DNA of 64,000 bases from Nitrospinaceae bacterium (GTDB lineage: Bacteria > Nitrospinota > Nitrospinia > Nitrospinales > Nitrospinaceae): NCBI GenBank assembly GCA_965237905.1, contig OZ250172.1:1024001-1088000 (forward strand), written 5' to 3'. Made by a program: the position numbers and the translations under genes. Below, piece after piece: positions 1-64,000 of the stretch; positions within the stretch are counted from its first letter, which is position 1, and each line of letters opens with the position of its first letter. The notes beneath the pieces are model-generated. The model searched no databases. It had not been told where the DNA came from and saw only the letters and a list, made by a program, of their open reading frames with translations.

Positions 1-300
1 GAGGTTTCATTTGCTGTGGTATTGGCAACCCCAGATGACGAGGGCTTTAAGGTGGGTCACAGCGATGAAAAGGCTTTTCGGGCTAGGCAAAATGTTGTGC
101 TGGAGACAGGCATGATGCTAGCTCTTTTAGGTCGGGCAAAGGTAGCAATCCTTTTAAAGGATCAAGAGAAGATGGAACGCCCCTCAGATATACAGGGATT
201 AATATATATACCTTTTAAGGATCGTGTGGAAGACGGCAAATTGCTTTTGGCAAAAGAGTTAAATGCTCAAGGAATAAATATCGATGTAGATAAAATTTAA
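1..300 (+). CDS. TIR-like nucleotide-binding domain protein (Cap12/Pycsar-type TIR family), 5'-truncated by window
   Basis: Frame open from base 1; FAVVLATPDD, RARQNVVLETG and ERPSDIQGLIYIPF motifs typical of this family. Confidence 0.8.
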   Translation, partial: EVSFAVVLATPDDEGFKVGHSDEKAFRARQNVVLETGMMLALLGRAKVAILLKDQEKMERPSDIQGLIYIPFKDRVEDGKLLLAKELNAQGINIDVDKI

Positions 301-370
301 TCCCCTTAATTGGTATATGGTCATTTCACAAGTTTAAAGCTTATCTACTGATTAACCTCTAGCATAAAAT

Positions 371-1144
371 ATGAACAATTCAGGTATCATAGATGTCAAC
401 TCGTTTCATTTTCAATTTAAGCCAAGCCAAATAGAATTAATTACAAATCCAAATGCTAAAGATGAAGAATTCAAATTTAGAACAGCGGTTGAACTGTGCC
501 AACATATTGTCAGTAATTGGGATAATGAAAATACCCGTTTTCAGAGAGAGATTGATGCATTCCTAACAAACGATCCGACATATCAAGTTTGGAATAAAAC
601 CAAAACTCTATTAAAAGATGCACCGGCATATAAAGTTTATCGTGGGGATAGCAAAAGATTACATGAGGCAACCAATACTCTTATCAATGGAAACCAATTA
701 TCTCCCTCAGACTATGAGTTAATTGAGTCCCTTCAGAAAGAAATATATTCGTCAAAGGTCTGTTTGAAAAAAGGTCAGACTGTTTTTCATGGGATGGGCA
801 TTTCTAAAACGTCTAAATGGAAATCGAATTTAACCATACCCGAATTTCTCTCGACCACCCTAAACCCCATAGTGGCGTTTTCTCATGCAACTCGAAAATC
901 TGGAAATTTTGGTGAGGTGGGATTTGATTTACAACCAACGATATTAATTATTAAAATGAAAATCGATTCATCAACGATTTTGGGTATGGGTAAGTATAAA
1001 CATGAGCAAGAGCTATTATTAAATTGCGGTGCTCAAATTTCTGTTTGTCAGACCCAAAATTTTCAGGTGGTAAATAAATCTTGGGGTTTTGATATTTACG
1101 AAATTGAGCTAACAGGTTTTGCTGAAATTTTCAATTCTGATTAA
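371..1144 (+). CDS. ADP-ribosyltransferase exoenzyme-like protein
   Basis: Ordered motifs TVFHG, FLSTTLNPIVAFSHA and HEQELLLNCG match the R-STS-ExE ART pattern, with His in place of Arg; AT-rich. Confidence 0.65.
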   Translation: MNNSGIIDVNSFHFQFKPSQIELITNPNAKDEEFKFRTAVELCQHIVSNWDNENTRFQREIDAFLTNDPTYQVWNKTKTLLKDAPAYKVYRGDSKRLHEATNTLINGNQLSPSDYELIESLQKEIYSSKVCLKKGQTVFHGMGISKTSKWKSNLTIPEFLSTTLNPIVAFSHATRKSGNFGEVGFDLQPTILIIKMKIDSSTILGMGKYKHEQELLLNCGAQISVCQTQNFQVVNKSWGFDIYEIELTGFAEIFNSD

Positions 1145-1162
1145 ATAAACTTATCCTCAAGC

Positions 1163-1666
1163 ATGAACCATATCCACAGTTTTCCTCCAATTTCCGATAA
1201 GGATTCACGGGTACTTATTCTGGGGAGTATGCCGGGTAAAGAGTCGTTAGTGAATAACGAATATTATGCCCACTCCAGAAATTCATTCTGGCGAATTATG
1301 GGGGAAATATTAGAAATTCCTGAGGGAATATCCTATGTGGATAAAACCAAGGCCTTGCTGAATGGGGAAATAGCCTTGTGGGACGTTCTTAAAGCTTGTA
1401 CTCGGGAATCAAGTTTGGACTCTGATATCGTTGAATCTTCTATTATCTGCAATGACTTTAATAAGTTTTATGAATCCCACCACTACGTATCCAAGGTCTT
1501 TTTTAATGGAGCAAAGGCGGAAGCCCTGTATATGAAATACGTTCATCCTGATCTGCCTGATGAATCCAGAGACATCCAATATGTCAGACTACCATCAACA
1601 AGCCCGGCAAATGCCAGACAGACACTGAACGCAAAAATTGACGCATGGCGAGTAATAGTAGGTTGA
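1163..1666 (+). CDS. DNA-deoxyinosine (hypoxanthine) glycosylase, UDG superfamily
   Basis: VLILGSMPG, YYAHSRNSFW, IALWDV and LPSTSPANA motifs. Confidence 0.85.
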   Translation: MNHIHSFPPISDKDSRVLILGSMPGKESLVNNEYYAHSRNSFWRIMGEILEIPEGISYVDKTKALLNGEIALWDVLKACTRESSLDSDIVESSIICNDFNKFYESHHYVSKVFFNGAKAEALYMKYVHPDLPDESRDIQYVRLPSTSPANARQTLNAKIDAWRVIVG

Positions 1667-1694
1667 TTGATCTGATTATCTAAAAAGAGTTTTG

Positions 1695-1714
1695 TGGGGC
1701 ACTCTTGGGGCACT
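1695..1714. repeat. TGGGGCACT direct repeat (x2), possible integrase arm-type site
   Basis: Copies at 1695-1703 and 1706-1714, about 140 bp beyond the tRNA 3' end. Confidence 0.4.
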
Positions 1715-1849
1715 AGGGAGCAAAATAAGACGGTTTCCCACCAAAAGAGACATATTAATTAATTCAATTAATCCTCCCTCCTACCGCCTATTATACGCCT
1801 ATTAATAGAAAGTGGGCTACGGGACTAGGCCCGTAATCTATTGTTTTAT

Positions 1850-1925
1850 TGGTGGGCCGTCACGGGATCGAACCGTGGACCTACTGATTAAGAGTCAGTT
1901 GCTCTACCAGTTGAGCTAACGGCCC
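1850..1925 (-). tRNA. tRNA-Lys (CTT)
   Basis: Reverse complement GGGCCGTTAGCTCAACTGGTAGAGCAACTGACT-CTT-AATCAGTAGGTCCACGGTTCGATCCCGTGACGGCCCACCA; cloverleaf with encoded CCA. Confidence 0.97.
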
Positions 1926-2141
1926 ACCTTTAATTGTTCCTTATTATATGGAGCATAAATTAGCATGCTCCCAAGGGGGAGTCAATATGGCCTCCTCCTG
2001 CGTTCCACCGTCGGCTCTCTCTCCTACCCCCCTCCTATAATGTGCGTCCCTTGCATTCCGAATAAGGTAGAAAATGTATTCATTATATATAAACAGACTG
2101 CGCGCTCCCGACACAATCACCCGCTACCGGGAACTCTTACC

Positions 2142-2483
2142 CTATAAAAAATTTAACAGCTTCATCTGCCCCATGGCGATCAGGTTGCACAAACCTCCCA
2201 GGACCAACGAAGCAAATAAATAAAGGAACGCCTTGCTTCGGTCAATCCGTATTTGCACAATATCTGCCAACAGCCCCAGCCCCATCAGGCCGAAAAAGAG
2301 TACCTGCTGGATCTTCAATAAAATATCCTCACCTTCCAGCGGCTCCCCTTCCCGTATCCCGGGAAAGCGGTATTCATTGTAGAAACAGGCCGCATACAGC
2401 CCGACCAGGAAGAAAACCCATATCTTTTTCAATAAGATAAGGGTTTCTTCCACCCGGGGTTCTTTGATTGGATCATTTTCCAT
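2142..2483 (-). CDS. hypothetical membrane protein
   Basis: 113 aa with three hydrophobic segments. Confidence 0.6.
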   Translation of the reverse strand: MENDPIKEPRVEETLILLKKIWVFFLVGLYAACFYNEYRFPGIREGEPLEGEDILLKIQQVLFFGLMGLGLLADIVQIRIDRSKAFLYLFASLVLGGLCNLIAMGQMKLLNFL

Positions 2484-2745
2484 GGCTACGGCCAGCGGGC
2501 TCCGTCAATTTTTAAAATCTTCCTCTTTACTGTGGCATCTAATTTGGTATAACTTACATAAAATCAGATTTAAAGCTGAGATATGACGCGGAGGGTCCTG
2601 GACTCAGGGGGGACCGGCATTCCCCGTTTTTGTTTTTATGAAAGTTGCCCCCCTTATTCAGACCACTAGTTCAAAAACACAGGCTTCCATTCAAGATTCT
2701 ACACTATTTTTCAGTGTTAACATTCAGGAGAAAGGATCAAGCATC

Positions 2746-3381
2746 ATGGCTATCAGACTAGGAGACGAAGCACCCAATTTTACCGCCGACACCACTGAAG
2801 GGAAAATTGATTTCCATCAATGGCTGGGCGACGGCTGGGGAGTGTTATTTTCCCATCCCAAAGATTACACCCCGGTTTGCACTACCGAACTGGGCCGTGT
2901 GGCTAATTTGAAACAGGAATTCGAAAAAAGAAAGGTGAAAGTTCTCGCCCTCAGCGTGGATTCTGTCGACGACCACAAAGGATGGATCAAGGATATTAAC
3001 GAAACCCAGAGTTGTACCGTTAATTATCCGATCATTGCCGATCCCGACAAAAAAGTGGCGAAGTTGTACGATATGATCCACCCCAACGCGCTGAATAACC
3101 TGACCGTGCGTTCGGTTTTCGTCATCGGTCCGGATAAACAGGTAAAACTCACCCTGACCTATCCGGCCTCCACCGGCCGCAATTTTGACGAGCTGTTACG
3201 GGTGATCGATTCCCTGCAGTTGACCGCCAATTATCAGGTGGCCACCCCGGTGGACTGGAAACACGGTGAGGATTGCGTGGTGGTTCCCGCAATCAAAACG
3301 GAAGATATTCCGGCGAAGTTCCCGAAGGGGCATAAGGTCATCAAGCCCTATCTGCGGACCACGCCGCAACCGAATCTCTAA
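2746..3381 (+). CDS. 1-Cys peroxiredoxin (Prx6 family)
   Basis: FSHPKDYTPVCTTELG and TGRNFDELLR; ATG at 2746 follows AGGA. Confidence 0.93.
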   Translation: MAIRLGDEAPNFTADTTEGKIDFHQWLGDGWGVLFSHPKDYTPVCTTELGRVANLKQEFEKRKVKVLALSVDSVDDHKGWIKDINETQSCTVNYPIIADPDKKVAKLYDMIHPNALNNLTVRSVFVIGPDKQVKLTLTYPASTGRNFDELLRVIDSLQLTANYQVATPVDWKHGEDCVVVPAIKTEDIPAKFPKGHKVIKPYLRTTPQPNL

Positions 3382-3392
3382 AATGTTCCAAG

Positions 3393-3428
3393 GTTTGGAG
3401 GGCGGGTTGCCCTCCAAACTTTTCTTTT
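3393..3428 (+). terminator. intrinsic terminator
   Basis: GTTTGGAGGGCG/TGCCCTCCAAAC stem followed by a T-rich tract. Confidence 0.7.
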
Positions 3429-3492
3429 CCCCTGCTCCGTGCTATTCTGGCCTCGAATTTAATTCCCATCTTAAATTAAGATTTAGCCCATC

Positions 3493-4344
3493 ATGAACCC
3501 AAACGCACAGCCTCCTGAAATTTCATCTCTGATTCGCCTGCTGGACGACCGCGACCCGTATGTGACCGACCAGGTTGGCAACCGTTTGGTGGAATTGGGA
3601 ATCGAAGCGGTGCCTTTTTTGGAGATGGCCAGCCGTGGAGAAAACCTGACCCTTAAAACCCGAGCACTGGGAATTTTGGAAAGGATTGCTCCCCGGCAAC
3701 TGGCAGATACCTTTCGCAGTCTTTCACGGACCCCGGACGATATTGATCTGGAAAAGGGTGTTCTCCTGCTCATGCAGTTTGGCCATCCGTCCGCCGACCC
3801 GGAACAGATTCATCAACAACTGGATCAACTGGCGGAAGGTCTGGCTCCGAAGATCAAACTGGAAGAACCCGCCACCCAGATTCTTGGACAATTGACGAAT
3901 TATCTGTTTCGTCAACACGGGATTCATGGCAATCAGGACAACTATATCGATCCGGACAACAGCTATTTCGACACGGTGCTTAAAAATAAAACCGGCCTTC
4001 CTATCGCCCTCTCCGTATTGTGCATTTTAATTGGACAGCGCTTGCAAATTCCGATCGTCGGCATCGGCCTGCCCTATCATTTTATCGCCAAGTACAATTC
4101 GGCGGCCGATCCGATCTTCTTTGATCCCTTTCACCGGGGCCGCGTTCTGACTCCCGAAAAATGCTCGGAAATGGTTCAGGGATTCGGCGTCCAGTTTGAA
4201 GATCACTACCTGTTTCCGGTCACCCACCGGGAAATTCTGACACGCATGATCCAAAACCTCGTCAATATCTACCAGAAATTGGACGAGCCGGCAAAGGTGA
4301 TCTCCCTCAAAGAGTATTCACAAATTTTGATGGGTCAAAAATAA
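3493..4344 (+). CDS. SirB1/transglutaminase-like domain protein
   Basis: GNQDNYIDPDNSYFDTVL, GLPIALSVL, GIGLPYHF and FFDPFHRG motifs. Confidence 0.85.
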   Translation: MNPNAQPPEISSLIRLLDDRDPYVTDQVGNRLVELGIEAVPFLEMASRGENLTLKTRALGILERIAPRQLADTFRSLSRTPDDIDLEKGVLLLMQFGHPSADPEQIHQQLDQLAEGLAPKIKLEEPATQILGQLTNYLFRQHGIHGNQDNYIDPDNSYFDTVLKNKTGLPIALSVLCILIGQRLQIPIVGIGLPYHFIAKYNSAADPIFFDPFHRGRVLTPEKCSEMVQGFGVQFEDHYLFPVTHREILTRMIQNLVNIYQKLDEPAKVISLKEYSQILMGQK

Positions 4345-4366
4345 AAGGGTTGCTGACCGGCTCCGG

Positions 4367-5527
4367 TCAGGAAATTCCGATCCCGTTGCTGGATTGGGAT
4401 TGTCGCTCAAGCTGCTTGGTGAGAATGATCTCCCGCAGGCGTTCCAGAATGAAATCCGCCAGATCTGCCACGGTACGAATCACCTTGGGTTGGCTGAAAA
4501 TCTTTTTCGCTTCGGAAGTAAACTCATTGTCCACAACCGAGTTGACCAATTCATTCACGTTACGAATGTTTTCAGGATTCACCGCCGCGTTTTCTTGTGC
4601 AAACAAGTCGCTGGACGGAGCGGGTCCCGGCTGCGGTCCCGATGCGGGTTGTGGGTTGGATGAACCGGACGCCAACTGACGACTCGTCCCTTCAGGTGGA
4701 GCAATGGCCCCCTCTGGATTAACGGTTTGGGCCTGGAGCCCTTCCTGTCCCTGATTGTTTGGAGATACGGCATCAGGCTGACTGACCGGAGTTTCCACAC
4801 GGGCGTGTTCACCTGCTTGTGCGTTCTGCAGTGCCGGACTGGCGGCGGTCACCGTAAAATCTCTATTCGAAGTTTCAGGCGGCTCTGCCACTGTCACCGG
4901 GTTGTCCACATTCGTATGCTCACGCGCTTGCGCGTTCTGCAATGCCGGACTCGCGGTAATCACCGGATTATTAGGCTCGGCTCCATTCGTGATTCTTTCT
5001 ACTGAAATGAGATTTTCTGAGGCGGGAACCCCTCCAACCAAATCTTCATTCGGTAGGGACACATTAGCGATCACCCCATCCTCTATCCCTGGAAGGCTGA
5101 GTGTTTCCACCACAGCCTGCTCCACGCTGGAGGTCAAATCCCGAATCGCTTCAGGATTCGATGCCACCACGGTCGCGGCATTCTCAGCTTGCTCCAAACC
5201 GGGTTGGCTCAAGAAGTCAGATACCGCTGTCCGGACCTTTCCTGCCAGATCCTGAATCGCGCCCAACTCATCAGAGTTCAATCCATCCCCGACCACCGCT
5301 GAATAGGCAGAAGCCGCCCGTGCCACTGATGAGATTTCCGGAGTGACCGGGTCTTGGCTCTGCTCCGGTGAATCCTCCAACGGAGGAGGCGCAGGATTTC
5401 CCGGTGCAGGCACAGGGTTCCCTTTCAATGCCTTAAGCTGAGCATTGGCAGAAACCGAAGCTCTCACTTGGGAAAGTGAGGCTTGCCGGACCGGGTTCGC
5501 AATTTCGTTTAAAACTTGAATATCCAT
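4367..5527 (-). CDS. hypothetical low-complexity protein with internal 37-aa repeat
   Basis: 386-aa Pro/Ala/Ser/Asn-rich ORF; ASPALQNAQA(R/G)EH occurs twice, 37 aa apart. Confidence 0.7.
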   Translation of the reverse strand: MDIQVLNEIANPVRQASLSQVRASVSANAQLKALKGNPVPAPGNPAPPPLEDSPEQSQDPVTPEISSVARAASAYSAVVGDGLNSDELGAIQDLAGKVRTAVSDFLSQPGLEQAENAATVVASNPEAIRDLTSSVEQAVVETLSLPGIEDGVIANVSLPNEDLVGGVPASENLISVERITNGAEPNNPVITASPALQNAQAREHTNVDNPVTVAEPPETSNRDFTVTAASPALQNAQAGEHARVETPVSQPDAVSPNNQGQEGLQAQTVNPEGAIAPPEGTSRQLASGSSNPQPASGPQPGPAPSSDLFAQENAAVNPENIRNVNELVNSVVDNEFTSEAKKIFSQPKVIRTVADLADFILERLREIILTKQLERQSQSSNGIGIS

Positions 5528-5585
5528 TGATTCCTAAGCCTTTTAATTAACAGAACAAGGCGGATTTGGGTTTTTCCTGATATCT

Positions 5586-5612
5586 TTATCGGCAGAATTA
5601 CCCGAAACCTGA
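5586..5612 (-). promoter_or_regulatory. sigma28 (FliA) promoter
   Basis: Minus strand TCAG-N15-GCCGATAA, 59 bp upstream of the 5527 start. Confidence 0.65.
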
Positions 5613-5746
5613 GCCGGTTTATTGAAAAAACCCAAAGACCAACCCTTTATTTTATGGGAATTTAGGAGTAAATCAGGACAAGCCGTTGATTTATCGGCAT
5701 GTTGAACCGCCTAACAAAAATGATCCGGATAACCCATGGTTTGAAT

Positions 5747-6292
5747 TTAATTTGAATCGGGGAGCACAGCCTTTTCAAAGGTAGGATTATTTTGGTCCTT
5801 TTCCGAAAGAACGGGGTCTTCGATCGGCCATTCGATTCCCACCTTGGGATCGTTCCAGATCAGGCCGCCTTCATCCTCCGGGTAATAAAAATCGGAGCAC
5901 TTGTACATGAAGTCCGCAGTGTCGCTGGTCACACAATAGCCGTGGGCAAAGCCGGTGGGCACGAACAACTGATGCTTGTTTTTTGAGGAAAGAGCGTATC
6001 CGTCCCACTGCCCAAACGTGGGAGAATTTTTACGAAGGTCGACCACCACATCGAACACCTCGCCCTCAGGCACCCAGACCAGCTTGGCCTGACCGTGCTT
6101 GATCTGGTAATGCATACCCCTTAAAATACCGCGGGTGGAGCGGGCATAATTGTCCTGAACAAGTTCCACGTCAATCCCATGATCCCTGTACCGGTCCCGG
6201 TTATAGGTCTCGAGAAAAAAACCGCGCGGGTCTTCAAAAACCCGGGGTTTGATGAGATAGACTCCTTGCAAACGCGATTCGGTCACTTTCAT
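5747..6292 (-). CDS. rfbC: dTDP-4-dehydrorhamnose 3,5-epimerase
   Basis: DPRGFFLE, LRGMHYQ and VPTGFAHG motifs. Confidence 0.95.
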   Translation of the reverse strand: MKVTESRLQGVYLIKPRVFEDPRGFFLETYNRDRYRDHGIDVELVQDNYARSTRGILRGMHYQIKHGQAKLVWVPEGEVFDVVVDLRKNSPTFGQWDGYALSSKNKHQLFVPTGFAHGYCVTSDTADFMYKCSDFYYPEDEGGLIWNDPKVGIEWPIEDPVLSEKDQNNPTFEKAVLPDSN

Positions 6293-6460
6293 AAACCGTC
6301 CTATTCTCTTTCAGGGCCCAAAGTTGGATGATTCTAACCTAAAAAGCCGCGGATTGGCATCCGGTTTTTATTTCAGGAGTCATTGACACCCCCCTCCAGC
6401 CCCCCTTATAATTCTCCGGCTTATCACATACAATGAAGTTTCAAAGGAAGGACCGGTAGA

Positions 6461-7195
6461 GTGAAAATTATTCCCGCAGTGGATATCAAAGGCGGCCAAT
6501 GCGTCCGCCTGACCCAGGGCAAAGAGGATCAGGAAACCGTTTATTCAGACGATCCCCAGGCCATGGCCCAACATTGGGATGAGCAGGGCGCCCAACTCAT
6601 TCATGTGGTGGATCTGGACGGCGCCTTCCAGGGTCTGCCAAAAAACGCCAGCATCATCAAAGACATCATATACAGCAGTACTGTGGATATCCAAGTGGGG
6701 GGAGGCATTCGTTCCATTGAAGCGATTGCTTCCTATATAAACGCCGGTGCCTACCGGGTCATTCTGGGCACCATCGCTCACGAGGAACCGGCCTTTGTGG
6801 CAGAGGCCTGCAAACAATTCCCGGGGAAAATCATGATCGGCATCGATGCCCAAGACGGAAAAGTCGCCGTCAAAGGCTGGACGGAGGTTTCGGAGCAAAA
6901 AGCCGCCGACCTCGCCAAAACCATGGAACCGTTGGGTGTCGCGGGTTTTATTTTCACAGACATCAGCCGGGACGGTATGTTGCAGGGACCCAACCTCGAC
7001 AGCATCCGGCAATTTGCCCAGGCCACTTCCCTGCCCATCATCGCGTCCGGCGGCATCAGCGGAATACAGGATGTGGTCAGCCTTCTCTCTCTCCAATCCG
7101 AAGGCATCGAAGGCATGATCACTGGAAAAGCCCTGTACGACAAGAGGCTCGATTTCAAAGAAGCCTTGAAACAGGTGCGTGACCATGCTGGCTAA
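6461..7195 (+). CDS. hisA: ProFAR isomerase
   Basis: [26 protein letters not shown] and TDISRDG motifs. Confidence 0.95.
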
Positions 7196-8021
7196 ACGAA
7201 TCATTCCCTGCCTGGATGTCAAAGACGGCCGCGTGGTCAAAGGTGTGCAGTTCGTCAACCTGCGGGATGCGGGCGACCCGGTGGAATGCGCCGCCGCTTA
7301 CGAAGCGGAAGGCGCCGACGAATTGACCTTTCTCGACATCACCGCCTCGCACGAAAAACGTGACATCCTTCTCGACGTGGTGGCACGGACTGCCGAAAAA
7401 GTGTTTATGCCGCTCACCGTTGGCGGTGGCGTGCGCACACTGGAGGACATCCGCAATCTTTTGAAAGCAGGAGCCGATAAGGTGGCCATCAACACCGCCG
7501 CCGTCCACAACCCTGAGTTTGTGCAACAAGCCGCGCAACGGTTCGGAAGTCAATGCATCGTGGTGGCCATCGACGCCAAGCAGGTGGAAACCGCAAGCCC
7601 AGCCATTGATCCGCCGGTCGATTGGAAAGACCATCATCCCGATCTGTTCCAACGCCCTGCCCCGCCCACTCCCACATGGGAAGTGTTCACGCACGGCGGC
7701 CGCAACCCGACCGGGATTCAAGTGATCCGCTGGGCCCAACTCATGGAACAATACGGCGCCGGCGAAATCCTGCTGACCAGCATGGACCGCGACGGCACCA
7801 AACAGGGTTACGACGTGGCGCTCAATTGCGCGGTGTCGGAAGCCACCACCATCCCGGTGATTGCCTCGGGGGGTGCGGGAACGCTGGAACATATGTACGA
7901 GGGAATTGTTGAAGGCAAAGCCGACGCCGTGCTCGCCGCCTCGATTTTCCATTTCAAGGAAATCACCATCCCCGAAACCAAACGCTACCTGGCGGACAAA
8001 GGTATTCCCATCCGGCTTTAA
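7185..8021 (+). CDS. hisF: imidazole glycerol phosphate synthase cyclase subunit
   Basis: [17 protein letters not shown] and [12 protein letters not shown]; carries a Pro-rich insertion. Confidence 0.95.
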
Positions 8022-8170
8022 TCCTCCCTTTTTCAGGGGATTTACCTTTTCAGATATTTTGTAACCTCCCAATTTTAATCAATTAACCTTGACTGCCTGC
8101 TGAGAATTGGTTACAAATTTCTTTCTCCAAAAATTGAGTGGCACTTCTGAATATTTTTGAGGACATCCAA

Positions 8171-9196
8171 ATGACTCTTTCGAGAACGCTTATAAAAACA
8201 GTAACTCTTAATATATTTCTCGCGTTGGTGATCGGGATGGGGTTCACTCCCGCCTTCGCTGACAAACTTGAATTCGGTGACGGCAATATTCTGCAGGGCA
8301 CCGTTTCTACCCTTGAAAAAGGGACGCTGATATTTTCTACAGCGTATGCCGAGAAAATTAAAATCCCAGTCGGCCAAATTAAAACCATTTCGACGGATAA
8401 AGCGGTCACCTTAAAAATGACCAACGACTCGATCCTGACGGGCAAACTGATCACGCTGGAAGACGGACGGGTGGCGATCCTCTTGGAACCGGTGGGGGAA
8501 ACCGTTCCCTTCGAGTGGGCCCAGGTTAAGAACATCAACGAACCGCCGGGAAGCTGGACGGGCAGTTTTGCCGCAGGAGGCACGGTTCAAACCGGCAACG
8601 TGGAACGAGCCAGCATCAGTGTCGGATTTGACGCCAGACGAGACTGGGAACACGACCGGTTCCAATTCCGCTTTCTCCACAACTATGCGGAAGACACCGG
8701 CAGTATCACTTCCCGCAATACTTTCGGAGCCATGAAGTTCGACCATTTTTTCACGCAAGATTTTTTCACTAGCCTCAGCTTGGAATTATTGAAAGACGAA
8801 TTCAAGGATCTCAACCTGCGGGCCATCATCGGTCTGGGATTGGGCTACCGGATTTGGAACGATGACGTAAAAACCCTCGAGTTGGAAGGGGGCGTAACAT
8901 TTTTCTCTGAGGATGTGGACTTGGGAACGGACGATCAATTTATCTCTGGCCGGATCGGAGTGACCTATTCCTATAAAATCCTTGAGAACCTGTTGTTCAA
9001 GGACTACATGCTGTACTATCCAAATTTTGAAAAACCCAAGCAGTACCGTCTCCGTAACGAAGCCGCCCTGATTTCACAACTGGGCCAGGGCTGGTCGCTG
9101 AAACTATCCCATATCTTCGACCAAAATTCCAATCCGGCGCCCGGCATTGAGGATAAGGATCAGCAATTTATTTTTGCCCTTCAGTATTCGTTTTAG
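8171..9196 (+). CDS. DUF481-type outer membrane beta-barrel protein
   Basis: Signal peptide (PAFA-D), alternating beta strands, C-terminal YSF. Confidence 0.75.
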   Translation: MTLSRTLIKTVTLNIFLALVIGMGFTPAFADKLEFGDGNILQGTVSTLEKGTLIFSTAYAEKIKIPVGQIKTISTDKAVTLKMTNDSILTGKLITLEDGRVAILLEPVGETVPFEWAQVKNINEPPGSWTGSFAAGGTVQTGNVERASISVGFDARRDWEHDRFQFRFLHNYAEDTGSITSRNTFGAMKFDHFFTQDFFTSLSLELLKDEFKDLNLRAIIGLGLGYRIWNDDVKTLELEGGVTFFSEDVDLGTDDQFISGRIGVTYSYKILENLLFKDYMLYYPNFEKPKQYRLRNEAALISQLGQGWSLKLSHIFDQNSNPAPGIEDKDQQFIFALQYSF

Positions 9197-9294
9197 AAAA
9201 AGCCCTGGGTGGGAATTACAGCAATCAGGGAGTGGCAAAAACAGTGGAGCCAACGTGAGGATCAAGGCCGTCTTCAGAATATTTAAAGCGGGGA

Positions 9295-10248
9295 TCAGCT
9301 CACACCGTTGTTTTTTAAACGGAGCGACTTGGAGGCGGTATCGAGGGTCGCCTCCACCCCCAAGGGAAGGGTCCACATTTCATTGCCATGCCCCACCGGG
9401 CAATGGGTAAGAATAGGGATGGAACTTTTCGGCAATATATCCTGGAAAAGATTATCCAGCCGTTCGCTTTGTCCCTCCCCAAACCGGCAATTGATCATTT
9501 CCCCAAACACAATGCCCTTCACACCGCGGAACTTGCCAGCGCCTTTCAACTGCCACAACATACCGTCGATCCGGTAGGCGGGTTCGTTGACGTCTTCAAT
9601 CAGCAAAATACCGTCACGGCTTTGGATTTCGTAAGGAGTTTTCAGGGAACGGCACAGCAGGGTCAGGCACCCGCCGACGAGTTTGCCCCGAGCGGTTCCT
9701 TCCTGCAGGACGCGGGCCTGGGGTGCCTCCAAATGACCGCCTTCTTTAGCCCCGGTCAGGACCTTGCGGAACTGGGTTTTGGAAATCTTCATGGGCTTGC
9801 ATCCGAAACTGCCCGATACCATCGGCCCGTGGAACGCAACCAGTCCGCATTTCTGAAGCAGGTAGATCAACAGCAGGGTAATGTCGCTGGAGCCCACCAC
9901 CACCTTGGGATTCTTGCGAATAATTTTGGAATCAAGCAAGGGCAGAATGCGGTTGACCCCATAGCCACCGCGGGCGCAGAAGATGGCTTTGATCTCCGGA
10001 TTCTGGAACATCACCATCAGGTCATCCGCCCGGTCTTCATCTTCTCCGGCCAGAAATTGTTTGCGATCATTCACGAATCTTCCAAGAACCGGTTGAAACC
10101 CCATCCCGCGGATTACCGTTAAACCTTCTTCCAAATGTGCCGGGTCGACCGGACCCGCCGGGGCCACCACTCCCACCATATCTCCCTGTTTCAGCTTTTT
10201 AGGGCGTATCAATCGCAGATTTGAGGTTGCCACGGGTTCTCCAGGCAC
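9295..10248 (-). CDS. LD-carboxypeptidase (peptidase S66)
   Basis: CARGGYG, VGSSDIT, LLIEDVNE and PVGHG motifs. Confidence 0.9.
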   Translation of the reverse strand: MPGEPVATSNLRLIRPKKLKQGDMVGVVAPAGPVDPAHLEEGLTVIRGMGFQPVLGRFVNDRKQFLAGEDEDRADDLMVMFQNPEIKAIFCARGGYGVNRILPLLDSKIIRKNPKVVVGSSDITLLLIYLLQKCGLVAFHGPMVSGSFGCKPMKISKTQFRKVLTGAKEGGHLEAPQARVLQEGTARGKLVGGCLTLLCRSLKTPYEIQSRDGILLIEDVNEPAYRIDGMLWQLKGAGKFRGVKGIVFGEMINCRFGEGQSERLDNLFQDILPKSSIPILTHCPVGHGNEMWTLPLGVEATLDTASKSLRLKNNGVS

Positions 10249-10385
10249 AAAAGTTTCAGAATATTACCTTACCATTATAACCCCATAACTGATTGATTTT
10301 TTTAGATATTAAGAAGTGCTGGCAGGAAGGAGCCCGGTTTGAATTGAGAAAATGTTCTTCCGGAGATTTTTTTTCTACAAAGCGC

Positions 10386-10412
10386 TAAAGTTATCAATAT
10401 TTCATCCGATAA
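10386..10412 (+). promoter_or_regulatory. sigma28 (FliA) promoter
   Basis: TAAA-N15-TCCGATAA upstream of flagellin 1. Confidence 0.75.
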
Positions 10413-10535
10413 CTCACCTGAGGCTAATAATGCGCTGAGAAGGTAGGGACCGGGCAGTTCCGGCCTTTCCGTATGTACTTTAGCGGCACGGCCTACAACA
10501 TAACTTAAGTATTCTTTTTAAACGGTGACACAATC

Positions 10536-11393
10536 ATGACGATTCGAATTTTTACCAACCTGACCTCCTTGAACGCTCAGCGGATTCTGGGCATTAACAA
10601 TGACCGTCTGGCGCAGTCGATTGAGCGGGTGTCCTCCGGGCTCCGCATCAACCGGGCCAGCGACGATCCCGGCGGACTGGCGATCGCGGAATCCCTGCGG
10701 TCGGATATCCGGGTGCTCCGTCAGGGTTTGAGGAATCTGAACGACGGGATTTCCCTCGTCAACGTGGCGGAAGCCGGACTGAACGCGCAATCCGATATAC
10801 TGATCCGCATGCGCGAGTTGGCGGCGCAATCGGCTTCGGGAACCCTCACCGACCCGGAGCGGGCCACCCTGCAATTGGAATTCGTTCAACTGAGGAACGA
10901 AATCGACCGTATCTCCAACGCGACCGAATTCAACGGGCAGACCCTTTTGGACGGGTCACTGACTAGTGGAGCGGCAAGCCCCATCGTCATTCAATTTGGT
11001 CTGGACGCCACCGCCAACAGCCAACTCAACCTCAATACCGAGGCCGATGTGGCTGACGTCGATTCCACCTTTTTAGGCATCGCCGCCTCGGACATCTCCA
11101 CCCAGGCCGGGGCCACGACTGCTTTAACCACTCTGGATACAGCCCTGGATCTCTTGTCCGGCGAACGCGCCAGCCTGGCGGCGGTACAAAACCGTCTCAC
11201 GCGAATCCTTCCCGGTCAGGCCATCCTGGTGGAAAACCTGACGGCCGCCGAATCCCAGATCCGCGACGCCGACATCGCTGAAGAAGTGGCCCTGCTGGCG
11301 CGCAACCAGATACTCGTGGAAGCCGCCACCGCCATGGTCGCCCAAGCCAATATCATCCCCGAACAGGTATTGAAACTGCTTCCTTCGAATTAG
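10536..11393 (+). CDS. fliC: flagellin (short form)
   Basis: ERVSSGLRINRASDD at the N-terminus and AAESQIRDADIAEE at the C-terminus. Confidence 0.93.
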   Translation: MTIRIFTNLTSLNAQRILGINNDRLAQSIERVSSGLRINRASDDPGGLAIAESLRSDIRVLRQGLRNLNDGISLVNVAEAGLNAQSDILIRMRELAAQSASGTLTDPERATLQLEFVQLRNEIDRISNATEFNGQTLLDGSLTSGAASPIVIQFGLDATANSQLNLNTEADVADVDSTFLGIAASDISTQAGATTALTTLDTALDLLSGERASLAAVQNRLTRILPGQAILVENLTAAESQIRDADIAEEVALLARNQILVEAATAMVAQANIIPEQVLKLLPSN

Positions 11394-11401
11394 GGAAATT
11401 T

Positions 11402-11431
11402 AACCACCGATGAACACAGATAAACACAGAT
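11402..11431. repeat. short 10-bp tandem repeat (AACACAGAT-type)
   Basis: AACCACCGAT GAACACAGAT AAACACAGAT; a related CTCCGCGCCCTCTGTGGT lies near 56272. Confidence 0.55.
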
Positions 11432-11638
11432 AAAACCGGGAGCCTTTCCTTTTGGTTTTCCGTGTTTCCTGTTTCTTGCTCCCTTCTCCAGGTCTTTCTG
11501 AATTTATCCTGTTATTCGGTCCTCCAGGATGTTGATGGTTATCACCAATTTGGGAGGGCCTGTCAAAGGTTTCAATAGTGTAAGCCACTGATATTCAACC
11601 CGTTAAAATCCAACCCCCGAAACACCTCCAAAAAAGCA

Positions 11639-11665
11639 TCAAGGAATTCCTCAAATACCCGATAT
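11639..11665 (+). promoter_or_regulatory. sigma28 (FliA) promoter
   Basis: TCAA-N15-CCCGATAT upstream of flagellin 2. Confidence 0.6.
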
Positions 11666-11794
11666 GAAAGACAAGTGACAGTTGGAGGAAGCAAAGGCTT
11701 CCCCTCACGCAAGAATACAACATCGCTTAACGAGGTTCCGGCATGGAGGCTGGAAAAAACACAGAGCAGTAATCATAATCAAGGAGGATTTATC

Positions 11795-12991
11795 ATGGCA
11801 GTACGAATCTTTAACAACATTCCTTCACTCAACGCGCAGAGGCATTTGGGAATCAACAATCAGCGCCTGGCCCAGTCCATCGAACGGATCTCATCGGGAC
11901 TTCGGATCAACAAGGCCTCCGACGACGTCGCGGGCCTGGCCATTTCTGAAAAATTGCGGTCCGATATCCGCGTGCTTCAGCAGGGTTTGCGGAACCTGAA
12001 TGACGGCCTTTCAGTGGTCAATGTCATGGAAGCCGGGTTGAACGAGCAGACGGATATGATCATCCGTATGCGTGAGTTGGCAGCCCAGGCCGCATCGGCA
12101 ACCGTAGGCTCAACCGAACGAGGCTTGCTCCAGTTGGAAGTTAACGCATTGGTCGCGGAGATCAACCGCTTCTCCACAGCCACGGAATTCAACGGTCAGA
12201 AGCTCTTGGACGGATCATTTACCTCCCTGATCGTGCATTTCGGTGTGGACGCCAGCGCCAGCAGCCAGCTTGATATTGCCGCTGCCACCGGCATTACTTC
12301 CACTGCGGTGGATATGCCTTTTATCTTATCAGGTACCGCCACCCCCTTTGCTGTCGGACAAACAGCTAACTTTGACGGGAGTATTAGTGCCGGTACCGAT
12401 TTAGTCGGGGCCGCTGACGGAACCTATACAGCAAACATAGATGTTGACGGGGTGGCCAATGCAATTTCCGTGGATCTTTTACTGGCAACCTCAGATTTTA
12501 ATTTCTTGGTAGCTGAGATCAATGCCGATTTGACGGGTGCAACCGCATCGATAGTAGACGGAAATATTGTAATTACGCATGATGCCCCAGTAACGACGTC
12601 TTCCATAACCATAACGGATGGTGCGGCTCCCACGGGCTTGTTTGCTAATGCGGCTGGATTCGCAAATTTGAATCCATCATTTTTCGGTCTCGATATCAGT
12701 ACTTCCGCCACAGTGGCCCAGACCGCGGTGGCCTCGCTGGATACGGCCACGGATGCTATTATTACCGTACGCGCCGGGGTTGCCGCCACGCAAAACCGGA
12801 TGACCCGCATCATCAATACCCAGGCCACAGTGATAGAGAATATCCAGGCCGCCGAATCCCAGATTCGGGATGCGGACATCGCGGAGGAAATCGCTCTGCT
12901 CACGCGGAACCAGATTCTGGTGGAATCTGCCACGGCGATGGTGGGGCAGGCCAACCTGATCCCGCAGTCGGTCTTGCAGTTGTTAGGTTAA
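11795..12991 (+). CDS. fliC: flagellin with central variable domain
   Basis: ERISSGLRINKASDD and AAESQIRDADIAEE; ATG at 11795 follows AGGAGG. Confidence 0.93.
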   Translation: MAVRIFNNIPSLNAQRHLGINNQRLAQSIERISSGLRINKASDDVAGLAISEKLRSDIRVLQQGLRNLNDGLSVVNVMEAGLNEQTDMIIRMRELAAQAASATVGSTERGLLQLEVNALVAEINRFSTATEFNGQKLLDGSFTSLIVHFGVDASASSQLDIAAATGITSTAVDMPFILSGTATPFAVGQTANFDGSISAGTDLVGAADGTYTANIDVDGVANAISVDLLLATSDFNFLVAEINADLTGATASIVDGNIVITHDAPVTTSSITITDGAAPTGLFANAAGFANLNPSFFGLDISTSATVAQTAVASLDTATDAIITVRAGVAATQNRMTRIINTQATVIENIQAAESQIRDADIAEEIALLTRNQILVESATAMVGQANLIPQSVLQLLG

Positions 12992-13024
12992 ACTCAACGG
13001 ATTTTTTTCCGTTCATTATTGAAG

Positions 13025-13056
13025 GCGCCCTTGAGAGTTTCTCAAGGGCGCTTTTT
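13025..13056 (+). terminator. intrinsic terminator
   Basis: GCGCCCTTGAGA/TCTCAAGGGCGC stem followed by TTTTT. Confidence 0.85.
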
Positions 13057-13124
13057 GTTTAGACGTTCTCTCCATCCCCTCTCTCCCCTTATGCTATACT
13101 GGTTCAGACCTGCCGGGATCCTTC

Positions 13125-13865
13125 GTGACCCGCAATGATCGTTATTCTTGTTTCCACATTCAACCCTTCCCTCCCCTGGTAACACTATTGGACCCCGAAT
13201 CGAAAACTCCAACACGCAATGCCTTTGAACGGTCGGGTTCGCTGGTTTTGGTGGGCATGGTGGTGATCCTGTTAAGCACGGGTCTCAAAGTCATCTGGAA
13301 TGCTTATGATGAATGGAATCATGCTGAAGCGCTGGCCGCAACGAAACCGGAGCGAGCCTTGGACCACTACGAACGCGTCATTCACTGGCACGTTCCGTTT
13401 CTGTCGCTGAGCGACGACGCGGCTGAGAAAATGTGGGCCTACGCTCTGAACTATGAAAAACAAGGAAACGTTGAAAAGGCCCTGAACACGTATCGGGTTC
13501 TCCGGGGCGCCTTTTACGCGGCGCGTAGTCTGTACACACCCGGTAAGGATTGGATACTCCGGTGCAACGAAAAAATCGCGGGCCTGATGGCTTCCAAACC
13601 GGCTTACTCCGAAGCCGAACGGAAAAAGTCTTATGACGAAAGAAAGGTGGAGTACCTGAAACTCCTGTCACGCGAAAAATCGCCGCACCCGGAGTGGGCC
13701 TTAATGACCGAGGTGGGATTTTTTGGATGGGTGACCTGTGCTTTCATTTTTATATTTAAAGGATTCACTGCCACCGGGGCGTTCCAGGCCCGCCCGGCTT
13801 TGCGCTGGGCTGGCGGCTGGCTGGTGTGTTACGGCCTCTGGATTTGGGGCCTGTTTCGAGTGTGA
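13125..13865 (+). CDS. hypothetical membrane protein with TPR-like helical region
   Basis: N-terminal TM segment, helical middle, two C-terminal TM segments; start uncertain. Confidence 0.6.
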   Translation: MTRNDRYSCFHIQPFPPLVTLLDPESKTPTRNAFERSGSLVLVGMVVILLSTGLKVIWNAYDEWNHAEALAATKPERALDHYERVIHWHVPFLSLSDDAAEKMWAYALNYEKQGNVEKALNTYRVLRGAFYAARSLYTPGKDWILRCNEKIAGLMASKPAYSEAERKKSYDERKVEYLKLLSREKSPHPEWALMTEVGFFGWVTCAFIFIFKGFTATGAFQARPALRWAGGWLVCYGLWIWGLFRV

Positions 13866-14015
13866 TGTTCCTAAACCACCGATAATTAACACCGATTAAA
13901 ATTTTTTAATGGAAACGCGTTCCCCCCTATGATAATTTTTACAAAGTTGAGCATCTATTGATAACCTTTAACTCCATAGCATTATTATCCTGCCGAGAAT
14001 TTCCAGAGGAAGTCC

Positions 14016-14960
14016 ATGATTGAGGTTGAGCACCTGACCAAGCATTATGGTCCCCGGCCCGCCGTTAAAGACCTCTCCTTCCAAATCAACCAGGGAGAGG
14101 TGGTTGGGTTTTTGGGACCCAACGGTGCCGGTAAATCCACCACCATGAATATTCTGGCGTGCATCCTTCCCGCCACGGAAGGCAAGGCGCGGGTGTGCGG
14201 GTTTGACACATTCGACCAATCGCTGGAAATCCGCAAGATCATCGGCTACCTTCCCGAAACACCTCCCCTGTACCAGGATATGGTGGTTTCCAAATTCCTT
14301 GAGTTTTCGGCAGGCCTGCGCAACGTTCCCAAAAAGAAGATCGCCACCGCGACGGACCGCGTTCTGGAACAATGCGGACTGGGGGAGGTACGCCACCGCA
14401 TCATCGGACGCTTGTCCAAGGGCTATCAACAACGGGTGGGGCTGGCCCAGGCCATGATCCACGATCCGAAAATTCTTATTCTGGACGAGCCGACCATAGG
14501 GCTCGATCCCATTCAGATCATTGAAATCCGAAAATTGATTCAGGAGTTGGGCACCACGCACACCATTCTGCTCAGCTCGCATATCCTGCCGGAGGTCACG
14601 CAGATTTGCCAGCGCATCATCATCATCAATGAGGGAGAAATTGTCGCCATGGATACTCTGGCCGGATTCAACGCATCCATGGGCCATGACCACCGACTGG
14701 AACTCAAGGTGCGCAACCCGGTCGACGGCATACAAAATAAATTAGAGGCATTGGACAAGGTCACCTCCGTTCAAACGCGCGGCCGGGACTTTTTCGTGAT
14801 TGAAAGCGAACCGGATGCGCATTTGCAGGATGCAGTGGCCCGGCTCGCTCTGGACCAGCTATGGGGCATTGAAGAATTGAAACCCATGACCCTGACGCTG
14901 GAGGATATTTTCCTGAAACTGACAATGGGAGAAAAGGAAATTAAAGAGGCTCAAGTATGA
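14016..14960 (+). CDS. ABC transporter ATP-binding protein (GldA-like)
   Basis: GPNGAGKST, LSKGYQQRVG and ILDEPT motifs. Confidence 0.92.
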   Translation: MIEVEHLTKHYGPRPAVKDLSFQINQGEVVGFLGPNGAGKSTTMNILACILPATEGKARVCGFDTFDQSLEIRKIIGYLPETPPLYQDMVVSKFLEFSAGLRNVPKKKIATATDRVLEQCGLGEVRHRIIGRLSKGYQQRVGLAQAMIHDPKILILDEPTIGLDPIQIIEIRKLIQELGTTHTILLSSHILPEVTQICQRIIIINEGEIVAMDTLAGFNASMGHDHRLELKVRNPVDGIQNKLEALDKVTSVQTRGRDFFVIESEPDAHLQDAVARLALDQLWGIEELKPMTLTLEDIFLKLTMGEKEIKEAQV

Positions 14961-15736
14961 AGTCTGTTTTCTGGATCGCCCGGCGCGAAATAGGATCGTT
15001 CTTTTATTCGCCGATTTTTTACGTGGTGACCACGGTTTTTCTCGTTCTGTACAGCTTCCTGTTTTTTGCCATCTTTTTCGACTACAGCCAAGGCAGCATA
15101 CAGGCCGCCGCCCAGGCGGAAGCATATCAGAAGGCAGGTATCTCGATCAACGCCAATGAAATGGTCATCGTGCCTTCACTGGGAAACATGGGCGTGATTT
15201 TGCTGTTTATCATTCCCCTCATCACCATGCGCAGTTTCGCCGAAGAGAGAAAAAATAAAACTTTCGCTCTGCTCCTATCTTCCCCCGTCTATCTAAGAGA
15301 AATTGTCGCCGGAAAATTCCTGGCCTGCCTGGCGGTGGTATCCTTTATGATTCTGTTGTCTTCCTATTCCATCGGATTCATCGTGCTGATGGGACAACCG
15401 GAACTGGGATCAATTCTTTCCGGCTACCTGGGTGTCCTCCTCCTGACCGGATGCTATATCGCCATGGGAGTGTTTGCCTCTTCATTGACGGACAACCAGA
15501 TCGTCGCGGCAGTCATCGGCTTCGGAATGGCTCTACTAATGTGGCTACTGGATCTTTCGACCCAGAACGCCGATACCGGTATCGGAATGATTCTGGAATA
15601 TATCTCTCTGAGAAGCCATCTGGAATCTTTTCTAAAAGGAGTTCTCGACTCCAGCGACATCGTTTATTACCTCTCCTTCATGGCGTTCATCTTGTTTATC
15701 ACTCACCAGGTGCTCGATTCCCGGAGATGGAGATGA
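14957..15736 (+). CDS. ABC-2 permease (GldF-like)
   Basis: ITMRSFAEERKNKT, SSLTDNQIVAA and multiple TM segments. Confidence 0.88.
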   Translation: MKSVFWIARREIGSFFYSPIFYVVTTVFLVLYSFLFFAIFFDYSQGSIQAAAQAEAYQKAGISINANEMVIVPSLGNMGVILLFIIPLITMRSFAEERKNKTFALLLSSPVYLREIVAGKFLACLAVVSFMILLSSYSIGFIVLMGQPELGSILSGYLGVLLLTGCYIAMGVFASSLTDNQIVAAVIGFGMALLMWLLDLSTQNADTGIGMILEYISLRSHLESFLKGVLDSSDIVYYLSFMAFILFITHQVLDSRRWR

Positions 15737-15740
15737 CACA

Positions 15741-17315
15741 ATGAAGCAACTCTCTCCATTCGCAGGTTGGACGGCTTTGATCCTCGGCGTCACGGCATTG
15801 GTCATTTTCCTGTTCCTGCCGGAATACTCTCTGGTAACCCTGACTATTGCCTCTGTCGCAGGGATCAACGCGATTTTCTTTTTGGTAATCGATCGCAAGG
15901 AAGTGCTTCACGCGCTAAAGACCCGAACGGCCCTGTATGGTATGAATGCCACGGTGGTGATTTTTGTATTTCTGGGTATCCTGATTGCTATCAACGTCCT
16001 GACATTCCATCATAAATTCCTCTGGGACCTCACGGAATCATCCGTCTACACGCTGTCCCCGCAAACCCAAAAGATTGCGCAGAACTTACCGAGAAAAGTC
16101 AAAATAACGGCCTTCTTCCAGATCGGCAATCCCGGTCGCGAGGAGTTTGAACGGCTGGTTGACGGATATAAAGAACTGACCGACCAAATTGAAGTGGAGT
16201 TGGTCGACCCGGTTCGCCAACCCGCCGTCGCCAAACAATATGGAGTCACCAACCCCGGCACGGTGGTCTTTAAAAGCGGAAAACAGGAAACCAAGGTCAA
16301 GCAGTCCACGGAAGAAAATTTGACCAACGCTTTGTTACAGGTCACCCGGGATCAACAAAAGAAAATTTATTTTTTGAGCGGCCATAAGGAAAAAAATGTC
16401 GAGGGCAAAGAAAGAAGTGGATACTCCCAGGCCAAACAAGCGCTGGAACAGGATCATTATAAGGTCGAGCCATTACTCCTCCTGCAAACTGGTCATGTAC
16501 CGGACGATGCCAACGCTTTGATCATCAACGGACCAGAAAAGGCGTTGCAGGAATCGGAAATAACGGCAATCGACGCGTATCTCAACCAGGGCGGCGCGGT
16601 CTTGTTGTTATTGGATCCACAACAGGATGCCGGACTCACGACGTTTCTGGAGCGATGGGGAATCCATATTCGGGACGATCTCGTGGTCGATCCACTCGCC
16701 AAACTGTATAAATCAGATTTCACCACGCCCATTATCAGTCAGATTTCCGACCATCCGATCACACGCAACATGAGAGATGCAACTATCTATCCCATGCTCC
16801 GCTCCGTATCAGCCATCACCACCGAAGGCCTTGTGACCCAGGAGATCCTGTTTTCCGGACCCAGGAGTTGGGCGGAGAAGGATTATAAGTCTGGGAAGGT
16901 CCAGTTTGATCCCGGAATTGATCTCCAGGGGCCCGTTCCGATAGCTGTCGTATCTTCTAAAGAAATCAATTCCGTCAACAATATTGAACAAAAGCCCGGT
17001 GCCTCTCCGGAAGCTAAAACGTCCGAATCCTCCGCATCGGCGAAGAAAGCGTATCTGGTCGTGGTAGGCGACTCGGATTTTGCCAGCAATCAAAAATTCA
17101 AGTTGTACGGTAACGGCGACTTTTTTCTGAATACGGCTTCCTGGCTGGCAAAAGAAGAAAACCTCATCTCCATCCGGCCCCGCACAAGAAAATGGAGTCC
17201 GATCACCCTCACCGAAACGCAGGGAAACCTCACCTTTATGCTTGGCGTCCTCGTGTTCCCCGGTATAGTGATCCTGACGGGCCTCCGGGTTTGGTGGAAA
17301 AGACGATCCTTATGA
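15741..17315 (+). CDS. GldG-family ABC auxiliary component
   Basis: DLTESSVYTLSPQT, IYFLSGHKE and VVVGDSDF motifs. Confidence 0.85.
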   Translation: MKQLSPFAGWTALILGVTALVIFLFLPEYSLVTLTIASVAGINAIFFLVIDRKEVLHALKTRTALYGMNATVVIFVFLGILIAINVLTFHHKFLWDLTESSVYTLSPQTQKIAQNLPRKVKITAFFQIGNPGREEFERLVDGYKELTDQIEVELVDPVRQPAVAKQYGVTNPGTVVFKSGKQETKVKQSTEENLTNALLQVTRDQQKKIYFLSGHKEKNVEGKERSGYSQAKQALEQDHYKVEPLLLLQTGHVPDDANALIINGPEKALQESEITAIDAYLNQGGAVLLLLDPQQDAGLTTFLERWGIHIRDDLVVDPLAKLYKSDFTTPIISQISDHPITRNMRDATIYPMLRSVSAITTEGLVTQEILFSGPRSWAEKDYKSGKVQFDPGIDLQGPVPIAVVSSKEINSVNNIEQKPGASPEAKTSESSASAKKAYLVVVGDSDFASNQKFKLYGNGDFFLNTASWLAKEENLISIRPRTRKWSPITLTETQGNLTFMLGVLVFPGIVILTGLRVWWKRRSL

Positions 17316-19090
17316 AGTTCCGTGGCACCCTTTGGAATACCCTTTGGCTGATCCTTATTCTTATTGGGCTCTTCCTGTACTTGGCGTTGATCGAAACACC
17401 CACCCTGAAGAAGAAGGACGAAGCAGAATCCCGTTCCAAGCAGGCGCTTCATTTCAAAGTGGAAGAGGTTGAGGCGTTCGATCTCATCAAGCCCTCCGGA
17501 ACGATCAAGATTCAACGTGATCCTAAGAACTCCCGCTGGAATATCACCGAACCCCTGGCCGTCCCGGGAGAAGACGGAGTCATCAATCAACTGCTAATCA
17601 TATTGGAAGAAGCCCGAATCACTCGCGTGGTGGATGAGGAACCGGAGAACCTGGCGGATTTTGGATTGCAGGACCCGCCGATTCAAATTGCTCTACGCTT
17701 CAAAACCGGGGAACCCAAAATGCTATTGGTAGGAGACGCCAGCCCCATCGGCCATGACATCTACATTAAATTAAAAAACGAGAAACGCGTCCTCCTTTCC
17801 TTTCTGGACAAAAACCAACTCAATGCATCGCTGAACGATTTGCGCAACAAAACCCTGCTCGATTTCGTGACACGCGATGTCACCGCGGTGGACCTCAAAT
17901 TTGGGAAGGAAACCCAGCGTTTCGTGAAAGCAGGAGAGGATTGGAAGCTGACCGCGCCAGTCAGCGCTCAGGGAGACGCCGATGAAATCTCCAACTTTCT
18001 GAATAATATCCGAACCGAACGCATTGAAACTTTCATCTCCGAAACGCCGGAGGATTTGGCTCCCCTGGGGCTTGATTCACCACGCATCGTTCTTAATATC
18101 CAGGCGGAAAAAGCCAAGCAGTCGTGGACTCTTAAAATCGGCAAGCCGTACGACGAGCATTCCTATTATGCGCAACGCGGCCAACCCGAAAACGTCGTTA
18201 CCATTTCGGACAGCCTGGTGGAAACTCTTTCCAAAAATCCCCTCAGTTTTATGGAGAGATCCCTCATGACCTTCAAAGAGGAGGATGTGACTGCCATCGA
18301 GAGCCGGGACGGAAAGGAAACCGCGCGCGTGGTTCGCGATGCCAATAAGATGGGACAATGGAAATTCGAAAATCCGGAGAACGGTACAGTCGATTCGGCC
18401 ACCGTCAACACATTATTACTGGACCTCCAAGAAGCGCGTATCCAGCAATTCGCACCGAGTAAAAAACTGAAGCTGTTTGGGTTGGATGTGCCTCAAAAAG
18501 AACTGACCGTTTTCAAAAAAGATGGGGCGAAAATAACTCTCCAATTGGGAAACACCGATAAGAACAAACAGCATTCATTTGTCACCCGAAGCGTGGACCA
18601 ATCGATCTTCGAGCTGGATACCGACACGGTGAGAAAAATTTTCCGCTCGCGCGACGATTTCAAGGATAAAAGACTGCTGAAGTTCGACCCGGAGCAGGTC
18701 GCCCGCATCAAGATCGAATATCCGGACAAAACCTTTGAACTGGATAAACAGGATAACCAATGGGTGCTGGTCCAACCGGAGGAGATGGACGACCTCAAAC
18801 CGTTTGTCGGTAAGGATATTTTGTGGACTCTGAACAACCTGGAATATGAAACGAAATTAAGTTCCAAAAAGGTTGCGGAAGAAACAGGATTGAAGAAACC
18901 CCGCCTGATACTCACCCTGCGCGACCGCAGCAATAATGCTCTGGGCCAACTTAAAATCGGCCAATCAGTGAAGGGCCAACCCCTTCTTTACAGTCAGCTG
19001 GCCGGCGACCCGAGCCTGTACCATATCAAGGACCGCACCCTGAGCGAAATCCCCGACACCCTCGACCGTTTCCGGAAAAATGAGAACTGA
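17312..19090 (+). CDS. DUF4340 repeat protein
   Basis: Repeated W..T.P...D and FGL..P units, N-terminal anchor; ATGA overlap with the upstream gene. Confidence 0.8.
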   Translation: MKFRGTLWNTLWLILILIGLFLYLALIETPTLKKKDEAESRSKQALHFKVEEVEAFDLIKPSGTIKIQRDPKNSRWNITEPLAVPGEDGVINQLLIILEEARITRVVDEEPENLADFGLQDPPIQIALRFKTGEPKMLLVGDASPIGHDIYIKLKNEKRVLLSFLDKNQLNASLNDLRNKTLLDFVTRDVTAVDLKFGKETQRFVKAGEDWKLTAPVSAQGDADEISNFLNNIRTERIETFISETPEDLAPLGLDSPRIVLNIQAEKAKQSWTLKIGKPYDEHSYYAQRGQPENVVTISDSLVETLSKNPLSFMERSLMTFKEEDVTAIESRDGKETARVVRDANKMGQWKFENPENGTVDSATVNTLLLDLQEARIQQFAPSKKLKLFGLDVPQKELTVFKKDGAKITLQLGNTDKNKQHSFVTRSVDQSIFELDTDTVRKIFRSRDDFKDKRLLKFDPEQVARIKIEYPDKTFELDKQDNQWVLVQPEEMDDLKPFVGKDILWTLNNLEYETKLSSKKVAEETGLKKPRLILTLRDRSNNALGQLKIGQSVKGQPLLYSQLAGDPSLYHIKDRTLSEIPDTLDRFRKNEN

Positions 19091-19243
19091 TTCCATCTGC
19101 TTATTTGGGCTAACTTTAGTAAATATTGACGAGAATTTGCTGCGCTTTTAAAATCAAATGGTTAATTCTAATTTGTAGTTTTTTAGCCTATTCAGGAACT
19201 ATTTTTAGCATCAAGCCCCCAAAGAAGCATTCCTCCCTTAATG

Positions 19244-19444
19244 CCCCATCATATAGGCGAATGGAAGCTTTTCTCCCCCCATATCTTGTGGTTATTATTT
19301 ATTGTTAATGAAACCTAAACTCATTGCCATCGTAAATCATTGATTTATTGTAAGTTATATAGAAATCCCTGAATTTTTAATTTATCCGCTTGACACACTA
19401 CAATATATGGTGGTACTTTCTCACAGTCACACAATATAAAGGAT
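19244..19444 (+). promoter_or_regulatory. sigma70 promoter with two tandem pairs of NrdR-like boxes
   Basis: TTGACA 19390-19395, TGnTACTTT ending 19419; boxes at 19244, 19276, 19398 and 19429 (pair spacings 32 and 31 bp). Confidence 0.6.
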
Positions 19445-19549
19445 TTTAGACTGTAACCGTACTTCTGTACTTGTTCGATCAACCTCAGATCATTTGGAAC
19501 CGAATGACCAGACTTACGAATCAAAATACAGATTTTCCCTGCCCCCCCC

Positions 19550-19937
19550 GGCGGGTTACTTTAAAAGCGGCTTCCTTTTCCCCCATGTATCTTTTAAACC
19601 TTTCGGGGTTTGAGATGCAGGTAATGCCCCTTCCTAAATCCTCAAATGTATTGAGCGCCGGCCGAGACCTGCATACACAATCGGCAAACAAGCTCATTCC
19701 AAGCGGCGTTAGGTGGAAGCGTTTTTTATGGTCACCGTTCGTTCCTAACGGAACGGGCCAAGGCCGAAGAGTAACCCGCCACCCTTTCGTACTATCGCCC
19801 CGTCGGCAGTGTAAGGGTTACCATGCTTTCTCTCTTCCATTGCAATCCTGTTTTCTGCCAGGGACAGGACGGTCGTTTGATCTTAAGGGGTTTGACCAGC
19901 CCACGCATCAACATTCCCTTGCGTCTTCCGACGGGGC
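19550..19937 (+). ncRNA. candidate structured leader RNA upstream of dut
   Basis: Long-range helices 19550-60/19770-80 and 19797-806/19928-37 enclosing several hairpins. Confidence 0.45.
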
Positions 19938-19951
19938 TTCTTCATATTAAA

Positions 19952-20383
19952 ATGGCTATACTCGACGAATCGAAAACCGTTTGCCGGGTGGCAGGAGGGT
20001 TCACCCCCTCCTACGCCTACCCCGGTGACGCGGGAGCGGATTTGTGTGCCTCCGACGATACTGTCATCCCTGCCCGCGGCAAAATGCTGGTGTCTACCGG
20101 CATCCGCCTCGCATTGCCGGAAGGCCACGTCGGCCTCATCTGGCCGCGCAGTGGCATGGCCGTCAAACACGGTATCGATTGTGGCGCCGGGGTGATCGAC
20201 TCCCAATACCGCGGCGAAGTCAAAGTCCTCCTGTTCAATCACTCCGACGGTGAGCATTTCATCAAAAAAGGCGACCGCATCGCACAACTCCTCGTGCAGA
20301 AGGTCGAAACCGTGGAATTTCTGCCCGTCGACGACCTCGACGCCACTGACCGATCAGGCTCCGGTTTCGGCTCCACCGGCTAA
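19952..20383 (+). CDS. dut: dUTP diphosphatase
   Basis: GDAGADL, IWPRSG, GVIDSQYRGE, RIAQL and RSGSGFGSTG motifs. Confidence 0.95.
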   Translation: MAILDESKTVCRVAGGFTPSYAYPGDAGADLCASDDTVIPARGKMLVSTGIRLALPEGHVGLIWPRSGMAVKHGIDCGAGVIDSQYRGEVKVLLFNHSDGEHFIKKGDRIAQLLVQKVETVEFLPVDDLDATDRSGSGFGSTG

Positions 20384-20385
20384 CT

Positions 20386-20583
20386 CCTCTGGCGAGGAGA
20401 AGCAACTAGCTGACGTTTAACGGCTTGCTATAATCCTTGGGCGCACTTCGGTGAGTTAAAACTATCTGCGGCGATTCGCCGCCCTCTGGCGAGGAGAGGC
20501 AACTGGTTGATCGTTGATTGCAAGCGATGACCACCGGGCGCAGTTCAAGGTTTTAAATGACCACCGGCTGATTTCCCCCCGCC
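20386..20583. repeat. degenerate ~97-bp tandem repeat (2 units)
   Basis: CCTCTGGCGAGGAGA at 20386 and 20483, with similarity continuing through GCAACT..GGGCGCA.TT. Confidence 0.75.
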
Positions 20584-20626
20584 CCGGATTTAAATTAAAT
20601 CCACAATTATTTTTTATTTTTTCGTT

Positions 20627-21151
20627 ATGAAACTACAGGTCCATCAATCTGAAATCGAATTGATCCAGGGCGACATCACCGAAAGCGACACCGACGCCAT
20701 CGTCAACGCCGCCAATGCGCAATTGATTCTGGGCGCGGGGGTGGCGGGTGCCATCCGCACCAAGGGAGGTCCGTCCATTCAGGAGGAATGCAATGCCATC
20801 GGCCATTGCCCGGTAGGCGGGGCGGTCATCACCGGTGGGGGAAATTTAAAAGCGCGGCATGTGATTCATGCAGTCGGACCCCGCCAGGGCGAAGGCGATG
20901 AGGAAGAAAAATTAAAAAACGCCACTCTCAACAGTTTGAAAGTGGCGGATGAAAATCATTTGAAGTCGATCACCTTCCCGGCGATCAGTACCGGCATCTA
21001 CGGATTCCCCCTCGATGCCTGCGCCCGCATCATGCTCACCACCGCGAAGAGATACCTCAGCGGCACCACAAAAATCGAGCACGTCGTCTTCGCGTTATTC
21101 GACGATAAAAGTTTCAATGCCTTCGAAGATCAATTAAAGACGTTGTTATAA
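20627..21151 (+). CDS. macrodomain protein (ADP-ribose binding/hydrolase)
   Basis: QGDIT, DAIVNAAN, GAGVAGAI, VIHAVGP and FPAISTGIYGFP motifs. Confidence 0.93.
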   Translation: MKLQVHQSEIELIQGDITESDTDAIVNAANAQLILGAGVAGAIRTKGGPSIQEECNAIGHCPVGGAVITGGGNLKARHVIHAVGPRQGEGDEEEKLKNATLNSLKVADENHLKSITFPAISTGIYGFPLDACARIMLTTAKRYLSGTTKIEHVVFALFDDKSFNAFEDQLKTLL

Positions 21152-22387
21152 AAAATAATCTTCTTCTTCGGGTGTATGGGGGATGAGGGCGTCGAGTTTT
21201 TCGGGGTTCTTGATGAGGTCTTCGAACCACCAGTTGACGTGGTTGTACAGGCAGGTCACGTTTTCGCATTCCTTGGTGGCGTTGAAATCGTGGATCATGC
21301 TGGTGCAGGTGTCGCGCACCCCGGCGTAGCCTTTGGCGTCGGCATAGCCATCCTTCTCGCCGATTTTGCCGTGCGGCTGGTTGCGGTACACGGGGCAGTT
21401 GTAGGTGCCGAGAGAACTCAATATCTGCCGGAAAAACTGCATGTGGCATCTCTGCGGCTGGCCGATGTTGTCGGCCGATTTTTCCCCGCTCAACAGCATC
21501 TTGAGATTGGTGGCGCGGTGGACTTTGAAATTACCGTCCTCCAGTGCGGAGGCTTTCTCCAGTTGTCCGCCGATGACCTTGACGATTTGCTTGTACCGTT
21601 TGTCCGACGCTTCGAGGTCGATCACTTCCGCATTGTTGATCTCCGCACGGGTCAGAAACGGTTTGAAGGCGATGTAATCAAACTGGTTGCGCTTGGCCAG
21701 CTCTGCCGCCTCGGCCATCTCGTGCATATTCTCGACGATGTCCTCATCGAAGATGTGGGCGCCCTTCCACGTCACGATGTACGAAAATCCGACTTTGAAC
21801 CTGGAATTGACCGCTTTGATGTCGGGAATGTGCGCACAGATTTCTTCCAGCGTGATTTTGATTTTCGGCAGGTGCATGGCCTGAAACGTAGGATCAGTTC
21901 CCGAATCGAGCGACAGCCGCACCCAGTCGCCTTCGTCCAGGCAATCAGCGATGGTGAGGATTCTTTTATTACCGGCACCGTTGGAAACGATGGATACTTG
22001 CAGACCCAGCTCTTTCATGAAGCGAATGGTCTCCTCGAACTTCGGATAAGTAGTCGGCTCGCCGCCGCCGATGACGATGATGGACTTGAGGCCCTTCTCA
22101 GCCATCAACTTCAACGAATCGAGCAGGCGCTGGTGATCGTACCGGATATTCAGATTTAGAATTTCCTTATCGACGCAATGATCGCAGGCGTAGTTGCACG
22201 CGGTGGTGAGGTCGAGGTTGATAGAGACCGGCGCGAAGTCGGGCATGGCTTCCGGATTGCGGTTTTCGCCGCTGGCCAGCCATTTCACGTATTCCTTGAC
22301 GCGTGGCAGGGTGTCCGGCTGGCGGAGCTTGGCGGCGAAATCGTGAATGGAAGACAGCGCAACTTTCTGTTTTTCAGCAGTATTCAT
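21146..22387 (-). CDS. radical SAM protein with C-terminal Cys-rich (SPASM/twitch-like) region
   Basis: CNYACDHC, GGGEPT and additional C-terminal Cys residues. Confidence 0.88.
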   Translation of the reverse strand: MNTAEKQKVALSSIHDFAAKLRQPDTLPRVKEYVKWLASGENRNPEAMPDFAPVSINLDLTTACNYACDHCVDKEILNLNIRYDHQRLLDSLKLMAEKGLKSIIVIGGGEPTTYPKFEETIRFMKELGLQVSIVSNGAGNKRILTIADCLDEGDWVRLSLDSGTDPTFQAMHLPKIKITLEEICAHIPDIKAVNSRFKVGFSYIVTWKGAHIFDEDIVENMHEMAEAAELAKRNQFDYIAFKPFLTRAEINNAEVIDLEASDKRYKQIVKVIGGQLEKASALEDGNFKVHRATNLKMLLSGEKSADNIGQPQRCHMQFFRQILSSLGTYNCPVYRNQPHGKIGEKDGYADAKGYAGVRDTCTSMIHDFNATKECENVTCLYNHVNWWFEDLIKNPEKLDALIPHTPEEEDYFL

Positions 22388-23325
22388 ATTTGGAGATTCT
22401 CCACCAGGTCCTTTAAATCGATCATGGACGCGATCAGTTGTTTTTTGTCGGTTGGCTGTCCGCTTTCAAGATCAGCCAGGGTGTGCCGGACTCGTTTCTT
22501 CAGCGGATCTGCCACCGCGACCTGCTTCCCCGACTCGCCGGTAAACATCATTTGATATTCGGGAAGTTGGATGGACCGCCGCACGGCATGGCCGTTGATG
22601 GCGTATCCCGCCGGACGCGGACTCTCTGGAGTTTGAACCAGATCCACCGCCACTTCCAGACAACCTGTTGCATGCCGGTATTCAAATGAAACCGTCAGGT
22701 GTTCGGGATTTTTAGTAGCCGCCCGTGGATTCTGAACCTCACCGAGACCCGTTAAACAGTGTACCATGCTCAGCACATGAGGCAATGAGTCGATCACCAT
22801 ATTTATACCGGAGGCCGCCGGTCCCAGCAACATCTCGAACCGTTCGACCGGCTGATCCTTCACTTCCGGATACAGCGAGTAATACTCGTCGAGGGTCTCC
22901 GGCCATTGGGTCACCAGTTGCAGCAGTTGTCCCTCGCCGCAAAAACCTTCGACCAGGCGTTCCACTTCCTCCGGTTCGCAGGTTTTACCATCCTCCCAGA
23001 ATAACGGCTTTTCGCACAAACAGGAAACGCCGAATGCCGCCACCGTCTCCAAATGTTGGCGATGCACGCCTGTGGGGGACGCGATGACCACCACCGTTGG
23101 ATTCGCCTGCTCGAGTGCGGATTTTAAATCCGTATAACCCCGTGTGGAAATTCCATAGTGTTGTTGCAGATGACGCGCGGTGTCTTCCACCGAGTGGGAC
23201 GAGGTACCAACGATCCCGCAGATCTCCGCGCCCTGCTCGTGAAAATATTGGGCGATGAACTCACCGAGTCCCTGTTTACGCCGTCTGGCTCCGACTATCA
23301 GTACCCGATGACTGCTCACCGGCAC
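22384..23325 (-). CDS. Gfo/Idh/MocA family oxidoreductase
   Basis: Rossmann-like N-terminus, IASPTGVH and CEKP motifs. Confidence 0.8.
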   Translation of the reverse strand: MPVSSHRVLIVGARRRKQGLGEFIAQYFHEQGAEICGIVGTSSHSVEDTARHLQQHYGISTRGYTDLKSALEQANPTVVVIASPTGVHRQHLETVAAFGVSCLCEKPLFWEDGKTCEPEEVERLVEGFCGEGQLLQLVTQWPETLDEYYSLYPEVKDQPVERFEMLLGPAASGINMVIDSLPHVLSMVHCLTGLGEVQNPRAATKNPEHLTVSFEYRHATGCLEVAVDLVQTPESPRPAGYAINGHAVRRSIQLPEYQMMFTGESGKQVAVADPLKKRVRHTLADLESGQPTDKKQLIASMIDLKDLVENLQI

Positions 23326-24358
23326 CTCCTTGATTCATGATCTGTTGAACGGCGTGGAACACCTTGTCCGGCGTCATCTCGATCATGCAGGGATGATCGA
23401 TGGGACACACTTTCTTGTGGCACGGCACGCAGGGCAAATCCTCGCGCAGGATCACCGTCTGATCCAGATGACAGTTGGTGTGGCGCGGATCGGTCGGACC
23501 CATCAGCACCACCACCGGTTTGCCGAACGCCACCGCGTAATGGCGCGGTCCGGTATCGTTGGTCACCAACAAGTTACTGCGCCGCATCAATGCCTTCAGC
23601 ACGCCAAGGTCAACTTTATCCGGGCCGGTGTTGATGATTTCCGCTTTCGAATTTTGAACGATTTCATCGGCGATGGCGTCTTCGCCGGGTCCCACCAGCA
23701 ACAGCAGTTTGCTTTTATATTGGTTCTGAATCTGTTCTGCCAGCTCGGCGAAGTATTTCGGCGGCCAGCATTTGGACGACCCGAACTGCGCACCAGGGTT
23801 GAGCGCGACCACACGGTCCCCCGCCGCGATTCCATAATTTTGCAATAGCTCTTCGCCCCGCGCGGATTCCTCATCGGTCAGGTACAGTTGCGGCGTCACC
23901 GGCACTTCGATCTTCAATCCCATCCAACTCAGGAGGGCCAGATAGTAATCGGTCATCGGCACCGGTTGGTAGCGTCCGTTTTCCATGGGCGGGTTGGGTC
24001 CCTGGACAAAAAACTTCCGGAAGCCCCGGCGGTACCCGATGATATTTTTCACTCCGCCCCATCGCACGGATAAAAACGAACGGAAGGAATTGGGCAGGAG
24101 TATCGCCAGGTCCGGCGACTCGTCGCGAATCGCTGACGCCAGTTGTTGCATTCCGCTAAAACCTTTGTCGTGGCAGGGAATCAAACGGTCGATGCCGGGA
24201 TGCCCCACCAGAATTTTGGCGGCGTACCGGCGAACCGCGACAGCAATGCGCGCCTCCGGGTAATTGCTTTTGAGGATGTGGATAACCGGCTCGGCCATGA
24301 CCACATCGCCTACCCAGTTGGGGAAACGAATTAGAATCCTCTCGACGGGATCGCTCAT
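23276..24358 (-). CDS. waaF: lipopolysaccharide heptosyltransferase II (GT9)
   Basis: PNWVGDVVM, NPGAQFGSSKCWP and TNDTGPRHYA motifs. Confidence 0.88.
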   Translation of the reverse strand: MSDPVERILIRFPNWVGDVVMAEPVIHILKSNYPEARIAVAVRRYAAKILVGHPGIDRLIPCHDKGFSGMQQLASAIRDESPDLAILLPNSFRSFLSVRWGGVKNIIGYRRGFRKFFVQGPNPPMENGRYQPVPMTDYYLALLSWMGLKIEVPVTPQLYLTDEESARGEELLQNYGIAAGDRVVALNPGAQFGSSKCWPPKYFAELAEQIQNQYKSKLLLLVGPGEDAIADEIVQNSKAEIINTGPDKVDLGVLKALMRRSNLLVTNDTGPRHYAVAFGKPVVVLMGPTDPRHTNCHLDQTVILREDLPCVPCHKKVCPIDHPCMIEMTPDKVFHAVQQIMNQGGAGEQSSGTDSRSQTA

Positions 24359-24359
24359 A

Positions 24360-24863
24360 TTATTTTTTTAGTTTGGCCAGGATTTCGGTGGTGCTGTGGT
24401 CTTTGGCATCGCCCACGGTCACCACCTCGCCGCCGTAAGCTTTGACGATGGGATATTCCGGCATCTGTTCCAGACGGTCGGCGTAGTCGCTCCCTTTGGT
24501 GTGGACGTCGGGTTTCAGCAGGCCGCACAACGGACCGGGATGATTGTCCTCCAACGGCACCACGTAATCGACCGCCTCGATGGCGGAGATGATTTCCATC
24601 CGTTCGTAATCCGGGTTGACGGGATTACGGTCCGGCTTGATGCGCTTGACCGATGCGTCGGTATTGATGGCGACTATCAGGATGTCCCCCAGCGCCTTGG
24701 CACCGAACAGGTAACGCAGGTGCCCGACGTGGAGAATCTCGAAACAGCCGTTGGCGAACACCACTTTGCGGCCAGCCTTGCGGTGCGCCTCCAACACAGG
24801 AACCAGATCGGCCGGATTGGGGTAAACTTTTTTATGATGGACGGGAATGACCGGATCGCTCAC
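24360..24863 (-). CDS. ADP-heptose synthase adenylyltransferase domain (RfaE domain II)
   Basis: VFANGCFEILHVGH, KGSDY and HSTT motifs. Confidence 0.85.
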   Translation of the reverse strand: MSDPVIPVHHKKVYPNPADLVPVLEAHRKAGRKVVFANGCFEILHVGHLRYLFGAKALGDILIVAINTDASVKRIKPDRNPVNPDYERMEIISAIEAVDYVVPLEDNHPGPLCGLLKPDVHTKGSDYADRLEQMPEYPIVKAYGGEVVTVGDAKDHSTTEILAKLKK

Positions 24864-25193
24864 ACGGACTCCTAAGGCGAGTTCACTTTAAAAATCTATT
24901 TTAAAGGAATTTTTGCCCGGGGCCTACACCTAAAGTGGGGTCCGGTTTGCCTTTTTGCCATTTTTTTCAAACGCTTAACACCAGAAAAACCCCTAAAACC
25001 CGTAGTCAAGGAGCCGGCAAATTCTACGCCTAACTATTTTACTTATGTAATTTTTGGGCGTATTCGAATGATATTCTTTGATATACCAAATATAATAACG
25101 GCGGACCCTGAGGCCTCGGGCTTTTATTCCTCGCCTGGATCATTGGTATTTTTAAAATTCCCAACGAATCCCACAAAAAAGGGGGACACTAAA

Positions 25194-25811
25194 ATGGAAT
25201 GGCTGGATCAAGATAAGGATACCCTGGACTTTTTAGTCCGACAAAGACGTAACTTGATGATCGCGAGCATAATGCTTTTTCTCGTAAAAGGTCATGGGCT
25301 TCATCCTATAGCGAGCGGGGATCCTGAGATGACTATATTAGGATATAAGTTTAGTTTCGCAACCTCCATTGATGTGCCTAATATCCTGACCTTAGCTGTC
25401 CTCTACTTTATTATTCGTTTTGCCCAGTATTTCCAAACATTAAAAGGAGGTTATATAAAAAAAACGCTCAGAGAACAGAGCGCTGATTATGTCAAAAATT
25501 TAGCAAAAAAATCTTTCGTTAGTTCAAAAATTCAAAAGGGGGCTTTGAAGGTCGAAGTCAGAGATTCGGAAATTACTCGCGTTGATCCGTATGAAATCAA
25601 AATTAGTTCTTGGATCGAAAAGAAACCTAACCAACACCACGGTGAGGAAAGGGTGGTTACATTAAATAAATGGGAGCGATTTCGCGTTTCTTTTTATGCT
25701 TGGCGGCAAGTCATCAACTATACTCCTATTTTTACTGAGTTTATTCTTCCTGTTTTCTTTGGGTTAGGCGCTTCCGGTTATTATTTTTCTAAAATGACGA
25801 TTATATTTTAA
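25194..25811 (+). CDS. hypothetical membrane protein (AT-rich)
   Basis: GGGGGA RBS before ATG 25194; three hydrophobic segments. Confidence 0.6.
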   Translation: MEWLDQDKDTLDFLVRQRRNLMIASIMLFLVKGHGLHPIASGDPEMTILGYKFSFATSIDVPNILTLAVLYFIIRFAQYFQTLKGGYIKKTLREQSADYVKNLAKKSFVSSKIQKGALKVEVRDSEITRVDPYEIKISSWIEKKPNQHHGEERVVTLNKWERFRVSFYAWRQVINYTPIFTEFILPVFFGLGASGYYFSKMTIIF

Positions 25812-25967
25812 AGTAAGAGAGTTTTATGGAAGAACTGAAAAAGAAGCTCACTTCCGAAATACTCCCCGAATTCACCAAAGGCGGAGATTCCGGGCGATCC
25901 TCCGCCTGGTCCGGGACCAGATTCTCTCTTGGCAGAATCAACACACCAAATACAGGTGAGAAATCGG

Positions 25968-25995
25968 TTGACAGTGCTCTATATAGTGCTATCTT
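25968..25995 (+). promoter_or_regulatory. sigma70 promoter
   Basis: TTGACA-N16-TATCTT with extended -10 TG. Confidence 0.55.
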
Positions 25996-26000
25996 GAGGC

Positions 26001-26402
26001 TGTCCTAATTATGGGGCCCTCAACAAAAGGAGTTTTATGCGGTTCTTGAAGCTCATATTGAGGCCTCCCTTGCTCGCTCGGTAGTTGGTGCTACCGATAG
26101 TTGAACCACGAGGGACGGACATCGAAGCACCCAAAAGATTGGCAATCCTCAAGGACACCTCACGATTTTATAGGATTATGAGAACTTTGAGGACCCTGCG
26201 CCAAGTGGTGCACCAACACCATCGGGTCCAATATAAAACCCGGTTATAATAGTTTTCCCCGTTACGGGACGGCTTGGATATGGTGAGAGGGTTCGTAGGT
26301 TGAGCCGGTTTGCTTTGTGGCAAGTGGTGATAGCTTGGTTGCTACACCAGCAGGCCATGTTGCTGAATCGAAGTGAGTGCGACCCTCAGCTTCACTTTTT
26401 TT
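26001..26402 (+). ncRNA. candidate large structured ncRNA (GOLLD-like 3' architecture)
   Basis: About 9 helices with G-U pairs favouring the + strand, terminal T-loop-like hairpin and T7 tract; no long + strand ORF. Confidence 0.5.
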
Positions 26403-26437
26403 AAACCCCAAGGAGACTAGCGGTCCGAGAGGAGGTT

Positions 26438-27061
26438 TCACGCTCCATTGAGTCCCGGTCCGTCGAGGGTGTTCAGGCGCACCACATCCTCCACCGGATG
26501 ACGGTACGCCCTTGGCCGCGGGGCACCCTTCTGATGACCCAGCACGACAATCATTACGGGAATGAGGTTGGGGGTCAGCTTTAGAATCTTTGAAACTGCT
26601 TCCGGATCGAACCCGATCATCGGGCCCGTCACCCATCCGCGATTGACGGCGCCATACATCAACGTCATCGCCGCGAGCGAGGCACTGCGAATCGCTTCGT
26701 CGCGTTGCGCCTGAGGTTTGCCTTCGTAGAAATTTTGAATCATGGGCACCATTTCCCCCCGAATTTCTTCCGGGGCCTCCTGATAAATTTTTGAAGCGTC
26801 TTTGTAGGCGTCCAGCTTGCCGCACACCAGAATCGCCACTGAGCTTTCCTCCACCTGCGGTTGACCCCACGCCGCTTCCCTGAATTTCTTCTTCATGGCG
26901 GAATCTTTGACCGCTATAAAAATCCAGTGCTGAAGATTGAACGAACTGGGGCTCAAGACCACTTCATCGAACAGCTCCTTGAGCTCCGCATCGCTGATGG
27001 TTTTTTCAGTTTCGTAGGATTTAACACTGCGACGTTGCTGAACAATCTCCAAAAATTCCAT
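26438..27061 (-). CDS. nitroreductase family protein
   Basis: RRSVKSY, SPSSFNLQHW and TGPMIGFD motifs. Confidence 0.9.
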   Translation of the reverse strand: MEFLEIVQQRRSVKSYETEKTISDAELKELFDEVVLSPSSFNLQHWIFIAVKDSAMKKKFREAAWGQPQVEESSVAILVCGKLDAYKDASKIYQEAPEEIRGEMVPMIQNFYEGKPQAQRDEAIRSASLAAMTLMYGAVNRGWVTGPMIGFDPEAVSKILKLTPNLIPVMIVVLGHQKGAPRPRAYRHPVEDVVRLNTLDGPGLNGA

Positions 27062-27099
27062 GATCCATTCCTTTCTACTGTAACCATTTCACACTTGGT

Positions 27100-27969
27100 T
27101 TATTTAAGGACACTCCAATCCTGTTGTTTCGCCCAATCGTTGAAATTTTGCCATGGCACTTCCGGAAATTCCTTATGCAAATTCTTGATGTCCGCCGAAT
27201 AGCCGACCTTATTGAACCACGAGAACATTTCGGCGAAATCGGCATTTTCGGCCCGCATGAATTCCGGATCGAAGCCTTCGTATCCGATGGTACGCCCACT
27301 GGCTTTGGAGATCGCTGCGACCGTCTCTTTCCCGGTCAACTCATCCCCGGCGATATCGAACCGCTTACCGAAAACTTTGTCCCGGCGCTCAATCATGGCT
27401 GCCGAAAAGGCCCCGATGTCATGGACCGATACCTGTTGCAGAGGGCGATCCGCCGGCATCGCAAATTTCAGCGTTCCTTCCTGGATGGAAGGCAAAAACC
27501 ACGGCGCGAACCAGTTGTCCATAAAAAATACCGGCGCAACGATGGTGTAAGGAATCTTGATCGACGCGATATGCTGTTCCACTTTGTACTTGCTGTCGAA
27601 GTGGGGAATGTTCGTGTTGCGGTCGCCACTGCCCACCGAGTTAAAAACCAGATGTCCCACCCCGGCCTGTTTCACGGCATCGACCAGATCGATTCCCTGT
27701 TTCGCTTCCGCATCCACGCCGGCTTCATAGGGAGTGGTCATGGCAAGCACCGTGTCCATTCCTTTGGCCGCCTTGACTAGGGAAGCCGAGTTGGTAAAAT
27801 CACCTTTAACGACTTCCACTCCCTGTTCGGCAAGCTGTTTCGCTTTTGGAGAATCCGGGTCGCGCGTCAACGTACGAATACGATGACCTTTCGGTAAAAG
27901 ATTCTGAACCACGGCACCGCCCTGGTTCCCGGTGGCTCCCATCACCAATACTGATAATTTTTTAGACAT
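27100..27969 (-). CDS. NmrA/HSCARG family protein
   Basis: GATGNQGG and IPHFDSKYKVE motifs. Confidence 0.9.
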   Translation of the reverse strand: MSKKLSVLVMGATGNQGGAVVQNLLPKGHRIRTLTRDPDSPKAKQLAEQGVEVVKGDFTNSASLVKAAKGMDTVLAMTTPYEAGVDAEAKQGIDLVDAVKQAGVGHLVFNSVGSGDRNTNIPHFDSKYKVEQHIASIKIPYTIVAPVFFMDNWFAPWFLPSIQEGTLKFAMPADRPLQQVSVHDIGAFSAAMIERRDKVFGKRFDIAGDELTGKETVAAISKASGRTIGYEGFDPEFMRAENADFAEMFSWFNKVGYSADIKNLHKEFPEVPWQNFNDWAKQQDWSVLK

Positions 27970-28027
27970 GATAAACCTCCTGTTTTTACGATTTATAATT
28001 TTGAAATCCCCTTTAGATCAAAGAGGG

Positions 28028-28618
28028 TTATTCGATAGCTGCATACAGTTCGCCGAGTACCGGCATGATCTTGGGTCCCGCGTCTTCCGCCCAGTTATCC
28101 ACCATCTCGGACAAAATCTGAACTGTGGAGACCACACCGATACCGGCCTGTCTCATCCGATCCAAGGCAAATCCATCGGAAGCTTTAGTAGCGGAACCGG
28201 AAGCGTCGGCCACTACCTGCACTTCATAGCCTTCATTGGCGGCGTTGAGCGCCGGATACACGACGCAGACTTCCGTCAACAGACCCGCCATGATCAGCTT
28301 CTTGCGACCGGTGGCCTTCACGGCCTTGGCGAAGTTGGGATCGTCGAAGGCGTCAACAATACCCGCCCGTTTGACGCGTGCGGCATATTCCTCCGGCAGG
28401 ATGTCTTTCAGCTCCGGAAACAGTGGACCCTGCGCCTGATCCTCCATACTGCTGGTCAGAACCACTTTCATGCCGGCGGCCTTGGCGGCTTTAGCCAATG
28501 CCAACGTGTTGCGCTTCACTTCTTCATGAGGTGCGGAATGCATCCATCCGATCGTGCCGACCTGATGGTCGATGAGCAGCATCGCCGCATTGTTTGCGTT
28601 GAATCGTTCGTAAGCCAT
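28028..28618 (-). CDS. isochorismatase-family hydrolase (YcaC-like)
   Basis: LLIDHQ and AGLLTEVCV motifs. Confidence 0.88.
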   Translation of the reverse strand: MAYERFNANNAAMLLIDHQVGTIGWMHSAPHEEVKRNTLALAKAAKAAGMKVVLTSSMEDQAQGPLFPELKDILPEEYAARVKRAGIVDAFDDPNFAKAVKATGRKKLIMAGLLTEVCVVYPALNAANEGYEVQVVADASGSATKASDGFALDRMRQAGIGVVSTVQILSEMVDNWAEDAGPKIMPVLGELYAAIE

Positions 28619-28630
28619 TTTCAATCCCCC

Positions 28631-29428
28631 CTATATTCCGTCTTTATATAATGGATAATCCACCTTGGCCGGAACTTCGACCACGGCGATGCGCAGCGGA
28701 CTGTCCGCTTCCGCCTGAATGGAAACCGCTCCCGGCTCCCCGGCATGGACCACTGCAAAGTATCGTGGCTCCAGGTAATGCTTGCCTAACGTGGTTTCAT
28801 CCACCAGCAATCCTTTGCCGTCGATCACCACCATCGCCAATGTCCGATTTGCAGGAAGTTCACGGTCGTAGCGATGACCCGGCTGAATGAGAATGTCCTG
28901 CATGGCCGCTTCCGCCTCGATCGTGACCGGAGCGCCTTCGCCGATGACCTGCTTGATGACCACGCCATCGCGGGCTTCGGTCGGAAAATCTTCGTGGGCG
29001 AATTCCCGGTAAGTCGGAGGTTTGGTGATCGCCTCCCGCAGATTCGGCTCGAACCAGATCTGGAAAAATTCATTATGATCCGCCACTGTTTCTTCTTCAT
29101 GGGAAACGCCCGAACCGGTTTGCATGACCTGGGCACCGCCGGCTTTCACCCGGCTTTTGGTTCCCAGCGTGTCGTAATGGCCAATTTCCCCTTCCAGCGC
29201 ATAACTCATGATTTCGAACGCCTGGTGCGGATGGAGCGCGATCTTGCCGTAACCCTTCGCCGTCGCCCACGCCCAGTAAAACAACGGGCCGGTGTTTTTG
29301 ACATTCGGACCGTCCTGGGGAAAACCGATGGGCTTGATTTCGGTGATGCGCCCGCCGTCAAACTGTCCCACGGCCTGCGCTTCCGGCGGGTAAATTTTGA
29401 TGTCCAGTTCATTCTTGATGGTATTCAT
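28631..29428 (-). CDS. pirin family protein
   Basis: HPHQAFEI, HYDTLG, GSGVSHEE and FQIWF motifs. Confidence 0.88.
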   Translation of the reverse strand: MNTIKNELDIKIYPPEAQAVGQFDGGRITEIKPIGFPQDGPNVKNTGPLFYWAWATAKGYGKIALHPHQAFEIMSYALEGEIGHYDTLGTKSRVKAGGAQVMQTGSGVSHEEETVADHNEFFQIWFEPNLREAITKPPTYREFAHEDFPTEARDGVVIKQVIGEGAPVTIEAEAAMQDILIQPGHRYDRELPANRTLAMVVIDGKGLLVDETTLGKHYLEPRYFAVVHAGEPGAVSIQAEADSPLRIAVVEVPAKVDYPLYKDGI

Positions 29429-29470
29429 GCTCGTGTCCTCAAATGATGTCGTTACTGCAATGATTTTCCG

Positions 29471-29890
29471 TTAGTCCACAATTTTAATTTCCAACTGATG
29501 GCCGTCCGGGTCGAAGAAGTACACCGAATGATTGCGCGGCTCGCCGTCCATTTTCACGCCACTGTCTTTCAACGTTTGGATGATCTCGTCCACCCGATCG
29601 GCGGGGGCGGAGTACGCATAATGCAGATACCCGTCATCGGTCATGATCTTCTGTCCCGCTTCCAAATCGAGGTCCGGTGATTCAAACAAAGCGATCGCCA
29701 CATTACCGGCGTCCACTTCCACATGCTTCAATCCGCCCTGGGTTTCAGTCCGCATGATCACCGGAAATCCCAGGATACCGGTGTAAAAGGCCTCCGCCCG
29801 GTCCATATTACGGACGTTGAGGGCGAAATGATTGATGCCGTCGAGTTTGATGGGTGTTCCCTTTGTTTTGGTGTTTGAGTTTTTTTTCAT
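29471..29890 (-). CDS. VOC/glyoxalase family protein
   Basis: INHFALNV, FYTGILG and YFFDPDGHQLE motifs. Confidence 0.88.
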   Translation of the reverse strand: MKKNSNTKTKGTPIKLDGINHFALNVRNMDRAEAFYTGILGFPVIMRTETQGGLKHVEVDAGNVAIALFESPDLDLEAGQKIMTDDGYLHYAYSAPADRVDEIIQTLKDSGVKMDGEPRNHSVYFFDPDGHQLEIKIVD

Positions 29891-29940
29891 GGTGTCGCCT
29901 CTCATTTAAATTCTGATTGATGCTTCCTGTCCCAATATAA

Positions 29941-29956
29941 TGCACTGACCGTGCCA
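29941..29956 (-). promoter_or_regulatory. sigma54 -24/-12 promoter
   Basis: Minus strand TGGCACGGTCAGTGCA, upstream of the VOC gene and divergent from an enhancer-binding protein. Confidence 0.75.
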
Positions 29957-30020
29957 AACTCTGCTATTTTATTAGTCCTTTATTTTTAATAGTTTAATGA
30001 TGCGAAAGGACTTCTTTACT

Positions 30021-30057
30021 TACTACTCATTTGCGTATTTAATGAAATTGAGTAGTA
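30021..30057. promoter_or_regulatory. inverted repeat, candidate enhancer (UAS) for the sigma54 activator
   Basis: TACTACTCA 30021-29 / TGAGTAGTA 30049-57. Confidence 0.5.
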
Positions 30058-30104
30058 CTATTACGATTATGCGTATACAATAAAGGCCTTATCAGGAGTG
30101 TGAG

Positions 30105-31553
30105 ATGGCGAAGAAACCAATAATCGAAAATGATCCGGGACTGGCCCAGTTCACCATTGAGCGGGCGGACGACGCCATACTCTGGCACGACTGTGACGCG
30201 CGCATTCAACACGCCAATCCGGCCGCCTGTGATCTGCTGGGCTACCCGCGGGAAGAGCTGGTGCAGTTGACCATCCAGGATATTAATCCCAGCTCCACCC
30301 CAAAGACCTGGGCGAAATTCTGGAAAGAGTTGCAGAAGAAGAAAGTCCTCGTGTTTGAAGACGATCATCGCACCCGCGACGGCCGAATCATTCCGTTTGA
30401 AACCAAAGTGAATTTTATCGAGTACAAAGGCCGGGAGTATGCCGTGGCGTTCAGCCGGAATATCTCCGAGCGCAAAAGGAATGAAGAGGAAAAAGCCCTG
30501 GCCTACAAGGAAATCTGCCGCCTGCGCAATCAGCTGGAATTGGAAAATGAGTATCTGCAGGAAGAGGTTTTGGAACTGCGGACGTTTGGCGATTTTGTCG
30601 GGCAAAGTCCTGCCTTGCAGAATATTTTAAGGCAGATCGAAATGGTCGCCCCGACCGATGCCAGCGTTCTCATTACCGGTGAATCGGGAACCGGCAAGGA
30701 ACTCATCGCCCATGCCATGCATACCCGAAGCGACCGCAACGCGCGGCGCATGATTCGGGTGAATTGCGCCTCGATTCCCAGGGAACTGTATGAAAGCGAA
30801 TTTTTCGGTCACGTCAAAGGCGCCTTTACCGGGGCGGTGAAAGACCGCGCCGGGCGGTTCGAACTGGCCCACGAGGGAACCCTGTTTCTGGATGAAGTCG
30901 GCGAAATCCCTCTCGAACTCCAAAGCAAATTATTGCGTGTTCTGCAGGAGGGAACGTTTGAGAGGGTCGGTGACGAGAAAACCCGCAATACCGATGTGCG
31001 AATCATTGCCGCCACCAATCGCGACCTCAAACGGGAAGTGGAGGAAGGACGGTTTCGCGAAGATCTGTATTACCGGCTGAATGTGTTTCCCATTGAAGTA
31101 CCTCCCCTCCGCAAACGCACAGAGGATATTCCGCTGTTGGCCGCCCATTTTCTGGAACTCAACGCCCGAAAGCTCAATCTCCCCAAACCGAAACTCAGCC
31201 AGGCCAACATGAACCAACTGCAAACGTATGACTGGCCGGGAAACGTCCGGGAACTGCAAAACGTGATCGAGCGGGCGATCATCACTTCACAGTCCGGTAA
31301 ACTCCATTTCGACCTGCCTGCCGGCAAAACGCCCCAAGGGGCTCCGGCCTCTGGTCGCAGGGAAAAGGCGGCAGGCGAGAAATCCCGGATTCTTACCTTT
31401 GAAGAAATCAAGCAACTGGACCGGGACAACCTCCTCGCCGCCCTGGAACAAACCGGAGGCAAAGTGTTTGGAACAGGCGGCGCCGCCGAGCTTCTCGATA
31501 CCCGCCCCACCACGCTGGCCTCCCGCATCAAACGGCTGGGACTGAAAAAGTGA
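30105..31553 (+). CDS. PAS-domain sigma54-dependent transcriptional activator
   Basis: PAS N-terminus, [24 protein letters not shown] and C-terminal HTH. Confidence 0.93.
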
Positions 31554-31719
31554 CCCATATAGGGGAAAACCATTGATTTTAAAGATCAAAAGCCCAAGTC
31601 CGACAACCGGAGGCAAACAGCGCACTATAATTTCACGGAAAATCCAAGTATAATAGATGCTGGAGTAATCTCCTGAACCTGCACACAAGGACCCCATCGT
31701 GATCAAAGGATTCAAGGTC

Positions 31720-32313
31720 ATGACATTTCATCACACGCCGAACCCGGAGGCGGCCCAGTTCATCATGAGCGGGGATGTGATGAAAAAAGGTACCAAAACC
31801 TTTTCCTCTCCGGAATTGTCCAAGGGGGATCTTTTGGCCGAAGCTTTGTTCAAAATCTACGGCGTGGAAAATGTGTTCATCAAGGAAAACTTCGTCACCA
31901 TCACCAAATCACCGGTAGTGGCGTGGACCACAGTGATGGAACCGATTCAAAATGCGCTGGAACAGCACACGACCTTTTATGAAACCTGCGATGAAGACGC
32001 CCAGCCCGAAGCGGAGACTTCCAACATTCTGGAAAAGGTGGAGGTGGAGGATTTTCCGAACCTGACCGACGCGCAAAAATCGGAAGTGATCGACGCCCTG
32101 CTGGATCATGCTGTCCGCCCTGCCCTGGCCAACGATGGCGGCGGCATCACTCTACTGGGCGTGGAGGGAAATCTCGTGCGGGTTCACTATCAAGGCGCCT
32201 GCGGCACCTGTCCGAGTTCCACCACGGGAACATTGGAGTTTATCGAAAATTTCCTCAGGGACACCCTCAGCAAAGACCTCAAAGTTGAAACGGTCGACGC
32301 CTCGACTGTTTAA
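31720..32313 (+). CDS. Nfu/NifU-type Fe-S carrier
   Basis: TPNP N-terminal domain; VRPALANDGG and GACGTCPSS motifs. Confidence 0.88.
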   Translation: MTFHHTPNPEAAQFIMSGDVMKKGTKTFSSPELSKGDLLAEALFKIYGVENVFIKENFVTITKSPVVAWTTVMEPIQNALEQHTTFYETCDEDAQPEAETSNILEKVEVEDFPNLTDAQKSEVIDALLDHAVRPALANDGGGITLLGVEGNLVRVHYQGACGTCPSSTTGTLEFIENFLRDTLSKDLKVETVDASTV

Positions 32314-32888
32314 ATCCACTTGTTATGCACTTCCGGCGGCCGGAAGTTTTCAATAAACTCAATCGCCTGTTCCGGTGACTCCACCAGCGCGTACATCTTC
32401 AGCGTTTCCTCTTTAGCGAATTTCAACTCCACCAGTTTTTCGAAATGGCGGATGATGCCGTCGTAAAAACCTTCCGTATTAATAAATACCAAGGGTTTCA
32501 GAGTTTGCTTCAACTGGATCAGCGAAAAAATCTCCATCGCTTCTTCGAGAGTTCCCACCCCGCCCGGCAACACGATGAACGCATCGGACCGCTCATCCAT
32601 GATGCCCTTGCGCTCCCGCATATCTTGGGTGACGATCAATTCATCGGCCTCGCCGTATTCGATCTCCGTTTTCCTGAAAAATTCCGGTAACACACCGGTG
32701 ACTCTGCCCCCCTTGTCGTGCACGCCTCGGGCCACCGCACCCATCAAGCCAATCGACGCGCCGCCGTAGACCAGATCGATCCCAGCCTGGCCCATGCGCC
32801 GGCCCAGATCGGTCGCGGCATCCAGATACGCCCCATTCACAGCGTTGCTGGAGGCGCAGAACACGCATATCGAATGAATATGTCTCAT
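32310..32888 (-). CDS. LOG family protein (TIGR00730-type)
   Basis: LVYGGASIGLMG and PGGVGTLEE motifs. Confidence 0.9.
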   Translation of the reverse strand: MRHIHSICVFCASSNAVNGAYLDAATDLGRRMGQAGIDLVYGGASIGLMGAVARGVHDKGGRVTGVLPEFFRKTEIEYGEADELIVTQDMRERKGIMDERSDAFIVLPGGVGTLEEAMEIFSLIQLKQTLKPLVFINTEGFYDGIIRHFEKLVELKFAKEETLKMYALVESPEQAIEFIENFRPPEVHNKWI

Positions 32889-33165
32889 TTCAATTCCTGC
32901 ACAGTATCAAGCGTTTTAAAGACGGATCCCGGAGCCCACGATGGTTTCATCCTGTTCCCAAAAAAGAAAACCCGCCCGACATTGTAATGCATCCGGTTAC
33001 CCGACAAAAGCGGCCCTTTTAGCATAGTTAGTCCTTTTATTTTCAATAGTTTCCATGGGCACTTGACAGATTCCCCTCGAGTTCCCATATTTAGAGGGCA
33101 AGGCCGGGTCCCCCAGGGAGCCACAGGCCTCAAAAACCAACGGTTCCATCACAGGAGGTGTTCAC

Positions 33166-33270
33166 ATGGAATGGGTGGAAATTGGAAGTTCTGGAGGATT
33201 TTTAATGGGAGCCCTGGCAGTTTTGGCGGCAGGGGGATTTATGTTTTTCCTCGGCAAAAATATGGAATGA
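33166..33270 (+). CDS. unannotated 34-aa single-TM small protein
   Basis: TTGACA-N17-CATATT promoter at 33063, AGGAGG RBS, MEWVEIGSSGGFLMGALAVLAAGGFMFFLGKNME*, downstream terminator. Confidence 0.65.
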   Translation: MEWVEIGSSGGFLMGALAVLAAGGFMFFLGKNME

Positions 33271-33302
33271 CGAGCGGTACCTTTCCTGCATCTGAATTTC
33301 AT

Positions 33303-33334
33303 AACGGGTCATCCATTGGGATGGCCCGTTTTTT
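33303..33334 (+). terminator. intrinsic terminator
   Basis: AACGGGTCATCC/GGATGGCCCGTT stem followed by TTTT. Confidence 0.8.
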
Positions 33335-33342
33335 ATTGAGCC

Positions 33343-34491
33343 TCAATCCTTCCCGTCGGGGCTGTAGAGTTTGCGATATTCGTCGATGGAGGAGCGGTCG
33401 GTCATGCCGGAAATGTAATCACAGATGCGCCGCGGCAGGGATCCCTGATGCTCGTTGGCCAGCACGCTCTCCGGCAGAAGTTGGGGGATGCGAGTATAAG
33501 CGTCGAACAGTTTCGTCAGGTACAGTTCGGCTTTGAACTCCATGTGCCGTACCCGGCGGTGATGGTACATGTTTTTATGCAAAAACTTTTTCAGCTCGTT
33601 GTTCTTTTCGGCAACCTCTTTACTGAACCCCGCCACACGCTTTTGACAGGATCGCACATCGCCCACCGAACGGATGCCATACTGCTCGATATTCTCCTGC
33701 GTGGTCTTACGAAAATCGGTAATGAGATCATTAATGATTCTCCGGACGATCTGATATTTCTTGAGATCAAAATCCAGGTTCGCGTATTGTTGCTCCAGCA
33801 GTTTTTCATTTTCCTGCCACAGGGCGACTTCCTGCAATTGCCCGATATCGAGCAGATTCGAGGTGATGCCGTCATCCAGATCGTGCGCGTTGTAGGCGAT
33901 GCCGTCTGCAAAATCCGCCACCTGCCCTTCCAGCGAAGGATAGCGGTGCCCGGTTTCATTTAAAAGAGGATTGTCGGTGTCTCTGGAATGTTTGCTGATG
34001 CCTTCCTGCACTTCCCAGGTCAGGTTCAATCCTTCAAACTCCGGGTAGCGTTTTTCAAGAACCTTGACGATACGCAAACTCTGCTTGTTGTGTTCGAACC
34101 CGTCATGGTCTTTCATCAATAGGTTCAATACATCTTGCCCGGTATGCCCGAACGGCGGATGCCCCAGATCGTGTGCCAGCGCGATGGCTTCCGCCAAGTC
34201 CTCGTTCAACTGCAGAGACTTGCAGATGGAGCGGGCGATCTGTGCCACCTCCAGCGAATGAGTCAGCCGCGTCCGGTAATAATCACCTTCGTGATACACG
34301 AACACCTGGGTCTTGTATTCCAGTTTGCGGAACGCGGAAGTGTGGATGACCCGGTCGCGGTCGCGCTGGAACCGGGTGCGGTAGGCATGCTCGTCTTCCG
34401 TATGCGCGCGACCCCAGCTCTCCCCGCTTTTGACGGCGAACGGAGCCAGGTATTCATTTTCCAGCTTTTCAATGTCCTGACCCTTGATCAA
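33343..34491 (-). CDS. dgt: dGTP triphosphohydrolase (HD family)
   Basis: FQRDRDR, RTRLTHSLEV, HDLGHPPFGH and DYISGMTD motifs. Confidence 0.92.
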   Translation of the reverse strand: MIKGQDIEKLENEYLAPFAVKSGESWGRAHTEDEHAYRTRFQRDRDRVIHTSAFRKLEYKTQVFVYHEGDYYRTRLTHSLEVAQIARSICKSLQLNEDLAEAIALAHDLGHPPFGHTGQDVLNLLMKDHDGFEHNKQSLRIVKVLEKRYPEFEGLNLTWEVQEGISKHSRDTDNPLLNETGHRYPSLEGQVADFADGIAYNAHDLDDGITSNLLDIGQLQEVALWQENEKLLEQQYANLDFDLKKYQIVRRIINDLITDFRKTTQENIEQYGIRSVGDVRSCQKRVAGFSKEVAEKNNELKKFLHKNMYHHRRVRHMEFKAELYLTKLFDAYTRIPQLLPESVLANEHQGSLPRRICDYISGMTDRSSIDEYRKLYSPDGKD

Positions 34492-34526
34492 TTTTTTGCC
34501 TCATTTAAGAGATCTATAAACAAGAT

Positions 34527-34587
34527 TGTTACCCTGAGCCTGTCGAAGGGGGACAACGCATCATGCTTCGACAGGCTCAGCATGACA
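34527..34587. repeat. REP-like palindromic element
   Basis: CTGAGCCTGTCGAAG ... CTTCGACAGGCTCAG perfect 15-bp inverted repeat. Confidence 0.75.
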
Positions 34588-34753
34588 GCGAATCCTTTGT
34601 ATGGATTCTCCGGGCATTGTATCTGATTCGGGCTGATTTTCAATGTTCATCGCCGTGCGCTGGCAACTGATTCGGGGTTTTGTTATGGTGGACACCGCGC
34701 CTGCGGTCATTCGCAGTCTTACAATGGATCAAAACCACTCTATTAAGTAACCT

Positions 34754-35956
34754 ATGACCCTCGAATCGGACTTTCTGATAATCGGCGGCGGCATTATGGG
34801 GCTGAGCATCGCCCGCGAACTCCGCAAAAGTTTTCACGGGTCCAAGGTAATTCTGATCGAAAAAGAAGATCATTGTGGCGAGCATGCCAGTGGCCGCAAC
34901 AGCGGCGTTCTGCACGCCGGATTCTATTATACTGCCGATAGCCTCAAGGCCCGCTTTACCCGCGACGGCAACCGGGCGCTCACCGAATATTGCGAATCCC
35001 ATGGCCTCAAAATCAACAAGTGCGGCAAACTGGTGGTGGCTCAGAACGAAAGCGAGTTGCCCTGGCTGGAGGAATTGATACGCCGGGCGGAGAAAAACGG
35101 TGTCGACCTGAAGTCCATCGATCAAAAAGAAGCGGAGTCGATAGAGCCCCGCGTCAAAACCCACCAGCGCGCGCTGTTCTCCCCCAGCACCTCATCGGTG
35201 GACCCCGGAGAAGTCATGTCCCGTCTTCATGAAGATGCACTGGCCGAAGGTGTGGAAGTTCATTTGGGAGTGCGTTACCTGCAACGAACCGCGACCGGCA
35301 TTCAAACGACTGCAGGAGATTATAATGCACGGTACATGATTAACTGCGCCGGGTTATACGCCGACACCATCGGACGCGACTTCGGGTTTTCCAAACACTA
35401 CCGTATTCTGCCGTTCAAAGGCCTGTATCTTTATTCCAATGAGCCGGCGGGATCGCTCCGCACCCACATCTATCCGGTACCCGACCTGCGCAATCCTTTC
35501 CTGGGCGTTCACTTTACCGTCACCGCCCAGGGCGCGGTCAAAATAGGGCCGACGGCCACCCCAGCCTTCTGGCGGGAACAATATAAAGGAGGGGAAAACT
35601 TCAACTCCGCCGAGCTGATTGAAATTCTGTTCCGCCAGGCCGGCCTCTTTTTTTCCTCCAATTTCGATTTCAAGCGGCTGGCCTGGGAAGAAATCCAGAA
35701 ATACTCGCGGGGCCACCTGATATCCCTCGCTTCCAATCTGCTTCAGGGGGTCCGCAAGAGCCAGTACAAAAAGTGGGGCCCACCGGGAATCCGAGCTCAA
35801 TTATTGGACCTCAGGGGGAAAAAGCTTGAAATGGACTTCATTCTGGAAAACGATGATCAATCGATGCATCTATTGAACGCCGTCTCCCCCGCCTTCACCT
35901 GCGCCTTCCCTTTTGCCGAATATGTGTGCCAAAAAATAAAACGATTGATAGAATAA
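34754..35956 (+). CDS. lhgO: L-2-hydroxyglutarate oxidase-like FAD oxidoreductase
   Basis: GGGIMG, HASGRNSGVLHAG, IYPVPD..PFLGVH and NAVSPAFT motifs. Confidence 0.85.
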   Translation: MTLESDFLIIGGGIMGLSIARELRKSFHGSKVILIEKEDHCGEHASGRNSGVLHAGFYYTADSLKARFTRDGNRALTEYCESHGLKINKCGKLVVAQNESELPWLEELIRRAEKNGVDLKSIDQKEAESIEPRVKTHQRALFSPSTSSVDPGEVMSRLHEDALAEGVEVHLGVRYLQRTATGIQTTAGDYNARYMINCAGLYADTIGRDFGFSKHYRILPFKGLYLYSNEPAGSLRTHIYPVPDLRNPFLGVHFTVTAQGAVKIGPTATPAFWREQYKGGENFNSAELIEILFRQAGLFFSSNFDFKRLAWEEIQKYSRGHLISLASNLLQGVRKSQYKKWGPPGIRAQLLDLRGKKLEMDFILENDDQSMHLLNAVSPAFTCAFPFAEYVCQKIKRLIE

Positions 35957-36112
35957 AGGGATCCTTTCAAGGTCATGTCAAGGAACTGCCTTTTTGCCAA
36001 AATAACCCCGGGACTCCTTTATATCGCAATTCCTTTCGAGCCTGGTCCGTCCCACTTGGGCTAATATGTTATTTTTCTTGACGTTATTTCCCTCATCCAC
36101 TATTCTTTGAAT

Positions 36113-37252
36113 ATGCAGTGTGATAATTGCGGTTACATATTCTTCCAACCTTCCAGGAAGTGCGCCTGTTGCAGTGCCCCTTATGCGCCGACTCAGTCCG
36201 CCTTTGACGTGGGGCAGGAAAACCTGTTCACTATCTTCGAGATGGCACCCGGTGAAGGCGGAATTCCAAGCGGCATGGGAATGACCGGGGCTGGCGCTGG
36301 AGTTGAGGATTTCAACTTCACGGATGATTTTGATACGGGTGGAACCGAGTATGGCGTGGATGAAAACGTCCTCGACCTGAGCGATGCGGAAGCTGAAGGA
36401 TTTGGGCCAAGTACCGCCGCCGGGGTTATGAGCGTTGATGACTTTGAATTTGATACCACCATGGATGAAATGGCTCCCATGGAAAATGCCGGAGCCGACA
36501 ACTTTGATTTGAATCTTTCCGATGATCTCGCAGACGATGAAACGGTTGCTACGGAAATCCCAGAACTTGAAATAGAAACCGATGAGGCCGCGGGCGTGGA
36601 TTTTGCCGGTGGGTTCGATGAAGTGGAAGGCCTGGGCTTTGGATTTGACGAATCTCCTGCTGAAGAGACGTCGGATATGGCCACTGAAGAAATCAGTCTG
36701 GATGCCTCTCCAGAACCTGAAGCTGAGATTTCCCTGGAACCGGAATTGGATATGGACGATGAACAACCCACTTTGGAACTCTCTGAGGAACTGGGGTTGG
36801 AAATGGACGACGAACAACCCTCTTTGGAGCTTTCTGAAGAACCCTCCATGGAGCTCCCTGATGACCTTGACTTGGATACGGGAGAAATGGATACCTTTGA
36901 AGAGGAATCCTCCATAGAACTCCCCGACGATTTAGAACTTTCTGATGAACCTGAATTGATGGAAACCGAAGACTACGCCGAAATGGAAGATGACGGAGGA
37001 ATAGAATTTGACCTCGACGGCGTGGATTTAGACGAACCGGAAGAAGTCTCCTATGAGGTGCCCGAAGCGGAAACCGGCGATGAGGAAATCTCCTTTGAGA
37101 TACCCGAAGCAGAAACCGGCGATGAGGAAATCTCCTATGAGGTGCCCGAAGCGGCAACCGACGACGAGGAACCCTCCATGGATTTCGACGGGCTGGAATT
37201 GGAAATGGGATCCCCCGAGGAACCCGAAGAAGATGAAGATTTTACGAAGTAA
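36113..37252 (+). CDS. zinc-ribbon protein with very acidic repetitive tail
   Basis: CDNC...CACC N-terminus followed by an Asp/Glu-rich low-complexity region. Confidence 0.75.
   Translation: MQCDNCGYIFFQPSRKCACCSAPYAPTQSAFDVGQENLFTIFEMAPGEGGIPSGMGMTGAGAGVEDFNFTDDFDTGGTEYGVDENVLDLSDAEAEGFGPSTAAGVMSVDDFEFDTTMDEMAPMENAGADNFDLNLSDDLADDETVATEIPELEIETDEAAGVDFAGGFDEVEGLGFGFDESPAEETSDMATEEISLDASPEPEAEISLEPELDMDDEQPTLELSEELGLEMDDEQPSLELSEEPSMELPDDLDLDTGEMDTFEEESSIELPDDLELSDEPELMETEDYAEMEDDGGIEFDLDGVDLDEPEEVSYEVPEAETGDEEISFEIPEAETGDEEISYEVPEAATDDEEPSMDFDGLELEMGSPEEPEEDEDFTK
37040..37165 (+). repeat. 42-bp coding tandem repeat x3
   Basis: Encodes EEVSYEVPEAETGD / EEISFEIPEAETGD / EEISYEVPEAATDD. Confidence 0.85.
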
Positions 37253-37557
37253 CTTCCCCTTTTTATTTTGCATTCCCTTTTGACCCACCCCCCCCTAAAC
37301 AAAAATTCCACCCCTCATCCAGGAAATTTGGTTTTCCCCCACTTTTGTGCTAAAAAGGCTATTTTTTTGCATTTAAGGGAAAATATTGGATTTTGAGCCG
37401 ATTTTAATTTATAAATTGGTTGGAGCAAACCCGTCTCTAACAGGAATTGGCAGTTCCAGGTAGTTCGGGAGCAAACGTCGAGAACACCATCCACCTTCGG
37501 GGACTGGCAAGCTTTCTGTCCCGGCGTTTCCCATTCACCTTTTCCCTGATATTCCCA

Positions 37558-38022
37558 ATGACACCAGCCCGTTTCGGACGTCGTTACATCGCGTTTTTGC
37601 TGGATATCTTTTTTTTGGAAATACTGGGGGTATTGGCCACGGTACCTCTGGTCAATCAAACAGACCAGGATCTGGCGAAGGTTCTGATTCGCTGGTTTGC
37701 CATGGGGGAAATCAGCCCGGAGGGGGCTTGGCTGGTGGCATTGTACTGCCTGGTGTTGGGTTTGCTGTGGAGTATGTATTTTGTCGGGTTTACCGCCGCC
37801 TGCGGACAAACTCCCGGAAAGAGAATCATGAGCTTGTACGTTGTTGATGAGAGCGGAGCGCCTGTGGATTGGGATGCCGCCTCGGTCCGATTTTTTATCG
37901 GTTATCCCGTTTCGCTCCTGCCCTTGGGCCTGGGTTGTTATTGGGCTCTGGTGGATAAGAATAATCAAGCGTGGCACGATAAAATTGCCGGGACTCTGGT
38001 GACAGGGCCCGCGACTTCATAA
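37558..38022 (+). CDS. RDD family membrane protein
   Basis: RRYIAFLLD, GQTPGK and WHDKIAGT motifs. Confidence 0.88.
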   Translation: MTPARFGRRYIAFLLDIFFLEILGVLATVPLVNQTDQDLAKVLIRWFAMGEISPEGAWLVALYCLVLGLLWSMYFVGFTAACGQTPGKRIMSLYVVDESGAPVDWDAASVRFFIGYPVSLLPLGLGCYWALVDKNNQAWHDKIAGTLVTGPATS

Positions 38023-38049
38023 ACCTTAATATTGCAGGAATCAGACCTA

Positions 38050-39195
38050 ATGAAAAAAACGTATCTGCTGGCTCCGGGACCGACCCCGGTCCCCGAAACC
38101 GTCAATCTGGAAATGGCCGCGCCGATGGTGCATCATCGCACCCCCCAATTCAGCAAGATCTTCGGCGAAGCGGCGGAAGACGCCAAGTACCTGTTCCAAA
38201 CCAAACAGGATGTTATCATTCTGGCATCCACCGGCACCGGGGGCATGGAGAGCTGTATCACCAACCTGTTCTCACCGGGCGATAAAGTCCTGGTCGTCAA
38301 CGGTGGAAAATTCGGGGAACGCTGGGGCAAGATCAGCGAATCGTACGGCCTCGAACCGGTCTGGATTAATGTCGAATGGGGACAGGCTGTGGACGCCAAC
38401 AAAGTTAAAGAGGTATTGGATAAAGACAAGGACATCCGTGCGATCCTGGTGCAGGCCAGTGAAACCTCCACCGCCGTAGCCCATCCGATCGAAGCTTTGT
38501 CAAAACTGACCCGCGACCGTGACGATATCCTACTGGTGGTTGACGGCATTACCGGTGTCGGTGTGTTTCCTCTGCCGATGGACGAGTGGGGGATCGATGC
38601 CATCGTCACCGGCTCCCAAAAAGCACTGCAACTGCCGCCGGGTATCGCCCTGGTGGCGTTGAGTGAAAAGGCCTGGAAATTTGCCGACCAGTCCAAGTGC
38701 CCGCATTTCTATTTTGATCTCAAGAAAGAACGCAAAAACCTGGCCGACCAAACCTCGGCCTACACACCAGCGGTTTCTCTGGTGATCGGCTTGCGCGCCG
38801 TATTAAAAAGTTTCAAGGAAGAGGGAATCGAGAACGTCCACAAACGTCACAACCGGCTGGCACGGGCCACCCGCGCGGCAACCAAAGCATTGGGACTGAA
38901 GATGGTCGCGCCCGATGCCCCGGCAGACAGCCTCACCGGCGTGTTTCTTCCCGACGGGATTGACGGCGGCAAATTCGTCAAAAGCCTGCGCGATGACTTC
39001 GGGGTAACTATGGCCGGCGGACAAGATCAATGGAAAGGTAAAGTCGTCCGCATCGCGCATCTCGGCTATGTGGATACGTTCGACACCATCATCGCTATTG
39101 CGGCCCTTGAGATGGCACTCAAAAAATTCGGGCATGCCGTGGCATTGGGCAAGGGCGTTGCGGCGGCGCAGGAAATTTTACTCGAAGCATACTGA
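38050..39195 (+). CDS. class V aminotransferase (alanine-glyoxylate/serine-pyruvate type)
   Basis: PGPTP, HHRT and TGSQKAL PLP-lysine motif; lies upstream of serA. Confidence 0.9.
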   Translation: MKKTYLLAPGPTPVPETVNLEMAAPMVHHRTPQFSKIFGEAAEDAKYLFQTKQDVIILASTGTGGMESCITNLFSPGDKVLVVNGGKFGERWGKISESYGLEPVWINVEWGQAVDANKVKEVLDKDKDIRAILVQASETSTAVAHPIEALSKLTRDRDDILLVVDGITGVGVFPLPMDEWGIDAIVTGSQKALQLPPGIALVALSEKAWKFADQSKCPHFYFDLKKERKNLADQTSAYTPAVSLVIGLRAVLKSFKEEGIENVHKRHNRLARATRAATKALGLKMVAPDAPADSLTGVFLPDGIDGGKFVKSLRDDFGVTMAGGQDQWKGKVVRIAHLGYVDTFDTIIAIAALEMALKKFGHAVALGKGVAAAQEILLEAY

Positions 39196-39217
39196 AATAA
39201 TTAAGATTGAAAATTTA

Positions 39218-39547
39218 ATGTCCATTGAAGAAACTGAAGTTATTGATTTTATTTCAATCGATAAATCAGCAGGTGCTGTCCATCTAACCATTTCGGATCA
39301 TTTGGAATGGGAAGAAAAGGAAGGCGAACACCTTTTATTATTACAAGATAAAATCAATGCATATTTGAGGTTTATAGAGGGCGGCGAATTAGAGGAAACA
39401 TATCCTAAAGCAAAAGGAAAAAAAATTGTGATAAGTATTGTCGGCCAGTATCCTCTAAGTCAGGAAGCAAAAAAGTTCTATGATATGGCCGCAGGGATTA
39501 CCGAGGAAGCAGGAATTCAATTGGAATTTAAATTAGCTGAAGATTAA
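39218..39547 (+). CDS. DUF6572-like small protein
   Basis: VIDFI, LTISDHLEW and LLQDKINAYL.FIE pattern; AT-rich. Confidence 0.65.
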   Translation: MSIEETEVIDFISIDKSAGAVHLTISDHLEWEEKEGEHLLLLQDKINAYLRFIEGGELEETYPKAKGKKIVISIVGQYPLSQEAKKFYDMAAGITEEAGIQLEFKLAED

Positions 39548-39633
39548 AACCATGAGGTTTTCAGCCAATCAACAGACGAAAACCTTTCCAGGTACAAACA
39601 TAACTAATTTTAATTTTTTGGAGTTTTGAAATA

Positions 39634-41211
39634 ATGAAAATTCTGGTCAGTGACAATCTGTCCAAACTGGGTGTGGAAATATTACAAAAGGAAAGCGGTA
39701 TTGAGGTTGACGTCGATACCGGTTTGGCGAAGGAAGAGTTGATCAAGATCATCCCGCAATACGACGGACTGATCGTGAGAAGTGCTACAAAAGTCACCGC
39801 CGACGTGATTGCGGCTGCGACAAACCTCAAGGTGGTGGGACGCGCCGGAGTAGGTGTCGACAACATCGATCTCGATGCGGCAGGAAAAAAAGGCATCATC
39901 GTGATGAACGCGCCGGACGGCAATATGATCACCACCGCCGAACATGCCATGGCGCTGATGTTGAGCATGTCCCGCAACATTCCACAGGCCAACGCTTCGG
40001 TCAAAGATAAAAAATGGTCTCCCAAAAATTTCATGGGAGTCGAGTTGTACGGGAAAACAATGGGCATTGTCGGTCTGGGCCGCATTGGCTCCGTCGTTGC
40101 GGAGCGGACCAAGGGATTCGCCATGAAGGTGATCGCTTACGATCCGTTTGTGTCCAAGGAACAGGCGGAAAAAATCGGAGTGGAGATTGTGGAGTTGAAG
40201 GATTTGCTGCAACGCGCCGATTTCATCAGTCTGCACTCGCCGAAAGTGGGCGACAAACCGCTCTTGGGCAAAGAAGAACTGAATAGCGTCAAACCGGGGG
40301 TTCGCATCATCAACTGTGCCCGTGGTGAATTGATCGACGAAGCGGCCCTCATCCAAGCTATCAAAGACGGCAAGGTGGCCCAGGCGGCACTGGACGTGTA
40401 TTCGAAAGAGCCGGTCAATCCCGACAGTCCGTTATTGGATATTCCGGAAATCATCTGCACTCCACATCTGGGCGCATCGACAGGGGAAGCTCAGGATAAG
40501 GTGGCCATCGCCATCTGCGATCAGATGATCGATTTTCTGAAATACGGGAGCATCCGCAACGCGGTCAACATGCCTTCCATCGACGAAGAGACGCTCAAAC
40601 AGATCAAGCCGTATCTGGACTTGGGGTCGGATCTGGGTCAACTGGCTTCGCAATTGGTCGAAGGTCCCATTACTCAAGTCAAAGTTCAGTACAATGGTGA
40701 CGTAGCCGACCTGAACGTCCAACCCATCACGATTTGCGTTTTGAAGGGATTATTGACGCGATCGCTGGAAGGGGTCAACATGGTCAATGCGCCGTTCATC
40801 GCCAAGGAGCGGGGTATTGAGGTGCAGGAGTTGAAGAGCAATGAAATCAAGGACTACACCAGCACCGTCCAGGTTCAGGTGACCACCAAGCAGGGCGCTC
40901 GCGATATTACCGGCAGTATCTTTGGCAAAGGCGACCCGCGCATCGTGAGATTCGACGAATATAACTTCGAGGCGGTGATCTCCAAACACATGTTAATTTT
41001 GAGCAACAAGGATGTTCCGGGAGTAATCGGCAAACTCGGTAATGTGTTGGGCAAGAACAGCATCAACATCGCCGGGTTTCATCTGGGCCGCCTGGGAAAA
41101 ACGGGAAATGCGGTTTCAGTGGTCAATATCGATTCACCGCCGACCAGCGAGACCTTACGGGAATTGCGGGAAACACCCAATGTACTTGAGGTGTTTTCAG
41201 TCGTCCTCTAA
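39634..41211 (+). CDS. serA: D-3-phosphoglycerate dehydrogenase
   Basis: GRAGVGVDNID, GLGRIG, TPHLGAST and C-terminal ACT domain. Confidence 0.95.
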   Translation: MKILVSDNLSKLGVEILQKESGIEVDVDTGLAKEELIKIIPQYDGLIVRSATKVTADVIAAATNLKVVGRAGVGVDNIDLDAAGKKGIIVMNAPDGNMITTAEHAMALMLSMSRNIPQANASVKDKKWSPKNFMGVELYGKTMGIVGLGRIGSVVAERTKGFAMKVIAYDPFVSKEQAEKIGVEIVELKDLLQRADFISLHSPKVGDKPLLGKEELNSVKPGVRIINCARGELIDEAALIQAIKDGKVAQAALDVYSKEPVNPDSPLLDIPEIICTPHLGASTGEAQDKVAIAICDQMIDFLKYGSIRNAVNMPSIDEETLKQIKPYLDLGSDLGQLASQLVEGPITQVKVQYNGDVADLNVQPITICVLKGLLTRSLEGVNMVNAPFIAKERGIEVQELKSNEIKDYTSTVQVQVTTKQGARDITGSIFGKGDPRIVRFDEYNFEAVISKHMLILSNKDVPGVIGKLGNVLGKNSINIAGFHLGRLGKTGNAVSVVNIDSPPTSETLRELRETPNVLEVFSVVL

Positions 41212-41231
41212 ACAACCTGATAAAAAAAAAC

Positions 41232-41264
41232 AAAACCCGCTCTCTTTTTAGAGAGCGGGTTTTT
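41232..41264. terminator. bidirectional intrinsic terminator
   Basis: AAAACCCGCTCTCT/AGAGAGCGGGTTTT stem between convergent genes. Confidence 0.85.
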
Positions 41265-41312
41265 ATTTTCAAACGTCTTCGCCGGACAGCTCCGGCAACC
41301 ATCATTGAAGGC

Positions 41313-41864
41313 CTACTTCTTTTCCCCGGCCTCAGTTGTCTGCCCGAATGTTTGAGCGATGACCTCGTTAATAGCCTTCTCACCTAAAATATTATATACA
41401 GCATTTGCCGACTTGAAGTGGGCACTGGTGAACAGGCTCATTACCTTTTTACTGGAATACCCGAGCATCATAAATTCGTGGGCGTAATTTTCGGCCACCA
41501 GGCGCAGGGTTTTATCGTCCGCGTCTTCGTCGCCGGTGGGCGGGCCTTCATCAGGATTGATATCGTCCTTGACCTCGTATATGTAGATCAAATGCCAGCC
41601 GAACTCGGTTTTAATGGGCCCGACCACATCCCCCTCCTCCGCGCTGAACGCGGCCACTTCAAAGGGGCGAACCATGGCACCTTTCCCGAACCAGCCCAAG
41701 TCGCCGCCGCGTTTTTTGGAGGGGCACTCGCTGTACTCCTCGGCCATTTTGGCGAACTCGGCACCATCATCCAATTTCTGATTTATTTCATCCGCCAATT
41801 CCTTGGTCGCGACCAGAATGTGGCGGGCCTGAATTTTTTTGACTTTCTTATCTGGATTGCTCAT
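41313..41864 (-). CDS. parvulin PPIase with extra C-terminal domain
   Basis: ARHILV, GGDLGWF and TEFGWHLI motifs, plus a ~55-aa helical extension. Confidence 0.85.
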   Translation of the reverse strand: MSNPDKKVKKIQARHILVATKELADEINQKLDDGAEFAKMAEEYSECPSKKRGGDLGWFGKGAMVRPFEVAAFSAEEGDVVGPIKTEFGWHLIYIYEVKDDINPDEGPPTGDEDADDKTLRLVAENYAHEFMMLGYSSKKVMSLFTSAHFKSANAVYNILGEKAINEVIAQTFGQTTEAGEKK

Positions 41865-41897
41865 AACTTTCCTGCCTTTATTTTGAATTGATATCAA

Positions 41898-42698
41898 TCA
41901 ATTTAATTTCAAACCACAACATTTTTTGAATTTTTTTCCGGACCCGCAAGGACACATTTCATTGCGTTGGACCTTGTGGGGTGTGACTTCCATTTTGGGT
42001 GAAGATTTCAACAATTCCTCACCAATCTGCTTGGCTTCCTTGTAACGCTGTTTCAGAATATCGTTGAGATTGGGAATAAACCGGATAAACTCCATAAGGA
42101 GTTCACTATTCGCCGGCTCGAGCTTGGCTTCCTCCTCTTCCCGGTTTTTCTCATTGAAATAATAGGTGTAGGGGAAAATAGGAGGCGGGCGATCTTCGGC
42201 GTGATCAAATTTGTAAAACGTCAGTTGAACGCTTTTGTTATCATTGCGCGGATCCAGCTCATAGGCCTCTTCGACGAAATGCTTGTTCTCATTATATTTA
42301 AAATCCAGCAGTTGTTTCGCCCGGGGGAACAGTTCCATATAGTTGACATAGCGTCCCGACTCGAACACGAGATAGGACATGGGGTTATTCTCCCCATAAG
42401 CCTTGGCCTCCATGTACCTCTGTTTGAACAGGATGATCATTTCATCCGTCACTTCCGCCATGAATTCATCGAGGATGGATGTTTGGGAGTCGGTTAACTC
42501 CGGATGATTGGGCAGGATTCCCTGTGTTTTATCGAAGTTCAACAGAAAGGAAAACCGGTTATCGTCGTCTTCCTTGTCACAAAGGGAAATGGTGACATGA
42601 TTGCAATCACAAAAAGGATTGGTGCAATAGTAATCTTCCAGAATGTAGAGACTTTTGAAATCTTCTTCCTCAAACCGGTAGGTCATGACCGAGTTCAA
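41898..42698 (-). CDS. SEC-C motif protein
   Basis: C-terminal RNEMCPCGSGKKFKKCC and N-terminal YCTNPFCDC. Confidence 0.85.
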   Translation of the reverse strand: MNSVMTYRFEEEDFKSLYILEDYYCTNPFCDCNHVTISLCDKEDDDNRFSFLLNFDKTQGILPNHPELTDSQTSILDEFMAEVTDEMIILFKQRYMEAKAYGENNPMSYLVFESGRYVNYMELFPRAKQLLDFKYNENKHFVEEAYELDPRNDNKSVQLTFYKFDHAEDRPPPIFPYTYYFNEKNREEEEAKLEPANSELLMEFIRFIPNLNDILKQRYKEAKQIGEELLKSSPKMEVTPHKVQRNEMCPCGSGKKFKKCCGLKLN

Positions 42699-42770
42699 GC
42701 TTTCCTGATTATTGACAACACTGTACGCTTCGATGACGCTTCTCCTTCTTCACAACATTAATTCTGGCGC

Positions 42771-43199
42771 TCACTCTTCTTCCGTGATGATCCTCACCGC
42801 CCGGATGGAATCCTTGGACGGATCGTCCCGGTTGTTGACGTTGGCGTGGCCATATCGATAATAAAAGATCACCGCCCCATTATGGGGTTTCAGGTCGCTA
42901 GTCCAGGTGGTGTAGCCCCCTCCCGGAGAAAACGCACTGTCGATAAATATTTCAAACCGGTCGCTGTCGCGAATGGACGTTTCCTCGACAAACAGGCTTT
43001 CCGCTTCCTCCAGGTTTGGCATGTGCCAATCGTTATAGCCGGCAAACTTTTTATTGTTCAGTTCCCGGATGTAATCCTCGGCCTTGTACCAGGTATGGAA
43101 TATACTCTGGTCCTGGAATCCGTCGGTTTGCTTCCACATCAAACCTTCTTCCGTATCCGTGACGGTTCCATCCCCGTTATCTTTAAACCGTTTTCCCAT
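42771..43199 (-). CDS. DUF1566 (Lcl-type) domain protein 1
   Basis: RFKDNGDGTVTD..GLMW, GYNDWHMPN and SIRAVR motifs. Confidence 0.85.
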   Translation of the reverse strand: MGKRFKDNGDGTVTDTEEGLMWKQTDGFQDQSIFHTWYKAEDYIRELNNKKFAGYNDWHMPNLEEAESLFVEETSIRDSDRFEIFIDSAFSPGGGYTTWTSDLKPHNGAVIFYYRYGHANVNNRDDPSKDSIRAVRIITEEE

Positions 43200-43220
43200 C
43201 GAAAGCGCTTGTCCGTCCGA

Positions 43221-43682
43221 TCAAACCTTGTTCATATCACGTACCAGACGGGTGGATCCCCGCGAAACCCGGTAGACGTCGTCGTACATCATCCCGCCCT
43301 TGCGGTAACCGAAGCGAACGGCCTGAATTTTATTCCGCACGTCGCTGGTCCAACACAAAAATCCGAACCCACCGGGGAAAAGAGAATGCAAATAAGCCTT
43401 TTGCCCCATATGATCCTTATTGATCTGGTTTTTATCGTATAAACTTTTCGCCTCTTCCGTCGTGGGAAGCCGCCAGTCGTTGTAACCGGCATAATGAGAC
43501 TGGCTCAACTCTTTCGCATAATCGCGGGACTGAACCCAGTTGAGCCATTTACCGGTCATCTGATACGTATCCTGCCTGAGCCAAACCAGCTTCCGCGTTA
43601 GATCGATCACCGTATGTTCATCCGCCTCGGCAAACCGCTCCTGAACGGCGGTTGAAGCAGGCGTGGGTTCGGAGGGACTCAT
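43221..43682 (-). CDS. DUF1566 domain protein 2
   Basis: TVID..LVW, GYNDWRLPT and TRLVR motifs. Confidence 0.85.
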   Translation of the reverse strand: MSPSEPTPASTAVQERFAEADEHTVIDLTRKLVWLRQDTYQMTGKWLNWVQSRDYAKELSQSHYAGYNDWRLPTTEEAKSLYDKNQINKDHMGQKAYLHSLFPGGFGFLCWTSDVRNKIQAVRFGYRKGGMMYDDVYRVSRGSTRLVRDMNKV

Positions 43683-44572
43683 TATTCCTTTTCCTCTGGC
43701 AGCAGTGTTCGTACCGCGCGTACGCCGTGGCTTCGCAGTCCTTTTTTATGAAACTTATGATCCCCGCTGTAAAAGTTAAACCGCATCGCTATGCTGTCGT
43801 CGGTTTTATGCAGGGTTTTGGTCCAGGTGGTCTGTCCCGCACCGGGCGGAAACACTGGGACCAGATACAGGGTATCGCCATAAGTGTCGATTACGGGATT
43901 GTTGGGATCGTGGATGGATTGCGCCTCTTTACGTGTGGGCAATCTCCAGTCGCTGTGACCGCCGAATTCCTCTTTGTTGAGCACACTGACTTGGACCTTG
44001 GCCTCGGACCAGCTGATCCATTTGTCCAAATCCAGGTAGGAATCGTCCTGCTTCCACATCAATCCCGTTTCCAGATCGCTGACGGTACCATTGTTGTGAA
44101 CCACATAGCGCTCTTCCGGGGGCAGTTTTGATTCGGCCGTGATGGAGCGGACGGGACGGATGCCGCTGGGGAATCCTTCATTTTCGCGGGCCAGCCAAAA
44201 TTCGTAATCGGCACGGAAATCGTAACCCATCGCCGCCTTGGCGCCGCGGGTTTCGGTGGTCCAGGTCGTGTACCCGCACCCGGAAGTAAATACTGGATCG
44301 ATGTGAGCTTCACACCCCTCCATATCGGTATTGCTGAATTCGGGATCATACAACTCGCGGGCTTCCTGGCCGTTGGGAAATCGCCAGTCGGAGTGCCCAG
44401 CGAATTTTTTTTCGTTCAGCTCTTTGATGTATTCCTGGCCTTGCCACCACGAAACCAGTTTACCGAGCTTCACCCAAGTATCGTCCTTGGCCCACATCAG
44501 GTTTTTTCGAGTATCGGTGACGGTTTCATCCCCGTTATCAATAAACCTGGTTTTAACTTTGGTTCCGCTCAT
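43682..44572 (-). CDS. tandem DUF1566 domain protein 3 (two domains)
   Basis: Two copies of NG.TV.D..LMW / GHSDWR.P / R.VR; ATG 44572 follows GAGG. Confidence 0.85.
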   Translation of the reverse strand: MSGTKVKTRFIDNGDETVTDTRKNLMWAKDDTWVKLGKLVSWWQGQEYIKELNEKKFAGHSDWRFPNGQEARELYDPEFSNTDMEGCEAHIDPVFTSGCGYTTWTTETRGAKAAMGYDFRADYEFWLARENEGFPSGIRPVRSITAESKLPPEERYVVHNNGTVSDLETGLMWKQDDSYLDLDKWISWSEAKVQVSVLNKEEFGGHSDWRLPTRKEAQSIHDPNNPVIDTYGDTLYLVPVFPPGAGQTTWTKTLHKTDDSIAMRFNFYSGDHKFHKKGLRSHGVRAVRTLLPEEKE

Positions 44573-44585
44573 AATAGTGGTTTCC

Positions 44586-45095
44586 TCAAGTGTTTCTTCT
44601 GCGACCAACGGTTTTGACCGGGTCTTTGCGGCAGATTCTTACCGACCCGAACGCATATTCATCGGCGCTGGCGATTTGGCCCTGGGTGTAATCGAACCGG
44701 GGCCGCCGTGTAGAGGTGTCCGCCATGGTCCATTGCATTTTGAACGAACCTTCGGGAAACAGGGAATCGATATGAACCGTTTCGCCGGTTTTGCCGGTAT
44801 TCTCCCACTCTGCATCGTACAGGGTGGCCGCCTCTTCGTTGGTCGGTAAGCGCCAGTCCGAGAATCCGCCAATTTTACGTACATTCTTTCTTTCGGCGTA
44901 GTCTTTGGATTCATGCCAGTTGAAATATTTTCCTTTGTCCTGCCAGGAATCTTTTTTCAGCCAGTACATTCCCGTTTGGGTGTCCTGGATCACCAGGGGT
45001 CCGTGTACCACGAACCGCTTGGGACCTTCTTCAACGACTTCCAGTTTGTCGGTTTGCGCGTCGTGAACAACCGGTTTGGTTTCCTCGTCTGCCAT
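44586..45095 (-). CDS. DUF1566 domain protein 4
   Basis: IQDTQTGMYW, GFSDWRLPT and SVRICR motifs. Confidence 0.82.
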   Translation of the reverse strand: MADEETKPVVHDAQTDKLEVVEEGPKRFVVHGPLVIQDTQTGMYWLKKDSWQDKGKYFNWHESKDYAERKNVRKIGGFSDWRLPTNEEAATLYDAEWENTGKTGETVHIDSLFPEGSFKMQWTMADTSTRRPRFDYTQGQIASADEYAFGSVRICRKDPVKTVGRRRNT

Positions 45096-45111
45096 AGCGT
45101 GACTTCTCCCC

Positions 45112-45327
45112 TTAATCGGTATAGCCGATTTCGACGTTATCTTCATCGACGTTGACAATCACCGGAATCACATAATCCCCGTTGGAATATTCCAGCATTT
45201 TCTCAAGACCCTGAGGATTGCTCTCCACATTGACATAGATAAAAGGTTTGCACTGTTTTTTATAATCCTGACGGGCCTTGGTAGTGTAAGGACAATCGTC
45301 TTTCCCAAATATCATGTAGTGACTCAC
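45112..45327 (-). CDS. glutaredoxin-like protein (UXX-star family 1-like, Cys form)
   Basis: IFGKDDCPYT and VIPVIV motifs; GTG start after GAGAGG. Confidence 0.7.
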   Translation of the reverse strand: MSHYMIFGKDDCPYTTKARQDYKKQCKPFIYVNVESNPQGLEKMLEYSNGDYVIPVIVNVDEDNVEIGYTD

Positions 45328-45357
45328 AACAACACCTCTCTTCGAGCACAAGCGATT

Positions 45358-46011
45358 TTAACCATCGAACTTTTTGGTCTCGCTCCGCCAATCGGGTTCC
45401 CACGACTCTTTCAGTTCATCGCGGACGGCCCGGACATGGCAAAATTCGTTATCCTTGTGTTCCCACATATCGTTACCGGTAACGTAGCTGAAAATCATGG
45501 CGTATTGCTGAAAATCCGGCTTTTCCTCATACGTCCAGGTATTGTGTCCGCCGCCGGACGCGAACAGAGGATCAATATGGACTTCCGCGCCGTCCTTGTC
45601 CTGGTTGGATACGGCAAACGCGAACAGCGATTTGGCCTCATCAAAGCCGGCCAGCCGCCAATCGTCGAAACCAGCGAATTTTTTTTCGTTCAGTTCCTCG
45701 ATATAATCGTTGGATTCAAACCAGTTGATGCCGTAACCAAAGTCGGCAAAGGAGTCGCTTTTTTTCCACATCAGATTGGAGATGGAATCGCTGATGGTTT
45801 CGTTGCCGTTATCAACTAACTGGGGAACATCCGGCTCTTCCTCTGCCTCTGCCTCCTCCTCGATTTCCTCCCACTCGTCGTCGCCGATCCACTCGTCGGC
45901 GTCGAAGCCTTCTTCATCTTCAAAGTCGTCATCGAGCGGCAGGGTCTTTTTGGCTTCCTCACCGGGGACTTCTTTTTCTTCCGACGGGTCCTTCACTTCT
46001 TCTTCGGACAC
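45358..46011 (-). CDS. DUF1566 domain protein 5 with acidic N-terminus
   Basis: ~60-aa Asp/Glu-rich leader; DNGNETISD..LMW, GFDDWRL and HVRAVR motifs. Confidence 0.85.
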   Translation of the reverse strand: MSEEEVKDPSEEKEVPGEEAKKTLPLDDDFEDEEGFDADEWIGDDEWEEIEEEAEAEEEPDVPQLVDNGNETISDSISNLMWKKSDSFADFGYGINWFESNDYIEELNEKKFAGFDDWRLAGFDEAKSLFAFAVSNQDKDGAEVHIDPLFASGGGHNTWTYEEKPDFQQYAMIFSYVTGNDMWEHKDNEFCHVRAVRDELKESWEPDWRSETKKFDG

Positions 46012-46057
46012 GGTGGCTCTCCTTATCGCCGCTCAATCAAAGCGGCGGGTTATGAAT

Positions 46058-46498
46058 TCAAGCGTCCCTGACCAGGCGAACCGAGGTTCCCGTGGTCGAG
46101 ACCTGCTGGTCCACACACACTTCCTTGATGACAGGGAAATAACATTTCCAGGCGTAGGAATCGTACCGGGTTTCCGAGGTCCAGTAACTCCATTCCCCAC
46201 CTGCCTGATAATTGGCAACGGAACGTTTTTTTTTGGCGGGAAGGTTCACGAACAGCGCCTCATAGGCTTCCTTCGCTTTGAGCAGGCCTCGCATTTCGCT
46301 TTTCGTGGGCAATCGCCAGTCGGTGGTCCCCAGATATTTCTGCTCGTTACAAGCCTCCCGGTAGGCGTTGGCCTCATCCCAATTGAGCCATTTGCCCAAT
46401 TCCTGCCGGGAGTCTTTTTTGACCCAGATCAAATCCTCGTCCACTTGAGCTACGGTTCCGTCACCATTATCTTTAAACAGTTTTTCCCAATCCGCCAT
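46058..46498 (-). CDS. DUF1566 domain protein 6
   Basis: FKDNGDGTV, GTTDWRLPT, YWTS and SVRLVR motifs. Confidence 0.85.
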   Translation of the reverse strand: MADWEKLFKDNGDGTVAQVDEDLIWVKKDSRQELGKWLNWDEANAYREACNEQKYLGTTDWRLPTKSEMRGLLKAKEAYEALFVNLPAKKKRSVANYQAGGEWSYWTSETRYDSYAWKCYFPVIKEVCVDQQVSTTGTSVRLVRDA

Positions 46499-46700
46499 AT
46501 AATTGCCAAAACCCAAAACCAACTTCTCGTTTTGGGTTATTGTGAATTTTTTAGAGCGGCCCTACCCCTTTGGAGGGTGGCCCCCTAACACCCTAAATTT
46601 TAAGAAAGTTTACCGTTAAAGTATCACCCACCCGGCTATATTTCAATACCTAACCAAGAGAAAACTGTCCGACCGCCTATTTTTACCAAATCCTTATAAA

Positions 46701-47195
46701 TCAGCGCTGATCACTGATCATCATGCCTCTTTTAGGCGGAATTTTCCCCAAGGAGGCTTTGGATTCCTCGTCCATGGTTCCCCGCACCAGGCGAACGCTG
46801 GTATCCAGGGTGTCGTCTACCTCTTTATGGCCTCCAGTGCCACTGGCAAAGGAAAACACATAAGCGGTGATCCTGCCTCGGGAATTGCTGGTCCAGGTGT
46901 CATAGCCACAGCCCTCGGTAAAGACCGGATCGATATACAAGGCCATTTCGTACTTGTCCTGGATGGATTTTTCCTTCTCCCTGTAATACAGGGAATGCGC
47001 CTCTTCCTTGCTGGGCAGTCGCCAGTCGCTGTATCCCGCGAAGGATTCTTCATTCATTTTAGCCATGAGTTTTTTAGCGGCGGCATAGACCAGAAATCTT
47101 CTAAAAATGTTGTAGGAATCTTCTTGCATCCACATCAGATTAGATTTGTGGTCGGTCACGGTTCCGTCGCCATTATCTACAAATCGTTCTTCCAT
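46701..47195 (-). CDS. DUF1566 domain protein 7
   Basis: RFVDNGDGTVTD..LMW, GYSDWRLPS and SVRLVR motifs. Confidence 0.85.
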   Translation of the reverse strand: MEERFVDNGDGTVTDHKSNLMWMQEDSYNIFRRFLVYAAAKKLMAKMNEESFAGYSDWRLPSKEEAHSLYYREKEKSIQDKYEMALYIDPVFTEGCGYDTWTSNSRGRITAYVFSFASGTGGHKEVDDTLDTSVRLVRGTMDEESKASLGKIPPKRGMMISDQR

Positions 47196-47266
47196 ACTTG
47201 CCTCTTAAAATTCTATTTGCAAATTTCCACTTAAAGTTTAGATCAGGTCCCCGGAACATTGGGTTC

Positions 47267-47301
47267 AAAAAAAAGCCGGAAGGTCGAAACCCTCCGGCTT
47301 T
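47267..47301 (-). terminator. intrinsic terminator
   Basis: GCCGGA/TCCGGC stem with an A8 tract (U-tract on the minus strand). Confidence 0.75.
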
Positions 47302-47326
47302 GCTAATACAGATGTAAGAGTGAAAC

Positions 47327-47818
47327 TTAGCGATTGGCCTCAGACTTGGCGCCCGTAACACCGTAGATACCGCGCTCGGTGCCTTCCGGCATACCCAGAG
47401 TCGGCTCGATGTACGTGCCCGGCTGTACGTGGTCCATATGGTAATTGGACTGATACGTTTTACCGGAACCCGCGTCGATTTTCCAGTCATGGCGGTCAAA
47501 GCGCTGACGCTGACAGTTCACCACAATGGTACCCGGGCCCTTGTTCCAAAAGTCTGTTTTCATAGCAATCGAACCGGCCTGATACCCACCGGGAGCAATC
47601 ACTCTTGTCATTTTTTTGCCCCAATTGTAGCCCCAAGGGCCAATATCAAATGTTACCGTGGTGGATTTGGTCTCACTGGTGTTGTAGAAAATCCACGAGG
47701 CGTTTTCACAAACACTGTGTCCCCCCGACTTAAGGTTTGTTTCATTGGCGGCGGCCAAGGACGCGAAGGCCAACAGAACGAAAGCCACGGACAGGACGGC
47801 AATTAATTTTCTTACCAT
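47327..47818 (-). CDS. secreted hypothetical protein
   Basis: Signal peptide (LAAA-N), two Cys, GGGGGAG RBS. Confidence 0.75.
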   Translation of the reverse strand: MVRKLIAVLSVAFVLLAFASLAAANETNLKSGGHSVCENASWIFYNTSETKSTTVTFDIGPWGYNWGKKMTRVIAPGGYQAGSIAMKTDFWNKGPGTIVVNCQRQRFDRHDWKIDAGSGKTYQSNYHMDHVQPGTYIEPTLGMPEGTERGIYGVTGAKSEANR

Positions 47819-48128
47819 TGTGCTCCCCCTTTCAAATTGGTGGTATTTAAGAACACTACTTTTATTTTATATATACAAAAGTCAACTGGACTCAAAAACT
47901 CTTTTTGAACGCGGACCGCACTTTTGAATAACATTCAAAATCCGCACGTTAGACACTGCCCCATGGCCGACCCCTCGTGAGAGCCCACCACTAGTCTCGT
48001 ATGGAGGGGAAAATATCAAAACCCGCCTACCAAGTCAAGGTATAAATTTTAACACAATCCCTGAATTATAATCCCATAAAAAACAAAGGGTTACCTGAGA
48101 ACGGGGCCGTTCCCTGCAAATCCCCTCG

Positions 48129-48524
48129 TCAGACCTGAAATTTGAGGGAAGTCAAATTTATCAAGTGGGTGGAGTTCATCAGAGCCCGCTCCCCTTCCTC
48201 AGTCAAGTCGTTGACCACCAGCTGGATGGATTTCAGATTGCCCAAGGTGGTGGAATTGGCAAGAAATTCAGCACCGACATCGGTGATACGATTGGACTTC
48301 AAGTTTAACGTTCTCAAATTGGAAAAGAGGGGCGACTCAGCGACCGCTTTGACTCCCACATCTCCGATATCGTTTTGCGAAAGGTCCAACGCACGCAAGG
48401 TGGACAATTCTTCGCATTGAGCCAACTCTTTCGCACCGACTTCACGAATATATTTGGCTTTGAGGTTGAGCACCTGCCCGTCTTTACTCAGATGGGTTTT
48501 AATCAGTTTTTTTATATCCGCCAT
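48129..48524 (-). CDS. leucine-rich repeat protein
   Basis: 28-aa LRRs, e.g. LRALDLSQNDIGDVG and LRTLNLKSNRITDVG. Confidence 0.85.
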   Translation of the reverse strand: MADIKKLIKTHLSKDGQVLNLKAKYIREVGAKELAQCEELSTLRALDLSQNDIGDVGVKAVAESPLFSNLRTLNLKSNRITDVGAEFLANSTTLGNLKSIQLVVNDLTEEGERALMNSTHLINLTSLKFQV

Positions 48525-48568
48525 AAATGAGCCGCTTCCATGATCTTTTAAATTAAGTTCAATTAAGT

Positions 48569-49372
48569 TTATCCCAAACCTGGGATATCTTTAGCTTCAA
48601 ATCCATATTCGTCAAACGCCTTCCATCCCACGGCCAGCATTTTCTTGGCGTACTTGGACATCAAGTTGGCCTGGGAATGATTGGGATCAATTTCCAGAGT
48701 CTTTTTAATCAGCTTCAGGGCTTTTTGAACATCCTGGATTTCGCTTCCATATTTGGCGATCTGACGGGATTTGTCGATCAGGTCCGATCCCCACTTGTAA
48801 TAAATATTGGCCAGTTGAACCGGCGCTTCCTTACTGATGAAGTCTACCAGCTCGTCATCGGCTTTTAACTGCGGGAGAAATTCCATAGCTTTCTGAAAGT
48901 GATGGATCGGAACTGCGTAATCTTCCTCGAAAACCTCGACGATGGAATCCCCCGGCTTGTGAGCGGAATGCAAACCGATAGAGCTCTTCACCACCACGGA
49001 TTGGATTCCGGACAGTAGCTGATGAAAAATCAGATTGCCCATTCCATAATGGATGATCGCATGGAAGTCCTGTTCCGTATCGCATTCGAGAGCGCGTTCG
49101 TATTCGGCTTTGGCTTCTTCCCTGTCTCCCAATTCTTCCAGCGCTTCTGCCAGATTGTAATGATGAACACAATTGTCCGGATCTTCTTCAAGAACGGCAC
49201 GAAACTCCTCGATTTGCGCCTCCAGATCGAACTCTGCCAGCTCCCCTCCTTCCTTCTCAAGCTTGTCGCGGGCCGCTTCGTCCTCCTCGACTTCTTGCAG
49301 GTTGGGATCGATCTCTTCTTCAGCCGCCGTTTGCTCCGGCACGGTGTTTTCTTCTTTATCTTCGGGACTCAT
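48569..49372 (-). CDS. TPR protein with acidic N-terminus
   Basis: HYNLAEAL..A...YERAL and LEIDPNH motifs. Confidence 0.75.
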   Translation of the reverse strand: MSPEDKEENTVPEQTAAEEEIDPNLQEVEEDEAARDKLEKEGGELAEFDLEAQIEEFRAVLEEDPDNCVHHYNLAEALEELGDREEAKAEYERALECDTEQDFHAIIHYGMGNLIFHQLLSGIQSVVVKSSIGLHSAHKPGDSIVEVFEEDYAVPIHHFQKAMEFLPQLKADDELVDFISKEAPVQLANIYYKWGSDLIDKSRQIAKYGSEIQDVQKALKLIKKTLEIDPNHSQANLMSKYAKKMLAVGWKAFDEYGFEAKDIPGLG

Positions 49373-49401
49373 AGTCTAAAGAATTTCCATAGGTCGGAGG
49401 C

Positions 49402-50073
49402 TCATTTTCTTGCCAGTTCTGAACCGTTGTTATCGCGTACCGCGCGAATCACACTGAGAGAATGCTGAATGCCCCCCTTCATGCTCGGATACGCCTTACC
49501 GCGGATATAATTATATCCCCAGGCCATATCGCCCTTGGCCTCTTCACTGCTCCAATAACAGCAATGGCTCTTCCCGAATATGGGATCGATATGCAGTTCG
49601 TTTTTGGTCCAGTAATAGTTCCAGGGAACCGATTGCTTTTCATCAAACAGAGTGGCCAACTCTTTACGGGTCGGCAAGCGCCAGGTACCCGCTCCCCCAA
49701 ATTTGGCTTCATTCAACTCGCGGATATAATCCTGGGCCTTATGCCAGTTGATCCACTGCTTGCGGACTTGATACGAATCGATCTGAACCCAGATCAGTTT
49801 TGTTTCGAGATCGGTCACGGTTCCGTTTTTATTATCCTGGAACCGAGGGTTATCGGAGGAGGGAGCGACGTCTGTTTTCGGCTCGGTCAACGTCAAAATC
49901 TGCCCGCCGAATTCATAATCCGTCTTGTCTTCCTTGGCCTGTTGCGCCGTCGGATTATCCGGTATCGGTTCGCCTGCCAGACCTGCAGAAGGAACAACCG
50001 CCAAGGCGATCGCCAAAAGTATTGCCTTCAATACCGGAAGGGCCTGCCGTTGAACCGGGTTGATCTCTGCCAT
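49402..50073 (-). CDS. DUF1566 domain protein 8 (exported)
   Basis: Hydrophobic signal-like N-terminus; RFQDNKNGTVTD, TWRLPT, YWSS and IRAVR motifs. Confidence 0.82.
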   Translation of the reverse strand: MAEINPVQRQALPVLKAILLAIALAVVPSAGLAGEPIPDNPTAQQAKEDKTDYEFGGQILTLTEPKTDVAPSSDNPRFQDNKNGTVTDLETKLIWVQIDSYQVRKQWINWHKAQDYIRELNEAKFGGAGTWRLPTRKELATLFDEKQSVPWNYYWTKNELHIDPIFGKSHCCYWSSEEAKGDMAWGYNYIRGKAYPSMKGGIQHSLSVIRAVRDNNGSELARK

Positions 50074-50089
50074 GCGTTGCCTCCTCACG

Positions 50090-51124
50090 CTACTCGTCCA
50101 TGGGAACCCAATCCGGCTCCCAAGACAGACACAACCCGGAGGGATTGTGAAACTGTTTTTCCTCATTACCCACCGATCCCCATTTGGCGACAAAATTCAA
50201 ATCCGGATCGAACTTTTGAATTCGATGGTTCAGCGTATCGACGACAAACACAAACCCGTAGGGGTCTTCAACCACCGCCATCGGGCAGTTGAACTGGCCG
50301 TCGCGTTTTCCGAATTCGCCAACGACCCGGATAAAGTTTCCTTCGCGATCGAATAACTGCATCCGGTTCTGGCTTTTTTCCACCACCAGCAGGGTGCCGT
50401 CGTTGCGTACGGTCAAATCGCAGGGAAAATTGAAACGCCCTTCCTCAAACCCGTACTCGCCGAACTTGGACAGAAACTGTCCCTCTTCATTGAAAATCTG
50501 GACGCGCTGGTTGTCGCGGTCGGCCACATAAATATTGCCCTCCTGATCCACCGCGACACCCGTGGGAAATTTACAGAACCCGTCAAAGTCTCCCGGAAAA
50601 CCGAACCCCAGCAGATATTCGCCGTCGTCGTCATACCGCTTGAGGGAATGGTTATGGGTATCGGCCACCAGGATGGTTCCTCCGGGTTCGGCAAGGATAG
50701 CCTCCGGCCAGTAGAACTTTTCCTGTCCCCAACCCTCGGTTCCCACCGAAAGAATAAAATCGCCTTCCGAATCGAATTTCTGGATGCGGTGGCACCCGGT
50801 ATCCGCCACCCAGACATTGCCTTCCTTGTCCACCGCCACGTCGAAGGGTCCCTTGAACACGCCTTCGCGATAAGGCGGCCGGGTACCGGCAGATTTACCG
50901 AACTGGAACAGATATTTGCCGTTACCGTCGAACTTCTGGATGCGGTCGTTCCCGGAATCCGCCACCCAGATATACAATTTGGAGTGATCGACATCCGCCC
51001 ATTTCGGTTGCTCTTCGGGAAGAATCTCTTCCGCCCCCTCGATCACCTCCAGGGTACCGGTACCGACAGACTCCTCGGTGTCTTCTTGGTTCACTGAATC
51101 CTGCTCTAAATCATCTTGCGCCAT
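50090..51124 (-). CDS. NHL-repeat beta-propeller with acidic N-terminus
   Basis: About six F..P.GVAVD..G...VAD..N.RIQKF repeats. Confidence 0.9.
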   Translation of the reverse strand: MAQDDLEQDSVNQEDTEESVGTGTLEVIEGAEEILPEEQPKWADVDHSKLYIWVADSGNDRIQKFDGNGKYLFQFGKSAGTRPPYREGVFKGPFDVAVDKEGNVWVADTGCHRIQKFDSEGDFILSVGTEGWGQEKFYWPEAILAEPGGTILVADTHNHSLKRYDDDGEYLLGFGFPGDFDGFCKFPTGVAVDQEGNIYVADRDNQRVQIFNEEGQFLSKFGEYGFEEGRFNFPCDLTVRNDGTLLVVEKSQNRMQLFDREGNFIRVVGEFGKRDGQFNCPMAVVEDPYGFVFVVDTLNHRIQKFDPDLNFVAKWGSVGNEEKQFHNPSGLCLSWEPDWVPMDE

Positions 51125-51312
51125 TGGATATCTTTCCTGTGGCCGGTACCGATGACCGGTGCGGCCTTGTCCTGATTACTAAAGACTCTTCTAAACGAAA
51201 ACGGAAGCCGGTGAAGGCTTCCGCATTGTATGTGTTCCCGGCTCAATCACAAGCCAGTATTTATATACCACACCCATCATGGGAAAAACCTTCAGGACTC
51301 CCCATTCCAGCC

Positions 51313-51927
51313 TTATTCCACCATGAATTTTTTCACATCCAGAATCTGGTACTCGAAGTCACAGGCGCCCTGCAATTCATCCAGACGCGCATTCCATTCG
51401 CGCTTGAAGTTATCCAGATTTTCCATGTTGGGTTTTTTCTTCATCAAGCCAACTTCCTTGTACACCGGCTTGACGAGATTTTTGTGGATTTCCTGAATCA
51501 CGTTGCGGACACGGATAATACAATCCTTGGTAACCGTCTCGCGGGTCACGCCATCTACTTTTTCCAGCAAACGCAGGAAGCCTTGAACGGAGCCGAGATG
51601 CTTGAGGTAGGCTTCCGCCAGCATGTGGTTGTATTTCAAACCGCAATCAATGTAACCGGCCATCAGATAAACGCCAACATGATGATCGAACTGCACCGAC
51701 AGGGTGATGAGTTTTTGGAGATAATCAACCTCACGGAGATCCTCTTCATCTTCCTCACCTTCCTTAAGCTCTTTCGCCGCTTTGGCTTTCTCGGCTTCCA
51801 GCTCTTTTTTTATTTTTTCCAGTTCGGAAAGGTCGCCTATAGGATCTTCCTGCCGCTGATTGTCCTCGGCATCCGCAGCCTCTTGTTGGTCCTTTACTTC
51901 TTCTGTATTGGTCTCTTGTTCGCTCAA
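51313..51927 (-). CDS. hypothetical helical protein with acidic N-terminus
   Basis: 204-aa ORF, TTG start after AAGGAG. Confidence 0.7.
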   Translation of the reverse strand: MSEQETNTEEVKDQQEAADAEDNQRQEDPIGDLSELEKIKKELEAEKAKAAKELKEGEEDEEDLREVDYLQKLITLSVQFDHHVGVYLMAGYIDCGLKYNHMLAEAYLKHLGSVQGFLRLLEKVDGVTRETVTKDCIIRVRNVIQEIHKNLVKPVYKEVGLMKKKPNMENLDNFKREWNARLDELQGACDFEYQILDVKKFMVE

Positions 51928-52246
51928 TGCCTTATCTCCTTCAAAGAAACAATAATCCGCCGGAGTGCTTCCGAAAATATATTCAAAATTAACGGTTTAG
52001 ACGATTTTTGTGGAATCAGTCGGATTATATAGGTTTCCCGTCAAGAGTGTCAAGACAATAAGCCCCACGCTTTCACAGGTTTTTCACAATGGGGTTCCAT
52101 GTAAAACCCTTTGTCCCTTAAGAACTTATACGCGATCTGCCGAGTGGCAAAAAGCTCAAAAACCCAAACCCCTGATTGACAGGGAGGAGGCCCCTCAACT
52201 ATGATGAATCTCAACAAATTCCAACTATTGAGCCGAAAGTCCCATC

Positions 52247-54058
52247 ATGAAAACAGCGTTGATTTTTCCACCGCAATGGTTTCCCAGCCAGCCTTATCTG
52301 GCTCTGCCGACACTGACCGCCTTTCTTCAGCACCACGGCCATGCGGTGGATCAATTTGATTTTAATATCGAAAGTTACGACACCTTCCTCCACCGTAGTT
52401 ACCTGGAGGAATGCCTGGGGAAAATCAAAGAACGCCTCAACCAGCCCGCCTACACGCCAGAGGAAAATGAAATCAAAGGGGTGTACCGGGAAATCCTGGG
52501 CGACACCGATTTTCTGGAATCCGTTCTGGACGGTGTGGAGGATGCCAAGAACGCTCTGAGAACCGAGGAGATGTTTTTCCAGTTCCCGGTTTACAAGCGG
52601 GCTTACACCACCCTGAAGGTGGCCATGCAGTTGATCTCCTACGCACATTTCCCGACCAAGGTGGACCTGGAATCGTTTTTCATGCAAGGCAATCCGGAGG
52701 AAAACCTGGAAGGGATTCTGCAAGCCACGGCGGACCCGGTCACCAACCCGTACCTCACTTTGTTTGAAAATCAGATGCTGTCCAAGGCGCCGTGGGACGA
52801 ATACGGCTTGGTGGGCATCTCGATCATTCACGTCGGACAGGTGATTGCCGGTTTAACGCTGGCCCGCCTGCTCCGCGAGAAGCACCCGCACCTTCACATC
52901 TGCATCGGCGGCAGTGTCTTCACCCGGCATTCCGGTATCATGGAAAACAAACAGGTTCTGTTTGAAAAAATATTTCACAGCATCATCCAATTCGAAGGCG
53001 AATACCCCCTGCTGAAACTGGTGGAACAACTCAAAGCCGGCGGCTCTTTGAGCGAGGTGCCGAATCTGACGTATCTCGATCAGGGCAAGGTGATCACCAA
53101 TGCCAAATCCGAGTCTCTCCCCTATGATCAACTGGTGCGGCCGACGTTCGACCAACTGCCGCTCGAAAAATATCTGATGCCCTACCCTGTCCTGCCCTAC
53201 ATGGCCAGCCGGGGATGTTACTGGGGCAAGTGCACATTTTGCACTCATAGCCACATCTACGACTCCTATTACCGTAAGGATAATGAGGAGCGCGTGGCGC
53301 TCGATCTCGATTACCTGGGCAAACGGTACGGCACGCGCTACTTCACCTTCTCGGATGAGGCCATTTCACCCAACGCGTTCAAGCGCATGTCCTATTCCGT
53401 GCTCAAGCACAAGGTGGACATGAGGGCGCTGGGCATGATCAAATTCGAGGCCGACACTGTCGAAAGCGAAGATCTGTTCAAGGATATGTTTGAGGCGGGA
53501 TTTATCATGTTGTTCTTCGGGCTGGAGAGCGCCAACGACCGCGTGCTGTCGATCATCGACAAAGGCTGTGACCAGAAAACCGAAGAAATGGTCCTCGAAA
53601 ACAGTTCGCGCGCCGGCATCTGGAATCATTTGTACCTGTTCTTCGGTTTTCCCACTGAGGAGCGGGAGGAGGCGGAAGACACCATCCAGTTCACCGTCGA
53701 TCATGGAGAACGGGGGTCGGGGTCTATCCATTCGGTCGGGCAATCGACTTTTACGTTGGAAAAGGACTCGGCCATCTTCCACAATCCGCAAAAATTTTCG
53801 ATCGACCGCATCCTGCACGACCCGGACCGCGACATGGCGATCATCTTCGATTACGAAATACAAAAGGGCATGCCGCGCAAGGAAATCATGGAAGTGTACG
53901 AACGGTTCGATGAGGTGCTGGAGGAACAGTTCCCCTCCCGCAAAATCTGGAATTACCTGTCGCGGGAGCATTTTCTGCTCTACCTGGACCGGTTCGGACG
54001 GGAAGAACTGTTGAAAATGGCACAGGACGAGGCGGTGACCGAAACGGTGGGGGCCTGA
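52247..54058 (+). CDS. B12-binding-domain radical SAM protein
   Basis: LIFPPQW, SRGCYWGKCTFC, FSDE, GLES and FFGFPTE motifs. Confidence 0.88.
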   Translation: MKTALIFPPQWFPSQPYLALPTLTAFLQHHGHAVDQFDFNIESYDTFLHRSYLEECLGKIKERLNQPAYTPEENEIKGVYREILGDTDFLESVLDGVEDAKNALRTEEMFFQFPVYKRAYTTLKVAMQLISYAHFPTKVDLESFFMQGNPEENLEGILQATADPVTNPYLTLFENQMLSKAPWDEYGLVGISIIHVGQVIAGLTLARLLREKHPHLHICIGGSVFTRHSGIMENKQVLFEKIFHSIIQFEGEYPLLKLVEQLKAGGSLSEVPNLTYLDQGKVITNAKSESLPYDQLVRPTFDQLPLEKYLMPYPVLPYMASRGCYWGKCTFCTHSHIYDSYYRKDNEERVALDLDYLGKRYGTRYFTFSDEAISPNAFKRMSYSVLKHKVDMRALGMIKFEADTVESEDLFKDMFEAGFIMLFFGLESANDRVLSIIDKGCDQKTEEMVLENSSRAGIWNHLYLFFGFPTEEREEAEDTIQFTVDHGERGSGSIHSVGQSTFTLEKDSAIFHNPQKFSIDRILHDPDRDMAIIFDYEIQKGMPRKEIMEVYERFDEVLEEQFPSRKIWNYLSREHFLLYLDRFGREELLKMAQDEAVTETVGA

Positions 54059-54082
54059 AATCCGCGTTCAGGTGACGGACAT

Positions 54083-54760
54083 ATGGAACTGCTACCTTCG
54101 ATCGCTGGTTTATTGGTCGCTCTCGGTGGGCCGCCTCTCGTCGCGCTGTACGGAACGCGTACCGCTTCCAAGCCAGCTTCCCTTACGACCAACCTCTTGT
54201 GCCAACTTGCGCTGTTGGGGCTCCTCCTGGCGATTGTACTAATTGTCTTGGTGTGGGAACAGGCGCCGCTGTCCTCGCTTGGCCTTCGTGGTGTCGACCT
54301 CTCCACGTTCACCTGGGCAGCCGGAGTCGCTGCGCTTTTCATCTTCGTGCTGGGCCCGATCATCGTGCGAATGCCAAAATGGTTGAGTCAGCCCGGATTT
54401 GAGAAGCCGCTTGGCGATCTACAGAAGTTGCCTGTGTGGTACCTGATCCTAGCCGTCTTCATCGGTGGATCGGTTGAGGAATTGCTCTACCGCGGCTTTG
54501 CAATCGAGCATCTGGCGCATATTATTGGAAGCGACTGGCTCGCTGCTGCCACCGTCATCGCGATGTTCGGCCTGGCCCATGTTCCGTTATGGGGCTGGGC
54601 ACCTGCGCTGACGGCGACATTCTCGGGCGCTGTTCTGACGATCTTCTATCTGTGGCATCGCGATCTCGTCGCAAATATCTTGGCGCATGTGACAACCGAC
54701 TTCGTGGGCATTGTTCTTCCTGTGCTTCTGGCAAAAACGCGGCGGACGGCATCGCAATAG
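54083..54760 (+). CDS. CPBP (Abi/CAAX) intramembrane metalloprotease
   Basis: EELLYRG, FGLAH and LAHVTTD motifs; multiple TM segments. Confidence 0.88.
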   Translation: MELLPSIAGLLVALGGPPLVALYGTRTASKPASLTTNLLCQLALLGLLLAIVLIVLVWEQAPLSSLGLRGVDLSTFTWAAGVAALFIFVLGPIIVRMPKWLSQPGFEKPLGDLQKLPVWYLILAVFIGGSVEELLYRGFAIEHLAHIIGSDWLAAATVIAMFGLAHVPLWGWAPALTATFSGAVLTIFYLWHRDLVANILAHVTTDFVGIVLPVLLAKTRRTASQ

Positions 54761-55084
54761 CTTATCGTTGAGCGATGTCGCGCCTGTCCGCTTCGGGTCG
54801 TTTTGAGCCGTTCGCATCACTGGCACCGACCGTCGGCAAGTGTCCCTTACGAAACGAATCGTCCTTTTCACATCACTAAGGGATCTTGTTGGCAGGCCGT
54901 CTCACCATCTTGGAATCGACCTTGACGGAGAAAGTCACTGAGACCCGCGTTCATCGGGCTCCTACCGGGGTCGCTCTGGGCAGAAAAGGTTGAGATTCCC
55001 ATTTGACATGCACCCGATGGATAACCTAGAATCAGAGCCATCCAAATTTATTTAATTTTTTGAGCATTTGAGAGGACCGAAGTT

Positions 55085-56191
55085 ATGGCGGATATTGATG
55101 TCAATGAGGATTTTAACCCTCAGGAGTTCCGGGAAAAACAGGAAAGCAAAAAGCAGTCGGATTTGATCACGATGAAAATCCATCCTGAAATCTGGGATGA
55201 ACTGGGAGTGCGCGACCCGGAGCAGATCAAGCTGGAAACCGCCATCATGAAAAAAACCCGGCAGATCAAAAAAGAACTCCGGACCGATCCCGACAACCTG
55301 GACAAGCAGGTGGAACTGGGCACCCTTTACATCGACGGGGGTAACTACGAAGATGCCATCAAAATGGTCCGGGCCGTAGTCAGTAAAGATCCCAAACATG
55401 CCCGCGCCCGTAAAGTCCTCGGCACCGGCTACGCGCTCAGCAACCAGGAAGATGAAGCCATCCGGGAACTCAACCGCGCGATAGAACTGGACCCCGACGA
55501 TGCTGAAACTCATTTCAACCTCGGTGGGGTGTACATGTTGCAGGACTCGTTTGGCAACGCAGAGCAGGAATTCAAGAAAGTGGCCAAGCTGGATCCATCG
55601 GATACCACCGCCTACGCCAATCTGGCCGCCGCGTACAACATGCAGAAAAATCACCTGGAAGAAATCCGGACATTGAAAAAAGTGCTGATGTTCGATCCGG
55701 AAAACAAGGAACTGCGCTCCGCCCTGAGCAACGCCTATTTTCATGTGGGCGATTTCGACGAATCACTCACCAGCGCCCTGTGCGTCATCGAACTGGATGA
55801 AAAGGACCCGCAGGCCTACTGCAACCTGGGAAGTATCTATTCCGCCCAGAACATGGTGGAAGAAGCGGTGGAAGCGTTCCAGAAAGCCATCGAGATGGAC
55901 CCGGAGTATTCGCTCCCGCACACCAATCTGGGAAGTTTGTACGGAACCATCGGGCGAGTCGAAAGCGCCATCAAGGAATTCAAAAAAGCCACCAGCCTCA
56001 ACTCCGGGGATGCCGAGGCCTGGCTGAATCTGTACCATTCCTATAAAGAAATCGGACGGCAGGAAGACGCCACCAAGGCCTATCAGAAGTTCGAAACGCT
56101 GACCAAGGCACCCGCACCCGGCGGCGGTAAAACTGAATTCTCCGGTGTTCCCGGCGGCGTGTCCACCACCGGCGATACGGCGGGTGAATAG
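55085..56191 (+). CDS. multi-TPR protein
   Basis: Repeated A..NLG..Y...G...EA...F.KAI..DP units. Confidence 0.88.
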   Translation: MADIDVNEDFNPQEFREKQESKKQSDLITMKIHPEIWDELGVRDPEQIKLETAIMKKTRQIKKELRTDPDNLDKQVELGTLYIDGGNYEDAIKMVRAVVSKDPKHARARKVLGTGYALSNQEDEAIRELNRAIELDPDDAETHFNLGGVYMLQDSFGNAEQEFKKVAKLDPSDTTAYANLAAAYNMQKNHLEEIRTLKKVLMFDPENKELRSALSNAYFHVGDFDESLTSALCVIELDEKDPQAYCNLGSIYSAQNMVEEAVEAFQKAIEMDPEYSLPHTNLGSLYGTIGRVESAIKEFKKATSLNSGDAEAWLNLYHSYKEIGRQEDATKAYQKFETLTKAPAPGGGKTEFSGVPGGVSTTGDTAGE

Positions 56192-56209
56192 CGGGGTAGC
56201 CCCCCGCTG

Positions 56210-56257
56210 GCAACTGGCTAACAGTTAACGGCAAGCGATGCATCTTGGAGCGCATTT
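56210..56257. repeat. third copy of dispersed ~48-bp element
   Basis: Hand alignment: 35/48 identical to 20402-20448 and 33/48 to 20499-20545. Confidence 0.65.
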
Positions 56258-56334
56258 AAAAATTAGATGTTCTCCGCGCCCTCTGTGGTAAATTCTACCC
56301 TCTGATCTACTATCTTCACTGATGCAAAGGTCTG

Positions 56335-57714
56335 ATGGCCCGTACGGATTCACAACTTCTGCCGCTCGGCGATTTCAAACCCTCGGATGAGTGGCAGACG
56401 CACGTCAATGCCATTTTCTACGGGATCAAGGGTCCCGCAATCCATCACCATTTCCAGACTTACGTTAGCCGCGATTACCGGCTGGCACATGCTCTTGCTG
56501 ACGGGTTTCTGAAGGATGTTCAGGAACGCGGCCCGGCCGACGGTCCGATCCATATTCAAGAATGGGGCGTCGGCAACGGCAACCTGGCGGCGCGTTTCCT
56601 GGCGCGCCTGAAATCCGCCGATACCGATCAGACGGTCTACCCGCGCATCCACTACACGCTGTGTGACTACTCCGAGGAAATTTTAAATGGCGTGCGCGCC
56701 AACCCGAATCTGCAGGAACATGAAGGCCGTTATTTTTTGAAGCGGGTCAACGCGGAAACGCAGGACGATTTCGAACCGCACTCGGTGCATAAAATCATCT
56801 CCAACGAAATCTGGGACGATCTTGCGACAAGCGTCTTGCTCAAAAACGACGGCATGCTGTACGAGGAGTACCTGCAACCGCTCCTGCCGCAGAACATCCC
56901 GAACATTCTCTCGCTCGTCGAGCAGTTCAGCGAAAAGAATCTGGATGCGCTGAAAAGCCATCCGCCGTTTCTGGAAGATATCGTGTGGGAACGCAGTTTC
57001 CAGCGCACCGATATCTCGGACTGGCCATACGGCGAAGTCATCCTGAAACATCTGGACCGGCTGGAGGACGAAATCCTCATCCCTGTCAACACCGGCGCAT
57101 TTCAAACCGTCGAGCGGGCACAACGCATGCTCGCCGAAAATAATCTGGGATACACCTCGCTCGATTACGGCATGCTGTCCGATCACGAACTCAACTGGCG
57201 GGGCCGCCCCTATTACAAACTGTACGGCGGACAGTACACCTCGATGGTGAACTTTCCGTTGATCGCGGAGGTGGCACAAGCGGTCGGGTTCGCCGACGTT
57301 CAGTGGGAGCATCAACACGATTTTGTCGGACGCAATCTATCGGAGAACGTGTTGAGTGCCTTGGAGCTGGTGCAGGTTCATCCCAAAATTTCACGCATGG
57401 AGCCGTGGGACGCGGACCTCCTGATGCTTCAGACCCTGCAGGCGTTGAACGCCTCGTACCGGAGTCCCTACAAGAGCCAAATGGATTATCCCCCTATGCC
57501 CGGCACCCCCAAGAAACAGCGCAAACAGATCGCCGAGCTGGCGAAAAACCTGAGCGCCACCGGCGTACCGGATACCGTGGCCTACATCACAGAAAGCGAA
57601 GTGACCGACTCCACCGGACGCCTCAAAAAACTCGGCTACGGCGAACGCGATTTGAAAGCCGCATTCGATCGCACCACCCAACCCATCGCCTTCGGCCACA
57701 TGACTTTGCGGTAA
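56335..57714 (+). CDS. SAM-dependent methyltransferase (MidA/NDUFAF7-like)
   Basis: QEWGVGNGNLA, IISNEIWDDL, LDYG and TSMVNF motifs. Confidence 0.75.
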   Translation: MARTDSQLLPLGDFKPSDEWQTHVNAIFYGIKGPAIHHHFQTYVSRDYRLAHALADGFLKDVQERGPADGPIHIQEWGVGNGNLAARFLARLKSADTDQTVYPRIHYTLCDYSEEILNGVRANPNLQEHEGRYFLKRVNAETQDDFEPHSVHKIISNEIWDDLATSVLLKNDGMLYEEYLQPLLPQNIPNILSLVEQFSEKNLDALKSHPPFLEDIVWERSFQRTDISDWPYGEVILKHLDRLEDEILIPVNTGAFQTVERAQRMLAENNLGYTSLDYGMLSDHELNWRGRPYYKLYGGQYTSMVNFPLIAEVAQAVGFADVQWEHQHDFVGRNLSENVLSALELVQVHPKISRMEPWDADLLMLQTLQALNASYRSPYKSQMDYPPMPGTPKKQRKQIAELAKNLSATGVPDTVAYITESEVTDSTGRLKKLGYGERDLKAAFDRTTQPIAFGHMTLR

Positions 57715-57819
57715 ATCACCCCGCCTCTTGTTTCCCATGAAAATTCGTCGTTTCAAACTCCCAATACCGGGCCGGAACGGGTATGATGTGGGGTAATCAC
57801 CCTTTTGGACGTTTTCGTT

Positions 57820-58839
57820 ATGCTCAGTATTTTTGTCGAGGTCAGTTGCGGTCGTTACCTGAAGGACGAGTGCACCTTCTGCCACGTCTACGAACCGCTC
57901 ATGCAGATGCCGAAATCCGACTGGCACCTGACCCCCGCCCAGGCGCAATTGATGGCGGATAAAATCCGGCAAGTGGAAGTGCTGAACACCCTGGCCCAGC
58001 ACGAGATCAACCTGACCGGCGGCGAGGCGTCGCAGAATCCCGAAATCGTCGACATCTTCAAAATTTTCAAAGCCGTCACCCCCAACGTCTGCCTGCACAC
58101 CAACCTCGATATCAAGTCGGAAGAAACCAAACGCTGGCAGAAGCTGGTGGAGATCATGCAGCTCGGCGGGCGCATCGACATCACCCTCTACCCGACGGTG
58201 TGGGAAGAACGGCAAAAACCGTTACTTGCGGAGATGATGACCCTGCAGAACAAACTGCTGGTCAATGTGGTCTTCGAATCAGTGACCGATCTCGCCATGC
58301 AGTTGGGCCTGCTGGTGGATTTTTTCAGTACCGTGAAACCGGAGGTTCCGGAGATCGCGACTCTGCTCGACGAGTATCTCGGCAAGGTCCAATACCTGGT
58401 GGAACACAACCCCAACTGCGACGAGACGATTTACACGACGCACATGGGAGATACCGGATCGTTCACGCGGTCGGGGGATTTTATTTTCGGGATCAATTTA
58501 TTACCGGCGTTCGGAATGGACGAACAGGGACGGCGCGCCATGACATCCAATCCGTTTCCGAAAAACACCTACCTGTTGGAATGCGTCGCGGCGCGGGGGT
58601 CCATCGAAATCATGACGGTCCAGCAGAACGGCAACATGACGCCCTGCTGTGACGTTGGCAACCTGAAGTGCCTGCCGACCTTCGGTAATTTATTTGAAGA
58701 TTCGCCCGAGGAAATCGAGACGAAGTTCGAGGCATCACGCCGGAAGATCGAGGCGGGGATTCATAAAAACAAGGTCAACCTCAAGAGCGAGAAAGCGGGA
58801 CAATGGGTGGAGGAAGGCATCCCGCCCTATTGCCTGTAA
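57820..58839 (+). CDS. radical SAM protein with CX7CX2C motif
   Basis: CGRYLKDECTFC, NLTGGEA, HTN and C-terminal PCC..FGN. Confidence 0.75.
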   Translation: MLSIFVEVSCGRYLKDECTFCHVYEPLMQMPKSDWHLTPAQAQLMADKIRQVEVLNTLAQHEINLTGGEASQNPEIVDIFKIFKAVTPNVCLHTNLDIKSEETKRWQKLVEIMQLGGRIDITLYPTVWEERQKPLLAEMMTLQNKLLVNVVFESVTDLAMQLGLLVDFFSTVKPEVPEIATLLDEYLGKVQYLVEHNPNCDETIYTTHMGDTGSFTRSGDFIFGINLLPAFGMDEQGRRAMTSNPFPKNTYLLECVAARGSIEIMTVQQNGNMTPCCDVGNLKCLPTFGNLFEDSPEEIETKFEASRRKIEAGIHKNKVNLKSEKAGQWVEEGIPPYCL

Positions 58840-58860
58840 CCGGGCAACGCCCGTAGGATA

Positions 58861-58903
58861 AAAAACGGCGGGACCCTGATGGCTATCAGGATTCCGCCGT
58901 TTT
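58861..58903. terminator. bidirectional intrinsic terminator
   Basis: AAAACGGCGG..CCTGAT/ATCAGG..CCGCCGTTTT stem between convergent genes. Confidence 0.75.
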
Positions 58904-58928
58904 GAGATTTTTCGGTTAACGAAAACTT

Positions 58929-60458
58929 TTAGGCCAACTCTTTTTGGGCTTCTTCGTCCTCTTCCTCGTCGTCCATGAAATCGTCATCGTGACCCATGAG
59001 CAGTTCAGGATCCTCGATGGCCGGATGATCGATCTCTTCATGCTTGCCATCTCTATTGGAGTCCGGAAGCTCTTCCCAGATCACGACCCGGGAATTTCCA
59101 CGGTCACAAATGTAGAGCTTGCCAATATCGTCTTCATCTTCCAGATCCTCGTCGATAAACAGCCCGTAGGGATCGTTCAGGCTACATTCGGAAGCCTCGC
59201 CGCCCCGGTTGAATTTGTGTCCGGAGAAAGCATTCTGGCCGATCACCAGGTCCGCCGGCTGACCGTTCTCCGTCGGCAGTTCCTTCCAAACCAGTACCCG
59301 GTTGTTACCGGAGTCTGACACAAACAGTCCTTTGCGGCCATAAACCACGTCGGTGGGGAAATACATCCCAACGGAGTCCGCCCGTTTCATTCCCAGCCCG
59401 CCATTGACTTCACGGCTGTAGAAATCCTTTTGACCCAACACCAGGTCTGCGGGAACACCGTTGTTCGAAGGTAATTTATTCCAGATCAAAACGCGGTTGT
59501 TGCCCTGATCCACGACGAATACTTTTCCGGTTTCCTCATGGTAGAAAGCAGAGGTGGGAAAACTGAGCGTTTCCGGAGTCACATTGTCAAAATCGCCCCG
59601 GTTGGGCTCCCGTTCATCCATGCCGAATTGTCCCAGGCAAACATCAGCATTCCAACCATCATTGAAGGGAATTTTCTGCCAGATCAAAACCCGGTGATTG
59701 TCCTTGTCCGCCACGATCACATGCTGGTCGTTGCCGGAGCGGATGGAGAATGGGAAAAACAGAGATCCCGACCCGACCAGCCCGCGCCGGTTAGCCTCAC
59801 CACACTCCAGGTTATCCTGGCCCAAAACGAGACCCGGAACTTCACCGTCCTCGGAGGGCAGGCCGTTCCAGCGAAGCACACGATGGTTGCCGCTGTCGGA
59901 CACATACAGTTTTCCGTCAATGACGGCAACTCCCGCCGGTGACGAGATGGTGTCTTCCTCCGGTTTACTGATGGTGAAACCTTCCAGGTTTTCGTCACCC
60001 AGACCGGAAGTCATTTCGTCAAGCGTGGTGCTGATGCCGCGGTTTTCCAGACAGTCGGAAAAATCCTCCTGACCCAGCACAATGCTTGCGGGTTCGCCGT
60101 TCTCTTCGGGGAACTGGTTCCAGACCAGCACCCGGTGGTTGCCCCAGTCACTTACAAACAGCATATCGCCGTAACGACAGGCGAATTGCGGTTCGGAAAG
60201 AGTGTTGTCGCCGGGATCGTCGGCTCCACGGTTGGCTTCGCGTACGGAAAAATCGCTCTGGCCGATAACCATAACCGCGCCGATCTCCTTCTCTTTCTCT
60301 TCTTCCCCACCCTCGATCTCGTCGAATTCATCCATTTCCTCTTCGGTGAGGGCATCTTCTTCAATTTCCTCTTCTTCTACTGCTTCGAGCCCTTCTTCGG
60401 CCACTTCGAGGGCCTCATCCTTGATCTCTTCTTCCTTTTTGACTTGGTCTTCAGACAT
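58929..60458 (-). CDS. NHL-repeat protein with acidic N- and C-termini
   Basis: Repeated VSD.GN.RVLVW...P..NG.PAD.VLGQ..F units. Confidence 0.88.
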   Translation of the reverse strand: MSEDQVKKEEEIKDEALEVAEEGLEAVEEEEIEEDALTEEEMDEFDEIEGGEEEKEKEIGAVMVIGQSDFSVREANRGADDPGDNTLSEPQFACRYGDMLFVSDWGNHRVLVWNQFPEENGEPASIVLGQEDFSDCLENRGISTTLDEMTSGLGDENLEGFTISKPEEDTISSPAGVAVIDGKLYVSDSGNHRVLRWNGLPSEDGEVPGLVLGQDNLECGEANRRGLVGSGSLFFPFSIRSGNDQHVIVADKDNHRVLIWQKIPFNDGWNADVCLGQFGMDEREPNRGDFDNVTPETLSFPTSAFYHEETGKVFVVDQGNNRVLIWNKLPSNNGVPADLVLGQKDFYSREVNGGLGMKRADSVGMYFPTDVVYGRKGLFVSDSGNNRVLVWKELPTENGQPADLVIGQNAFSGHKFNRGGEASECSLNDPYGLFIDEDLEDEDDIGKLYICDRGNSRVVIWEELPDSNRDGKHEEIDHPAIEDPELLMGHDDDFMDDEEEDEEAQKELA

Positions 60459-60580
60459 CGAACCCACCTCTTTTAAAACTTAATAAATGGCTCAACCGGC
60501 CGAAAACTCTCGAGTCCTCTGGTACCGGTGAAAATAAAATTGTTAGCGTACTGTATTAATATCCCATACTGGGGTTTCGA

Positions 60581-62170
60581 TCAAGGTAAATTCAACCGTT
60601 GCCACATGGAAACCACCTTTCTACCATTGCGGTCCTGATAGGCTCCATCCCACACCGCAAAGGCAATCAGGATCGGCTGCTTCTTCCTGAACTTTACGTC
60701 CCATTTGTTGAGAGACTTTAAAGACCGGCGAAAAACCACATGCCACTGGCCCTCTTTCCATATCCCCTGGCCGATAATATTTTGCTTGGTTTTCGGTTGC
60801 GGGGTCAGGGTGCCGAACCCTTCGGCGTTCAATTCTTCAATGGGCACGTCGCGGAAGGGATTCAGGGACTCGACCGGGTTCACCTCGCCGCCGAAAATCA
60901 TGACATCCATATCCATACCCTTGGTTGCGTATTCCAGCTCCTCTTTGGTTTCAATCTCCGATTGCCAATCGGCGCGCCATTGCCAGATGTTGACGGGCTT
61001 GGACCGGTTGCCCATTCCAAAGAAGGGCTCGTTGTGGCCGTGGGTGTGCAAAAGCACGTCGCCCAGGGCGAATTCCAGCGCCACGGCATCTTTGAAATCC
61101 TGATGGCGGCTGGAGGTCCGGTTGGCCACGGGATCGTCCCATACCACCCGGATGGCGATTTCCTTGTCGTTGACGACCGATTGAAACCGCACCCGATTGA
61201 TGGGATTTTTACGGGCGTTGAGCGCGATCAACTGCACGTCGTGGCTGGGCACATCCTTCCAGAGCGGACTCTCCGGATCGTCTACAATTTTCTGATCGGT
61301 TGTTTTGGAATAGAGATCGATTTCATACTCGGCCTTCTGGAGCCGGTCTACCTGGATTTTAGACCGGACATAAGCCACCAGATCCCAGCGCTCGGCATCG
61401 GTCAGATGGCTGAACGATTTCATCGGGGTGCCGTCGATGCCGGTGGTCAGGGTCATATACAAATCCCGCTTCTCATAGCCGAATTTATTGATATTGGGAT
61501 TGGTCAAATCATAGACAAATACCCGGTGATCCCAGATGTCGTACAGGGTGTCGGCCATCGGCCCGCCGCCCTTGAGGTCGGTGCCATGACAGCGGGAACA
61601 CCGCATCTCTTTATAAACTTGCTTACCCTTTTTAATGGATTCCGGGGTGGTGGATGGCGTGGGACCGGGGTCGATCGGTTTTTTGGGTTTCTCAGTTTTG
61701 AACCGGCTTGAAAAACTTTTGATGTATTCCACGACCGCAAAGGTCTCGTCGTCGGTCAGGGCCGATTCCCAGGCCGGCATCGCGGTTCCCTTGATGCCCT
61801 TGCTGATGGTTTTAAAGATATCGGAGTCGAGCGGCAGGGAGCCGGACGGGGTGGAGCGGTGTTTGAACACGCCCTTGCGAAAATCCCGCGGCCACGGGTA
61901 CAGGTAATCGATTGCCTTACCGCCGCCGTTACCATCCTCACCGTGGCAGAACGTGCACATGTGTTTGTATACGGTCGCGCCGATGGTTTTGCTGGTCTGC
62001 GCTCCGTGGCCTTTATGACCGCCGGGGTCATCGGTGTGTGCATACAACCCACCGCCATCCGGTCCTATGAACCCAAGGACGAGGGCGGTGACCAGAAGAC
62101 TCGGCAGGAAAAGGCGTCTAACGGACCTGTATTTGGGGTTTCGATAAGGTGTATAAGGTTTCATTACCAT
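60581..62170 (-). CDS. di-heme cytochrome c fused to EB_dh/DMSO-reductase type II gamma-like domain
   Basis: CTFCH and CSRCH; DAVALEF, FGMG..PVNIWQWRA, AEGFGTLT and AFAVWDG motifs; N-terminal TM segment. Confidence 0.82.
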   Translation of the reverse strand: MVMKPYTPYRNPKYRSVRRLFLPSLLVTALVLGFIGPDGGGLYAHTDDPGGHKGHGAQTSKTIGATVYKHMCTFCHGEDGNGGGKAIDYLYPWPRDFRKGVFKHRSTPSGSLPLDSDIFKTISKGIKGTAMPAWESALTDDETFAVVEYIKSFSSRFKTEKPKKPIDPGPTPSTTPESIKKGKQVYKEMRCSRCHGTDLKGGGPMADTLYDIWDHRVFVYDLTNPNINKFGYEKRDLYMTLTTGIDGTPMKSFSHLTDAERWDLVAYVRSKIQVDRLQKAEYEIDLYSKTTDQKIVDDPESPLWKDVPSHDVQLIALNARKNPINRVRFQSVVNDKEIAIRVVWDDPVANRTSSRHQDFKDAVALEFALGDVLLHTHGHNEPFFGMGNRSKPVNIWQWRADWQSEIETKEELEYATKGMDMDVMIFGGEVNPVESLNPFRDVPIEELNAEGFGTLTPQPKTKQNIIGQGIWKEGQWHVVFRRSLKSLNKWDVKFRKKQPILIAFAVWDGAYQDRNGRKVVSMWQRLNLP

Positions 62171-62618
62171 TCAAACCATCTTCGGCGACATCGATCCAAA
62201 TATTCGTGCAGTTGTGCCGGAAGTCGACCCCCAGACAATAAAACAGGGGATACTTCGAGGTGAAATAAATCACCGGTTTTGAGACGTATACCGTCAGGCT
62301 GTCGATTCTCGCACTCTGGATCGCATCCTGGATGGTCATTTTCTCGCTGGATTCCTTCCGGATAATCTTGCGAATGACCTGATAATCCAGCTTTCCATCC
62401 AAATCCAGATCGTAATAGGTGGCAATCAAACCGGGAATGCTGATCAATTCCCATCCGCGGTAGGAAGGGTCCTTCCATCCCGGTTCTTTGGGAATTTGAA
62501 CTGTATCGGACTTTTGAGATAAGGGAGGAAAGGGCTCCTGGGCGTGAGCCGGACTTTTGATCCACATCATGTGAACCAGAACCACTCCAAGAAGAAAACT
62601 GACCGAATGCGCCTTCAT
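62118..62618 (-). CDS. secreted hypothetical protein
   Basis: Signal peptide (AHA-Q) and DLDLDGKLD Ca-binding-like motif. Confidence 0.65.
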   Translation of the reverse strand: MKAHSVSFLLGVVLVHMMWIKSPAHAQEPFPPLSQKSDTVQIPKEPGWKDPSYRGWELISIPGLIATYYDLDLDGKLDYQVIRKIIRKESSEKMTIQDAIQSARIDSLTVYVSKPVIYFTSKYPLFYCLGVDFRHNCTNIWIDVAEDGLNGNETLYTLSKPQIQVR

Positions 62619-62804
62619 CCCAATGCTCCTGTAAATTCACCCCCCAGTACGTCAATTAAAGCCTAAGATTCCAAAGTACCACACTTTCCAGAGCAAAGAA
62701 AAGAATATAAAAACCTCTCCACATCCCTCTAAGTTACTGTATTTTAAATATTTATAGAGGGGGAACGTTACCCTGTCTGGGAAGAATTTTCAGGAAACAG
62801 ACAT

Positions 62805-62843
62805 AAAAAAAGGGCAAAGCGCACACAGCGCTCTGCCCTTTTT
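62805..62843 (-). terminator. intrinsic terminator
   Basis: AAAAAGGGCA.AGCGC/GCGCT.TGCCCTTTTT stem after the cytochrome c gene. Confidence 0.8.
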
Positions 62844-62858
62844 AAAAACTTAAAAAAT

Positions 62859-63302
62859 TTACTTCATCAAATCCGTGCGAATGTATTTGATGACATCCCA
62901 GATTTCCTTGTCCTTCAGTTTACCGCCGAACGGCAACATGCCCTTCGCGCCGGTACCCTTCGGTCCGTTCTTGATGACCCAGAACATTTGACCCGGAGTG
63001 ATTTTTTTCATGGTTTTTGCACAAGTGAAGTTGCGGGGTTTGGGGTTCAAAGCCACACCCAGTTTGCCGGTGCCGTCGCCTTTATCGCCATGACACATTT
63101 TGCAGGCCATGGGTTTAGCGGTCTTGGAGTAGATTTTTTTGCCTGCGGCAGCATTGGCCTTGGCGGTCTCATCTTTTTTGTAGAGACTGGCTGGAGCTTT
63201 TTTGACTTTCCGCTTTTGAGGACACTTGGCCGCGGCGAAAACGGTGTTGACCGCGAACAAAGTCAAAACGGCGAATACAAGAAATATTACAGATTTTTTC
63301 AT
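62859..63302 (-). CDS. mono-heme cytochrome c
   Basis: Signal peptide, CKMCH, PKPRNF and GMLPF distal Met. Confidence 0.9.
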   Translation of the reverse strand: MKKSVIFLVFAVLTLFAVNTVFAAAKCPQKRKVKKAPASLYKKDETAKANAAAGKKIYSKTAKPMACKMCHGDKGDGTGKLGVALNPKPRNFTCAKTMKKITPGQMFWVIKNGPKGTGAKGMLPFGGKLKDKEIWDVIKYIRTDLMK

Positions 63303-63654
63303 CGGTGTTGTCCTTTCATAAGGTATTGAATTAAGATATATCACGCAAAACGGTAAACATTAAAAACCGAGACAATCGAATTTATGAGCCGGAAGCAAAA
63401 CCGAGAGGAACCAGAGACCGCGCAAATTACCGGCGAAAAATGAGGGCTAGATTATATTTAATCTGGCACTTATGTCAACCCCAATTTCCACACAGGCCGG
63501 TTCCTGATCATCCGGCTTGACCCGGACTGCCGCCACTCCTTTAGCATTCACAATATCCAGTAAATCGGTATAAAATAAGAACACCAGTTGATTTTTCGCT
63601 GTTTACCTCCCATTTGGGACCCCAACTGTTTTTCGAGAGCATCTCTTCCAATTC

Positions 63655-64000
63655 ATGGACCTTCTCCTTTTCACAATAATTTTTCTGGCGTTTTTTCTGG
63701 CAGGTGAAACCCTGGCCTCCTTCTGGAAACCCGTCTATTCACATTTCCTGGAGCGGCTGGTGTTTCATACCCTTCTGGGTCTGGTGGCGGTGGCGCTTCT
63801 GACCATGGCTCTCGCTTTTGCCGGGGGCATTTATCCGGCTACCGGATGGATCATTGTGGGAGTGATTGTTCTGGGTTCCGCCAAAACCTGGCCTTCCCTT
63901 TGGCAAACGGTTTCAGCGTTCCGGCCTAATTTTGGGAAATTTTTCGATAAAGATCAGACAGACCAGGGATTCCAGGGGTTCAGCGTTTTGATCCTCGTGG
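63655..64000 (+). CDS. membrane protein, 3'-truncated by window
   Basis: MDLLLFTIIFLAFFLAG...; multiple TM segments; frame open to the window end. Confidence 0.6.
   Translation, partial: MDLLLFTIIFLAFFLAGETLASFWKPVYSHFLERLVFHTLLGLVAVALLTMALAFAGGIYPATGWIIVGVIVLGSAKTWPSLWQTVSAFRPNFGKFFDKDQTDQGFQGFSVLILV

Follow-up and report, generated by a model that had tools for sequence, protein, structure and literature searches.

To our knowledge, no job is known for the bacterial RNAs GOLLD, ROOL (which we take to be Rfam family RF03087) and raiA, the structures of which have been solved. tmRNA, a pseudoknotted RNA of 350-400 nt with a short internal reading frame, acts on ribosomes. In the accessible parts of the literature, GOLLD (RF02032) and ROOL are described as stand-alone, patchily distributed, multi-helix bacterial RNAs without assigned function in which kissing loops and pseudoknots occur (PMC12286853, PMC12990946, PMC5737381); ROOL has ~581 nt, six junctions and three pseudoknots (PMC5737381) and GOLLD has been reported to pull down ribosomes (cited in PMC12286853). 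The raiA motif RNA is compact, with two pseudoknots and no assigned function (PMC12968392, PMC5737381), and type I toxin-antitoxin mRNAs such as hok, aapA1 and kin are mobile messages of 150-400 nt with a buried ribosome site and long-range pairing (PMC8594479).

The RNA presented here has part of these traits in common with each of them, its buried ribosome site and any action on ribosomes being predictions. It occupies positions 25996-26402 (+ strand, ~400 nt) of the window, that is, of the whole 64,000-nucleotide stretch of DNA that was analysed, which belongs to a complete Nitrospinaceae genome of 3.09 Mb. Unlike GOLLD and ROOL, it matches neither model, measures 320-410 nt in its copies against ~580 and 700-830 nt, lacks the tRNA/prophage context at the window's copy and carries a conserved Shine-Dalgarno sequence and mini-ORF, which are not among the features described in the accessible parts of PMC12286853, PMC12990946 and PMC5737381. 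A motif search of the ROOL alignment in the available supplement of PMC12286853, which is gapped and partial, gave 0 matches. Two short words of the RNA recall, by eye, the C. acetobutylicum raiA sequence; on the other hand, the raiA model gives no match, raiA belongs to other phyla, its closing stem P1, which joins both ends, is missing here, and its linker UUAGA(C/A)GUAA is absent by eye from the present copies. In contrast to tmRNA, no tRNA-like domain is common to the copies (a tRNA-like reading of the RNA ends was tried and fails in the second copy), and the frame is equipped with a Shine-Dalgarno sequence and a start of its own. The RNase P model gave no match either, and both tmRNA, of normal type, and RNase P RNA are encoded elsewhere in the same genome. 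By these comparisons, the RNA appears closest to the stand-alone ornate RNAs in anatomy and spread, yet it fails the tests for GOLLD, ROOL and raiA.

Copies and conserved fold

The initial annotation of this region had proposed a stand-alone, highly structured RNA of ~400 nt with pseudoknots on the + strand, and every sequence that it listed was found in place. Folding energy compared with shuffles, one of the checks it had suggested, gave z = -3.2 on the + strand and -2.2 on the - strand; however, 3 of 49 random 410-nt windows of the genome also reach z -3.2, so that energy is weak proof alone and the case rests on relatives. The homologue search that it had also called for gave four further copies with covarying helices on the + strand, which support its proposal. 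The five copies, of ~320-410 nt, were found in 4 of the 120 genomes of the phylum and in three families, every copy at a different locus, a count to be taken as a lower bound as the searches are insensitive and the genomes incomplete. The first relative came from BLAST over the 120 genomes. The second copy lies in a congener (G015) and is 67% identical to the window's over 297 bases, compared with 73-85% for flanking genes between the two genomes. The third copy (L152), in the same congener after groEL, was reached by a weak match of a model built from the 5' part, and the fourth and fifth, in two other families (G031 and G035), by BLAST with the third copy through their 5' parts only. Copies three to five form one subgroup, in which the partner loops and the 3' strands of the long-range pseudoknot PK1 lie outside the stretch through which each copy was found, and the window's copy and the second are the closest pair.

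Other candidates from these searches were rejected. Models R1 and R2, run over 120 and 39 genomes, gave two weak matches, of which L152 is real and L134 a chance match inside a gene. Model R3 over 120 genomes gave 20 weak matches, none of the 20 with the loop-loop contact, and it is insensitive since it missed the fourth and fifth copies. The weak BLAST matches obtained with the third copy as query (L194-L196) are not members, and neither are the weak model matches L170 (G118) and L174 (G119), in another family, in which AACTCA/TGAGTT arms, short and repeated, precede the start of a gene. No Rfam family matched any of the five copies (for the window's copy at curated thresholds and at E up to 10), the third copy giving only low scores on its terminator hairpin in cmscan. 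The literature search found no description of this RNA; subscription papers and further supplements may bear on the point.

In an unbiased test of all helices common to the two closest copies, 4 on the + strand had at least 6 bp and at least 2 compensatory changes. 800 permutations gave 0.55 such helices on average and never more than 3, and the - strand has 1. The drawn structure of these two copies (55 pairs, 13 compensatory) was not counted as a test because it was derived from both sequences. The loop-loop contact is formed by 6/6 pairs in all five copies with different letters (a bulged base occurs in one copy and a G-U pair in one), and 0 of 20 non-cognate loop pairs reach 6. PK1 is likewise complete (7/7 pairs) in all five copies with different letters, 2 of 20 non-cognate combinations reaching 7, among copies of which two have the same 3' strand. 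The third copy shows a similar hairpin with another loop, a complementary loop 99 bases downstream and the pseudoknot in other letters, contacts that arise by chance in 4% (loop-loop) and 1.4% (pseudoknot) of shuffles of those regions. Helices H3, H4, H7 and H9 are present in all five copies, while H1 and the long words conserved between the two closest copies are not family-wide. On this comparison, the region 25996-26402 is a real, uncatalogued structured RNA gene and founds a family.

Comparison of the copies showed a fold of two domains, one of several helices on the 5' side and a hairpin domain on the 3' side, held together by the loop-loop contact and, over a range of 300 nt, by PK1, these contacts being of a kind that covariation cannot assign to one molecule or to two. 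The 5' domain is closed by H1 (25997-26004 with 26268-26275; 8 bp, 2 compensatory and 3 one-sided changes), a helix that was seen in no copies but the two closest. H3 (26066-26070 with 26111-26115, spanning 26066-26115), with a 4-bp core in five of five copies, encloses the H4 hairpin (26078-26097), whose loop at 26085-26090 is the first kissing loop of the 6-bp contact. After a hairpin of variable length, H5 (26146-26193), drawn from comparison of the copies, the H6/H7 hairpin (26200-26229) presents the second, complementary kissing loop at 26211-26216; H6 is weak in the window's copy, with 3 clean pairs. The 3' domain (26282-26396) is a long hairpin closed by 26282-26286/26392-26396 and by H9 (26287-26292/26382-26387), from which the 3' strand of PK1 (26372-26378) is looped out to pair with the 5' strand at 26072-26078. 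The two closest copies differ in aligned 4-base palindromes, AGCT at 26332-26335 of the window and GGCC in L003, which sit partly in a stem. Such a switch is of the kind reported for the self-pairing loops of OLE in the accessible part of PMC12286853.

The ends are less well fixed. A U-tract (26396-26402) is the likely 3' end and coincides with the right edge of the insertion described below; 4 of its 7 T are also present in the relatives' empty site. Upstream, the sigma70 promoter of the initial annotation exists as a candidate site (TTGACA, 16 nt, TG-x-TATCTT; 25968-25995, + strand; 10/12 plus TG), but sites this good number 2 in 1.4 kb against 1.3 expected, which alone is not above chance. 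The nearest copy has a weaker promoter-like site (8/12) at nearly the same offset. Transcription from the candidate would begin at about 26002, within H1, a helix with covarying pairs upstream of that point, which leaves the true 5' end uncertain.

The 13 helices (70 pairs) of the initial annotation, predicted without a homologue, were scored through an automatic alignment to the nearest copy, in which 30 pairs are the same, 8 show one-sided and 10 compensatory changes, 21 are broken and 1 falls in a gap. TCGGTAG/CTACCGA, TCCTCAAGG/CTTTGAGGA, the TCCC core and the hairpin at 26206-26221 are kept, and GGACCC/GGGTCC is kept once re-registered, although the wider family favours another register. 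CCC/GGG, CGGCTT/GAGCCG, TTGC/GCAA and the TGGTG/CACCA at 26325 are lost in the nearest copy. The terminal TGAG/CTCA hairpin, read as T-loop-like, has 2 of 4 pairs broken and its strand is used by the covarying PK1 instead; the suggested AACCC/GGGTT pseudoknot, in which 1 of 5 pairs is broken, survives only via G-U pairs and shows no compensatory change. The loop-loop contact (26085-26090/26211-26216) and PK1 were both missing from that list.

Insertion sites, neighbours and spread

In the window, the RNA has a cytidylyltransferase-like gene on one side and a convergent nitroreductase gene on the other. It belongs to a low-GC insertion of 1.45 kb (24940-26392, no strand) that was delimited by comparison with congeners and holds a membrane-protein gene besides the RNA. 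The site is empty in 4 of the 5 congeners compared; the fifth has another cassette there, the largest gene of which resembles two phage families without assigned function. This slot is a cassette site (window 24940-26392; L135, G016:C83:55000-58600), in which G016 carries three other small membrane-protein genes and has two short segments in common with the window (24940-25096 and 25826-25863), as if cargo had been swapped between fixed linkers. The cargo gene beside the RNA (25194-25811, + strand) encodes a 205-aa protein without named family, which is not the partner of the RNA: homologues occur in 4 other genomes of the 120, and no RNA copy was found at the three best of these loci. No family was found for this protein in Pfam, PHROG or PADLOC; a profile search gave 21 remote matches, one a lectin (likely false), with a conserved RQRRN motif, and its Atlas neighbours include a SLATT-like name at low recognition. 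The neighbours of the insertion are housekeeping genes, the nearest tRNA within the window is 24 kb off, and no tRNA or prophage gene was found near this copy, a context that the initial annotation rightly called unlike that of GOLLD.

The site of the second copy is empty in the window genome and at least two others, and that of the third in the window genome and two others; by this comparison with congeners, the three loci are insertions. At the G015 site of the second copy, G016 carries a different insertion of 1.8 kb (L053/L056, G016:C8), in which no RNA copy was found. The 650-base insertion of the third copy is flanked by two near-identical terminator hairpins (L152 1945-1915 and 1300-1275, minus strand) where congeners have one, an arrangement that resembles duplication of a target at the groEL terminator. 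A transposase gene (rve and HTH_38 domains; L192 657-1814), presumably IS30-like, ends about 60 bases before the fourth copy and may have cut off that copy's promoter. The fifth copy lies between a convergent lipase gene and divergent genes. Downstream of the RNA, two copies face a convergent gene, two are followed by a terminator hairpin, and one by hairpins and the contig end; a co-oriented partner gene directly downstream was found in 0 of the 5.

A distribution as sporadic and cassette-like as this suggests that the RNA is carried as cargo by phages or other mobile DNA. No viral copy of the RNA was found in the phage, plasmid or viral-contig searches: BLAST of phages and plasmids gave no match, and patterns from the two closest copies gave 0, 29, 0, 15, 32, 0 and 0 matches in viral contigs, all judged chance. 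One pattern scan of metagenomes gave 2 matches, both chance, and one of genomes gave 20, of which 19 were chance and 1 identical to the second copy. The scan patterns are absent from copies three to five, so that the blank scans are uninformative on the range of the family. A viral scan for a word of GOLLD likewise gave no match. Among sequencing runs no holder of the RNA was listed, and contigs of two runs, probably from the source sample, show no joint.

The ribosome-binding site and the mini-ORF

A Shine-Dalgarno sequence and a start codon precede a frame of 15-23 codons in all five copies. In the window's copy, the Shine-Dalgarno sequence (26026-26032) matches the genome's own 16S tail over 7 nt and is followed by a mini-ORF of 15 codons (MRFLKLILRPPLLAR; 26037-26084), which crosses the 5' strands of H3, PK1 and H4 and stops just before the kissing loop. 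The absence of a long ORF on the + strand, as first annotated, thus holds, but this conserved frame had been overlooked. In copies one to five, the match to the 16S tail measures 7, 6, 10, 7 and 10 nt, whereas among random 18-mers of the genome a 6-nt match occurs in 2.2% and a 9-nt match in 0.013%. Also in favour of the site, that of the third copy lies in a part not aligned by the model. The fourth and fifth copies were found through the Shine-Dalgarno arm, so that their sites are not independent. The frames, of 15, 15, 23, 20 and 16 codons, pass over the 5' strands of PK1 and H4 in every copy.

The two closest copies have three ATG frames in common on the + strand and none on the - strand. 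One of the three has a Shine-Dalgarno sequence in both copies, with the same frame and stop, and 2 of 5000 column shuffles yielded a common ATG frame with matches of at least 6 nt in both, in a test devised once the site had been seen. The other tiny frames common to these copies, 26011-26049 and 26280-26303, are both without a clear Shine-Dalgarno sequence; one keeps its frame through a 3-base indel and the other has 7 codons. The two subgroups differ in frame, length and stop, and across the family the peptide is not conserved, a weak likeness being kept inside each subgroup.

In predicted folds the ribosome site is mostly paired. A predicted hairpin at 26010-26039 of the window would sequester part of the Shine-Dalgarno sequence together with the start codon's A (alternatively, pairings with 26049-26063 would do so), and in copies three to five the start codon lies inside a small hairpin. 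The Shine-Dalgarno arm could also pair with the H3/PK1 tract in all five copies (-4.5 to -8.1 kcal/mol), and this pairing is present in some minimum-energy folds. For the window's copy and the second, local hairpins rather than the tract account for most of the predicted burial, which is less stable in the second. When pairing of the ORF was forbidden, the predicted 3' domain hardly changed, in a program that cannot form pseudoknots. Since the Shine-Dalgarno sequence is present in all five copies, the frames vary and the site can pair with the H3/PK1 tract, we infer that selection acts on the site and not on the peptide, and that the loading of ribosomes may be coupled to tertiary folding.

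Possible roles and their meaning

The reading that we favour, with a probability of roughly 0.45 for the whole of it, is a stand-alone RNA, horizontally acquired at unrelated sites with neighbours that are not conserved, in which compact fold and ribosome loading are coupled and which would act on ribosomes and not via its peptide. The gene would have its own promoter and 3' end, the RNA being the product and the ribosome its partner. In one state, the Shine-Dalgarno arm would be hidden, either within a local hairpin or by pairing with the pyrimidine tract from which H3/PK1 are otherwise built; in the other, the tertiary contacts would occupy this tract and the small subunit could dock, the small hairpin still hiding the start codon. 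A translating ribosome would have to melt PK1, H4 and the kissing loop, and loading and compact fold would thus control each other. The RNA would then most likely be a decoy or holder of ribosomes, or translation would be a switch for its own fold and lifetime. Against this reading it must be said that the copies are only five, three of them in one subgroup, that the pairing of a purine-rich strand with a pyrimidine tract could be purely structural, that the promoter candidate conflicts with H1, and that ribosome binding is a prediction from sequence.

An RNA-only multimer like GOLLD or ROOL, with the loop-loop contact or PK1 formed between molecules and the ribosome site incidental or secondary, is unlikely. 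Covarying kissing loops are indeed the bridges of the GOLLD, ROOL and OLE assemblies as described in the accessible part of PMC12286853, the 3' domain of GOLLD (375 nt) alone forms a decamer according to that of PMC12990946, and covariation would look the same for contacts between molecules. Nevertheless, at least five bridges per chain are given for those RNAs (PMC12286853, accessible part) as opposed to two long-range contacts here, no tRNA or prophage gene lies near the window's copy, and the Shine-Dalgarno sequence of all five copies would be left unexplained. A compact or divergent GOLLD itself, the identity first suggested, is highly improbable despite a size near that of the GOLLD 3' domain and two short words that resemble env-38 by eye. 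In cmscan, no GOLLD, ROOL, OLE or raiA match was obtained with the window's copy and two others (E up to 10) or with the last two (E up to 1), and the Rfam GOLLD model (RF02032, 416 positions) found nothing in the whole genome at E up to 10. The order of 3' words that had suggested GOLLD is reversed in env-38, where ATATGGTG stands in the last 25 bases, after GAGAGTAGGTT, and from which CTGAAT and the GxGTGCRA loop are absent (one sequence, by eye, in the accessible part of PMC12286853 supplement 1); GATATGGTGAG and CTGAAT are absent from the three more distant copies and are consequently not family motifs. As judged by models and words, the RNA is not GOLLD.

Explanations in which the RNA serves a peptide or a gene fare worse than the multimer. 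A translationally silenced small-peptide message resembling a type I toxin mRNA is distinctly unlikely: its hallmarks as listed in the accessible part of PMC8594479 (150-400 nt, buried Shine-Dalgarno sequence, long-distance pairing) are matched by predicted folds and covariation, occurrence is patchy and mobile, and the two closest copies have the same frame and stop, but peptides of 15, 15, 23, 20 and 16 residues that differ in frame and sequence between subgroups are too short and too little conserved for toxins of 20-60 residues (PMC8594479, same part), and an antisense promoter-like site of at least 9/12 occurs in 1 of 5 copies by a consensus scan, which misses promoters. That the RNA is the orphaned leader of a lost or variable gene, acting in cis as a riboswitch or ribosome-driven attenuator, is improbable. 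This reading could draw on the overlap of the mini-ORF with a strand that pairs with the 3' end, on a GAAG/CTTC hairpin that could form instead ahead of the U-tract in the two closest copies and on the frequency of pseudoknots in leaders; it would, however, require five independent losses, there being no co-oriented gene directly after the RNA in any copy, and the ribosome site is at the 5' end and not the 3'. Similarly improbable, if not slightly more so, are silent relics of phage or island DNA, with a structure selected in the donor and idle in the present hosts, as might be thought from the occurrence in only 4 of 120 genomes, the transposase gene just upstream of one copy and the phage-like gene in the window's slot in a congener. 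Every core helix and both contacts are intact in all five copies and promoter-like sites precede the two closest ones; moreover, a relic would alter where the RNA acts, not what it is.

The favoured reading of a ribosome-directed RNA can be carried further, to a doubtful proposal: mobile bacterial RNAs of a new class that would capture ribosomes, in which a near-perfect Shine-Dalgarno sequence would be freed when the kissing loop and PK1 form, the start codon staying hidden, so that the folded RNA, possibly a multimer, would hold small subunits, or ribosomes that have stalled, and travel as phage-borne or defensive cargo. If ribosome capture is true, ornate RNA folds would be linked to a testable target and the class would be new in kind.

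Taken together, the family belongs with the large structured RNAs without assigned function and is itself uncatalogued. It is smaller than RNAs of the GOLLD, ROOL and raiA type, with two contacts defined by covariation, and its conserved ribosome-binding site, with a frame crossing both contacts, is a built-in handle that makes the mechanism testable in vitro. For the Nitrospinaceae and their kin, it means an RNA gene without protein partner that arrives repeatedly at unrelated sites.

Follow-up and report, generated by a model that had tools for sequence, protein, structure and literature searches.

Microcompartment and gas-vesicle operons cluster many small paralogues, shell or Gvp proteins, with accessory genes. 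The founding members of the Lcl_C family (PF07603, formerly DUF1566) are surface proteins, as described in the available parts of PMC11162425 and PMC5758913. Legionella pneumophila Lcl is a single secreted collagen-stalk adhesin, whose C-terminal domain (Lcl-CTD; PDB 8q4e) alone forms a trimer and binds sulfate and glycosaminoglycans via basic residues (PMC11162425, available part). DUF1566 is also a target class of diversity-generating retroelements (DGRs), the variable regions lying at the C-terminus of such domains (PMC5758913, available part). DGR variable proteins, including LdtA (class d), TvpA and Mtd, have the same C-type-lectin (CLec) fold. Intracellular sensors with a lectin fold, the FGS domains of bacterial conflict systems, were proposed in PMC8195603, to judge from its accessible text.

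In the Nitrospinaceae genome considered here, 18 of the 25 Lcl_C domains are leaderless and there is no collagen region, in contrast to Lcl; among the array genes, A1–A7 have no leader and no collagen family match. As in DGR variable proteins, the fold is CLec and the paralogues differ most in their C-terminal third, but neither a reverse transcriptase (RT) nor a template repeat is found, and the C-terminal region is fixed per orthogroup, with no hypervariable C-terminus in the array orthogroups. An intracellular C-type-lectin fold beside TPR-type repeats is common to the array and the FGS sensors, as these are presented in the accessible text of PMC8195603, whereas here the Pfam family is another, NTPase or effector fusion or linkage and diversification were not found, and inheritance is vertical and invariant. 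Small clustered paralogues with accessory genes also recall microcompartment and gas-vesicle operons, the analogy drawn by an earlier, sequence-only reading. That analogy is unsupported, because 16 of the 25 members lie elsewhere, two exported proteins and a terminator interrupt the block, the fold differs, and none of the 16 proteins of the block matches a shell, Gvp or cargo-enzyme Pfam family; a compartment is conceivable but lacks support.

Layout of the block

The window, the whole stretch of 64,000 nucleotides analysed, carries nine Lcl_C domains on eight co-oriented minus-strand genes (42771–50073), all scoring above the Pfam gathering cut-off (51.7–140.8 against 34.9 bits). They belong to a conserved block of 16 genes, all on the minus strand, which runs from U204 to a parvulin. 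Upstream of the block, a perfect (12/12) sigma-70-type promoter match, TTGACA-18-TATAAT, lies at 52024–52053 on the same strand, as a consensus match only. U204 (51313–51927), a helical-looking protein without known family, is followed by a leaderless NHL-repeat beta-propeller (50090–51124; profile match), A8 (49402–50073; Lcl_C preceded by a signal peptide, 223 aa when started at ATG 50073), a TPR protein with an acidic N-terminus (48569–49372), a small LRR protein (48129–48524; profile match) and SEC163 (47327–47818), a secreted protein of 163 aa that matches nothing in Pfam or NCBIfam. A strong intrinsic-terminator-like hairpin of 13 pairs followed by a T run (47272–47301, minus strand) divides the block at this point.

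Behind the hairpin come A7 (46701–47195), A6 (46058–46498, likely start 46498; two invariant Cys), A5 (45358–46011; N-terminal tail very acidic), a monothiol glutaredoxin-like protein with a CPYT motif (45112–45327), A4 (44586–45095), A3 (43682–44572; two tandem Lcl_C domains at a distance of 146 aa), the basic A2 (43221–43682), whose start overlaps the A3 stop (TAATG), and the acidic A1 (42771–43199). From A6 to A1 the genes are at most 46 nt apart, with the one overlap; gaps of 130–310 nt also occur within the array. The block is completed by a SEC-C protein (41898–42698; two internal repeats, SEC-C motif at the C-terminus) and a leaderless parvulin (PpiC-type PPIase; 41313–41864) with a conserved extra C-terminal domain, behind which stands a bidirectional terminator-like hairpin (41232–41263, no strand assigned).

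The composition given by the sequence-only reading, eight genes with nine domains interleaved with glutaredoxin, LRR, TPR and NHL genes, is thus confirmed; SEC163, the hairpin behind it, the longer gaps and the downstream SEC-C and parvulin genes had been overlooked. Since a terminator and two exported proteins divide the block, it is not one cytoplasmic operon. Rfam gave no match. In one metatranscriptome dataset (80–99% alike, 0.06 of words), contigs lie over 29 of 30 bins, although contigs cannot show transcription, and their far higher depth over SEC163 cannot rank genes.

A hydrophobic leader, judged by hydrophobicity only, is absent from A1–A7 and from all 26–31 orthologues of each, and present in A8 and 30 of 31 A8 orthologues as well as in 28 of 29 SEC163 orthologues. 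Seven genes without signal peptide and one exported-looking product had been read from this genome, and the orthologues bear this out; their missing leaders support a cytoplasmic location.

The Lcl_C set in Nitrospinales

The array is not a self-contained locus: nine of the 25 Lcl_C domains of the genome are in it, and the 16 elsewhere carry the same sequence variant, which had been taken as locus-specific. The motif W.[KQ].D[ST] occurs in 7/9 array and 9/16 dispersed domains and W...D in 9/9 and 14/16; the strict form IDP.F..G.G..TW is found in only three array domains and no dispersed one, its relaxed form in 5/9 and 9/16. Mean identity is 33.5% within the array and 32.1% between array and dispersed domains. 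DNA repeats between array copies, among the 20 largest families listed, reach no more than about 70 nt, are mostly 60–76% alike and fall in conserved codons, so that the absence of long nucleotide repeats holds; divergence and conservation likewise support old paralogy. The dispersed members sit amid housekeeping genes with no common theme, surroundings that fit independent roles and a shared role equally well.

Nitrospinales genomes at least 90% complete have 23–28 Lcl_C copies in 49 of 51 cases, the remaining two, assemblies of 370 and 280 contigs, having 21 and 22. The 18 other genomes of the class have 0–17 copies; of those checked, most have a hydrophobic leader. In eight further Nitrospinales genomes from four families, one of them of 1.7 Mb, the 18 leaderless domains are each single-copy (144/144 cells); the exported domains are single in 44 of 56 cells, all variation being confined to two groups. 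A quick domain tree of four genomes, in which deep branches have no resolution, groups 23 of the 25 domains into clades to which each of the four genomes contributes one member (SH-aLRT 98–100). The core set, each member of which all fully checked genomes of the order retain as a single copy, comprises 23 lectin-fold domains, of which 18 lack an export signal; the array is its largest cluster.

Gene order of the block is kept in 25 of 29 spanning loci, and synteny is above background: the longest co-located runs comprise 15 and 20 genes, whereas 20 control regions each gave maxima of 7 and 13. Conserved across Nitrospinales are the number and order of the paralogues and their one-to-one orthology, features whose lack of conservation would have told against the sequence-only reading. 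In one genus of family f3, A7 sits elsewhere in the genome. A split A3 in one genome (L025), caused by an in-frame stop inside the first domain, is probably an assembly error.

PMC10839748 (available part) calls Nitrospinales the most abundant nitrite oxidisers in the sea. An NxrA-like match is present in 39 of 51 genomes of the order and in 3/7 genomes outside it (39–61% identity); the four genomes from genus g9 have none and retain the Lcl set. Because nxr is known to be lost in binning (same source, available part), these counts leave a tie of the set to nitrite oxidation undecided.

Fold and function of the paralogues

The model of A1, from a deep alignment (pLDDT 96.4), has a C-type-lectin-like fold as in 8q4e. 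PorKN, which forms rings, is among its structural matches. The best match is Lcl-CTD (Z 12.2, rmsd 3.0, 116 aligned; Foldseek E 7.9e-4), with Bd2740, TvpA (Z 9.3) and Mtd (Z 8.6) next; array and Lcl-CTD share about 20% identity, and the A1 model has an extra short helix after the W..D motif (residues 27–31). An earlier model of A3 (25-row alignment, pLDDT 72, C-terminal parts below 50) had no significant Foldseek match and was superseded. Complex prediction for A1 with A2 scored 0.00 against a mark of 0.32, which by the rule of the tool counts neither for nor against an interaction.

The C-terminal third is only 29% identical between paralogue consensuses, against 45% for the other thirds, and is the best-conserved third within seven of nine orthologue groups. 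It is likely the binding face, most divergent between paralogues and fixed within each. Its charge is likewise fixed and distinct (A3b +8, A2 +6, A5 −3), and dN/dS is 0.05–0.20 for A1–A7. The within-group pattern supports the ligand-recognition array proposed earlier, in the form of a set with fixed specificities.

A fixed single-copy set points to a likely undescribed intracellular binding system rather than to a variable surface or defence array. We tentatively favour, at a probability of about 45%, that most members are intracellular protein-binding modules that cannot stand in for one another, each with its own predicted partner and probably working in pairs or small hetero-oligomers. An exported ancestor may have lost its leader and then duplicated before the Nitrospinales radiation, with every copy settling on a binding face of its own. 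The TPR, NHL and LRR proteins inherited along with the set would serve it as adaptors or partners; parvulin with U204, and the glutaredoxin, would help protein folding or keep Cys reduced.

Chaperonin CCT and Sm rings consist of obligate paralogous subunits, and the absence of loss or duplication in all 144 cells is the pattern of such subunits. The leaderless paralogues could thus be stoichiometric parts of a single large hetero-oligomer, whether ring, lattice or compartment, as the sequence-only reading inferred; the close spacing from A6 to A1, the PorKN fold and the oligomerisation of Lcl-CTD (PMC11162425, available part) would also suit this. Such a structure is unlikely, given that 10 of the 18 leaderless domains lie outside the array, mostly in lone genes, and that the block is split by a terminator, includes two exported proteins and contains no shell or cargo family. 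We know of no such compartment described for Nitrospina. The fuller version, an intracellular Nitrospinales assembly of 18 different lectin-fold subunits in fixed positions with TPR, NHL and LRR scaffolds and a dedicated split foldase (U204 and parvulin), is just as unlikely; if true, it would be a new class of bacterial structure, arisen with the ocean's main nitrite oxidisers. Somewhat less probable still are independent sensors or carriers of a small ligand (anion, metabolite, sugar or nucleotide), suggested by the distinct C-terminal charges and by the ligands of Lcl-CTD (PMC11162425, available part), solved relatives of the fold binding sugars as well as proteins. In one exported paralogue, by eye, the N-terminus resembles a receiver domain and a membrane helix is present as well, features that would also suit sensing; the leaderless members have no output domain, and their neighbours are protein-interaction repeats and folding catalysts.

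Sensing of invaders inside the cell, as proposed for FGS domains (PMC8195603, accessible text), would agree with the fusion of related domains elsewhere to TIR and caspase domains, and is improbable here: copy number is fixed, selection is purifying, C-termini are conserved, and the block has no effector or NTPase. PADLOC, run on 16 proteins, matched none of the Lcl proteins and gave two weak SEC-C matches only. It is equally improbable that the leaderless proteins are surface or periplasmic adhesins exported by a piggy-back or non-classical route. The surface location of the founding members and the exported A8 and SEC163 within the block speak for this; the lack of a leader in every orthologue, A8 leaders without a conserved twin-arginine motif (by eye), and a conserved single Cys in A2, A4 and A7 with a glutaredoxin in the unit speak against. 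Active or recent DGR targeting, to which membership in a DGR target class would point, has next to no probability and is refuted for this genome. The closed, 96% complete sequence has no RVT_1 match (control positive in 3/14), and none of the 3' ends recurs in it as a template-like copy; with the eight genes as blastn queries, the only matches were to other Lcl genes, in N-terminal or central motifs, and to one 34-nt low-complexity stretch. The search for a DGR RT and template, set beforehand as a test, therefore leaves the genes without a DGR explanation, and a remote DGR origin of the ancestor is conceivable.

Protein-binding modules of this kind would show that a fold familiar from surface adhesion and hypermutation can serve as a fixed repertoire inside the cell. 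Retention of the 23-domain family even in the 1.7-Mb genome points to core biology of the lineage, so far undescribed, and the set in this form was not found in the sister orders searched. The searchable literature on DUF1566 with Nitrospina held nothing on this family, and none of the DUF1566 matches listed concerned Nitrospinota by title; neither the main text of PMC5029188 nor three supplements of PMC11428151 mention DUF1566, and 'lectin' does not occur in the available text of PMC10839748. The orthogroup table is a short, testable protein list for cultured Nitrospina.

Accessory proteins and domain pairs

The TPR protein appears order-specific, its query matching 51/51 genomes of the order and 0/7 others. 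By score, the glutaredoxin falls in UXX-star selenoprotein family 1 (NF041114; 79.9 bits, cut-off 72). Members of this family have Sec or Cys third from the C-terminus. The protein here is a Cys form without C-terminal Sec tail, its gene ending in TAA; among 30 orthologues the stop varies (TAA, TAG, TGA), with no conserved read-through tail.

U204 is single-copy in 64/64 genomes of the order (one split across two contigs). Sequence searches of the PDB yielded no match below E 0.03, the Atlas nothing usable and Pfam nothing above cut-off. A homologue in the sister family carries a parvulin in the same polypeptide (hhalign 93.7%, E 1.9e-7; 5/6 clusters), so that the two end genes of the block appear there as one protein; the fused parvulin is 52% identical to that of the block, a level that does not by itself establish orthology. 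P0171, which joins a trigger-factor C-terminus to a U204-like domain, appears to be a chimera and was set aside.

Among the top 150 of 43,932 matches, a sample that favours repeated cassettes, long DUF1566 proteins have an even domain number in 127/150 and short-long-short domain spacing in 92/137. Among Nitrospinales domains no division into the first and second type of such tandem pairs is seen, so the pair rule may not carry over to them. A3 is itself a tandem pair of the kind found in these long proteins.

Organization of the 16-gene block

Nine Lcl_C domains (PF07603, formerly DUF1566), all above the cut-off in a Pfam profile search, fall on eight minus-strand genes, with A1 (42771-43199) at one array end and A8 (49402-50073) at the other, and with glutaredoxin, LRR, TPR and NHL genes interspersed. 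By hydrophobicity, a leader is absent from A1-A7 and from the 26-31 orthologues of each, whereas A8 and 30/31 of its orthologues have one. DNA similarity between copies is restricted to short stretches in conserved codons. The sequence-only reading had correctly described eight co-oriented genes with nine domains, seven leaderless and one exported-looking, lacking long nucleotide repeats. The sequence variant that it called locus-specific is also carried by dispersed Lcl_C domains of the same genome. Its inventory of glutaredoxin, LRR, TPR and NHL genes holds, but it missed three elements. These are the gene for SEC163, a secreted 163-aa protein (47327-47818) inside the array, a terminator-like hairpin that follows this gene, and a perfect sigma-70 sequence match upstream of U204 (51313-51927), the first gene of the block. 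The block is therefore likely to comprise two or more transcription units mixing cytoplasmic and exported products.

SEC163 is conserved, belongs to no known family and is present in 40/41 genomes searched. In one metatranscriptome its region has a contig depth of 545 vs 0-21 in bins away, a measure that cannot rank genes. A 53-aa copy of its C-terminus (47345-47509, minus strand), 81% identical, is embedded in a YfbK-type vWA lipoprotein encoded at another site of the source genome (L282:9351-9509; G000:C1:2005351-2005509); no second copy occurs in the 40 relatives, and it is either a strain-specific insertion or an assembly artefact.

Conserved, strongly acidic stretches are found in A5 (45358-46011), TPR (48569-49372) and U204, with median D+E per 25 aa of 0.62, 0.52 and 0.48, respectively; 0.52 is reached by 1% of genome proteins.

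The relatives are Nitrospinota (77/80 loci titled Nitrospin-, 2/80 Nitrospirae), with Nitrospina gracilis and Ca. Nitronauta litoralis among the named matches. Among 32 loci fetched out of 40 relatives by a listed anchor match, the NHL-to-parvulin span is complete in 29, and order is kept in 25 of these; six of the 25, all of genus g6 (L005, L007, L008, L010, L011, L012), have an insertion of about 1.05 kb between A8 and TPR, and one has an in-frame stop in A3. In the four loci of genus g9, A2 and A3 are swapped, the flanks differ and A7 is absent from the block, lying elsewhere in the one genome checked. The longest co-located runs at the array are 15 and 20 genes in genomes G034 and G030, vs 7 and 13 in 20 evenly picked 20-kb control regions. 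The block is cohesive, and the synteny proposed as a check on the array is present. At the window level, a DUF6572 gene (39224-39547) between serC and serA, with low GC around, occurs in one fetched locus only among those reaching there, and 58929-63344 holds a second NHL protein beside c-type cytochromes, of which one carries a heme domain of the ethylbenzene-dehydrogenase type.

An order-wide domain set

The source genome has 25 Lcl_C domains, 16 of them outside the array; by hydrophobicity 18 are leaderless and 7 have a leader or membrane helix. Array members are no closer to one another (mean identity 33.5%) than to dispersed ones (32.1%). Around the dispersed genes, a scan of 92 neighbours revealed housekeeping genes and no common theme; in other families, most dispersed genes retain one or more of their neighbours. 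One dispersed domain (L047:7938-9041; G000:C1:2906938-2908041) appears by eye to follow a receiver-like domain, a coiled coil and a membrane helix; it is patchy among relatives, where N-termini differ.

Nitrospinales have a set of lectin-fold domains that is fixed, specific to the order and for the most part leaderless. There are 23-28 in 49/51 genomes of the order (≥90% complete) and 0-17 in 18 other genomes of the class. U204 is single-copy in 64/64 order genomes, with one weak match in 10 others, and the TPR gene is present in 51/51 vs 0/7. Because these distributions separate the order from other genomes, the system is order-wide rather than phylum-wide. In the nearest family, the domain is preceded by a hydrophobic segment in 16/19 copies; the copies cluster with one exported paralogue in the tree. 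A quick tree of the source and three genomes from three other families, with deep branches unresolved, gives one-per-genome clades for 23/25 domains. In eight fully listed genomes, which are kin so that cells are not independent, all 18 leaderless groups are single-copy (144/144 cells), bearing out the expected one-to-one orthology; five exported groups are single-copy too, two are variable, and six domains could not be placed in a group. Two 23-domain genomes, one of 1.7 Mb, have exactly the core set. Against four same-genus orthologues, dN/dS is 0.05-0.20 for A1-A7.

Fold and predicted specificities

The A1 model (pLDDT 96, 142-row alignment) best matches the Lcl C-terminal domain (Z 12.2, rmsd 3.0, 116 aligned), followed by Bd2740, TvpA, PvdO, CarF and Mtd. 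The C-terminal region of such domains is the binding face. Variable regions of DGRs are located at the C-terminus of such domains (PMC5758913). The closed source genome has no reverse transcriptase, and no template-like copy of any array-gene 3' end was found; the array is therefore rejected as a DGR target, and no DGR elsewhere in this genome explains the genes. Because the C-terminal third diverges between paralogue consensuses (29% identity vs 45% elsewhere) yet is the best-conserved third within 7/9 groups, the pattern is that of fixed, differing specificities. Invariant W22 and 12 more residues at 90% are the few common to all groups and appear structural, which argues against one shared catalytic site.

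Candidate modes of action

The leaderless domains would serve as intracellular protein-binding modules with separate partners, working probably in pairs or small hetero-oligomers; we give this a probability of about 0.45. One large assembly built by the paralogues is unlikely, and small-ligand sensing slightly less likely again; piggy-back adhesins are improbable. A role as defence sensors would agree with fusions of distant homologues to TIR and caspase domains and with intracellular lectin-fold sensors proposed elsewhere (PMC8195603), but PADLOC matches no Lcl protein and the invariant repertoire in Nitrospinales counts against it, making it equally improbable.

Several observations bear on the mechanism. 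The Lcl-CTD is trimeric, and the authors of that study suggest a possible role for DUF1566 in promoting oligomerization (PMC11162425). Among the best 150 of 43,932 library matches (P0018-P0167), the DUF1566 domains of long proteins mostly come in tandem pairs, with as many as 17 domains in a protein; counts are even in 127, and spacing alternates between short and long in 92/137. Pair members are partly separable types (98/106 first and 76/106 second held-out domains); Nitrospinales domains sort into neither, and A3 is a natural tandem pair. In the literature searched, no description was found of this tandem habit or of the intracellular fixed-set use of DUF1566 in Nitrospinales; the family itself is known. 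New here are the invariant core of 23 domains, the boundary at the level of the order, the control for synteny, the pairing of domains and the fusion of U204 with parvulin.

In the sister family this fusion places a U204-like domain behind parvulin (L281:7-837), upstream of a MoaA-like gene and a B12 radical SAM gene; the fusion, near the same radical SAM gene family, is seen in 5/6 clusters. Since the two are separate at the block ends here, U204 first and parvulin (41313-41864) last, they suggest a candidate split folding helper, parvulin orthology with the fused form being putative. The C-terminal 75 aa of parvulin (41313-41541) make up a highly conserved domain that matches nothing in Pfam and has no paralogue in the genome; the shorter homologues found are close fragments only. 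The block glutaredoxin scores as UXX-star family 1, without a Sec tail, and several Lcl_C paralogues keep a conserved Cys of their own.
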